Positions 1 through 64,000 of a stretch of DNA of 64,000 nucleotides are shown piece by piece. Position 1 is the stretch's first letter. Every line of letters begins with the position of its first letter. Source of the DNA: Eledone cirrhosa. Lineage: Eukaryota. Under the pieces are notes generated by a model, which was given only the letters and a program-made list of their open reading frames with translations, made no database searches and was not told the origin of the DNA. The DNA lies in NCBI GenBank assembly GCA_964016885.1, contig OZ024741.1, forward strand, positions 291,896,001 to 291,960,000. The letters run 5' to 3'. Position numbers and translations under genes: made by a program.

Positions 1-399
1 TATAGACAACAGATATATCACTGTGGCTGTTGGGGTACCACACATGTCTGCAGAAATGAAATACCGCCACTTCCGCGGTGTCATCATCCCGGAAGGTGTC
101 GTATAGGCGGGTACAGATGCGGTTCGTTAACAATTATATTGGGTGCGTTTTGTATTGACATTTTGTCGCGTGGCAGGGTATTAGTCTTACCATGCTGGTG
201 TGTCTTTTGTAAGGACCGAGAAATACTGACGGTGATGGAGTTGAAGGATCTGTGAAGATGAAGCAATTGCTATGTATGTATGACCCCTTAGCCTTTGTCA
301 AGGCAGAATTCTAGCAGAAGGAAAACTCTGATATAACACCTGCAACCCTGATGCTATTCAATGATGTTGACTTGTTCTTCTTTTTGGTAAATATCATCT

Positions 400-682
400 T
401 GGTTAAGAGAGTGGGACTGGCTTTGTGCAGTGCCTTTGCTCACTATAAAAGCTTCACGGCACAGGCATTGCTTTATATCTGGAGATCTCTCTGCACTTGT
501 CGTCACATGGTACCATGGGCCCAGCACTATGTGTCAATAATTGTCACAAGTGTAGTGTTTGTACCAGAGTTTTCAAGACTCTGGCTGGACTAAAAAGTCA
601 CACTCGTTCAGCGCATTGGTAGGGGTTCTCCTACATGGATATAAAGTAGTGGCCGTACTCGAAAACGAGTTGGCAGCCACCA
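400..682 (+). mobile_element. 3' end remnant of an RTE-like LINE (terminal C2H2 finger + short 3' UTR)
   Basis: 542-622 translates CHKCSVCTRVFKTLAGLKSHTRSAHW*, a C-terminal C2H2 finger as in RTE ORFs, followed by a short tail ending in (TA)n; left boundary approximate. Confidence 0.5.
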
Positions 683-774
683 TATATATATATGTATGTA
701 CGTATGTATATATACATGCGTATAAAAGTACCAGTCCAGTACTGCGGTCAATTTTTTCTCCATGTATCTGTCTC

Positions 775-852
<78 letters not shown>

Positions 853-1180
853 TACTCACTCACTCTCTTTCCTTCTCTGGAAGAAGTAAGTAACAGCTAA
901 TCCAATATAACTTGATGTTATGCGACTTAGATTTCAGTCATCCAATCTCTTCGAGAATAACACACGAATTGAATTTAACTAGATTTGCGAGACACAACCC
1001 TTTCTTTCTCTCTCTCTCCAAGAAATGCACTGAACTAGAGATTGGTCCATTGTATCCAACGACGCTATTTTTCATAAATTGAGTTATTGTTTACTGTGGA
1101 ATATATGATATGCATATCTTCACAAGGACATATAATGCTTTGGATGAAAGAGAGCAAAGAAGTTCAGCCTATATATATAT

Positions 1181-1250
<70 letters not shown>

Positions 1251-1289
1251 ACACACATACATATATATATATGTATATATGTGTGTGTC

Positions 1290-1361
<72 letters not shown>

Positions 1362-1362
1362 C

Positions 1363-1397
<35 letters not shown>

Positions 1398-1409
1398 CGT
1401 GTGTGTGTG

Positions 1410-2307
1410 TTCAAAATAGAGGATCCACAGGACTAACTATTCACATCCTGCATTGAAATAGAAGAGCGAAATGTATAAATATTCTAGATTTACGAACAAT
1501 AAAAAATAAACCGAAAGAAAATACTCTTCTATTCTTATCAACACACTGTCTGAGAAATATTCAAATTTATAATCAGATTTATAGGAATCTACACATTTTG
1601 TATAGCGATAACAAATGTAAAAAAAAACCTTTGAGACTCAACAAACTACAAAGAGCAATCGACATCTAAAGCATTTGAAAAAAATACTCACAAGTGCCAA
1701 AATTCGCGAACGGATTTCCAATCTAAGAGTAACAAAATGTAGACGACCTAATTGCAAAATGTGTGGTTATGTATTCGATGACTCGGGATTCAAGTTTGAA
1801 GATGGACAAACATATTCATCGACGTTTTAACCTACTGCGGTTGTGGAACAAATTACATCGGAATAACTGACAATATTCTACACGCTTTAGTGAAGGCGCG
1901 TGGCTGAGGGGTTAAATAATTGAATTCGCAATCGTGAGGCTGTGAGCTCAATTCCCGGACTGGGCGATGCGTTATGACCTTGAGCAAGACACTTTATTTC
2001 ACGTTGCTTCTTCTACCTGGAGTTGCGACCGATAGATGGTATAAGCAATTGGAAAGACCACTGGAAGCATTGTTTCCTCTGTCCGATTTGACGAAAAGTC
2101 GATCAACTCTAAAAATTCTACGAAAATGGATGACCGACCAATGACAAGAAGTTCGAGATAGATATACAAGAAAAATTCCACTGAGTGGATATTGAGAAAA
2201 ATTTTAGAATTTTTCCAATTTATCAATTTGCAAATGACATTACTAAACAACAAAGAAAAGAGAAGAAATTACTAATTAACAAACATAAACCGTGCTTAAA
2301 TGTTTAA
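1410..2307 (+). pseudogene. Decayed Penelope-like element (Neptune-like) linker + GIY-YIG endonuclease, split by a SINE
   Basis: Manual translation: LKKILTSAK...KCRRPNCKMC (Cys linker), CGCGTNYIGIT (YIG), and KNFRIFPIYQFANDITKQQRKEKKLLINKHKPCLNV* (PLE GIY-YIG C-terminus); frameshifted. Confidence 0.75.
1892..2010 (+). mobile_element. tRNA-derived SINE, CORE-type head
   Basis: A-box-like gcgtggctgaggggttaa, B-box-like gctcaattcccgg, then ccttgagcaagacactt CORE-like motif. Confidence 0.7.
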
Positions 2308-2433
2308 CAATAATGTTCTGGCAAAAATCGCATGTGCAAAGACACGTGACTATCATAAGATTCTGTTATAAAGGTAAAGATTAAATGATGTTTTATATAT
2401 ATATAAATGCACACACACACACACACACACACA

Positions 2434-2475
<42 letters not shown>

Positions 2476-2570
2476 AAGCCGGCCATGTTGAGGAGAGAGG
2501 GGGGTCTTTATTTACAGTGGCGAAAGGTGTCCCCGGCCACGATGGGTTCTTTTGCTAGTATATATATAAC

Positions 2571-3017
2571 ATTAAGATGACAGATAGAAATTCTTGAATC
2601 ATTTAAACTTTACAATTGTTCCGACACAATGTTTTTCTTTAAACACACAACTAGGGAAAATGTAATCCATAATAATAATAGTAGTAATGACAATAAGGTA
2701 CTTATAGCAATGCAATCAAAAGGATTACTATTCATAATTTACGCTAGTTTGTGTTTAAATATATTTGTAGCTCCATAGAAGATTAAACCTCGATTCTTTT
2801 ACACCGGTGATAATCTTCTAAAGAAAAACAAACATATTTAAACACAAACTAGCGTAAAGTACAAATATTATTCCTCTTGATTGAATTATAATAATTTTTA
2901 TATTGTCATTATTATTATTTTTATGGATTATATTTTGCCTAGTTGTGCGTTTAAAGAAAAACTTTGTGTCAAACTATTGTAAAGCTTAAATGATTTAAGA
3001 ACTTGTGTCATCTTAAT
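2571..3017. repeat. Old imperfect palindrome (~210-bp arms), probable fold-back PLE pseudo-LTR
   Basis: attaagatgaca (2571) vs tgtcatcttaat (3017) with reverse-complement similarity throughout; left arm has a decayed HHR 3' half on - strand (tgtc GGAAC AATT GTA, 2611-2626). Confidence 0.8.
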
Positions 3018-3170
3018 TTATTTTATATGTTCTGTGTAAAATGTACCCCTATTGTTTGACTCTTTAAATTCTCCTTACTGTATTTCGATCCGCATGTGCA
3101 TAAACACACTGAGGTTGAATTTTCTCACTCACAATTTCCCTTCAAATAAATATAAGTGTATGTTTTTTCT

Positions 3171-3418
3171 TATATATTAATAAAAAAATATATAGGAAAG
3201 GTTATATATGACGTGTATAAACCTACATATTCATGTGTGTGTTTATATATATATATTTGATACAATCATATAGCTACTTCCTACTTATGATATATATCCA
3301 GTAGTAGGAAGTAGCTATATGATTGTATAAAATATATATATATATAAACACACACATGAATATGTAGGTTTATACACGTTATATATAACCTTTCCTATAT
3401 ATTTTTCATTAATATATA
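3171..3418. repeat. Near-perfect palindrome, ~115-bp arms, 17-nt spacer, at the point where the gypsy RT is cut off
   Basis: 3171-3285 is the reverse complement of 3303-3418 with few mismatches; TA-rich ends; no recognisable HHR. Confidence 0.9.
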
Positions 3419-3420
3419 GC

Positions 3421-4466
3421 AGTAAACAAAATCCAGGTCTCTGGTGATTTCGTCCATGAAGCGTTGAAAGGTACTAGCGGCGTTGTGTAGACCAAAGGGC
3501 ATCGTTAGGAACTCAAAAGCACCAAATGGTGTGGTGATAGCAGTGGCATCTGATGACACGCTCTGACTAAATCCAGTTTAGAAAAAACTGTTCATCCATG
3601 TAAGGAAGAAGCAAATCCTGAATGTGTGGGATCAGGTAGCGATCGGGTACAGTCATCGTGTTTAATCGGCAAAAGTCCCCAGTCGGACGCCAATCGCCGG
3701 AACGCTTTGGAACCAAATGCAAAGGAGAGTCCCACGGACTGGAGGAAGGGCGTATGATCCCCAGCTGTAGCATGTGCTTAAATTCAGCCTTAGCCGCTTT
3801 CAATTTCTCCGCAGAGAGGCGGCGAAGGCGTGAAAATACAGGAGAGCAAGAAGTTTCGATATAATGTTTTATGGAGTGAGTAGGCTTGCTCACCACAAAA
3901 TTCAAATTTGTCAATTCTGGGAAGGAATTTAGAAGCGACTAGAAAGGGTCCTAGGAAGCGGCGACAAAGAATACCGGGCTGATAGATGAGACAGTAGATC
4001 TTAAACCCGGAAAGGAGAGTTCCGTATTAGCATCCAACAACCGGCGTCTGCGCATATTCAGTACGAGGTTATAGTGGTGCAGGTAATCCGAGCCTAGAAT
4101 AGGGTAAGGCAAATCAGCGACCGTGAAAATCCACGCGAAGTCTCTTCGCAATTCCAGGTTCAAAGAACGAGAAATTTGACCATACGTGGAGATAGGAGAA
4201 TGATTTACGGCTTGCAGAGAAATAGATGAAACTGGCGGCTTCTCTTTGAGAAGTTTTAGCGGCCATATGCTGCAAGCAGCGCCTGTATCCACCAGACATC
4301 GAGCTTGGGAAAACGTGTCAGTTATGAAGAACGAACGATTATTTGGGAGTGTCAGAGGAGACTGTGCCGTGCTCAGGTCTCCTGAAATTCGTTTCCCTGG
4401 TTGGAAAAGGAACATGGCTGTATACAACAGCGTGCCGCCGCGCCAAAACGGCTGTGATAGTAGCAC
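3421..4466 (-). pseudogene. gypsy pol remnant: aspartic protease + RT N-terminal half
   Basis: CLVDTGAACSIWP and PILGSDYL (protease); [29 protein letters not shown] and TPFGAFEFLTMPFGLHNAASTFQRFMDEI (RT). Confidence 0.92.
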
Positions 4467-5138
4467 AGTCCTGGCTTGTTTGTGTGGCGGCGGCGTGGCG
4501 ATTGAACCCTGGATAAACTCAATTTTCTCACCTCTTTGGTGAGTTGTGCTATGGCTTGAAGAATTGCCGTAGACATGAGCGACTGATCGGTGTGAACGGC
4601 AACCGCTGGAGAGAACGAAGAGACCTCAACCGGCGGCCGAGGTGTAGCGAAGGAGGCAGGCCTTCCTGTGAAACTCATCATTTTGTCCGCCGAAGACGCC
4701 AGTTGCTCGACTGAGCTAGTCTCCATCATAGGCGCCAATATCGCCTGGACATTGGGTGACAGCCTCGAAAATAAAAGCTGTCTCAGGAGGGCGCCATCAG
4801 CTAGAGCGTCCTCCGCCAGTTCTTTCATTCGACGCAGGAAGTGGCTGGGCGTCCGGTCACCCAAATGCTCCACATTTACTAGGGTTTGAAACCTCCTCTC
4901 TGCGGACAACGGTGGAACGCCGCAGCACCTCGCGCTTAACGTTCTCATAGGTGGCTCCAGAGGCCGGATCAGTAATCAGATCCTTAAGCACTGTCGTTAA
5001 AGACGCCGGGATAGCACTCATAAGAATATGTAGTTGTCTGTCTTCGGACGTTATGCCATTCGCAGCAAAATGCGATTCAATCTGGGCGAACCAGACACGG
5101 ACGTCGCCTGCAATCACTGTCAATGAAATGTTAGCCAT
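4373..5138 (-). pseudogene. gypsy gag remnant (frameshifted)
   Basis: VRVWFAQIESHF, LGDRTPSHFLRRMKEL and CYYHSRFGAAARCCIQPC, typical of this gypsy gag type. Confidence 0.85.
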
Positions 5139-5730
5139 CGTGAATTAAGTATGCCAGTAAACAATAGAGAACAACAGGGAAAATGTAAAATTAAAACAAT
5201 GATATTTTCTGTCGTTGTTGAAGAGACAAATGTTAAGAATTAAAAAAAATGTTTTCTTTTCTTTCATATTTTTCAAAATGGCGTTGCCCTAAAGTCAATT
5301 TCGCGGGATAACGAACGAAGAAGATGGAAGTCGGCCATTATGAGCTCTCCGGAAATGAAGGCAAAAATCTTCCTTTTTTTTGAATGGCGTCACCCAATCA
5401 GAATTTGGGCGGGAAACATGAATTTTGAAGAAGAAAGCCGGCGCCGTGATATCTTTCAGGTGCAATATTTATATTGCCAGGCAGTAAAAAACAAAAAGTA
5501 AATAACATGACTCACGCTGTCGCGAACATTTCCCGAGATATCCATATTAATTTTGATTATTTTTTTTTTAAATCATATATTTCGATCGAGCTGCTGCTAT
5601 GATATGTGTCCATCAGACAGAGAAAAAATGTTGTTGTACATACTTTTCTTGTTATTGTGTCCACATTTTTTTTTTGTTTAAAGTAAATCCGTATCACCAT
5701 ATATTATGTAGAGTGGAAAGTGGCATGTTG

Positions 5731-5750
5731 ATCACGTCGGGAGGTCACCA
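5731..5750 (-). promoter_or_regulatory. Primer-binding site complementary to tRNA-Trp 3' end
   Basis: + strand atcacgtcgggaggtcacca matches tRNA-Trp 3' end ATCACGTCGGGGTCACCA with a 2-nt insertion; upstream of gag. Confidence 0.85.
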
Positions 5751-6063
5751 TTTTATAACATTGATTAAGTGTCGCTGGAGATATTATTATATTTATCGAT
5801 TCAGAAGGCAATGACAAAAACGACATAATCCGTTATAACAAAAATTCCCTTTTATTTGTTGTACAAATATGGAATCGAAAATAACAAGAGAAGGTTGAGC
5901 AAGACTTCACATCGTGTTGGCTCCATGGACGTCTTGATGCTGGTCGTTCAGTGAACTCTATGTGTCTCTCTGCCTGTCAGCCAACTCTCGCTCTGGTCCA
6001 ATTTGTCTCGATCCGCTGAGGGCTTTGATTGGCTCACACTTCGACCAATTCACCTCTGTTACA
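5751..6063 (-). repeat. Candidate gypsy LTR (~310 bp)
   Basis: Abuts the PBS; - strand starts TGTAACA (6063-6057) and contains AATAAA (~5850-5855); no second LTR in window to confirm. Confidence 0.6.
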
Positions 6064-6107
6064 CTATTCTTCCGCCGAAGGAAAATACATTTAATTCTGT
6101 TCACTAC

Positions 6108-9100
6108 AAATCGGCCGATTTGACCTGGCCGATAGATATCGACTAGATTTTCCGACTGTGCCACTGTGGACGTGGACTAATCGTAGCGGAACATCTAGAT
6201 CGTACCTAGATAGGGTTCTAGTTAGAAATAAAGATAGGGACATGTTAAGCTGTCCACAAATGTTCATGGTTTTCTATTCAGATCACAAACTAGTGACCTG
6301 CATGGTCAACCTTGATAAAACCCATAGACAAGGACCCGGCTACTGGAAGCTGAACTTGTCGTTACCGACATGCAAAGCCTACAGTAGACGGATTAGCACT
6401 TAGTTAAACAGCACTTGACAGGGGTCATTGTTAACAACAGATGGTGGTACTCTCTCAAGAGGGCAGTTAGATTAGACTCGATAGTTTTTAGTAAAGAATT
6501 AGCGTTAGATAGAAATAGAACCGAGAAGGAACTGGTAGATAAAGTAGAAGAGGCAATTAGAAGTGGCAACGTAGTCAGCGTGCTAGCAACGAGAACAGCC
6601 TTGGACCAGTTTTTCGACGCAAAGCACGAGGGCTGCGTTGTCAGAAGCAAAATACGTGCTCTGGGTAACGAGGGAGCCAAAGCTGTTAGCTGGGCCCGGG
6701 TGACGGAGACGAAAAGTGGCAACAAGTCCACAATTCGGTCTTTGAAGGATCAAGACGGACGCGTGATACGTGAGCCGAAGCAGATGTGCGCCGCCTTTCA
6801 GCGGCACTTTGCTCAGCCGTTCGGGCAGGGAGGCGCGCCGGGAGCGGCTAAGGATTTCGGTCCATACCTCGACGGCCTATCGCCACTCTCGGACCCCGAG
6901 GCGAAGTTCTGTGAAAGGCCGATTTCGGTCGCTGAGATAGGGGACGCGCTGAGCCAATGCGGCAAACGCAAATCTCCAGGTCTCGACGGTCTACTCTGCG
7001 AATTTTACGTAGCAATGCCGGACTTGTTCTCTGTTCTCCTGGAGGCGGTCTACTGCAACTGGCAGAAGAACGGGAGAATTCCCAGTTCTGTGACCAGGGG
7101 CGTAGTCACGCTAGTCAGGAAGGGCGAGAATAAGAAGGATAACATAGGCAACTTACGGCCCATAAATCTGCTAAACACAGAGTTACAGATTTTGGGCAAG
7201 GTGTTTTCAAAGAGGCTGGCGCTTGTCGTCAAAAACCTGGTGGGAGAAGCGCAGACATGCGCAATCCCCACCAGGTCCATACATGACAACCTCCACCTCA
7301 TGCGATACATCGTAGAGAGGTTGGGTGTAAACCAGGCTTCGGTGGAGCCCTGATCAACTGGGATCAGTCTAAGGCTTTCGATAGGGTTGGCCATCGTTAC
7401 CTGGATGCGGTACTCGAGGCGGTACTTCGGACCCGTGTTCAGGGGCTGGATTGTTGCAATGCACAGCAGCAACATCTGCTCAAGTGTCAAGGTGAACGGC
7501 TACCTCTCGGAGCCATTCCATACCACGCAATCCATTCGACAGGGATGCCCTCTCTCCACCCTTCTGTACGTACTGACTCTCAAGCCACTACTGCGGAAGC
7601 TGGAGCTATTGTAGGGCATCCCTCTGGAACCGAGACTGCGGAAAGCGGCGTCGTCCTATGGCGACGACGTTTCAGTAATGGTGTCGTGCACCTCGCAAAT
7701 CGAGGAAGTCGGCACCTTACTGAAGGAATACGAAAGGTTCACAGGAGCGAAGCTGAACCGGGACAAGTGCATCGGTTTGCAACTCGGATCGTGGAGAGGC
7801 AAACCGATGCCTTCCGATAGCGACGTGGGACGCTGGAGGGAAGGACCGGTAAAGCTGCACGGGGACTGGTTTGGTCCGGACCTCCAGGTGGAGAAGAACT
7901 GGAACGAGGTGGCGGCCAAGGTGTTTGCACTCACCCAGAAGTGGGCCGAGTGCAAGCTATCCTTGAAAGGTCGAGCGGAGTTGACGAACACTTTTATAGC
8001 GTCCGTCATCTACTACCGCTTGACCGTCGTGCCTTGTCCAGCCAAAACGCTCACCAAAATGGAGCGCGCGCTATTCCAATTCCTTTGGAAGAAGCGGGCT
8101 CCTTTGGTGAGAAGATCCATCTGGTGCCAACACCCTTCCAACGGAGGGCTGGGGAAGCCGTGGCTGACGATGCGCAAACACCAGCTCAAGCTGCGGCATC
8201 TCTACGTATTCCTCACCGGACAACCGGTGTGGGCCCCGTTCGTGAGGTGAGCGTTCCCACGACTCGTCAAGGTGACCGAGCTGCAGGCCTGGGTCAAGCA
8301 AAGACCGAGGAAAATGGGCAACTGGCACATCGAATGTGCTCAGGCGCTCACAGCCCTCTGGCAAGCGGACCCGGCGATCAGTGGAGACTCCATTTCGTCA
8401 TTCTATAGAGGGTTGATCCGCAGCAAGTGCGACGACGCGCTCGGAGAAACTCTAGGCGTAGAGGAAGATGAACTGTCCAGTCTGTTCAGTAGGACCTTCC
8501 GCCCGGGACCGATGGACAACTTCCAAAAGTCCCTGGCCTGGCAGTGCTACCGAGGAGCTCTACCAGTTCGAGACAAGCTCTACAGACATGGGCGCCCGGG
8601 CAGGGACCCTTCGAAAAAGATCTGTCCGAGATGCGTGCGAGACGAAGAAACCGTCGCGCACGCATTTATACACAGCCCGGGCATTACCGACCTGTGGGGC
8701 TATGTAGAACGACTATTGTCGAGGGTGGGGCCAATCCGGTTGACCACCGAGTCCATTGTCATGATCAAACCACCTCCCTCCTTCAAAAACGAAGTAGGGG
8801 CTGTTTTCCTTTGTTTGATATCTATGGCGAAAGAGGTTGTATGGTGGACGAGGTTGAAAGGGCTGAGGTCAGACACCTTTCTCTCTGGCCAACAACTGAT
8901 TCTTTTTTTCAAATACCACTTTGGAAGAAGAATCAGGATGGTGAGAGAGGTGCTGTACCCCAGCAAGTTTTATGAAATGTGGGTGAAATTGGCGAGAATG
9001 GCCCGAGTGAATGGGCCTTCTCTCTATATCAGCCTGTAGGTTGAGGGAAAAGAGGAAGAGAAGAAAGGGGTACAAACTCTTCGTACTCCTGGATATGAGG

Positions 9101-9278
9101 GTTGCACATTTTTTCGGGGGTATGTGTTACCCATATGAAATATCTCCTCCTATTGGTGGAAAATCGATTAATTTTTAAATTGCATTTGTGATAGTGTTTT
9201 ACACGTTTTTATCGTATGTAAACTTCCCCCTTTGTATTTGTCCCCTTCTTTTGTGCCCCTGTGGCTAATAAAGAAACA
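6108..9278 (+). mobile_element. Tx1/L1-clade non-LTR retrotransposon, 5'-truncated, disrupted ORF2
   Basis: APE C-terminus (SYLDRVLV, SDHK, GPGYWKLN), RT (KSPGLDGL, LRPINLLN, RQGCPLS, YGDD at 7657-7668), zinc knuckle CPRC..ETVAH; 3' UTR ends AATAAAGAAA; stops and frameshifts. Confidence 0.93.
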
Positions 9279-9301
9279 TATCTATCTATCTCTCTCTCTC
9301 T

Positions 9302-9359
<58 letters not shown>

Positions 9360-9817
9360 ATATATATATATATGTATATATATATACAGTATATATATAT
9401 ATATATACAGGCGTAAATAAAGTAACAGTAGAAATTGCTTCAGGGGTAGCTGAATCTGTAGATTTTACCGTTAACTTCTGTTCCTCATCATATAATAAAT
9501 ACATTACACCTCACTTACTGACCTACGAAACGCGCCATTAGAGAATACGCACGGTTCAACATAGCAATGGTTACTACACTTTCCAGTTGTTTAACCAAGC
9601 ATTCCAAAGCTGAAGGAAGTGTGTATACTAGCAAGGCTACAAGAACACACAGTCATTCACTTATATATATATATGTGTGTGTGTGTACGTGTGTTTATCT
9701 AATACCATAGATTAAATAATATATCAAAGAAAGAGAGAGGGTGAGAGATAGATACAGGGTCGTGGTATATAGATTAAAAACCTGTATTTTAACAAATATC
9801 TGGAAATATAAACAGGA

Positions 9818-9872
<55 letters not shown>

Positions 9873-9876
<4 letters not shown>

Positions 9877-10251
9877 TATGTACACGTACATACATATATG
9901 TATACAGACGTACAGTAGTATGTATATATATATACATACATGCACACATATATATATGTACGTATGGATTCACCGAACATTTAATATAATGCTCGGTGTG
10001 ATTGTAAACAAACATCCCGTATTAAGCCGTAGTGTCCAGCAACCATCGTTGCTCATTTGTTCAACACTGACAAAGGAACGCTGTACTAGTTTCAAGCTCA
10101 TTAGCTATCGTCAGCAACGTATACCTTCCTGTCAAATTGTTGAACGTATATACTTACCTTATGCATATTAACGGCTGAGTAGCCCAATTTGCATATCGAG
10201 TGGGTTAATCGGCCGGGTGCACCGAAAACGATAAACAGAAAAAATGAAACG
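9873..10251 (-). mobile_element. Partial copy (~0.9 unit) of the ~425-bp HHR retrozyme-like repeat
   Basis: Near-identical to 53387-53771; flanked by (TA)n; same 3' junction (catactta|tata). Confidence 0.9.
10078..10120 (-). ncRNA. Minimal type I hammerhead ribozyme
   Basis: ACGTTG CTGACGA T AGCT aatg AGCT T GAAA CTAG TA^CAGCGT: stem I, intact core, stem II, palindromic ACTAGT stem III. Confidence 0.85.
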
Positions 10252-10258
10252 ATATATA

Positions 10259-10436
10259 TATAAGTAGTAACACAACAGTTAGTTCACCATACCGAGAACA
10301 ATTGTTTCCCCTTAGCGAATCTTGAGCTCGAATTATTCCCGGTATGGTGAACTAACTGTTGTGTTACTACTTATACCAAACTCGTCTCATGGACTGAGTG
10401 TTCTACCACTACGGATATTACCTTCCAGTGTTCTAT
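10259..10436. mobile_element. Small fold-back PLE-type insertion with slightly decayed HHR (- strand 10293-10330)
   Basis: Arms 10259-10303 / 10331-10375; - strand reads CGAG CTCAAGA ttcgctaaggg GAAAC AATT GTT^CTCG; right arm has ~60-nt longer tail. Confidence 0.75.
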
Positions 10437-11003
10437 CTCTCTCTCTCTCTCTATATATATATATAAATATAAGTACCCATCAAATGACACAACGGGTTTG
10501 GCATACATTATCTCTGTCTACTATCATACTACCTATATACCCTCCTGGCACCTTATCCATCTCAATTTTCCCTTCTTACCCCACTCAGTGTATCTCGAGT
10601 CTAACCGTTTAACCGATATGATGATTAGAGGCTTTGCATATATTTTTACCATGTTATTTTCCAAAACATATACATATCTAGTTTACTACCCGCTCATCAC
10701 ATCTATCATTTCACATTTCTCATTTCATACTTTTTAAAGAGATATTTTACTAAATCTCGTTCAACCATTTAATCACACTATTGCATGATGAATAAAGAAT
10801 GGCGGTTTATTCTTAGATCATGAACCCATTCGTTGTAATGAATTTCCGTGTGTACGAATCAAAATAAATAACGATAGGCTCTGTTGATACAAAGGGAGTT
10901 CTTTCCGGCTGATATTTTCGCCGCAGACATATCTATGTGTATGGCGAAATGCATATGTATTTATGTATGTATGTATATATGTATGTATGTATACAGTGTA
11001 TAT

Positions 11004-11127
<124 letters not shown>

Positions 11128-11154
11128 GTATGTGTGTGTGTATATATATATATG

Positions 11155-12424
11155 TGTTTCTTTATTAGCCACAGGGACACAAAAGAAGGGGACAAATACA
11201 AAGGGGGAGTTTACATACAATAAAAACGTGTAAAATATTATCGCAAATGCAATTTAAAAATTAATCGTTTTTCCCCAATAGAGGGAGACAGTTCATATGG
11301 GTAGCACATACCCCCGAAAAAAAAATGTGCAACCCTCAACTCCAGGAGTACGAAGAGTTTGTACGCCTTTCCTCTCCTCCTCTTTTTCCTCAACCTACAG
11401 GCTGATATAGAGAGAAGGCCCATTCACTCGGCCATTCTCGCCACTTTCACCCACCTTTCATAAAACTTGCTGGGGTACAGCACCTCTCTCCATCCTGATT
11501 CTTCTTCCAAAGTTTTATTTGAAAAAAAGAATCAGTTGTTGGCCGGAGAGAAAGGTGTCTGACTTCAGCCCTTTCAACCTTGTCCACCATACAACCTCTT
11601 TGGCCATAGCTATCACACAGGAAAACCCCCTCTCCTTCGTTTTTGGAGGTGGCGGTTTGATCATGACAATGGACTCGGTGGTCAACTGGATTGGTCCCAC
11701 CCGCGAAAATAGTCGTTCCACAGAGCCCCACAGGTCGGTGACGCCCGGGCAGTTTATGAATGCGTGCGCGACGGTTTCTTCGTCTCGTACGCACCTCGGA
11801 CAGATCTTTTTCGAAGGGTCCCTGCCCGGGCGCCAATGTCTGTAGAGCTTGTCTGGAACTGGTAGAGCTTCTCGGTAGCACTGCCAGGCCAGGGACATTT
11901 GGAAGTTGTCCATCGGTTCCGGGCGGAAGGTCCTACCGAACAGACTGGCCAGTTCATCTTCCTCTACGCCCAGAGTTTCACCGAGCACGTCGTCGCACTT
12001 GCTGCGGATCAACCCTCTATAGAATGACGAAGTGGAGTCTCCACTGATCGCCGAGTCCGCCTGCCAGAGGGCTGTGAGCGCCTGAGCACATTCGATGTGC
12101 CAGTCGCCCATTTTGCTCGGTCTTTGCTTGACCCACGACTGCAGCTCGGTGCACGAGACGAGTCGTGGTAAGGCTCGCCTCGCGAACGGGGCCCCCACCG
12201 TTGTCCGGTGAGGAATACGTAGAGATGCCGCAGCCTGAGCGCGTGTTTGCGCATCATCACCCACGGCATACCCATCCCTCCGTTGGAAGGGCGTTGGCAG
12301 CAGATGGATCTTCTCACCAAAGAAGCCCACTTCTTCCAAAGGAATTGGAATAGCGCGCGCTCCATTTTGGTGAGTGTTTTGGCTGGACAAGGCACGACGG
12401 TCAAGCGGTAGTAGATGACGGACG
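11155..12424 (-). mobile_element. Second, shorter Tx1/L1 copy of the same family (3' 1.27 kb)
   Basis: Reverse complement of ~8000-9278 at high identity (VIYYRLTVVPCPAKTL, ICPRCVRDEETVAHAFINCP); same AATAAAGAAA terminus. Confidence 0.93.
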
Positions 12425-12503
12425 GTTGCCGGTCAAGCAGAAATTGAAAATTAGAATTGGTGCTCTGAAATAGCGATATAGATTTCTGCTTGACCGGCAA
12501 CCG
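12423..12503 (+). ncRNA. HHR-like hairpin with perfect 22-bp flanking stem and decayed core
   Basis: cggttgccggtcaagcagaaat / atttctgcttgaccggcaaccg enclose TGAAAA ttaga..tct GAAA TA gcga TA TA. Confidence 0.5.
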
Positions 12504-12764
12504 CTCTGTATAATCAGTTCCTGATTATTACTAGAATTCTATAAGAATCAAACATTCATGATTTTCAGCAAACAGGTTGAGTACTTAGCTTTAATAAGTA
12601 CCAAATAGTACGAAACAGAGCTCTGTCAGCTTTATCTCCCCTGTGTGCTGAAAATTTAAAATAAGTGAGTCTGTCACTACTCTAAAGAGCGTTAGCTCTT
12701 CAAAATGCTTTTAATTAAGCATACAATGTATTGCAAAATACACTATATATACATTTATATATAC

Positions 12765-12863
<99 letters not shown>

Positions 12864-12877
12864 TAGATATGTATATA

Positions 12878-12995
12878 TACAGGGGTGCTGAAATGTTCTT
12901 AGCTTTCGGTAAATGAAAATACAGGAGGATAAGTACATTATGATTTTATTCAACATGTTCACCTTTCACATTCAAACACTTATTGTAGCGTTCCT
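12878..12995. mobile_element. Mariner-type terminal fragment
   Basis: TA + caggggtgctgaaatgttcttagcttt; reverse-complement similar to the right end of the MITE at 26135-26332. Confidence 0.6.
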
Positions 12996-13059
12996 ACCTC
13001 TCTGCAAAGGTAACATCTCGACCCTTTTGTGATGGCCTTAAGCTTAGAACTTTTCCGCA

Positions 13060-13880
13060 ACAAACACACCATACCCTTTTCCCAAGTCCTCCGTCTTCGT
13101 CGGCTCTGTAGCCAGGACGACCATTTCGAAACCCATTCCCTTCGCATGGCTTCCTGCTTCATCCAGCATGGATAACCCTCCACCCTGATCCAAGCTGCTC
13201 TCACCCACGCCCGTGGAACAGACTGCACCACAGTCCTCTCACCTCACACCCACCATCCCAACACCCGCGTTCCTTTCCCTGTCACCTACTACCCCATCAC
13301 CTTACCACTCCGGCGACATATCCTCCGTTCCTTCCGCATCCTCTCTTCTGTTCTTGTTACTTCTCGCTTTTTTTCAAACCCACCCATTACTGCTTATAAG
13401 TGCGCCCGCAACCTCCCTGACCTCCTGGTTCACAGTTCCTTCTCGTCCTCTCCCACGACTCCATCCGGCTCTCATCCTTGTTCCCGTTTCCGCTGTAACA
13501 CTTGTCCCTTCATTTCCACCCTCACCACTCTTATAGGCCCTAACGGGTCTTTCAGTATCTGCCACTCGTTAACCTGCACATCCACCCACGTTGTATATGC
13601 CCTCCGGCGAACCCTTTGCGGGTCTTTATATATCGGACAAACGGGACGCCGTATGGCGGACCGTTTTGCCGAGCATTTGAGGGACAGACGACGCGGTTTA
13701 GATACTCCTGTCGCCCGTCATTACTGTTCTCCTGGTCATTCTTCCCTACATGTTTCAGTCCAGAGTGTCCTTTTACATCATGGATCAGAGGCCTCGTGCA
13801 CCAGCACTGAACAAAGTCAGATTCACCGTCCTTGGTCCTATTCCCCTCTTGGACTCAACTCACCTCCCCAATTTCTCTAA
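13060..13880 (+). pseudogene. Neptune-type PLE fragment: RT thumb, Cys linker, GIY-YIG
   Basis: IPFSQVLRLRRLCSQDD, PCSRFRCNTCPFI, CTSTHVVY, LYIGQTGRRMADRFAEHL, PVARHY, PLGLN; frameshifted. Confidence 0.9.
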
Positions 13881-14365
13881 TACCCCATCCATTATCACAC
13901 CCCTAGATTCCTATCTTTTTCTCTTGATCATTAACATTTTCTTTTACAACTAACACAGGCCGACTACATATGCTCTCTCCACTGCTCTGTATACACACAT
14001 ACACACCGTTATATTAACATACTTTTGCTTATAGCTTCGTACTTACATGGACACACACTCTTTTATTCACATATACACACACATTTCTTCTTAGCTTCGT
14101 ACGCACGTATAACACACACACATACACACACACATGCTTACGCACGTGCACAAGTATAGTTCTTTTTACAAAACGGTTTTTTTTTTCTATTTCAGGTAGA
14201 CGCGCTCCATCATCCACTTTCCTAAAAAAATAAATCATACACAAAACGCCAGCACCAACAGTTTTGCAAGAGATGTCAACATGAATGGACCTGTTATTTT
14301 TATCTAAAGACATTTATTCCAATTCCAACCCGCCCGTCCCCTCCATCTATTTTATTTCTCATTCT

Positions 14366-14405
14366 TTCTTCTGATGAAAGTCTAGCGTCCGAAATGTTAA
14401 TACCC
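14366..14405 (+). ncRNA. Decayed HHR in probable PLE pseudo-LTR
   Basis: CTGATGA aagtctagcgtcc GAAA tgtta; stems poorly paired; related 3' half (gtccGAAACGTA...tcaagcgttaa) at ~37305-37360. Confidence 0.45.
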
Positions 14406-14527
14406 TCTTCCTGCTATATCAAGCGTTAACCTAATATATCCCTTCTATATACTGTACCGATTGTGTTATTTCTGTTCACCTTTTACATATATATATATAT
14501 GTGTGTGAGTGTGTGTGGGGGGGGGTA

Positions 14528-14615
<88 letters not shown>

Positions 14616-14785
14616 TTTGTTTGTGTATGGGGCATAGTATAAAGCCCTTAACATTTCAGAGTTCTCTGTAAGTTATGTCCATGGGTAATGTTATAACTTG
14701 GCAATTAGAAAAAGTCAGAAATCGTTGTTAGTGTTGATGTGAGGAGTTCTGTTTTAATGGTCCCCAATATTGGCATATAGATTTA

Positions 14786-14862
14786 ATATGGCTTTGATAT
14801 GACTTTGATACGGCTTTGATACGGCTTTGATATGGCTTTTATATAGCTTTCATGTAACTTTG
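14786..14862. repeat. 11-bp minisatellite x7 (atayggctttg)
   Basis: Direct reading of tandem units. Confidence 0.85.
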
Positions 14863-14999
14863 ATGTGAACCATATGATTATTTCTCTTGTTTGTATATTT
14901 ACGTCATTGCCTTCGTCTTTGATTTCATATATCACATACGTAAATTTGCTTTCCTATGTATGTATATATATGTGATTATACATACATACACAAAATAAA

Positions 15000-15480
15000 T
15001 AAATACATACAGAAGCACAATAACAACAAACACATATAAACACACACTAGTAAACTAAGATATAATACAATAACCAATACACAGTCACCCAAACACGAAC
15101 ACACATCAAACACTATACACACATGCAAACGCATGAGCAGAGAAGACAAAAAAATATATATATATAAATAAATAAATAAACAGACTAAATAAAGATGGCG
15201 TAGGCATACAATACAACGGGAGGAAAGATAATAGCACCACTGACGATGTTGCAGATGTGCAACGAAAGAACTTTGTTAGACTATATATATATGTGTTTGT
15301 GTCTATATTGTATCTGTATTTTTGACCGTTGGTCAGTCAATGGTAACATTGAAGACCGAATAAATTAAATTAACCGATATATAAAAGACACAGAAGCGAA
15401 AACCAGCCAAACACTGAGTGTGTTCTGTTATTAATTCTGGCAATATTATTACACAAATATGACCCTCCCCAAGTATAACA

Positions 15481-15483
<3 letters not shown>
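15000..15483 (+). mobile_element. PLE pseudo-LTR-like segment with HHR motif at 15235-15277
   Basis: CTGACGA T GTTGCA gatg TGCAAC GAAA; shares aagatggcgtagg and atgaccctccc(c/a)aagtataacaatat with 51500-51975; ends in (TA)n; left boundary approximate. Confidence 0.7.
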
Positions 15484-15542
<59 letters not shown>

Positions 15543-15561
15543 TTATGTGTGTGTGTGTGTA

Positions 15562-15643
<82 letters not shown>

Positions 15644-15699
15644 CAACTACAGTCGAAAAAGTTGCCAGTGTGAGAGGTGCTGTAATACTGAGTAGCTGC

Positions 15700-16170
15700 A
15701 TTTCTATTCATTATGTCTGACACTGCCAAGAAAGGTTCTGAGTTCCTCTATACTTTGGTAACTGGAGATTAGACGTGGGTGAATATGTAAAACCTGAAAA
15801 CCTAAGCTCACTCATCACAGCGAAAGCGTTCACCGTCCCCATGACACCCAAAAGGACGTCAGATGGAGGCTAAAATCAGCAGCCGTGTTATGCACTAGAA
15901 GGATCATGACAAATGTATCATTACAGCACTCCCGTTAATTCGTCGCAGCTGATCCAAGGTTTCTTGGCAAAGAAGCGCATTTCGCTCATTCATGAAAGAA
16001 AATTTTCCGCTTTGAAAATTAAGAGGGCATAAGCAAACTCCCACGGTTGAACTGAGCGCCTTTCTGGAAGAAGCATTTTGGATGTGCTTCGAACAGTGGA
16101 AGGATTGCTGTGCTAAGTGTGTGTGAGTTGGCGGGTGGCACAAGGGGCCTATTTCAATTTCAGAAAATAT
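15700..16170 (+). pseudogene. Internally deleted mariner transposase remnant
   Basis: EFLYTLVTGD*TWV (first catalytic D region), LIQGFLAKKRI, FWMCFEQWKDCCAKCV (C-terminus). Confidence 0.7.
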
Positions 16171-16560
16171 TTTCCCAGTTTAATGTCGGATGCTTATATA
16201 TTTATATATAGGTGTCAATGTGCGCATGTGTGGGAAAGGGGGAAGGGAGGAGGGCAAGAGATAAGATGAGATATGGGTGTTTATAATCATGTCTCATTAT
16301 ATATGCCGAGGTTAACTTTGCCTTTCATCCTTACGTGGTCGATGAAATAAAGTACCAGTAATACACTGGGATAATTGCTGGCCTTGTGCCAAAAGTAGAA
16401 ACAATTATATATATATATTTATTCATATATATTTATTTATTCACACTCCACACACTCGGATATATATACAAACACATTTATACGATTTCACTCACACATA
16501 CACACACAAACGCGCACAGACACACACACACACACACACACACATACATACATATATGTA

Positions 16561-16591
<31 letters not shown>

Positions 16592-16964
16592 GTGTGTGTG
16601 TGAGCGTGTGTGTGTGTGTGTATGTGAGTGTGTCTGTGTATACATACATATATATATATACACACAATTCTGAAACCTTATATTGTAATTATATTCCGTT
16701 TAATATGGTCTCCATTGAAATTCCTAGCTATTAATTTCCATTTGATAATTTCGAGTTATGCTGCTTAGTGGTTAAGACTTAATACTACTGCTGCATATAT
16801 TTAATAAACGTGTGATAACTTTGTACATTTGATATGTTGCAGTAAAGCAGTTGTCTGGCAAAGTTTCGACGATCATAAGATATCAAATGATTAACATATT
16901 TAGTGTATTTGTATGTACATCAGTGGCGTGTATAAACACACACACACACACACATACACACACG

Positions 16965-17053
<89 letters not shown>

Positions 17054-17149
17054 ACACTCACACACATACACACACATGCGCATACTCAAACACACACGCA
17101 CAAAGACATACACTCACACACATATTTATACATTCTCGTACCTTCTTGT

Positions 17150-17350
17150 CGTACTCTTGGAGATTATTGTAGTTTAGGTTATTTGGGGTTCATAAGTTGC
17201 CGTGAGTGGCGTTCCCACTCTTTTGGGGGATTTTTATTGTTCCTAATTTATTATTTATTGTTATCTGTTTTATTTATTTACAAATTTCCAAGTTTTTGTA
17301 AATCCTCACTGTCCCCCACTTTGTTTCGGCCCTTGTGGCCACTAAAGAAA
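17150..17350 (+). mobile_element. 3' UTR fragment of a related Tx1/L1 family
   Basis: tgtaaatcctcactgtccccactttgtttcggcccttgtggccactaaagaaa resembles the terminus at 9215-9276. Confidence 0.55.
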
Positions 17351-18629
17351 TATTTATTATTGTATGTTATTATTATGTCGGTTGGCAGTATCGGTAGAGT
17401 GTCGGACGCCATGCTTTGCAGTATAGAGCTATGGCTCTTTTCGCTCTGAGTGCAAATCCAGCCGTGGTTAACTTCGCCTTTCATCCTTACGGGGTTCATA
17501 AAATAAAACACCAGTAATGCACTGGGGTATTTGCTGGCCTTGTGCCAAAAGTAGAAACAATTATTACGGCAATATCGGTAGAGCGTCAGTCAACACGCTT
17601 TGTGGCATAGAGTTACGGTCCTATACATTCTAATTTCGAATTCCACTGAGGTTTAGCTTTGTCTTTCATCCTTAGAGGTCGATAAAACAAAGCACAAGTA
17701 ATGCACGGGGGTCGATTAAATAAGACGAAAACGAAAACAAAAAACAAAAAAACAAAAATGCACCACGTGTAGTGTGTCTACTTAACATGAAGGATAACCA
17801 CAATAGGTCTGTACAACCTTCTTAGAACACAGATACATTCAGTTGAGTCAAATTCTCGATACCAATAAACAAGATTAGATTAAGATAGTACGGTGAAATT
17901 AAACATGTTATTACATTGGGCAATTTAAAAATTTGATTTATTTGAAATTGTGTGTGAGTGTGTGTGTGTGTGTGGGGGGGGGGGGCACCGCTCTCATGCG
18001 TAACTACAGCATTATATTAATGTATAGGGTCAGACGCCATGCTTTGACGCATAGGTTTACGGCCCTGGCCATTCTGAGTACAAATCCCGCCAAGGTTAAC
18101 TTTGCCTTTTAACCTTACTGGGTCGATAAAATAAAGTACCATTAATACAATGGGTAATTGCTGGCCTTGTGCCAAAAGTAGAAACAATTATATCAATGTA
18201 TAAATATAACTGGCTATCCTTATGTTTATTTTATATAAACGTTTTACATATTACTCTTTTACTCTTTTACCTGTTCCTACTGAGACCATGCTGGATATGT
18301 TCATGTACACCTATGCTGTATACATGTATAACTATAGACTGACTCACCATACAAAATACAATCATGGAATTACAAAAACCACCGCCAACAACAACAATAA
18401 GAAGAAGAATATTGGTTTCTACTTTAGGCACAAGGCCAGCAATTTTTTGGGGAAGGGGAAGTCGATTAAATCGACCCTAGTATGCTACTGGTACTTTATT
18501 TTATCGACTCCGTAAGGATGAAAGGCAAAGCTTAACTTGGCGTGATTTGAACTCATAACGTAAAGGGCCGTAACTCTCTGTCGAGAAGCAGGGCATCCGA
18601 TGCTCTGCAGATACGGCCAATCTAACGTC

Positions 18630-18668
18630 CTAGACAAGTTTAGAGGCTAGCACACTCTGTAGGATCTG

Positions 18669-18733
<65 letters not shown>

Positions 18734-19343
18734 CTGTGTCTCACATCGTATCCGAGTGTAAACACCTAGCCCAGACTCACTATAAAGGATGGAGGCACGA
18801 TATAATAGGAAAGGTGATTAACTGGCAGTCATGCAAACTAAATAATTTACCACATTCTGAGAAGTGGTATGAGCAAAGGCCAGAGTCGGTGATAGAAAAC
18901 GATCAATTCGAGGTGCTATGGGATTTCAGGATACAAACGGACAAAGAATTAGAACACAATAGGTCTACACTGGTGGATTTTGACATGGAAAAAAGATCGT
19001 GCCTGATTGTAGATGTAGCCTGCCCCTTTGACACAAGTGTACAAGAAAAGGAAAAGGAGAAAATTAACCGATACCAAGATTTAAAGTGGGAATTAAAGAC
19101 TTTCATGAGATCAAATTCGTCCCGATTGTCATGGGAAAACTAGGTATTATATCGAAGTGTTTTCCAGGATGGTTAAAGAACATTAGTTCAGCCACCTTTC
19201 TTTGAACACTTCAAAAGGCTTGATTGCTGGGAACAGCAAGAATCCTCCGATACGTCCTGAATATCTGAAGCTGCAGGTAGCGGCTTAATATTCATTTAAA
19301 CAATCAATGACTGAGACTCTAAGAGGGTAAAAATAATAATAAT
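18630..19343 (+). mobile_element. R4/Dong-clade non-LTR retrotransposon 3' fragment (restriction-like endonuclease)
   Basis: CRICG..ETVSHIVSEC knuckle, WRHD, LWDFRIQTD, LIVDVACPFD, EKEKINRYQDL, LLGTARILRYVL*; ends in (TAA)n-like tail. Confidence 0.9.
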
Positions 19344-20573
19344 GATTTCTAGTATAGGCACAAAGCCAGTAATTGAGGGAAGGGGAAAGTCGATTAAATC
19401 GACTCCAGTGCATTACTGGTGCTTTATTTTATCAACCCCGTAAGGATGAAAGGCAAAGTTAACCTCGGGGCATTTGAACTCAGACCGTAAATGACCGTAA
19501 AGGACCGTAACTCTATGCTGAAAAGCTTGGGGTCCGACTCTCAATAATAATGATTTCTTATATAGGCACAAGGCCAGCAATTCCGGGGGAAGGGAAAGTC
19601 GATTAAATCGACTCCAGTACGTGACTGGTTCTTATTTTATCGTCATTTTCACTCTCACTTATCCTCTTACTCCCACTGTCTTTAATTCACCCCCTCTCTC
19701 TCTCTCTCTAACACACAAGTTCACCGAACATCCACAGGTAAACCTATTTCTAGGTTTACTGTTTACTATTATTGTTGTTGCTGTATCTATCATCATTATC
19801 GCTGTTATTGTTGCTAATCATAATTGTTTCTACTTTTGGCACAAGGTCAGCAATTACACCAGTGTATTACTGGTACTTTATTTTATCGACCCCCGTAAGG
19901 ATGAAAGGCAAAGTTAACCTCGGCGGGTTTTGAACTCAGACCATAAAGGGTTGTAACTCTATGCTTCAAAGTATGGCGTCCGACCCTCTACCGATACTGC
20001 CAATCCACGAATCAACAAAATAAGCAATGACTTTTAACACATTAAAACAAATTCTCTATACGCAACATCATCAACAAAAATATTTAATATCTAATCAAGA
20101 ATAAATCTGAATTTTATAACTAAGCAATGCATGTAAACTGAAAAAAGATAAACAATAACCTAATAACATTAAAATGAAAATTGATTGACTACACTGGAAC
20201 TAAGCATATATTATTTTATTTTGATTTGCTTAACTATCTAGAATAAAATTTCAAATATTGCGACTCCTCAGGGAATTCTTGAAATAATCATTGACATAGC
20301 TGTCTGTCTCAATTGAATACATAATGCATTTCTTATAATATCTCACCGTTTGGCTCTGTCTATGAATGTTTCTCTTAATGTATATATGTCTCATTTATAT
20401 GTATCTATGAGTGTGTATATGTATATGCATAAATGTATGTATATCTGAGACAGAGACGCACGCATGGTCATAAGAACACAACACATTTTTTGCCCCTTCT
20501 TCATATATCTATGTGTATATATATATATATATATGCGTGTATATATAAATATATAAATATATATATATATATG

Positions 20574-21026
<453 letters not shown>

Positions 21027-21056
21027 CATAACTCCTGTGTTACACCTCTATTCTTT

Positions 21057-21132
<76 letters not shown>

Positions 21133-21825
21133 CAAATACACGAAAAATAAATTTATATATACATGTATATATATATATGTGTGAGTGTGTGTGTGCGTGT
21201 GTGTCTGTGGGCCTGTGTCTGTGTGTGTGTGGGTGGGTGTGGGTGGGGGGGGGGGGGGGGCGTGTGTATGTGATCATGCATTTGCATGCAGACGTGTTTG
21301 TTTTGTTCTCTGTTTCATAATTCGATATGTAAAAGTTTATTCTTGTCTAGACAAGCATAACTATAATCTATATATCTGTTATGCTTGTTGGTGTAAGTCT
21401 GTTTATGTGTGCATATATCTATAGAAATATGTTCATACTCACATATATACATTCATATATACATACATGTACATACATATATATGGTTGAATATGAATAT
21501 ATATATATATATACATGTTTACACGCACACACACACACACACACTATATATATATGTATATATATATACAAATAAAATTTCAGCGAGAATCTCATTTTCG
21601 GCAGGTAGGAAAAGCGAAGCGAAACGCAAAAATCAGAAATGATACTGGCAAAGTGTTCGATAGTTAAAAACCAGAGCTAAACAATATAAATAAATATATA
21701 TATATATAAACATATATATATATATCTTTTTATATATATATTCATATATATATATATCTATATAAAAAACATGGAAAGAAACAGGAAAACTGCATGATTG
21801 CACATGGGTTATATATTATAAAATT

Positions 21826-21936
21826 AGTCCCTCATCAGTGATTTGCCAACCATCATTGGTATTTCATCGCATTAAAAATCATATACCTCAGGTTGGTGCA
21901 AGCAATAACTAAAATAAGCTATTGGGACAAGTGAAT
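21826..21936. repeat. Conserved structured element (copy A; copy B at 61851-61961)
   Basis: Ungapped 111-bp alignment with 26 mismatches; two hairpins; CTGATGA on - strand. Confidence 0.75.
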
Positions 21937-22126
21937 CGCGTAAAGCGAATGAGACAAGTAAACAACAAGAAGGAAAAGCAAACCGAAGGTAGGAAAAAAG
22001 CAAGCAACATGATGGTTATCCGATCAGCATGAACTGGGTGAATTTCATGAGCGGTCAGAAAACAGACCGTTCGACGTGAATGAGATGTGAGAAAGAAAGA
22101 ATATATATATATATATATATATACAA

Positions 22127-22285
22127 GTATGACCCCGACGGCAGAGCTCAAGCCGTTTCGACCGTCGAAACGGCTTTAGCTCTGCCGTCGGGGTCATACA
22201 TGTTCCTATTACCGACTCTACTACCCTAAGTATTGAGTACTTTGATGCGTTATGGTCCATCTGGTTCCTTACCACATTTCCTTCG

Positions 22286-22328
<43 letters not shown>

Positions 22329-22497
22329 AACCAGTAAGACCCCGACAGCTGAGCTCAAGCCGTTTCGAATTAGCCGTCGAAACGGCTTGAGCTCAGCTGT
22401 CGGGGTCTTACTGGTTCCTATTACCCACTCTACTACCTCAAGTATTGAGTACTTTGGTGCGTTATGGTCCACCTGGTTCCTTACCACATTTCCTTCG

Positions 22498-22500
<3 letters not shown>
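22127..22500 (+). mobile_element. Two tandem fold-back insertions of one PLE-type 3'-end family (22127-22288, 22324-22500)
   Basis: Palindromes 22127-22199 and 22324-22421 centred just 5' of tcGAAAC; each continues as a ~80-90-nt tail ending ttcgtta|(TA)n. Confidence 0.88.
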
Positions 22501-22541
<41 letters not shown>

Positions 22542-22552
22542 TATATATATAT

Positions 22553-23368
<816 letters not shown>

Positions 23369-23567
23369 TAATAAATTAATATATATGTATATATATATAT
23401 ATAATATTAAGGATTCTATTTATGGTTATGTATATACTAAAACTTTTTATAGTTACGTATATTTTAAACCCTAAACAGTGAAGATCAGTAATTTATTACT
23501 ACCTTATTACCAGTAACATAAATAGCTCAATGTAATAACATCAGTTGTTCTACAGAGCAGTTATATG

Positions 23568-24763
23568 GAATTCACAAGAATCAAAGCTATGTTCAAATCA
23601 TTTATTCACTTACAATTGTTTCATCCAAACCTAGGCTTGGGGTCTTCGGACCATTTTTCAATGTTTGTACACATAATTGACCTCCTTTCCAACGCAAGAG
23701 ACATACAGATACATATATATATATATTGATGTACAGTGGAGTGACATATATTATACTATATTATTTCTGTATAGCAATTCAAATTCAAAATCAAATCAAA
23801 ATTAAAATTAAAATAAAATTAAAATAAAATTAAAATACCTTCGGCAGTTAACACAGATAATGCAAGAGGATAGTTTGATAATCAGGTCTAGTAGGTAGTG
23901 TATGCGTTAGTTACACGTAGGGCATGCAAGTGTATCCCATTTATATATGATTATTGTGTGGTAGGGTGTTACATGTAATACAAGCACTTTAAGCGGGTAA
24001 GTAAGAGTATTATGGTGGTTGTAGTGGTAAGGTATTGTTTGTATATAATAAAAAAGTATGTGTGCAGAAAAATAAAAATAAAAAGGAGAAGCAAAAGAAA
24101 GTTATGGTTTTCGTATCCACCACCATTTTCACATTCAGGAAAAGTAATATATACCCAGGAAAAGTAATATATAGTTTTTCTATACTTTTCCTGAATGTGA
24201 AAATGGTGGTGGATACGAAAGCCATAACTTTCTTTTGCTTCTGCTTTTTATTTTTATTTTTCTGCATACATACTTTTTTATTATATACAAAAAATATCTT
24301 ACCACTACAACCACCATAATACTCTTACTTACCCGCTTAAAGTGCTTGTATTACATGTAACACCCTGCCACACAATAATCATATATAAATGGGACACACT
24401 TACATGCCCCACGTGTAACTAACGCATACACTAACTACTATATCTGACTAACAAACTAGCCTCTTGCATTATCTGTGTTAACTGCCGAATGTATTTTAAT
24501 TTTGTTTTAATTTTGTTTTAATTTTAATTTTGTTTTGATTTTGAATTTGAATTGCTATACAGAAATAATATAGTATAATATATGTCACTCCACTGTACAT
24601 CAATATATATATATATATGTATCTGTATGTCTCTTGCGTTGGAAAGGAGGTCAATTATGTGTACAAACATTGAAAAATGGTCCGAAGACCCCAAGCCTAG
24701 GTTTGGATGAAACAATTGTAAGTGAATAAATGCTTTGAACATAGCTTTGATTCTTGTGAATTC
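23568..24763. repeat. 1.2-kb palindrome, ~580-bp arms, 36-nt spacer
   Basis: 23568-24146 vs 24183-24763; both arms carry CCGAAGA..ccaagc ctag gtttgg..GAAAC AATT GTA (24682-24720 and mirror) ~43 nt from the outer ends. Confidence 0.95.
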
Positions 24764-25331
24764 TCTCTCTCTCTCTATATATATATATATAACGAAGGCA
24801 GTGTGAAAGAGAGTGAGACAGAAAAACAAAGAGAGAGAAAGAGAGAATAAGAAAATGAGTGAATGTATGTATGTGTGTGAGTAAATATATGTAAGTGTGT
24901 GTGATTGTACATATTACTAAATGTATTTCTGTTTATATATATAAATGTATTAGCCTGTATGTAAGTATGTATGTGTGCTTTATGTATATGTGTATATTAT
25001 GTATATGTGTACATTTGTGTATATAGGTACACATACTTATGTCTATATATCCAGGACAATTCGTCATTGTTCGGTCACAAATGTCATCTGCAAAAACAGA
25101 ATATATAATAATCGATCAATAATTCGATCAATCATCATGATTATGTTCATCATCATCATCTTCAACACCATCATCATCACCCTCATCAACATCATCATCA
25201 TCATCATCATCAACTTCACGGTCTTCATCATCATCAACATCCTCATTGTCATCATTATTATCGTCAGTTATTGTCCAAATCATCATTGTTGTTAGTTATC
25301 GTCGGTAAAATAATCATCGTTATTATTATCT

Positions 25332-25510
25332 AGGGCGGTGGATTGGCAGTATCGGTAGAGAGTCGGACGCCAGGCTTTCCAACAGAGTTACATCCCTTTA
25401 CGGTCTGAGTTCGAATCCCGCCGAGGTTCACTTTGCCTTTCATCCTTACGGGTTCGATAAAATAAAGTACCAGTAAGGTACTGGAGTAATTGATGGCCTT
25501 GAGCCTATAT
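25332..25510 (+). mobile_element. Octopus-type tRNA-SINE (further copies approx. 31002-31135+, 31675-32105+, 37205-37300-, 39655-39925-, 40587-40925+, 54838-55000-, 55255-55500+, 60283-60465+)
   Basis: Full head ggcggtggattggcagtatcggtagag, B-box gagttcgaatccc and gcctttcatccttac core. Confidence 0.9.
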
Positions 25511-25724
25511 ACGAAACCCTTATCGTCATAATCATCGTCAACATCATCACCGACATTATCATTATCGTTATTATCATCATCAACATAATCATCATCATCA
25601 TCATCATTATCATCATCAATATAATCATTGTCATCAGCATTATCGTCATTATGATTGTCAACATAAATGTCTTCATCATTAACATCGTCATTATTATCTT
25701 CTTTATCGTTGTCAACCTCTTCAA

Positions 25725-25950
25725 CGACAACCAGCGGCTGAAACTTTCGATTTTCCTGAAGACATTGGAAGATCTGCAGCGGTTTTTCTAAGGCCCTTTT
25801 ATATTGTTTTAGAAGGATTGCTAGGAACCTGTCAAGTCCCGTAGCTGAAGTTGAGCTCATCATCTAATATTACATATTCCTCCTGTCTTTCTATGTACAG
25901 TGCTGTGATGTCCAAGAACTCATCTGGCATATGTGTAAGCATCTGCTCGA
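25725..25950 (-). pseudogene. CR1/L2-like LINE RT fragment
   Basis: [35 protein letters not shown] resembles the GPD..LLK...LA.PL..LF region at the RT N-terminus. Confidence 0.6.
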
Positions 25951-26015
25951 TCGGGGATATGAAAACACATTTGTATTGTTCATTCAATATTTCACTTACA
26001 CCCCTTCCATATATA

Positions 26016-26127
<112 letters not shown>

Positions 26128-26134
26128 ATATATA

Positions 26135-26332
26135 TACGAGGGTCTTTGAAAGGTTCCTGGCTGAGCATGTAACAGGGGCCTGGATGGAGACTCAACCATC
26201 CGAGGTTTTTTTACAGGGCTTAGAAAAACCCGAAGGACTGCTGCAATTAATATGTTGAATAAAATCGTAATTAATTGATCCTCCTGTATTTTCTTTTATC
26301 GAAAGCCAGAAACTTTTCAGCTCCACCTCCTA
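26135..26332. mobile_element. Mariner-derived MITE
   Basis: TA-cgagggtctttgaaaggttcctggct ... agccagaaacttttcagctccacctcc-TA: imperfect ~28-bp TIRs with TA flanks. Confidence 0.7.
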
Positions 26333-26420
26333 TATATATATACACACACATATATATATATATACATACATATATATAAATATTCCAACTTTTCACTATA
26401 TATATACATACATACATACA

Positions 26421-26527
<107 letters not shown>

Positions 26528-26609
26528 GTTATTCCGGGTTGAATCGGAGGTAACCACAGTAAGTAAGGTACTCAATACATAGCAGAGTATAAAGGTTTTA
26601 ATATAGATG

Positions 26610-26660
26610 AGATTCTACAGGACAAGAACTGTTTCATTCTTTAGAAATCATCAGGAATCT
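26610..26660 (-). ncRNA. Type I hammerhead ribozyme in a PLE-type 3' end (element terminus at 26525)
   Basis: AGATTC CTGATGA t TTC taaa GAA t GAAA CAG ttcttgtc CTG TA^GAATCT. Confidence 0.75.
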
Positions 26661-27099
26661 GGGTATCAAAAAATAAAAATGGTATTTATAGGTCTCTACA
26701 AGTGGTAGGAGAGGGTGGGGAGTGGGATGGGTGTAGGTCATTGGTTGATAGAAAAGGGAATTCATTAAAAGCTAATTCTACGAAGCTATAGTTTATTTTT
26801 ATTTATTTATGTTTTTAGTAACAAGGGCAGACAGAATTCTATAAACAGGTTCCGGATGGCATACCATTCCTTGTCAATAAGTTTCTCTTAAGCTAACAGA
26901 TGTCTATAAGATCAGTGGGGGGTCATTCATGGTCCATAGAATTAAAGAAAAGGGAGATTCTTTAAAAGTCATTAAGGTTCTACTAAGTGACAGAGGTCGA
27001 GAGAATTCTGTAGACGGGTTTCAAAATACTGAGTGCATATCTTACAATTATCTTCGAACTTCTCTTAAACGAATCAACTATATGCCAAAAATCAACAGA

Positions 27100-29670
<2,571 letters not shown>

Positions 29671-30319
29671 TTCATTTCTGCACACATAGTACACGATTTA
29701 CATGAAATATTTATCGATAACTACTGATCCATAACATTAAGTTTCATGTCTATAGCAATTTTCGTGTGTAAAGCCATTTTTAGACGGATATGGCGACAAA
29801 GATCCTGTCGAGAAGAGAAACAGCTGCCAAGAATCAAATCATTTTAATCGGCTAAAGTCTTCATCTTCGCTATTCGAAGAACAAATGTAAAGCCTGCATT
29901 TATTGCAAATGGTCTATTATATTTCATTTGGACCGGAAATAGGAAAATGATTTTGTAGCATTCATCGCCGCATTTAAAGAATTAGACTTTCCGGTGCAGC
30001 GAGGAATTTTGAGTTGTGGAGTCAGGATTTCCTCTTCAATAACTGGATTAATGCTTGATTGCCCGCACTGATATGGTTGTTGAGCACGACTTCTCTGCAT
30101 ATCACTGCAACAGTCATTGAGGAATTATTAATCAGTTGACCCAGTGTCTCCATGAGCTAGATTCTTAAACAAATTCGACATTCCAGAGATCCTGAATAGA
30201 ACTCTTCTTCTCTAGAACAACAGCTGTATCAATTTCCTGTGGATCTGAATCGTTCAGATGGGGCAATAACTTCGGTGGAGATCTATATATTTGATATAAA
30301 ATGTTAACGGTAAAGACAT

Positions 30320-30642
30320 CCCACCCTTGAGCCACGGATGGCCATGGAATTTGTAGATAGAAAGTTCCCCTCCAAGGCACAAGTCCGGACAAGTTATTTT
30401 TGTGGAAGACCAGCAGTCGACCATGCATATCAATCTCCTCCCCTCTTCAAGCCATCAATGTTGTCCAAGGGAAAAGCAATGACCGATACAGCTTTGCACA
30501 CATTTCTGCAGCTGAGTGAACGGGAGCAATGTGAAACAAAGTGTCTTACACAATGACACAACGCATCACCTGGTCCGGAAATTGAACTCATAACTTCACA
30601 ATTGTCTGTCCAACTCCTTAACCACAAACCCTTATGCTTTCA
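30320..30642 (-). mobile_element. CORE-type tRNA-SINE with LINE-like tail
   Basis: - strand: tgtggttaaggagttggac...gagttcaatttccggacc...gtgtcattgtgtaagacactt; tail cttccacaaaaataacttgtccggacttgtgcc. Confidence 0.7.
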
Positions 30643-32592
30643 CATATTTGATATAAGAATAATGTTAAAGGACGTTTATTAATTTAAAGTGATTGACCTT
30701 TGGATAATATCTATTGGAAGGGTTAAACTGTCTGAAAAATACTCCTGCGGGCTGAGACAGCCATGCTGGTAAATACTTCACCGTTGAGGGATATCGATGA
30801 AGGATAAATACGTTTTGAGATCCCGTCTGGTTAATCACAATGCAAAGGAGGGATCTTATCACATGGAGTGATTCCCCAAACACATCACTTCATTCTATTT
30901 CTGGCAGTCTTTCATGAAGGGATGGCAATTGTTATTGTTCTCCACAGAGTTCCATTTCCATATTCCACTCCACTGTAGAATGTCACAGTGGGATGTTCAT
31001 AGTTACGTCCCTTTACGATCTGAGTTCAAATCCCGCCGAGGTTGACTTTGCCTTTCATCCTTACGGGGTTGATAAAATAAAGTACCAGTAATGCACTGTG
31101 TAATTGCTGTCCTTGTGCCTAAAGTAGAAACAAAAAATATTATTGCTCTCCCGAGACATAAATTGTTAACCCTAGTCTGAGAGGATTGAAGCTGGAGCAG
31201 TAAACGCAGAAGATATATGGTATTTAAAAGACAGGGATTTACTATAGCAGCTGCCATAGCTGAACATGCAAATACAAAGGGATATCTTGAGTATTCACAA
31301 ATAATTATTAATATGATTTAGACGATTATATGTATGAACCAGTAACTCCCGAAAAACTCGTAGGGGCACCGTATTAGCATACGGTGTTTCTAGGGCATTT
31401 TAAAATCTGGCGAAGCCCATCTCCTTTCCAGGTTTGAATGCATCAGATTTCTTCTAGAGAAGGATGGAGAGTGAGTAAATGGAAATGAGAGAGATATAAT
31501 GAATTCCCTACTTTTAGATGATAATAGAGGGCATTTAACTTCGATACTGAAACATGAGAAGTAATAGGAGTTGAAGTAGTTTCGATTAAGAAATGTAGAA
31601 AATATGACACACACTACCAAGCCATACTCGGTTGTAAGTGTCGGCTAAAATTAGTAAATATTATTTTAGCATTAAGGCTTTCATCCTTACGGCGTCGATA
31701 AAATAAAGTACCAGTAATGCACTGGATAATTGCTGGCCTTGTGCCTAAAGTATTAACAATTATTTTAGCATTAAGGCGGTGGATTCGCAGAGTCGCTAGA
31801 AAATCGGATATAATGCTTTGCGGTATTCGTTTCGTTTCTCTTCTCTCAGTTCAAATCCCGACAAGGTCAACTTTGCCTTTCATTTAGTCGAGGTCGATAA
31901 AAAAAAGTACCAGTCCAGTACTAGGGTGATTCTTCTTCAATATTTCTTTCTCACTTCCTTTCTCTCATTCTCTATCCTTCACTGGAAGAAATCTTCTGGA
32001 TGCAGACCTGGAGAGGAAATGATCTCCGCGAGGTTTAAAAATGCCCTAGAAAAGTTATATGTCAATATAGTAACCTTATGACTTCTCCAGAGGTTACAGG
32101 TCCATGCAGGCATTTTTGCATCACAAGGCATCGGCTAATAAACGACGAGTATAAATCATTGCGGGTTGGGTTGGGTTTATTGTGCATGTTGTATCCCATG
32201 TAACGTACGGATGATAGTCATTGTTCAATGTAATGTTGAATCTAATCTCCTTCAAACAGAAATAAATTTAACCAAACTCCAATAATATCGTTTAGACAGG
32301 CGTCAGCTTCGTCGATATTATTATCGGAAATTATATCATCGATCACCGATTGAAAAGTACTTAGCATTAGGCACAGGAAAGGGCAACGTTGTAAACTGAC
32401 AGAAGAGTCAATCAGTTTGATAAGAGGTTTATCTCATAGTTTACTAATTTGCTCAGTAACTAATTAGAAACTATTCGGGATGAACATTTGGTGTATTGTA
32501 GAAAGAAACTAATAGTGGAGAACTTAATTAATTCTCCAATATATAAATATATAATTAATTCTCCAATATATATATACATAATTAATTCTCCA

Positions 32593-32641
<49 letters not shown>

Positions 32642-32646
32642 TATAT

Positions 32647-32708
32647 CAGTCCTGAAATAGCCGTCGAAACGGCTTGAGCTCTGCTGTCGGGTTCATACTT
32701 TTCCCTTA
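32647..32708 (+). mobile_element. Single short arm of the 22.1-kb fold-back family
   Basis: gaaatagccgtcGAAACggcttgagctctgctgtcgggttcatac within (TA)n. Confidence 0.85.
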
Positions 32709-32736
32709 TATATATATATATGATATCTATATATAC

Positions 32737-32841
<105 letters not shown>

Positions 32842-33391
32842 CATATATATTTATATATATATATATACATATAATATATATATATATATGATATATATAT
32901 ATATATATACATATTATATATATATACACATATATATACATATTTACACACACACAAACATATATATATATATATACATAAGTGGCGACACAAGCTCTCA
33001 GGTTAGTCATACATACATATATAAGTATAGTTATTGTAAATATACAGACGCTAAAGACAAGGTTAATTGCCTGGAAAATTATCATCTTTAATAGCAATAG
33101 CTCCTGTCAGAACTTTAAACATTTAAAGAGAGATGAAGGAGATGTAGAGCGAAGAAGTAATAGCACAGTGAATATGATGGTGTCAGGGTCAATAGATTCG
33201 ACTTGGGTCACACTTCAATGTATGACCACTGACAGGAGTGGGCTGGAGCGATGACTATATTTGAGGACGGTAGACCGTTACCCAATCAACGCTGCCATTA
33301 CTAGACACATACAAAAAAAAACATTCACATACATACATGCCTGCACACAAAAACACAGACACACAGGGCCACATATATATATATATATATA

Positions 33392-33703
<312 letters not shown>

Positions 33704-33967
33704 TGTGTGCGTGCGTGTGTGCGTGTGGGTGTGTGTGTATACATCTATCTCTTTCTGTCTGTCTCTCTCTCTCTCTCCCTCTCTCTTTATATATATATAT
33801 ACGCTCACTTGAATCTAACTAGAAGCACAATGTTTAAGTAAAAGATAGGATGGACTCGCCAGGAATATCTTTAATCATAGGTGCGTCTGATAAGTGCTGA
33901 CGTAGAGATAAACAACAAAAAGAACAGCATATTTATATATATGTATATATATATATATATTTTTTTA

Positions 33968-34008
<41 letters not shown>

Positions 34009-35760
34009 CATATATATACACACACACACACGCATATATATATATATATATACATGTGTGTGTGTATATGTATGTATACGATTGTGTGTTCATACAACAT
34101 ATATATATATATATAAACATACATGTGTAATATATGTTGTTGTGCATGTGTACATACATATATACATATCTATTCATGTATGAACACACACATATACACG
34201 TACCTGAGAGATTATTTACAAGGTGGTGCCCTTGTCATAGCTTTTAGCTATGGTGGCGAGACCAAACAATGAACTGAAATACAAGTATATGAAGATTATG
34301 TGTACATACGTACTTATATCCAGCCATCATTCAATCAATCTATTTATTTATCTACATCACCTTCATACATATAAATAAAAAGAAAAACATAGAGTAGAAC
34401 GCTAGATTGAACTAAAGAGGGGATGTTTCCATTGGTCTGTTCATTCTAACTGTCCGCTTCAATTTTTGGCAGAATGTGTTCATTTGGCATTTAGGTAGAA
34501 TGTATCAGGAAAGAATCGTTGGACAGATTTTACGGGCAAAACCAACCGACAGGAAACTTGCGAGTAGACCCCGAGCATGATGCTTGAATAACTATCCATG
34601 AGCCGATTGCTCTCGCTTGAGGACCCAGCTGGTTCAGTTAGAAACGGTTGCTTCTTACAGAACTCTCTGGAAGGAATGTTTGAGGACTCTGCCCCAGGTA
34701 CCTCTCATGCATAATAAGACGAGTAAGTATTATCAAATCCTAGGATTGTATTGACGACTTTACGACAATGAATCTAACACCATTACCACCAAACCAATGA
34801 AAATATTGTTCACACACATACATACACAGAAACACACATACATGCTCACACACGTTCACACAGGCTCACACACACACACAAACACACGCCCACAAATACA
34901 CACACACACACATACATATATACAGTTATATAGGAAGTCATCTAACAACTTCTTGCCAAGAAACTCTAGACATTCTTGCTTTGACAGCTGAACTTCGACT
35001 TTAAAGTAACTTATATATTGATTTATGTATATGTGTGTATACATGTGTGTGTATACATAATATTTACATACACGCATACATACATACATATATACATACA
35101 TATATATATATATGCATATATGTGTGTGTATGTGCGCGTGTGTTTGTGTGAGTCGGAGAGAAAGTGGGAAATAACGTGTGTGTGTATGTGTAAGTGTGAA
35201 CGTGTGTGAGCGTTTGTGAACGTGTGTGTGTGTGTTTGTGCTTGGTTTGTATGTATATATGTAATTCTCTTCTTGTGTATGAGAGAGGAGAAGCCATTTG
35301 TTAATATGATGGAACAAGTGATGTCCTGCCTAGATAACTGGATAATTTGACCCACGCTACTTAGTATCATTTGGTGGTGGTTCTGTGATGGAATATTGCC
35401 AATATTGTCTCAGTGTGTCACGTTTCACGACAAACTAAATACCACTCTCCATATTGTGTGACGTATGAGTGACGTAATGTAAAAACAACGATGGAAAGGG
35501 TGGGTGTGTGAAAAGACAAATAAAAAGAATAGAAAAGAAAAGTATTCCATCGTAGGTTATTATGTGTCTTGTTATTACTACTACAGACATTGTTGTTGTT
35601 GCTATTGTTTTTGTTGTTCAGCTCTAGGTCAGCACTTATCGGACAGACCTACGATTAAAGATGTTCCAGGCGTGACCATCTCATGTTTTATTTAAATATA
35701 GTATATCTAGTTAGCTTGATGTGTTCGTATGCGTTGGGGAGAGAAAGTAAACTAAAGCTT

Positions 35761-36227
35761 CGGAACACAACCGGGGTTGTATTAGCTCCTGGCCGGGCTC
35801 ATGGTTTTACAGGTATTTCGGAACACAACCGGAGTTGCATTATCTCCTGGCCGGGCTCATGGTTTTACAGGTATTTCGGAACACAACCGGGGTTGTATTA
35901 GCTCCTGGTCGGGCTCCACGTTTTTACAGGTATTTCGGAACACAACCGGGGTTGTATTAGCTCCTGGCCGGGCTCATGGTTTTACAGGTATTTCGGAACA
36001 CAACCGGGGTTGTATTAGCTCCTGGCCGGGCTCATGGTTTTACAGGTATTTCGGAACACAACCGGGGTCGTATTAGCTCCTGGTCGGGCTCATGGTTTTA
36101 CAGGTATTTCGGAACACAACCGGGGTCGTATTAGCTGCTGGCCGGGCTCATGGTTTTACAAGTATTTCGGAACACAATCGGGGTCGTATTAGCTAGTGGC
36201 TGGGCTCATGGTTTTACAAGCATTTCG
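35761..36227. repeat. 58-bp GC-rich minisatellite x8
   Basis: Unit cggaacacaaccggggttgtattagctcctggccgggctcatggttttacaggtattt starting at 35761, 35819, 35877, 35936, 35994, 36052, 36110, 36168. Confidence 0.97.
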
Positions 36228-36798
36228 AGGCCCCTCTGTCACTTCAATCTTTCTGTATAGCAAAGCAAATTTAACGGACCATCCAGTCCCTGCGTATGCT
36301 ATAGGCTGCTGTTTAGTTGCCTTATTAAAAATATGGCCCTTGACAGACCCTATTTGAGGGAAAAGATATTTCATATCAAAGGCTACATTATCAAATATAT
36401 CATTCCTTGTTATGTTTAGCCTCAGGTCAGTCCAAATCAAGCAGATCTATCACCATAAAGTATTCCACACGTAAACATCCAGTTGTTTATGTATTTTTGT
36501 ATATATATTCTGGTTGACCCATACCTTGCCAGTTAGAAATGGAAGGTGGGGCCGCGCCATATTTTATTCTTTCAGTGGTTTCTGTCATTAGACTGGCGGC
36601 CATGCTGGGGCACACTCTTTAAAGAATCTTATTGATCACATCACCCCTCAGTACTTATTTTTTCGTCTGTGGATCTGTTTGTGTGGACGTGTGTGTATAT
36701 GTGTGTGTGTATGTTTTTTGTATTTATACATGTGCGTATGTGTACGTATGTATGTGTATGTGTATGTGTATGTGTGTGTGTGCATGTGTGTGTGTGTG

Positions 36799-36898
<100 letters not shown>

Positions 36899-38495
36899 GC
36901 ATGCATGCGTGCACGTATGCACGCATATTTGAATCCGTAAAGTACAAAATATGTTACATGAAATTCTTTATAGCAAAGAATTAAAATAACACAGAAAACA
37001 TCGCAAATTAATTCGACACTGTGTTGAATTATTATTAGTTAATGTGTTGTCCCATCATGTGACTAATATGTCTTTTCTATATGACTGAAATATTTACTTA
37101 ATTATCAACAACAGTAACTATTTCGGATTTAGCAGACCATATATTAAAGATTTCTTTAACAGACCAAATATTTATGATTTCTTTAACAGACGAATTATTT
37201 ATGGTTAGTTTTGGTACAAAGGAAAGTTGATTAAATTAACCGCAGTGCGTTACTGGTGATTTGTTTTCTCGATCTCGTGAGGATGAAAGGTAAAGCTAAC
37301 TAAGTGTCCGAAACGTAAAGATTTTTTTCCTATTCTATCAAGCGTTAAACTAATATATTTCTTGAACCTTATGTGTTGTTTAGTTTGTTGTTATTGTTTG
37401 CTTTGTGCGTGCTTCGCTGGGAAAATCTTAGTTTTCGCAGTTTGACATTTTTTGTTAGGGTTCTTGTAAGGGTTAAAGTTCTAATAGAGTGTTTTTATAG
37501 AAGGGTTAAGAGCGTGGGGGTTGTCAGTTAGATAAGGGGGATAACCCTTACTTACACTTGAGCAAAATAGAAGGAACGTGTTCGTACTTAGAGTTGAGGA
37601 ATCTATTATGTGGGATGGAAAGATATAGCGGGTTGTTTCCCTAAATATTTCTTTCGTCCTAGATATATATTATAGAGGTTAGAACTTCGGAGAAGTAGGC
37701 GAGACCGTTTTTTGTTCTTGGTGTGCTTGAAAGATATTATGGAAAGAAAGTTTTATAACGAGGGGTGTGGATAATCTCAGTGTTCAAGGTTGTGGATTGT
37801 GGCTATCTAGATGTTATCCAGGTTTCTTACAATTATGTAGGGTGTATTTCAGCACCTGGGGGCAGCGATTAAAAAAGCCGACTTCGTATTTAGGCATGTG
37901 TTCGTAATATGCAGAAGTCTTAAGATGTTCCGTCGTTCATGGTTGCGCATTTTATATGCCTTCTTACCGTTCAGGATTTTCCATTTAATGGAAAAGTCCA
38001 CACCGAAATGCTCTTGCAGAAACCTGGAATTATGCTCTCTGTATCAACAGTGCAATGCACTGGGCGGTGGTATATGAAGCTGAGGTAATCCCTTTTCAAA
38101 CGAATCTGCAGAAGGATATCAAGATATATGTGGATATGCCGGATGGTTGCTTTAAAAGCTGCTTTCTAAACCACAAAAAAAAATATTTAGTCACCCCGAT
38201 AAACGAACAGCCACGTGGCTGGCAATTCACGCTCAGTCCTTCAAGGATGCAGGTTCGGTTTATCAATTAAATGGAAAATCCTGCAAGAGTCCAGTCTTAC
38301 CTTAACGGTAAGAAGGTTTGTAAATTGTACAACAAATTAGGTTGAAATGCTGCAGGGCGGAAACAAAATTTGCTCATTGAAACGTGGGTATTCGTCAGAT
38401 GAAAATGGTATGAGTGTAACCAAAATGCTGTATATATATATATATATACATATACACACATATATATATATGTAAATAAGTATGTATGTATATAA

Positions 38496-38541
<46 letters not shown>

Positions 38542-40059
38542 GCATATATACACACACACGTACACACACACACACACAAACACACACAAACATGTATATA
38601 TCAGAAATTTTCTCTGGTTAATATCGCAGAAACTAGGAGTCCATCCAATTGGCGCCAAAATTGGTCACTTGAGCGTCACGTGTGTTCATCATATTTTGTG
38701 TGGGCGTACTTGTCTACGTGTATATGAGTGTGTGTGTGTGTTTATGTATGCGTGTGTAATGTGTATATATGTGTTTCTGTATATGTGTGTATGCTGGTGT
38801 GCATATGTTTGTGCGTGTGTACATTCATCTATATGTACGTGTAGGATACTTTTTTGACGCGCAGAAGAATTTTGCTGCTATTTTTGTCTCTATAATAAGT
38901 GGTATCTGTTTTCCTTGTCTGAAAGAAGATGATGACGCTGATGATGGTGATGATGATGATGATGATGAGGAAGAGGAGGAGGAGGGGAGAGGAGAAGGAG
39001 GAGAAGGAGGAGAAGGAGGAGAAGGAGGAGAAGGAGGAGAAGGAGGAGAAGAAGTAGGAGTAGGAGGAAGCAAGTGAAATTTAAAAAAAAGTAAATAAAT
39101 ACCACAAGGCATTTTGTCTACTGCACTAAATTATTTTGTAATATCACCAAATTATTAACAGCAAGAGCAACATCATCACTACACCGGCAGCAACAAAACC
39201 ATCACTGCACCACTGATAACAGCAACAGTATCCCTGACTCGACAGCAATAATACCATCACCGCGTCATCAATACCACAACCAACAATAACAACAACAGCT
39301 GCAATAACATCAACATCACTCCACTGGCAGTACTCAAAAATACACCAATAACAACATCTGCAACAACATAAAGAACATTACTGAATAACAACACTTTTAA
39401 GAGGTCGTTCAGTCTGCTAGAAACAGAAATCAAATTTCTTTCAAATCCCACACGACCTACATTTAAAAGAACACATTGTATCACATCGTCCTAGCTTCCT
39501 TGTGTTAGAGTTCTTCCCGACTGAGAAAATACCTTTTATTATAGTTCTGCACCATAGGAGTTGAACTCGGGTTAAATTGCTACAACAAGTCGGGTTAGAT
39601 CAACCCAGGGTTTACTGTATATTAAAATATACTTGCTTTTTTTTAAGCTAATACCGGCGGGAATTGAACCCTGAACGTAAAGAACCATAACTGTCTGTCC
39701 CAAAGCATGTTGTTCGACGCTCTACCGATACTGCCATTCCATATATTAATGGTTTCTGATTTAGGCACAAGGCCAACCATTTTGGGGGAGGGGAATGTCG
39801 ATTAAATTTCCCCAGGGCATTACTGGTACTTAATTTCATCTACCCCGTAAGGATGAAAGGCAAAGCTAACCACGGCGGGATTTCAACTTACATCATAAAG
39901 CGCCGTAACTCTATGCCGCAAAGGATTTTGCCAGTTTAAGTACTCGTTTATTAAAAGTCAAACCCGTTGATTTCAAAAGGGAGCATTCGGTGATTAGATT
40001 AATGGATTATCGATCAAAAATCGGCCAAAGAATTAATTATCAATAAGAAATGGTTTGTG

Positions 40060-40353
40060 ATGTATAAAGACAAACTGAGTAGAGTCGCTACATCTTCGAA
40101 TTGAGAGATCACTGAACCGATACTATGGGATTGTGGTTAGAATGTCTTAGGAAATAATCGCTGGACTGGACAAATTTTACGGGCAAAACCAAGTGGCAGG
40201 AAACCCAGGGGTCTCACTTGGGGATCCAGACGGATCAATTGGAGGTGGTTGTTTCAAACAGGACCCGATGGAAGGAATGTTTGAGAACTCTATCCCTACG
40301 ACTCTCCCAGGAATATGTAGAAGAAGAAGAAGAAGAAGAAGAAGAAGAAGAAG

Positions 40354-40383
<30 letters not shown>
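40060..40383 (+). mobile_element. RTE-like LINE 3' end with (GAA)n tail (related piece at ~34480-34710)
   Basis: RYYGIVVRM..ILRAKPSGRKPRG resembles RTE C-terminal W/YGHV.RM..KP.G.RPRG; shared ttttacgggcaaaaccaa and tggaaggaatgtttgag. Confidence 0.65.
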
Positions 40384-40384
<1 letters not shown>

Positions 40385-40418
40385 GATCGTGTCATATTTC
40401 AATATCTTTTAACTGTTG

Positions 40419-40459
<41 letters not shown>

Positions 40460-41249
40460 AAGCACCGATGACTCTTATCGTAGCTTTCGAGGATAGTGGG
40501 GTGGCAGGTAGGAAGTAAAGAATTCTCAAGTCAGAGATTGCAACAGTTATATTTGTCTGGCAATACTGATAACAAAATAATAAATAGGCACGAATTGCAG
40601 AGCTGTTAGAAAGTCGGATAGAAAGCTTTGCGATATTCGTTCCGTTTCTCGGTTCTCGGTCTTCCCAGTTCAAATCTCACCGAGGTCAACTTTGCACTTC
40701 ATCCTTTCGTAGTCTATAAAAAAATCGTCAGTTTAGTACTGGGGTCGATTTTTCTTGTATATCTCTTTCCCATTTCCTTTCTCTCACTCTCTATCCTTCT
40801 CTGGAATAAATCTGTTGTATTTACACATGTAGAAAGGGATTCCACTAGGTTTATAAAATACCTTAGAAAAACCGTATGTCAATGTGGCGTCCCTACAACT
40901 CCGTCGGGGGTTACGGGTCCATATATACTGATAAAAGATAAACCTCATTGAGGAGGATTAATATGACCTAACTATACCGGGAGTTGACACCATACTTAAC
41001 AAATACCAGTGTAACACGCCCCTTTCCATACACAACACCCCATATATTTTATTTTTAATGAAATTCAATTAATTAAAATGCTGGGAGTTATTCCCCCAAC
41101 ATTTCTTGACAAGAATTAATAATTAAGCTAATGGTTCGACATCTTCATTATGGGCGTAATTTTGATGAACACATCTTATTCCACCATATGCCTGATGGCA
41201 CCAACTTCCCTCTATTGAAATATTGAAGTATTGATTTTTGAGGTATATG

Positions 41250-41495
41250 AGCTAATGGTTAGGATACTTGACGTATGATCGGTATGTCATCGGGTTGGTT
41301 CCTGCATTTTATTCTTATTTCACGTTATTCCAGTACATTCAGCAGAGATGAGTACCAGTAGTAGCTGGAGAGTTAACCCTGCGATAGATCGGCGTCCTAT
41401 CCAGGAGAATGTCTTGTACTCTTAGACGCTTAACGCCAAGGAAATCGTGATAAGCACCGATTTGTTGAGCCTTCGGCTTAAAACAGACTTTACTT
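41250..41495 (+). mobile_element. Old tRNA-SINE with V/Meta-type central domain
   Basis: gttaaccctgcgatagatcggcgtcctatccagg...gacgcttaacgccaaggaaatcgtgataagc after a tRNA-like head. Confidence 0.55.
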
Positions 41496-42132
41496 ATTGA
41501 GAGCTCCTGTATGATGTGTCTCTTATGTCTAACGACAAAAGAAATATACGAAAGTACAAAAGTTCTCTATCCAGAGAATGTTGGTGTTTTGCTGATGTAA
41601 GTGCTGAAAAAAACAGTTACAATAGATTTTAGTGATCCCCAGATCTTGAATTATAATGCATGGTAAGCCAGCAGAAAAGCGGCGTTCTTTGACTCGACTT
41701 ACGTGGTAGGTTCCTATCCTTGTGTTGGTGGCTAACCCGAAATATTTTTGCATGTTTTATAGTGTTATATATTATCCAGGGATAAGCATTAGCCCGATGA
41801 GCTTTCAGCTTAGAACAGGATTTAACATAACTTTAACTAACATTGTAAAGTATAGATATAATACATATTTAAATTATTGAAAGATGCCATCCATATATGG
41901 TAATTAACAGTTAAGTGAGTGAAAGCATATTAAATTATTTAAAATGTTGAACAAAACAAAATGAAACAAGTGATTCAAATAAGAGAGGCTGAAAAAATAA
42001 AATAAATATAAAACAAGTCAATGACAAAGATTTTAATTGAAAAGTGTACAATATATTTTTCAATTATCATTATATCGATTCCTGTCTCATTCCCTACCCC
42101 TCCCCACCTCTCTCACACACTCACTTTCTCTC

Positions 42133-42209
<77 letters not shown>

Positions 42210-42253
42210 AAGTTAAATAAAAGTCAAATGATTAAAATTTAGCTTCGTTTATT

Positions 42254-42308
42254 ACTGCTATATATATTTCAGTGACAGCCATCTTTGGCTGTGACCTCTT
42301 CAGGCAGT
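42254..42308 (-). ncRNA. Minimal type I HHR, inverted pseudo-LTR copy
   Basis: Exact mirror of 47786-47840. Confidence 0.88.
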
Positions 42309-43917
42309 TTGAATTAGTATGGTATAGACAAGTACATATGTTGTTTAGGTGTATGATATTGTCAATACTCTGATATGCCCAGTTCCTTGTTGGGTTGTTA
42401 ATTCACTGGGGAACTGGAGTCATATGAATTCAAACAAACGAATTTTAGTGTCACAGGTCCCCTTCTCCTCTCATTGGTCAGTTATTAGTGTTGTCATTGT
42501 TGGAGTTAGCTTAAAAATTGATAAAATGGTAGAAGGGACAAGGTGTTGAAGGAACAAAATATCAAAAAATGTGTCAAACTTCCCATTGTTCAGTTCTGAG
42601 AGCATTCCTCAGTCAGAAGTCTATAGAATTCTTTCTGGGGTGAGGCTCCCTGTAGTGTTTATGCCTGCTATTGTTCAGTACATTTGACCTCGACCATTAT
42701 TTTGGTACTGTTGTTGTTGTAGTGGTCAGCTTATATCTTGCTGCTGCTAACAGTTTAGAAGTATTCAGTTTGTGTTTTCTCTTCATCCCACCCGCCACCA
42801 TCGTAGTGGTGGTGGCGGGGGGGGGGGGGGTTATTTCATGTATATGAAGAAATATAAGGCAATAAATGAAGAAAACAGAAGATAAATAAATAATATAATA
42901 AAATAAAATAATTAATATAATTTGTGTAATTTGAAAATAAATAAATAAATAGAGAATAAAGAATAAAGAGTAAATGAGAGATTGGTGAAAAAGTAATGAT
43001 AATGTATATGGAGAAGTGAGAAATAATGTAGGATAAAGTGTGTGTGTGTGTGCTATAACCAATCTCAAGGTCAGAATATGTTGGATAGATTGGTATGATA
43101 CAAGATGTTAAGATGAGATATTCAATGTGATTGTGTTATAATCTATCTCAACTTAAAATAAATATAAATATAAGGTTATACAGTGAAGAGGGCAGAAAAC
43201 AAATAACAAATTAATAAAGAGAAATCAAGATTTAAGATTGGAACTTTAAAGTCAGAAATCTGGTAAATTAAAAGTGTTTGTGTTATAGATGTTGGCCAGA
43301 TTATTATGGCTGTGTCCGATTCTGTCTCTAGGCTATCATGGTGTCTGCTCCGCCTGGGTTGTTCCCTATGGCTTGAGGGGAGTTCACAACCTAGGGTGTT
43401 GTAATTGTCCATATAGCTTGAGGGAGGTCTGGCCGAGAGGTGTTTTCATGTTCTGTAGAAGTCCCTATAGCTTGAGGGGAGTTCACATCTTCTTGTGTTG
43501 CTACTGTCCATATATTTTGAGAAAGGTCCCGGCTCTAAGGTGTCTGCATGTCCCGAAGAAGTCGGTTCTGAGGTTTATCAGGCCGCTTCCACCTCTTAGT
43601 ATCTCGAGGGTCTCGTTCAGGCATAGTTTGCATATGCAAGATCCCCCTTTATCGGGTGGTACTTTCCTGATTATGTACCAGGCCAGAGAGTATGGGGTCC
43701 TGTCCAGCTTAAGCTTCCAGATCAGGTCGGAGAGAGCTGTGCTTTTCCTTTTGGCCTCCTTCTTGAATGAATGGCGATGGTTGTACCAGCGGTCCTTAAA
43801 GCTCGTTGATGCTCCAGCCTGCATACTGAGGTGTTGGTATACAACCAACATAAACTCAAAATCTATCTAGCTCCCACACGGGTTGAGCGCTTCAAACAGT
43901 AGCGGACCTAAGTCACT

Positions 43918-46596
43918 ATGGATAAACTGGCAACCTTAGCGTCACTGAAGGACATCCCCCTACCTGATAAACGAGAATACACCAGTGATCTCATCAAGAG
44001 TACGGACTCCCTCATCCGTAGGATGAGATGGAAGGCGTTCCACTTCGAAAGAGGAACGCAGAAAACTACAAACACAGAAAACATGGAGTACCTTTTTCGA
44101 TCAAGGAGGAATCCCCCCCATAACAGACTAATGGAGGAGTTTGAAAACGAGATGATTAACATCATATCCAACCTCAAATTCTCCGGAAACCCAACCAGAA
44201 GTCAGGAGTACCTCAGACACCTGAGAAACCGGATTACAGTACTTAAAGGGACAACTGGAATACTTGTCCATGCTGACAAAACAAACAACCTCTACAACAT
44301 GAACACTGAACTGTACAATAAGCTAATCCCCAGGGAACTGAGGAAGTGCTACAAAAAAACACCTGGATTTACCCTGGATGAGATCAATGCCACAGCTTAC
44401 AGGATTATATCCAGAATCGGCATAGAGGACAGGACGGCCCCATACCAACCAAGGGAGCCGCGGATTACCCTTAAAGACCACAAGTCAAACTTTGAGTCCG
44501 ACCTCCCTGTCAGACTAATAGCCCCCTCCAGATCTGACCTAGGGATCGTCAGTAAAAGAATACTGGATAGGATTTTGCCCAAGCTTCGGAAAAAAACCAA
44601 ATTACAGCAATGGTCATGCACGAGAGAAGTAATAGAATGGTTCAAAATACTGCAGGAGAAAAGTAGGACCAGCTTTATACAACTGGACATCGCAAGCTAC
44701 TACTCCTCAATCTCACCCATAGTACTTAATAAGGCCCTATTTTTAGCGATGTCCAATACGGACCTAACCCGAGAGGAGGTGAGCATCATCCACGCCGCAA
44801 GAAAGACCTTAATCCACTTCGATGGAGACCTGTGGACCAGGAGTGATTGGCCAAATAACTTTGACATCACGATGGGCTCCAGCGACTCAGCGCAGGTAAC
44901 GGACCTGGTTGGGCTCTACCTGCTGAAGCAGATAAAAGATGAAATCCCCTGCCTGGGCGGCGGATTATATCGTGACGATGCTCTATTCACAGTACATGAC
45001 CACAGCACCAATATGTTGGAGGGTATGAGGAGGCGTATTCGCCATTTCTTTAAGAACCAGGGGCTCAGCATAGAAATAGACCCAAATAGGAAGGTAGTTA
45101 ACTTCCTAGATACCACCCTAAACCTGAACACCGAGCAATACTACCCCTACCACAAGCCCAACGAGAAACTAGTATATGTTAACGCCAAATCAAACCACCC
45201 TAGATCCATAACCAAGGCAGTGGTGAAGAGTGTCTCGGACAGGATCTCCAGCCTGTCCGCAAGTAAGGAAATATTCAACAACCACGCGGAATATTACAAC
45301 GCAGCTCTAAAGAAGGCGGCACATGGACAAAATATAACATATAGTCCGAAAAGCCGGGAGGTGGATAGCCCAACAGACACCCACAACCGCGTTACCAGAG
45401 GGGGGAGGGCGAACCCTAACAATACAGGCAGAGCAAAATCAAATAAGCACCATGTACCAGACACCACCACATGGGCGGCGGGGACTAGTGCGCTTGACCA
45501 CGAGATGGAGCACAATATGAGTAGCAGTCTCAGGCGTGATGCTAACTACCCCAGGACGGACAACCCCAACCGCAGGACACGTGGGGGGGGAGGAAACGGG
45601 CGACCACCCCACGATGGATCTCCCGGGGCAGACAACAACCACCCCACAAATCCGGACCGTGAAGATAACAGAAAGTATAGAGCCCAAAAGGGAAGCAACA
45701 GTGCGGAAACCACCAGCAAACCAACAAATCTCCAACAAATCACGAAGCCCCCAACCCACACATATAGGAGGAGACACCGACAAATCACGTGGTACAACCC
45801 ACCCTACTCAGCGGCCCTAAAGAAAAGCTTGGCCCGATTGTTCTTTGGAGCACTTGACAAATGCTTCCCGAGGGACCACGGATACCACAGGATCTTCAAC
45901 AGACACACTGTGAAACTTTCGTATTCCACCACGAGAAATTTGGCCCAACACATAGCTAGCATCAACAGAAGTAGGCTTAAAAACCACACACAACCAGAAG
46001 ATGGCAATACAAACACTCAGCAGAACCATGTGAAAGGAAGAAAGGGGGGACCCAGAGCCCACCCAAGAAACACAAACAGACCCAAGGACCCCCCACCGAG
46101 CATGGGGGAAGACCAACATGTAACACATAATGAGAACCCTAATCTAAGCACGCAGAGGCCGCCCACCCTCTGCAACTGTAGAAACCCCGAATCATGCCCC
46201 CTTGGTAATGAATGTCTCAAGAAGAACATAGTGTACGGTTGTAGGGTTAAAACCCCCAACTCCGAACACCTCTACATAGGAGCCACATCAACGAGCTTTA
46301 AGGACCGCTGGTACAACCATCGCCATTCATTCAAGAAGGAGGCCAAAAGGAAAAGCACAGCTCTCTCCGACCTGATCTGGAAGCTTAAGCTGGACAGGAC
46401 CCCATACTCTCTGGCCTGGTACATAATCAGGAAAGTACCACCCGATAAAGGGGGATCTTGCATATGCAAACTATGCCTGAACGAGACCCTCGAGATACTA
46501 AGAGGTGGAAGCGGCCTGATAAACCTCAGAACCGACTTCTTCGGGACATGCAGACACCTTAGAGCCGGGACCTTTCTCAAAATATATGGACAGTAG
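43918..46596 (+). CDS. PLE polyprotein: reverse transcriptase + C-terminal GIY-YIG endonuclease (892 aa)
   Basis: FIQLDIASYYSSI (motif A), TMGSSDSAQVTDLVG (B'), GLYRDDAL (C), VNFLDTTL, YHKPN..YVNAKSNHP (thumb), CNCRNPESCPL..C, IVY..LYIGAT..R..H, CKLCLNE, CRH; no stops. Confidence 0.97.
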   Translation: MDKLATLASLKDIPLPDKREYTSDLIKSTDSLIRRMRWKAFHFERGTQKTTNTENMEYLFRSRRNPPHNRLMEEFENEMINIISNLKFSGNPTRSQEYLRHLRNRITVLKGTTGILVHADKTNNLYNMNTELYNKLIPRELRKCYKKTPGFTLDEINATAYRIISRIGIEDRTAPYQPREPRITLKDHKSNFESDLPVRLIAPSRSDLGIVSKRILDRILPKLRKKTKLQQWSCTREVIEWFKILQEKSRTSFIQLDIASYYSSISPIVLNKALFLAMSNTDLTREEVSIIHAARKTLIHFDGDLWTRSDWPNNFDITMGSSDSAQVTDLVGLYLLKQIKDEIPCLGGGLYRDDALFTVHDHSTNMLEGMRRRIRHFFKNQGLSIEIDPNRKVVNFLDTTLNLNTEQYYPYHKPNEKLVYVNAKSNHPRSITKAVVKSVSDRISSLSASKEIFNNHAEYYNAALKKAAHGQNITYSPKSREVDSPTDTHNRVTRGGRANPNNTGRAKSNKHHVPDTTTWAAGTSALDHEMEHNMSSSLRRDANYPRTDNPNRRTRGGGGNGRPPHDGSPGADNNHPTNPDREDNRKYRAQKGSNSAETTSKPTNLQQITKPPTHTYRRRHRQITWYNPPYSAALKKSLARLFFGALDKCFPRDHGYHRIFNRHTVKLSYSTTRNLAQHIASINRSRLKNHTQPEDGNTNTQQNHVKGRKGGPRAHPRNTNRPKDPPPSMGEDQHVTHNENPNLSTQRPPTLCNCRNPESCPLGNECLKKNIVYGCRVKTPNSEHLYIGATSTSFKDRWYNHRHSFKKEAKRKSTALSDLIWKLKLDRTPYSLAWYIIRKVPPDKGGSCICKLCLNETLEILRGGSGLINLRTDFFGTCRHLRAGTFLKIYGQ

Positions 46597-47785
46597 CAAC
46601 ACAAGAAGATGTGAACTCCCCTCAAGCTATAGGGACTTCTACAGAACATGAAAACACCTCTCGGCCAGACCTCCCTCAAGCTATATGGACAATTACAACA
46701 CCCTAGGTTGTGAACTCCCCTCAAGCCATAGGGAACAACCCAGGCGGAGCAGACACCATGATAGCCTAGAGACAGAATCGGACACAGCCATAATAATCTG
46801 GCCAACATCTATAACACAAACACTTTTAATTTACCAGATTTCTGACTTTAAAGTTCCAATCTTAAATCTTGATTTCTCTTTATTAATTTGTTATTTGTTT
46901 TCTGCCCTCTTCACTGTATAACCTTATATTTATATCTATTTTAAGTTGAGATAGATTATAACACAATCACATTGAATATCTCATCTTAACATCTTGTATC
47001 ATACCAATCTATCCAACATATTCTGACCTTGAGATTGGTTATAGCACACACACACACACTTTATCCTACATTATTTCTCACTTCTCCATATACATTATCA
47101 TTACTTTTTCACCAATCTCTCATTTACTCTTTATTCTTTATTCTCTATTTATTTATTTATTTTCAAATTACACAAATTATATTAATTATTTTATTTTATT
47201 ATATTATTTATTTATCTTCTGTTTTCTTCATTTATTGCCTTATATTTCTTCATATACATGAAATAACCCCCCCCCCCGCCACCACCACTACGATGGTGGC
47301 GGGTGGGATGAAGAGAAAACACAAACTGAATACTTCTAAACTGTTAGCAGCAGCAAGATATAAGCTGACCACTACAACAACAACAGTACCAAAATAATGG
47401 TCGAGGTCAAATGTACTGAACAATAGCAGGCATAAACACTACAGGGAGCCTCACCCCAGAAAGAATTCTATAGACTTCTGACTGAGGAATGCTCTCAGAA
47501 CTGAACAATGGGAAGTTTGACACATTTTTTGATATTTTGTTCCTTCAACACCTTGTCCCTTCTACCATTTTATCAATTTTTAAGCTAACTCCAACAATGA
47601 CAACACTAATAACTGACCAATGAGAGGAGAAGGGGACCTGTGACACTAAAATTCGTTTGTTTGAATTCATATGACTCCAGTTCCCCAGTGAATTAACAAC
47701 CCAACAAGGAACTGGGCATATCAGAGTATTGACAATATCATACACCTAAACAACATATGTACTTGTCTATACCATACTAATTCAA

Positions 47786-47840
47786 ACTGCCTGAAGAGGT
47801 CACAGCCAAAGATGGCTGTCACTGAAATATATATAGCAGT
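47786..47840 (+). ncRNA. Minimal type I HHR in PLE 3' pseudo-LTR
   Basis: ACTGC CTGAAGA GGTCACAGCCA aaga TGGCTGTCACT GAAA T ATAT A TA^GCAGT; predicted cut after 47835. Confidence 0.88.
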
Positions 47841-48001
47841 AATAAACGAAGCTAAATTTTAATCATTTGACTTTTATTTAACTTTATTTTACACTACTCC
47901 GGAGTAACCAAACCAACCTGCGCACTTCGTCGAGTGCTCCAGCCTGCATACTGAGGTGTTGGTATACAACCAACATAAACTCAAAATCTATATATATATA
48001 T

Positions 48002-48810
48002 AAATATAAATTAGCGAGAATCGTATTTCGGTTTTGGAAATTAGCGAAAAACAACTTCCGAGATGTGTGGCAAGCGCTCAATAAATTCTAACGAACCAGA
48101 GCTACAACATACGTTAAAAGGCCAAACACACTGAGGCGATGGTTAAATCATTATCCGCACAGCCATAGAAACCACCAAGTAATTCGGGTCAAACAAATAA
48201 AAAAAATATTTAAAAAATATGATTGAAAAATTTACCCCGACCCCTGGATGGTTGGTGAAAGTCCAGCATTTGGGTTTCTGCGACTCCTAAATCAAGTACT
48301 GTGCGCTGAGACAAATAATGTTAAGCTTCTGGTAAGATGATTGGACAAGGAAGTCACTTTCTCAACAGGCTTTTAGTTCAAGTGCCAGGCCAAGGATTGA
48401 CTGTTGCCATACCCACGTGGGGCTCGACAAGGGAGGCAACCCTTATTTTTGGCGGATGAATTCAGTATATGTATATTATTGCAAAATTGCAAAATATCAC
48501 AAAACGAATTAAGTTCTCAACAGAATAGTTTTAAAGTTAACAAAAGATATTCATCAGTCAATAGAATCAACTAAAAAAATCAAGAAAATTAACTGGTCAA
48601 TAGCTAGACTCTGGAGATTAATACAAATATAAATTAGCGAGAATCGTATTTCGGCTTTGGAAATTAGCGAAAAACAACTTCCGAGATGTGTGGCAAGCGC
48701 TCAATAAATTCTAACGAACCAGAGCTACAACATACGTTAAAAGGCCAAACACACTGAGGCGATGGTTAAACCATTATCCGGACAGCCAAGTAATTCGGGT
48801 CAAACAAATA
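48002..48810. repeat. ~190-bp direct repeats (48002-48199, 48625-48810), period 623 bp
   Basis: Near identical apart from a 12-bp indel; diverged relative at ~21570-21690. Confidence 0.9.
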
Positions 48811-49153
48811 CAAGATGTCTTCTCTTATCTCCTATTTCTATCTATCTCTCAAACTCACTCACAATAGCTTAAACAAATACAGGCTTTCAAAAATCACTCT
48901 CTTTCTCCCCAAATCCCTTCCTTTATCTGTATCTCCCTCACTCCCACTTTAGTTCTCATCACCTCTCTCTACCACTCTTCGCACTGCTTCTGACATATAT
49001 TCTAAGGACATTAATACATTTAAAATGACGTTTCTTCTCTAATTATTTTAACAATGCAGAAAATCATCCATTGGCTCTCACACTGTCTACATTGCATTCT
49101 TTCTTATAGTCATTCCAGTTATCTTTCACACATTCTCCCATTTCTCACTCACA

Positions 49154-49329
<176 letters not shown>

Positions 49330-49364
49330 ATATATATATATATAAATATATATATAAATATATA

Positions 49365-50060
49365 TATAAATGAAAAGTATAGAAATTATTATGAGCAAGA
49401 AGCACATAGTATTTCATAATATATAAGTGACTATAGCGTCAAAATGGGAAAATATTTAACGTAAGATGTGGGAAAAATAATTCAAACTCAATTCAAAAAG
49501 AATCAGGATATAGATTAATCCAACAGAATTTAGTGAAATCCAGGGAAAAATCAATAGAGCCTTAACTCATCACAAAATAAAGTTTTAAATACTCATCCTT
49601 CAATTTGTAAAAAACTACAAATGCTCTGTATAGTCTTGAAAATACTATTTCACGAAACTTTCAGTGGGCATGGTCACGGTTGGATCCGATCATCAGCAGA
49701 GCTCAACACGATAACCAAAATCTCACTGATTATAATATGCCAAAAAGGGAATTTAAAAGCAGGCTAGTTCAACATCATGCGTAATTATGAAAATAAAACG
49801 CACATGTGGAGACAGGACTGGTGACGGCAGAATGAGACGAATGTTTGTTTACATGAAATAACAGTAAAAAACATTCCGGAAAAAAACTCTACAATAAGGA
49901 GTTCAGCAAAAAGCAATATTATCGCGTTTTTTTTTTAAAAGACCGGGATTTGTCACAAATAATTTAAGCACTCTAGGAAAGAAATCCGAGTATAAATATA
50001 AATGAAAAGTATAGAAATTATTATGAGCAAGAAGCACATAGTATTTCATAATATATAAGT
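49365..50060. repeat. 64-bp perfect direct repeats (49365-49428, 49997-50060), period 632 bp, bounded by (TA)n
   Basis: tataaatgaaaagtatagaaattattatgagcaagaagcacatagtatttcataatatataagt twice. Confidence 0.92.
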
Positions 50061-50341
50061 ATATATATATATATATATATATGAGAGTATTGAAGTTTGC
50101 TTGAAGCATTGTGGAATAATAAGGTAAATTTCTTTAAGTCGTTTGGAAGCCTCGACAATGCAGATGGGTAAATCTCCGGGTAACAAGATCCGGTGGTGGA
50201 GAGAGAGATGTAAGTGGGTGTACGTTGAGATGCGTGGCGTGTATAAGACTGTAGCGTGTAGGGGAATGAAGGAAAGAGCGTAAAGGATAAACATAAAAAT
50301 AACAACACGAGAAAGAGTTACCTTGGGAGAGATTTATTTGT

Positions 50342-50377
50342 CCCTATATATTTCGGATTCACATCCATCAACTGGGG
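50342..50377 (-). ncRNA. Decayed minimal HHR
   Basis: CCC CAGTTGA t GGAT gtga ATCC GAAA TATA TA^GGG: stems intact, two core substitutions versus CTGATGA. Confidence 0.6.
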
Positions 50378-50546
50378 TTTTTTCCGGGAGGGGTATATAT
50401 ATATATATATATATATATATGTAGGAGGTGAGTTTTATTGCAGTACAATAAAGCAATGCAGATATCGGATAAGAAGCACTCTACAGTTTGTGGGACTGGA
50501 GTATACATAATATATAAGAACAAAAGATGGTTAAAGGAGTTCCATG

Positions 50547-50617
50547 TATTTTATTATGCGCATTTCAAAAACAAATATCATCATGCAATAATATTTGTGT
50601 TTTCATCAGATAAAACA
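50547..50617 (-). ncRNA. Minimal type I HHR (left arm)
   Basis: Mirror of 50741-50811. Confidence 0.88.
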
Positions 50618-50740
50618 GGAGGACATGATATGAAGGCTAAAAAACACTTGTGGATAGTTCAGTTTTAAATCAACATATGATATGTTGATTTAAAACTGAA
50701 CTATCCACAAGTGTTTTTTAGCCTTCATATCATGTCCTCC

Positions 50741-50811
50741 TGTTTTATCTGATGAAAACACAAATATTATTGCATGATGATATTTGTTTTTGAAATGCGC
50801 ATAATAAAATA
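50741..50811 (+). ncRNA. Minimal type I HHR with ~16-bp stem II (right arm)
   Basis: TGTTTTAT CTGATGA aaacacaaatattatt gcat gatgatatttgttttt GAAA T GCGC A TA^ATAAAATA. Confidence 0.88.
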
Positions 50812-50839
50812 CATGGAACTCCTTTAACCATCTTTTGTT

Positions 50840-50877
<38 letters not shown>

Positions 50878-51174
50878 AGTTAATATAAATTAATATATTT
50901 GATAAACACAAATACCAACATATCAGTGTTTGTATTGTAAATGACTAAGTGAGCTAGATTGAAAAATACTAATTATAATAATACAGTTTACCTGTCTCGA
51001 TTTAAAATAATAAATCAATAAAAACAAAGCATATTGGCAAATGGCCGTGGTGCTTGGACAAATTTAAATTTCAAAATCAAACCTGTTCCGTAGACAGGTC
51101 TAAACCTTAAAATCCAAATAAGTTTCGAAAAATGAAAAAGTGAAAAAATACCGCATTTCTATCTCCTCAGCATA

Positions 51175-51460
51175 TGGGGGCTTAATATGGGGGCTTAATT
51201 TACAGATTATACATTTCTTATCTATACAGGGAGGTCTTTGAAAAGGGTATGTCTTGCTAATATGTGTTTTTATGGAGTTACCTGGTCTTTCTACTATCTT
51301 AATATTGAGTTTATGTTTATCTAGGGCCCTTCTAAATGTGTAAGCTAATTCACCTTTAGGGGTTGTATCGATGAACATTACACTCTGGTATTTATTGCTA
51401 TCATACCATGAGTTTATTCTATTAGCCTTATTCCTAGTTCTTTCTATTCTATTCCAAAAT
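51175..51460 (-). pseudogene. PLE ORF fragment (RT-endonuclease linker) of a further lineage
   Basis: SWYDSNKYQSVMFIDTTPKGEL..IKIVERPGNSIK..KTYPF..CIDKKCIICK, resembling a PLE linker/Cys motif; judged from memory of the family. Confidence 0.65.
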
Positions 51461-51499
51461 CTACACACAGAAAAGTCGCAATGTTTAGACAAATCACAG

Positions 51500-51975
51500 A
51501 GGCAATAAACATAAATGAATTACAACCAAAATTAAATAGAAAACATAAGTGGAACAGCAACATCACAACTTACAATTAAGGACAAAATGAAAACACACAC
51601 GCACATAGAACAAACAACAACCAGTAACATGTAAATAAACAAATAAATAAACGAATATAAACACACACAGACACCCAGGTGTAACACATGCACAAACTAA
51701 GCACACAGCACACACACAAAAAGAAGATGGCGTAGGACAGAACAAAGGAGAGGCACAAAACAAAGAAAAGAATCCCCAGTCACTGAAGAGGTCACATAAT
51801 GTGTGACGAAAAAACTTTGACAATATATAAACAACCATCTGGTTGTGGAACCAACCAACCAACCGGAAATTATAAATTCCTAAATTTATAAATTTATTAT
51901 AATAAATTGAAGCGAAAGCGACTGGTGCGTGTGTTTCTTATTGGCAACATGACCCTCCCAAAGTATAACAATATC
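51500..51975 (+). mobile_element. PLE pseudo-LTR-like segment with HHR at 51779-51821
   Basis: GTCA CTGAAGA g GTCACA taatg TGTGAC GAAA aaac TT^TGAC; homologous to 15000-15483; head-to-head with the ORF fragment. Confidence 0.72.
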
Positions 51976-52040
51976 GGTTTCAACACACGTTTTCAGATAA
52001 AGAATCTTGCTAAACAAATTCAGAAACGAAATATATATAT

Positions 52041-52124
<84 letters not shown>

Positions 52125-52497
52125 ACATGCACAAACAAATGTATACACACACAGTGGTAAGAAACTCTCAGGAGAGCGGGGCAGCAGGTCTTTAGAGAAA
52201 AACTGTCGCTCAACAGTTCAAGGGCCGAAACACCAACTTCTTGGAGGGGAGGTCCCTTCTCTGAAGGCCTTCTGCTGTTCAGCTCTTACCACTAAGACCG
52301 AAGAGACCACTAATCATGGGAGTACTCAATGCATGGAGATATGCAGAATGGATATAGAGATATGTAAAATTACGACTTGAACGTTCAGCAAGACTTTAAA
52401 CATATATATAAATTGTTGAAAAGGTTTGCTGAACACACAAGCCGAATCAGGTTAACACTGCGGTCGGGATTTTACATCTCTCTCTCTCTCTCTCTCT

Positions 52498-52552
<55 letters not shown>

Positions 52553-52665
52553 TATATGTATATATATGTATATATGTATGTATATATATATATACAATAT
52601 ATATGTGTGTGTGCGCGCGTGTGACATTTTTAACCCACGAAGGTCTCTCTCTCTCTCTCTCTCTT

Positions 52666-52699
<34 letters not shown>

Positions 52700-53163
52700 C
52701 GTGTGCGTGTATGTGTGTTTGTACAAATGTAGAAGGCTTCACTCAGAAAGTTATCTATCAAATCTATAATAAAATATCTCTACTAAATACATATAAATAC
52801 ATATAATGTAGTATAGCAATGACAATTCTACTATAAACCTTCCTGACACTACTGAACTGTGACACACCAGTTGGCAATGGGAGATTTTGTCGTATTTTTC
52901 CCAAATCAGTTATTTTAAAAGCGATAATAGATTTTAAATGGTCTTTTACAAATGGCTGTCTTTTTCTTTTTCATCAAACCATTAATTTTACACAAGAATA
53001 TTTCTCAGTGAACTTCATCAGAAATATATGCCTGTACATACATATATACATATATATACATACAGATAGACGGACACATACAGACATGTAGTCGTAGCTG
53101 TAGCTTAACTCACGTTCGTACACACACATATGCATGTGCATATATATATATTTTTTTCTTCTG

Positions 53164-53260
<97 letters not shown>

Positions 53261-53340
53261 TGTGTGTACATATATAGTCCTTGTCAGGTTTAAAATTTCA
53301 TATTCGACATAAACATTCAATGTGTATAAGTGCGTGTATG

Positions 53341-53390
<50 letters not shown>

Positions 53391-53597
53391 TATGTACACG
53401 TACATACACATATGTATACAGACGTACAGTAGTATGTATATATATATATATATACATACATGCACATATATATATATGTACGTATGGATTCACGGAACAT
53501 TTATTATAATGCTCGGTGTGTTTGTAAACAAACATCCCGTATTAAGCCGTAGTGTCCAGCAACCATCGTTGCTCGTTTGTTCAACACTGACAAAGGA

Positions 53598-53640
53598 ACG
53601 CTGTACTAGTTTCAAGCTTATTAGCTATCGTCAGCAACGT
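53598..53640 (-). ncRNA. Minimal type I HHR (intact)
   Basis: ACGTTG CTGACGA T AGCT aata AGCT T GAAA CTAG TA^CAGCGT. Confidence 0.85.
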
Positions 53641-53959
53641 ATACCTTCCTGCCAGATTGTTGAACGTATATACTTACCTTATGCATATTAACGGCTGAGT
53701 AGCCCAATTTGCATATCGAGTTGGTTAATCGGCTGGGTGCACCGAGAACGGTAAACGGAAAAAATCAAACGAAATTTCATTTCCCACTCTTAGTACGGCT
53801 GTTATTTAAATATAAGTATGTACACGTACATACATATATGTATACAAACGTACAGTAGTATGTATATATATATATACATACATGCACACATATATATATG
53901 CACGTATGGATTCACCGAACATTTATTATAATGCTCAGTGTGTTGTAAACGTAAGGTAT

Positions 53960-54002
53960 ACGTTGCTGACGATAGCTAATAAGCTTGAAACTATTACAGC
54001 GT
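53960..54002 (+). ncRNA. Minimal type I HHR (G>T in stem III)
   Basis: As above but GAAA CTAT TA; predicted cut after 53996. Confidence 0.75.
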
Positions 54003-54383
54003 TCCTTTGTCAGTGTTGAACAAACGAGCAACGATTGTTGCTGGAAACTACGGCTTAATACGGGATGTTTGTTTACAAACACACCGAGCATTATAATAAA
54101 TGTTCGGTTAATCCATACGTGCATATATATCTGTGTGCATGTATGTATGTATATATATATACATACTACTGTACGTCTGTATACATATATGTATGTACGT
54201 GTACATACTTATATTTAAATAACAGCCGTACTAAGAGTGGGAAATGAAATTTCGTTTGATTTTTTCCGTTTACCGTTCTCGGTGCACCCGGCCGATTAAC
54301 CAACTCGATATGTAAATTGGGCTACTCAGCCGTTAATATGCATAAGGTAAGTATATACGTTCAACAATCTGGCAGGAAGGTAT

Positions 54384-54426
54384 ACGTTACTGACGATAGC
54401 TAATAAGCTTGAAACTAGTACAGCGT
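54384..54426 (+). ncRNA. Minimal type I HHR (G>A at base of stem I)
   Basis: ACGTTA CTGACGA TAGCT aata AGCTT GAAA CTAG TA^CAGCGT; predicted cut after 54420. Confidence 0.78.
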
Positions 54427-54748
54427 TACTTTGTCAGTGTTGAACAAACGAGCAACGATGGTTGCTGCACACTACGGCTTAATACGGGATGTTTGTTTAC
54501 AAACACACCGAGCATTATAATAAATGTTCCGTGAATCCATGCGTGCATATATATATGTGTGCATGTATGTATATATATATACATACAACTGTACGTCTGT
54601 ATACATATATGTATGTACGTGTACATACTTATATTTAAGTAACAGCCGTACTAAGAGTGGGAAATGAAATTTCGTTTCATTTTTTCCGTTTATATATATA
54701 TATATATATATGAATGTATATATAATGTATTTCAGAGCTCCAATTCTA

Positions 54749-54812
<64 letters not shown>

Positions 54813-56072
54813 CGATATATATATATACCGTATATATAATTGTTTCTACTTTTGGCAAAAGGCCAGCAATTATCCCAGTACATTATCGACCCCGTAAGGA
54901 TGAAAGGCAAAGTTCACCTGGGCGGGATTTGAACTCAAGCCGTAAATGGACGTAACTCTATGTTTTACAGCATGGCGTCCGATGATCTACCGATACTGCC
55001 AACAATCACTCCTCGAAATACGTCCTACACGTGTTCTATCAATAACCGATTACATTACAGCATACATATCGCATCTACCATACATCATTTGTAAATATTT
55101 ACTACTACAAATAATAATAATAAATAAATAACGCGCAAAAGGAGCATTTTTCCTTTTACCAGAATAACAAGTAGAAGTTTAAAATTAAAATTATTTGCTA
55201 ACATAAAAAGGGACACTATAAATACGATCGCACGTGATTTACCGTTGTCTTATACGAGATTAACTTTGCCTTTTCGATGTAGATAAAAGTCTCAGTCAAG
55301 TACTGCGTTGATTCGTCCCCTGTATTTCTTTCTCACTTCTATTCTCTCACTCAGTGTTTCTCCTCCTCTCGGAAAAAATCTGATATACTCAAATCTAGAG
55401 AGGACATGAGCTCCACCGGGTTTAAATATTCCCAAGAAACGACGTATTTCAATAAGACGCCCTTATGTCTCGATCAGGAATTACAGTGCCTTGCATGCAT
55501 CCATTCAACATTCTCCACTATTATCAAGAACAATGAAAGTGTTTCTGACGCAGTAAAATGTTCGGCCATCATACAGTCAATGATATTAACAACGAAGCGA
55601 CAGGGGTCTATCCATGAAATGGAGACGTCGTACATAATCGGCATAGAAAACCAGATGCAAAAAAGAAAAAGAAAATAGCCCTCTTCTCATAAACCTTCTA
55701 ACAGTTTAAGCAATGGCTTGATTTTCGAAATTTTGAAAGAATGAATAGAAGAGGAATATATGGAAAACTGTTAAAGCTATTAATGGATGGTTTAATCGCT
55801 TGAAAAAAATCTACATAATACTCGAGTTACAGAAACGGTGGATACCAATGAAGCAACAACCGCGAATTTTATGGAAACATTGGATAATTTATTTACATGA
55901 GAAGGATATTTAGCAGGAAAAAAAAAACTTCAACATACGAGACTGGCTTATATTGGAAGAGGATTCCTGAAACAACATATATATAGAATGTATGATATTA
56001 GTTTCGTACTACAATACATATGTGTAATGCAATTGTATATTGTATAGGTGTTCAGTTTGGCTTGATGGTGGC

Positions 56073-56105
<33 letters not shown>

Positions 56106-56319
56106 GATGAAGTTGATGAAGAAGAAGATGATGACGACGATGATGATGATGATGATGACGATGAATAAACAGAATGCTCGTTCTATACGCTGAAACCAGT
56201 TCTCTCTATATGCCCCTCCCCACACATATATCACAGACTACATACGCTGAAACATAGTCGTATATAGACACCGAAATATGTACCAAATTCTAAGACATAA
56301 CTACTGCAGAAACCCAAAT

Positions 56320-57560
56320 CACCACCACCACCACCACCACCGCCAGCACCACATTCACCATTACCACCAACAACAACCCAACCAGTGCGCATGACCAACA
56401 TGAACGCCAACATCGTTTTCAATAACCCCTTGTACGCCAACATCACTAAGAACACCAACACCATCAACATAGACACCATTGCTATCAATACCACAACCAC
56501 CAGCACCACCATCACCACCGCAACCACCAGCAACACTAGCAGCAAGAACCATCACCAGTATAACAAGCACTATGAGCATAGACACCGTCATCATCAACAT
56601 AAACACCACCTATACCACTACCACCACAACAACCACCAACAACAATGGCTGCCAGAACGACCACTACCACAGTATAAACGCCATTGCTATCAACTTTAAA
56701 AAACCATCAACATAAACATAACACCATTGTCACCAACAATACCACCACGACCACCACCACCACCATCACCACCAGGTCCAACAGCACCACCACCTATCAC
56801 CACCACCACCCTCACCATCACCATCACCACCACCACCACCACCACCCTCACCACCACCACCACTAAGACAACGACGACGACACCATTGTCACCAATAACA
56901 CCACCACGACCAGCACCACCATCACCACCAGCACCAACATCACCATCACCACCACCACCACCGCCCTCACCATCACCACCACCACCACCACCACTACGGC
57001 AACGGCGACGACACCATTGTCACCAACAACAACACCACGACCACCACCACCATCACCACCAGCACCAACATCACCACCACCTATCACCACCACCACCAGC
57101 ACCAACATCACCACCACCGCCATCACCATCACCACCACCACCACTACCTCCAATATTACTACCACCACCATCGCCACCCACCATCACCCTCACCACCACC
57201 ACCACCACCACCACCACTACCACCACCACCACCACCACCACTACCACCACTACTACCACCACCAACAACACCACCACCACCACTACCTCCAACATCACCA
57301 ACAACACCATCACCCCTCACCACCACCACCACCGCCACCACTACCACCTATACCACCACCACCACTACCACCACCATCACCACCACCACCACCACCACCA
57401 TCACCACCACTACCACCACCACCACCAACACCACCACCACCACTACCTCCAACATCACCACCACAACCACCACTACTACCACTACCACCACCACCACCAC
57501 CACCACTACCACCACCATCACCATCACCACCACCACCATCATCAACACCAACGGCAACAA
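56320..57560. repeat. (CAC)n-based low-complexity field with higher-order duplications
   Basis: acaccattgtcaccaa anchor recurs at ~56721, 56880 and 57011. Confidence 0.9.
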
Positions 57561-57829
57561 TAGCAATAGATATATAGATATTATCTTCAGTTGATTTCAC
57601 GTGGACATCATTAGAAATGACCAGCAATAGCTGTGGCACAACAGCCACGATTCAACGAGTTGGCAGCCATGATCAAACGATAAGGAGAGCCTCCCCAAAA
57701 CAAACTACATATACAACACATTTCCTGCGAAACAAAGATGCCAGAGATTTTTGTTTTTCTAGTTTCTTTCTAACTATTTTTTTTTTTTTTCAGTGGTTAT
57801 TGGAAAACGTTTAGCGTATGATGGGATAT

Positions 57830-57913
57830 GGCGAGTGGGTGATGAGAGAGATAGAGGGGGAGGAGGTAGAGATGAAGATAGAGAAGAAGGAGCAGAGATG
57901 TGGAGAGAAGAGT

Positions 57914-58000
<87 letters not shown>

Positions 58001-58002
58001 GA

Positions 58003-58063
<61 letters not shown>

Positions 58064-58747
58064 GGATAGAGAGTAAGAGGCAAATGTATGCAGAGAGAGG
58101 AAAGAGCAGCCGTGTGAAGATAGAGGGAGAGAGATGTGGAGCAAGAAAGGCGCAGAAGTGACGAGCGAGAGGGAGAGAGAGATGTGGATAGAGTGGGAGG
58201 AGAAGATGAGCAGGGAGAGAGAGGGAGAGAAATAGGGGGTAGAGGCAGAGAGTGAGGAAGAGAGAGGAGAGAGGCGAGAGTGAGTGAGGAGAGAGAGAGT
58301 GAGAAGGTAGTGGTAGAAAGCAAAGGATGGGAGGAGTAGAAAAAGTGAGAGTGTGAGAAGAGGTATAGAAGAGAGAGAGAGAGTGTGTGTGTGTTTAATG
58401 AATGTAGGAGGAGAGAGGGGGGGGGTACGAATGGAGGAGTAAAAGGGAAAGGCAGATAGATGGATGAGAGGAGAAGTAGAAGGGAGGGAGAACTAGGAAG
58501 AGTGTTTAAACGTTTAGACAATGGGGAAAGGATGATGAGATAAAGAGAGGAGGGAAGTGACGGGGGGTGGAGATATATAGAATGAAAGAGTGAGAAGGGG
58601 GAGAGAGAGGGAGAGAGAGTTGGGAGAAAGGTGTGAGAAGTGGGAAGAGGTTGAAACGGAAAAACTGTTGAAATGGATCAATAATTTAATAGTATTAACC
58701 TTTCTGATGTATGGATGGACGGATATTTTGATTTACATATGCCACAG

Positions 58748-58814
<67 letters not shown>

Positions 58815-59760
58815 TACACACATATACACACGCACACACACACACATACACGCACACTCATATATACACATATACACACACAGACACAGACACGCACACA
58901 CACACACACACTCACATATACACATATACACACGCACACACACACACACACAGACACGCACACTCATATATACACATATACACACACAGACACAGACACG
59001 CACACACACACACACACACTCACATACACACGCACACACACACGCACACACACACACACTCACATACACACATATACACACGCACACACACACACACATA
59101 CACGCACACTCATATATACATATATACACATATACACACACATACACAGACGCGCACACACACACTCACATACACACATATACACACGCACACACATACA
59201 CACATACACGCACACTCATATATACACATATACACACACAGAGACAGACACGCACACACACTCACATACACACATATTCACAGACATACACGCACACTCA
59301 TATATACACATATACACACACAGACACAGACACGCTAACATACACAAAACAGACACGAACATTCACACACACACAGACACAGACACGCACACACACACAG
59401 ACACATACTCACACATGTATATATGTATTTGCTTATATATATGTGCACAAATATACATGTATACACACACACACACACACATGTACGTACACACACACAC
59501 ACAAACACACACATATATATATATTTGCTAACATATATGTACAAAAATATATGTATACAGAGGCAAATAAACACACACAGAGACACACTCGCACGCACAC
59601 GCATACACATACATACACATGTATATGTATATTTGCATACATATATACATATATACAGACACATGGACACACACACATACACACACACATACACACACAC
59701 GCACACACATATATATATATGTATATGTATATGTATATATGTATATATATAGCTATGACT
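57830..59760. repeat. (GA)n purine-rich tract followed by compound (CA)/(TA) field
   Basis: Direct reading. Confidence 0.9.
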
Positions 59761-60095
59761 GTCAATTGCCTTGACTTGAACGCTACCAAATATACACCAA
59801 ACCAATGCTATTCACGAACTCACGCAAAGGCAATCTATAAATCTATCAACCCCACTCCCAGACACATACCACACAAGAGTAAAATAAATACAAATCACGC
59901 CCCTCAAAACTATACAAAACCACTCCTAGCATAACAAATACCAATTACTGGGGGCGACGGACGTTTACAGGCTGCAGCCGTTGTACTACGGTGGTAATTT
60001 AAAGATTTAGCTGCTCTTTAGAAAATGTCAAGTGACTACCTAGAGGCTCACCCATTGTTATAGTTGCTGTCAATATTGTTATAGTACAGCGATTG

Positions 60096-60201
<106 letters not shown>

Positions 60202-60549
60202 GGTACACTTACATATGTAATATGTAATCATATATGAATATGATGCAAAACTGATTCTTTGTTGCCATTTATTATTATTAATGGCAGTATCGGTAGAGGG
60301 TTGGACGCCATGCTTTCCAGCATAGAGTTACGTCCCTTTATGATCTGAGTTCAAATCCCGCCGAGGTTAACAACTTTGCCTTTCATCCTTATGGGGTCGA
60401 TAAAATAAAGTACCAGTAATGCACTGGGTAATTATTGGCCTTGTGCCTAAAGTAGAAACAATTATTATTATTGATATTCTGCTCCGCAAGAACATCAAGT
60501 ACTCATTTTGGCAACCGCCAGTGAATGCAATTCATTTGCACCTCTACTG

Positions 60550-60594
<45 letters not shown>

Positions 60595-60599
<5 letters not shown>

Positions 60600-60984
60600 G
60601 AGTATGTCAAAGAATGAGTTTTACAGTAGATTGGAAGCACTCTACGTTAAAAATATTTTTCCAGAGTCATTAATATTAAAATATAAATATTAATAAAATA
60701 GATGTTCTTTTGATCAATTACATTTTATTATACATATTTCAGATGTACAACAGTACGTCCTCATCAGACAAAATATAGTGATATATGACATACCCTGAGA
60801 TGTTAAATGGTTAAGATTTAATCATTACCTTGATTAAATCTTAACCGTTTAACATCTCAGGGTATGTCATGTATCATTATATTTTGTCTGATGAAGACGT
60901 ACTGTTGTACATCCGAAATATGTATAATAAAATGTAATTGATCAAAAGAACATCTATTTTATTAATATTTATATTTTAATATTA
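60595..60984. mobile_element. Fold-back insertion (palindrome 60671-60984, 154-bp arms, 6-nt loop) with two HHRs and a 76-nt tail on the left arm
   Basis: HHRs at 60722-60774(-) and 60881-60933(+): ATTTTGT CTGATGA (G/A)GACGTAC tgtt GTACATC(T/C) GAAA T ATGT A TA^ATAAAAT. Confidence 0.92.
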
Positions 60985-61725
60985 TATATATATATATATA
61001 TAATGTATAATAAACAATACAATATAATTACCTCATCTTACCCTCCGTTCTACTGTACGGTACTATCGTTCTATAATTTAAACATCTCCCTATTTATTAG
61101 TTATTATATGTACATATATTTTTTTACTTCCTTCAATCAAGATTTTTTTAATTTTTGATTTTTAATTTTTAGTTTTAATTTCTAATTCTCAATCATAATT
61201 TCCACAGAGAAACCATAATACCTAGAAATAAGTATATATTCTCTTATCCTACTTTCCATGCTTAATTTAGGGATAGTATTGAGACCTATTGAAACTCATA
61301 CTCTCCCACCCCCACTAGCTTTCGACCAAATGCCACTGGCAGGGTGGCTAGCAGTAAACTATAACCGTGTCATATAACAGACCTGGATGGGATGATTGTT
61401 TGGTTGAGAGGGGGACCTACCTAGGCGAGTTTTCGTAGAACTTTGGGGTAGTTTATGGTCAACTTCCTTCGGACTTGCGCCTGGGAGTGAATTGGGACTC
61501 ACAAGGGAACGGGCGAAGAATTCAAGAGCACAGGCTTTGTCCGTTCCCATGTCGATTCAATTTGGATTGCCTCGGAAACATAACCTTATTATGTAAGGAG
61601 CTGTCTGATGATGTGATGTCACGGCACTGGGCGTACCGAACCGTGTGGCCACCTTCGTCATTGAAATATGTATCACAGCATTATCATTAAAGGACTTTAA
61701 CATCTGAAACTACTTCGCTTTTTCT

Positions 61726-61845
<120 letters not shown>

Positions 61846-61850
61846 AAGTA

Positions 61851-61961
61851 AGTCCTTCATCAGTGACCCTCCAACCGTCCCAGGCATTTCATCGCTTTAA
61901 GGGCCATATACCTCAGGTTGGTGCGAACAACGGCTAAAAAAAGTCGTTGGGACACGTAAAT
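61851..61961. repeat. Conserved structured element (copy B)
   Basis: See 21826-21936. Confidence 0.75.
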
Positions 61962-62016
61962 AAAGGGGACGTTAGGGTGAACAAACAAAATGGTTTAAGC
62001 AACAGAAAGTGAGAAG

Positions 62017-62050
<34 letters not shown>

Positions 62051-62138
62051 ATGGAAAAATTTGAACAGGAACAAAACAGAGAGGCAGTACAACGAATGTT
62101 TATTAATTTCACGCTCTGGAGAGTGGGGTGGTGGTGGG

Positions 62139-62175
62139 GAACGACGTTTCGGGCATAAGCCCATCCTCAGGTGAG
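62139..62175 (-). ncRNA. PLE-type minimal HHR, weak stem I
   Basis: CAC CTGAGGA t GGGC ttat GCCC GAAA CG TC^GTT. Confidence 0.7.
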
Positions 62176-62472
62176 AAGTGTGTAGGAACAGAGTTCAAAG
62201 GGTGTGTAGGGGAGTGGTGGAGAGACATATAGCGAAAGGAAACGGTGCGAATGAAATTAAAAATAAAAATAAAAATAAAGCATGATCAAAATAAAAGGAA
62301 TGAAATAAAAATAAATATAAAAGCATGATCAAAATAAACTGAAATTAAAAAAGGGTAAAACAGGTGGTGGAAGGGTGTGGGGTGTGTAGGGGTGGTGGCG
62401 GGTGGAGTGGGGAGAGGGAGACGGGGTGTCCGAGCGGGGAGGGCTGAAGGTGGTGTGTGTGTGTAGGTGTAC

Positions 62473-62503
<31 letters not shown>

Positions 62504-62825
62504 AAAGTAAGGGTTGGGGGAAGAACGGGGTTGCATGTTCAGGAAGAGATGTGTGTGGGGGGGTTGTAGGTTGGAGTGTCTGTGCGTGTGTGGATAGAGG
62601 GGTGGGGGAGAGGAATCAGGAGGCTGAGGGTGTAAATATGTTGTGGAAAGCACGTGTGTGTGGGGTTTAAGCGTGTTGTGGGTGTAGGTGGCGTGTGGGA
62701 GAAAAAAAATTTGTTTGTGTGTGTGTGGGGGTGAGTTATATAGGTGATTCCGTAAGAGGATGGTTGAAATGTTGGTAAATTCCTATGATGTTAGTAGAAT
62801 ATATATATATATATATATATATACG

Positions 62826-62877
<52 letters not shown>

Positions 62878-63744
62878 GAGGAAAATGCGAAGTTGAAGAT
62901 GTTAAGGTCCTTTATTAATTGAGCCGTTATACATATTTCAATGACGATAGATATCGTGATTTCTTCAAACAGCAAAAATTGAAGCAATTTTGGGTGGAAT
63001 GGAGGGGACTAAAAAATGTGTATGTTGTTGCCTTGACTGCCCGCTCCCTTCTAATTTTCAGGACGTACCGACAGCCCTGCTTAATCATAGGGGTGTGACC
63101 ACTTGACTACAACTAAGAATACCACCAACCTTATGTGTTCTCTCTAGCTACCACTCCTAACTACCTCGCCGACAGCTCCATACGGTCTGTTGGCGTTCAG
63201 ACCAGCCAAAATTTATTTACTACTAGCTTTGGTGGCCAGCAAAATTTAGTGCATTCGTACCCGCTACCCGTTTATGTCGGGATAATATATAGACGATCAA
63301 CTCCAAATTGAGAAATTTACCTACTGATATGAATAATATATCTTATAGAAAATATTAAAGCTTTCACAACCGGAAAACCCAGAAAAAGTTCTGGAATTCA
63401 GACGTTAAGAATTAAAATGTTAAAGTCCGGGAAGCTAGACAACGGTCGTTATGCTAAGAATATATCTAACTGGCAAAGTATATATTCTTATTAGGGATTG
63501 GGTTCAGAACTGGATATTAACTTGTTATGACTCCCCATGGACACAACTGGCCTCTTGTTGAGAATGACAGGCAATATTTAAAGTATCTAATGTAACGAAT
63601 GTAAAAATTAAATAATCGGGTAGTTGGTATCCGGTCAATCCGGTGGAGACAAATAAAATATTGATGATTTAAGGAGCGATGTAAGAAAAGGTACAAATGA
63701 GTAAGGATGAGGGGGAAAAATAGTATCATAAAGGGAATAAAGGA

Positions 63745-63782
<38 letters not shown>

Positions 63783-64000
63783 AGGGGGAGAGAGAGAGGG
63801 AGAGAGGAGTAAAACAAGGTAAAAAAGAATTATAGAGAGAATGAATGAGAGGAAACGCAGGAAAATAATTGCAGGGAAAATCTGTGATAAATGTCTGAGT
63901 GAGGGCGAGTTATAGAGAGTCAGTTATATTCACAGGCTTCTGCTGTTTTGGTCCGTGCATTTGCAGCTGGGTGCACCTCAAAGGCTGTCCGTGGCTATAT

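Follow-up and report, generated by a model that had tools for sequence, protein, structure and literature searches.

How does a Penelope-like element (PLE) come to consist of two inverted, nearly identical arms of which only one carries a tail, and what fixes the ends of such copies? For PLEs in general, the origin of the tail and of the tandem and inverted pseudo-LTRs is stated to be unresolved in the accessible part of PMC8557442, and two internal start sites have been found for one element while what sets them was not named (PMC11167929). That the tail sits on one arm only is known qualitatively (accessible parts of PMC8557442 and PMC3846280). We report that the copy in the analysed window (64,000 nucleotides of contig OZ024741.1 from Eledone cirrhosa) is a real, young, 5'-truncated Hydra-type Penelope element. 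Its features are as follows.

42136-42202, no strand: left target, a (CT)n(TA)n microsatellite; a target duplication is unreadable here.
42203-43811, minus strand: inverted arm, a copy of 46286-47891, tail-less, with its outer end at site A.
42253-42308, minus strand: hammerhead ribozyme motif of the inverted arm.
43810-43811, no strand: head-to-head junction with a 2-nt TG microhomology.
43810-43866, plus strand: 5'-truncated pseudo-LTR remnant (described earlier as a 57-bp direct repeat) that runs up to the site B copy in the leader.
43870-43892, plus strand: hairpin box 2 (GCUC-stem-loop-bulge-GAGC-GCUU), 3 nt 3' of site B, with a putative RT-positioning role.
43918-46596, plus strand: single ORF of 892 aa, predicted Hydra-type RT plus C-terminal GIY-YIG.
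43918-45351, plus strand: N-terminal and RT domains (RWK, DKT, GLYRDD).
45352-45765, plus strand: insert 1, residues 479-616, T/N/R/P/G-rich and of low confidence in the predicted model.
46000-46155, plus strand: insert 2, residues 695-746, likewise of low confidence in the predicted model.
46183-46593, plus strand: CxCX5C linker and GIY-YIG endonuclease (LYIG, CxxC..E, N..CxH), assigned by motifs.
46534-46734, plus strand: imperfect tandem duplication of ~100 nt that spans the stop codon.
47615-47669, plus strand: CCAAT box (47615-47624), followed at A47669 (TCA+1) by a likely transcription start, the latter suggested by a pile-up of the 5' ends of short copies.
47786-47841, plus strand: minimal type I hammerhead in the Hydra layout, predicted cut after 47835.
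47891, plus strand: site A, the short 3' terminus of family copies.
47892-47991, plus strand: 100-nt tail, its last base 47991 being site B, the long 3' terminus.
47896-47939, plus strand: hairpin box 1 (ACUC-stem-loop-UC-GAGU-GCUC), 4 nt 3' of site A.
47992-48003, no strand: right target, a short (TA)n followed by another repeat.

The preliminary description of this DNA had depicted a very recent element with an uninterrupted ORF, near-identical inverted arms each carrying a hammerhead, and a (TA)n target, and these points were borne out. The frame 43918-46596 (+) reads open for 892 aa, and comparison of arms 42203-43811 and 46286-47891 shows a single substitution (43161/46936) plus a 3-nt difference in a G-run (three extra C/G at 42828-42830). 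Minimal type I hammerhead motifs are present at 47786-47841 (+) and 42253-42308 (-), with a 5-bp stem I, CUGAAGA, stem II, UGAA and a palindromic stem III (AUAU/AUAU), and the element is bordered by (CT)n(TA)n at its left end and by a short (TA)n at its right end. As had also been noted, the inverted arm is cut just after the YIG codons, at the base equivalent to 46286, 5 nt past the LYIG codons. Recency agrees with a young, high-copy family and with the near-identity of the arms, whose divergence of 0.06% (95% interval 0.002-0.35%) may be lowered by conversion between them and so gives no absolute age. Two claims needed amendment. A junction microhomology exists, but it consists of 2 nt, TG (43810-43811), inside ~9 nt of imperfect likeness; and the 57-bp direct repeat (43810-43866 = 47935-47991), proposed to link leader and 3' terminus, is not a separate link: it is merely what 5' truncation has left of the upstream pseudo-LTR.

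Sequence searches of Pfam and PDB with the 892-aa ORF named neither RT nor GIY-YIG. A structure model built from 43 sequences (mean pLDDT 78.8) has TERT as its top Foldseek match (E 8e-9), and this predicted fold together with the GLYRDD motif identifies the ORF as a predicted RT, while its motifs mark it as a putative GIY-YIG endonuclease. Insert 1 is gapped in 42/42 homologs at the 4 columns checked, and the only two named homologs with an organism are both from octopods. RWK is present (RRMRWKAF), NLKF replaces GxKF and DKG is modified to DKT (ADKTN); the CxCX5C linker reads CNCRNPESC; and in the endonuclease CCHH is absent, CKLCLNE…INL…CRH giving CxxC/CxH beside E and N, with a single Cys before LYIG. 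The fingers are without insertion (D257-G320, 63 residues, visually co-linear with Hydra-1_Obim), the hammerhead near the 3' end matches the Hydra layout table, its cleavage being predicted, and the element inserts into (TA)n as Hydra elements do. The Hydra feature list in the accessible part of PMC8557442 comprises RWK, DKT, CxCX5C, CxxC/CxH, no CCHH, a hammerhead and (TA)n. With a longer UTR and two inserts the unit of 4125 nt exceeds the descriptive Hydra length (<3 kb). Penelope/Poseidon, Neptune and Nematis do not fit, the element being without DKG and without the CCHH endonuclease motif, and neither do Naiad/Chlamys (N-terminal endonuclease, CxC linker, usually hammerhead-less), the endonuclease here being C-terminal and a hammerhead present. 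Judged by motifs rather than by a reference tree, the element belongs to the Hydra clade, and the window copy is a new member of it.

The terminal 25-mer of the element has 4029 exact matches in the genome (control 0), and at least 97% of the ORF is covered at 97-100% identity in 28 of 40 scored places, which marks a young, high-copy family. The repeat unit, derived from 20 ORF-bearing loci, is 43867-47991. For the survey of ends, the first 100 matches of the 25-mer on one contig were used, giving 70 position-ordered loci unselected for length, all on one chromosome arm and each holding an exact 25-mer; these contain 74 insertions, namely 48 head-to-head inverted twins and 26 single arms. Family copies have two termini, 47891 (A) and, 100 nt further 3', 47991 (B), with positions blurred by ~2 nt through TA microhomology. 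Single arms ended at A in 17 cases, at B in 8 and elsewhere in 1. In the twins one end of each kind was found without exception: 40/40 classable twins pair A with B (19 AB, 21 BA, no AA or BB; P 2e-12; the 8/48 twins with an outer end elsewhere were omitted), and the window copy itself is A+B. Counts of such strict pairing were not found in the literature outside subscription journals. An extra (CT)n run stands behind 12/56 B ends (a single extra unit in three) vs 0/76 A ends, and could be due to reiterative copying at initiation or to later slippage.

Related copies at 88-99% occur in three DNA contig sets and one RAD read set, with microsatellites at the locus edges (RAD read ends at 47664 were excluded since they coincide with a GAATTC site); no relative was found among viral contigs, and no RNA run appeared among the listed carriers. 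Near-perfect arms beside microsatellites are what a misassembled inversion might look like, yet the same geometry recurs with different junctions at 48 other loci, the arms differ, and opposite-strand joints are also present in contigs of a public run, so that an assembly artefact is scarcely credible.

Each of the two sites is followed by a hairpin box, 4 nt 3' of site A and, in the leader, 3 nt 3' of site B. Its consensus is RCUC…NN-GAGY-RCU, that is, a variable short stem-loop, a 2-nt bulge, GAGY and then RCU; for box 1 the minimum-energy fold of the 44-nt stretch 47896-47939 yields this hairpin. Rfam gave no match in the window at gathering score and, at E of at most 1, chance matches only, both within the element and at four metagenome loci; hammerhead and boxes are therefore unmatched in Rfam. 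The box is present in 8/8 families examined in the genome. In the seven others, of which five have 35-43% and two about 50-54% protein identity, it occurs twice before the ORF, box 2 having been placed by eye in two families and put one motif off by the automatic search in the 784-aa family. TA-joined ends lie 2-5 nt before a box in 20/20 cases in a 713-aa family, 13/13 in the 784-aa family, 33/37 in the family at 60.6 kb (four lie elsewhere) and 1/1, 1/1 and 3/3 in three families with few ends.

The box extends beyond this genome. Metagenome relatives (58 loci with at least 110 nt before the ORF) gave 51 distinct leaders. Of these, 41 have at least one box and 28 at least two, usually spaced by 55-75 nt, whereas the antisense control gave 4 and shuffles 1.3; some of the 10/51 box-less leaders may be truncated or unrelated flank. 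The first inner pair, which was not selected for, forms in 68/72 boxes only with the 2-nt 3' bulge (48 C-G and 19 U-A; shuffle mean 53.6, max 59, 1000 shuffles), and inner pairs 2 and 3 likewise exceed all 1000 shuffles, all of these statistics being inflated by kinship among the leaders. At five metagenome loci a TA-joined end lies 0-8 nt before a box, the search having been made near boxes only. Among published consensus sequences Hydra-1_Ajap has both boxes, and Hydra-2_Amil and Hydra-2_Ajap have one each. The box likely marks where the telomerase-related RT begins copying. In the literature outside subscription journals neither the hairpin nor the A+B rule was found in print.

The boxes might instead signal endonuclease cutting and resolution of a cDNA/DNA intermediate, the tail then being made at resolution and not at initiation. 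The accessible part of PMC8557442 does ascribe the tail to EN-mediated resolution, earlier work cited in PMC11167929 holds that it is needed for EN recognition, and the box core is nearly palindromic. The bulge on the 3' side is strand-specific, however, the stem covaries as a single-strand fold, and the tail ends of Poseidon match measured RT start sites (PMC11167929); we regard this explanation as improbable.

At their other end the arms also stop non-randomly: 34/122 of the 5' ends fall in 47666-47670 and 38 lie further upstream. The pile-up base is the A of TCA, with the CCAAT box 50 nt upstream. A TCA+1 start is likewise seen in two other families, one of which has a TATA box at -31 with 12/28 arms beginning there. 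The pile-up and these motifs together suggest that A47669 is the likely transcription start. Three other causes of the pile-up were rejected. ATAT microhomology fails, as the other eight ATAT sites have 0-2 5' ends each. Hammerhead cleavage is predicted at 47835/47836, where only 6/122 ends lie nearby (47827-47843), and no stem pairs with 47669. A single founder stub is at odds with the several haplotypes that show the stop.

Both arms of a twin appear to derive from the same template. A five-site haplotype was common to both arms in 24/25 fully covered twins (expected fraction 0.35), the one discordant twin being L074, and with the two commonest haplotypes only, 17/18 twins were concordant (P 0.002). 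In 15/40 twins the stops of the two arms are no more than 12 nt apart (expected 4.1), and 10/40 share a 5' stop away from the hotspot (expected 1.0); a start-site stop paired with a read-through arm was seen in 0/40 (expected 4.8, P 0.002). Alternatively, the likeness of the arms could reflect gene conversion or one source active at a time, and microhomology joining may itself favour arms that end at one place. In 7/40 twins the B arm is too short to reach site A, and both arms must therefore have been primed separately.

This last observation bears on fold-back self-priming, in which one cDNA would form a hairpin and copy itself into the inverted arm. Such a process has been proposed for Adineta elements (accessible part of PMC3846280), and palindromic junctions are indeed common. 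It is contradicted by the 7/40 twins with non-overlapping arms; moreover, the B arm contains sequence missing from the A arm, and A+A and B+B twins are absent, which makes fold-back very doubtful.

The window copy has Hydra motifs, and its family shows two fixed ends, paired one of each in the twins, with a covarying hairpin beside each. The likeliest account, though not a certain one, is that two RT-endonuclease molecules, each probably seated on one hairpin of a single RNA, carried out priming on the two strands of a cut (TA)n target. Pol II would initiate at A47669 within the pseudo-LTR, and one protein would bind box 1 and another box 2. The endonucleases would cut both TA strands, and each 3'-OH would base-pair with a UA-rich stretch of 2-3 nt in the RNA immediately 5' of the box concerned. 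Both cDNAs would then extend 5'-ward on an overlapping template and join head-to-head by microhomology, in the window copy at a junction 1606 nt away from site A and 4182 nt away from site B. Linear RNA would give the abundant stubs of ~223/323 nt that stop at the start site. Long copies, including the window copy, would come from RNA without a 5' end at A47669, being either a hammerhead-made circle or a tandem read-through transcript.

A related scheme has an asymmetric complex with the same hairpins use two RNAs, one read from A and the other from B, usually from one source locus. It would yield strict A+B pairing just as well, it would accommodate the one discordant twin, and it would avoid the strand displacement that an overlapping template on one RNA needs. 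The shared off-hotspot 5' stops (10/40 against 1.0 expected), the absence of start-site/read-through mixtures and the haplotype concordance (24/25) speak against it, and we think it unlikely, if less so than the explanations dismissed above.

For the single-RNA reading, long copies are informative. None of 8 stops at the start site on the second lap (Fisher P 0.018; the 8 copies were chosen for holding the ORF), and B is the terminus of roughly half the arms that span the ORF, though in a finished copy no box 2 ever follows the 3' end. On both grounds long copies likely arise from a continuous template, be it a circle or a tandem transcript, and an LTR-like jump from the RNA 5' end is disfavoured.

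In a wider sense we lean, by a little, towards the duplicated hairpin being a telomerase-style template-positioning element through which two RTs prime opposite strands at fixed registers. If this were true, one rule would account for why PLEs have a one-sided tail and inverted pseudo-LTRs, and why short hammerhead stubs are so numerous; the hammerhead-made circle would supply the long copies, and the enzyme at site B may add (CT)n by reiterative copying before elongation.

The preliminary description had further cast the window copy as the likely autonomous driver, able to mobilise the neighbouring non-autonomous hammerhead repeats, and for this the data give no support. Since the sense copy begins at the base equivalent to 47935, no sense promoter, start site, hammerhead or site A/box 1 precedes the ORF. 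Apart from short motifs, nothing in the six neighbouring hammerhead repeats compared could be aligned to the 3' end of the window copy. Elsewhere in the genome, stubs 50421-50857 and 60596-60985 are continued by RT ORFs of their own, whose products are about 50-54% identical to the 892-aa protein, and stub 22633-23436 matches the 3' end of the 713-aa family, which has intact ORFs. In a tree of 21 aligned copies the window copy is a terminal leaf with 5 private substitutions, one of which puts Pro at residue 138 in a predicted helix, and with one sister (L021); no daughters carrying its private variants were found among these 21.

An active master acting in trans could be argued for from the unbroken full-length frame, which is found in 3/51 scored places including the window copy (frames of other copies often break at homopolymers, to which sequencing error may contribute), from the near-identical arms, and from hairpin boxes that span families, making cross-mobilisation conceivable. 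Set against this are the sense elements missing before the ORF, the leaf position with its private changes, and neighbours that own their ORFs. There is also a younger 819-aa family with many intact copies (of 27 fetched, 26 are at 99.5-100% identity to their nearest neighbour, with open frames), and the 1.6-kb inverted arms would be expected to fold read-through RNA into a long duplex. A master role for this copy is accordingly most improbable. It is unlikely to drive its neighbours, is ordinary as a copy and probably no master; at most it could supply protein from a read-through transcript, and the boxes common to the families leave cross-mobilisation possible but unneeded.

While the single window copy is ordinary, the value lies in an end rule at the level of the family that is specific and directly testable: a 20-45-nt hairpin a few bases 3' of each end, together with one-of-each pairing, lends itself to a mutate-and-shift assay. 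The hairpin rule would also give a sequence criterion for finding the ends of Hydra elements, would class many MITE-like hammerhead stubs anew, as cis by-products, and would provide, in a retroelement, a counterpart of the template positioning of telomerase, the sister enzyme. Precedents for its two halves exist: in L1 twin priming two primings at one break give an inversion, and in telomerase an RNA structure beside the template fixes the start of the RT. L1 arms, however, are non-overlapping and start at the poly(A) end, and telomerase has one site and one template.

Among PLEs, the element is by eye closest to Hydra-1_Obim of the Hydra clade of C-terminal EN+ PLEs (Craig et al. 2021, PMC8557442, accessible part, as for the following). 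It shares RWK, DKT, GLYRDDAL, CxCX5C, CxxC/CxH, the lack of CCHH, the hammerhead layout, (TA)n and an inverted 5'-truncated copy with that clade, as well as the hairpin boxes in three of the published consensus sequences. By contrast, Hydra elements are generally <3 kb, against a unit of 4125 nt and an 892-aa protein here; the two disordered inserts set the element apart from the clade description; and its tail has 100 nt instead of the 30-40 nt of other PLEs. In the accessible text that description contains no paired hairpins, strict A+B pairing or start-site stubs (PMC8557442).

For Poseidon_Ac (PAc) in vitro, internal initiation occurs at two sites equal to the genomic tail ends, both strands of an AT-rich target are cut and extended, and unprocessed RNA is used (Frangieh et al. 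2024, PMC11167929). Likenesses to the present family are the two internal starts that define the tail, a protein-binding RNA 3' of the start and a predicted dimer; PAc belongs to another clade, however, its start sites are inside the ORF and 30-40 nt apart, and its main text reports neither a duplicated RNA element nor a one-site-per-strand rule (PMC11167929).

The Penelope elements of Adineta vaga, as given in the accessible part of PMC3846280, similarly have two inverted pLTRs of which one bears a tail, together with palindromic junctions, an Inr-like motif in the pLTR and in-frame low-complexity inserts; they differ in the self-priming explanation offered and in target duplications that are readable there and not here. 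Finally, non-LTR retrozymes, for which circular RNA is reported, are also short non-coding type I hammerhead units from PLE pseudo-LTRs (bioRxiv 10.64898/2026.07.22.740005, accessible part). They form head-to-tail arrays, whereas the stubs described here are head-to-head twins or single arms, which we read as cis by-products of each family.

Many sister copies of the studied element, a Hydra-clade Penelope-like copy, have lost the reading frame within its low-confidence insert 1 (45352-45765), at positions where homopolymer runs are located, and their open frames end at approximately residues 575-636; this frame loss represents either real slippage or an assembly error. At one of the two fixed 3' termini of the family, site B, (CT)n runs, the longest of 15 units, were found between the terminus and the TA target (loci L036, L038, L071, L075, L081 and others); none were present at the other terminus, site A, and the flank opposite the (CT)n-bearing B end is without CT in the cases read. 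Possibly, these runs reflect repeat addition during initiation. The right flank of the element itself is a duplicated repeat (47998-48202 and 48621-48813, 92-95%), which starts immediately past the TA run.

The window also carries head-to-head hammerhead twins, i.e. inverted pairs of arms, of two other families. The twin at 50421-50857, where only one arm has a tail, belongs to a Hydra-type family with its own RT ORF (L230 and L238; ≈51% identity to the 892-aa protein) and the start TCA+1TATG. The third family, represented by the twin at 60596-60985, has its own ORF at L187 and a TATA box at -31 relative to its 5'-end pile-up, and the long arm of the window copy stops ≈20 nt before the usual B site.

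Stubs at 22101-23436 and 32539-33701 match the 713-aa family at its 3' ends (95.8% over 589 nt); their matches to related loci are weaker. Another hammerhead-bearing family (9823-10255 and 53337-54700) shows a complex arrangement of copies, in tandem and inverted, that are bounded by runs of TA. The hammerhead-like core in 49359-50060 has a 70-bp direct repeat on both sides.

Inverted pair and hammerhead-like cores in the window
22666-22854 / 23218-23407, inverted pair within the stub region 22101-23436
49696, minus strand, hammerhead-like core in 49359-50060
51783, plus strand, hammerhead-like core in 51709-52128
61605, plus strand, hammerhead-like core in 61300-61760

Other repeats comprise a broken non-LTR element (6397-9407 and 11031-12424; RVT_1 and zf-RVT matches that fall short of the cut-off), of which a second copy lies in inverted orientation (90.9%), and a dispersed repeat of ≈185 bp at 16305, 17382, 18022, 19815, 25344, 31001, 54836 and 60282, which by eye looks tRNA-derived, with a B-box-like stretch.

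Elsewhere in the E. cirrhosa genome, loci L197-L225 and L153-L164 hold many near-identical open copies of an 819-aa Hydra family, plus a 784-aa family, which also forms a tandem array of four units (contig C1:437200456-437213151). These two families are the better candidates for current activity.
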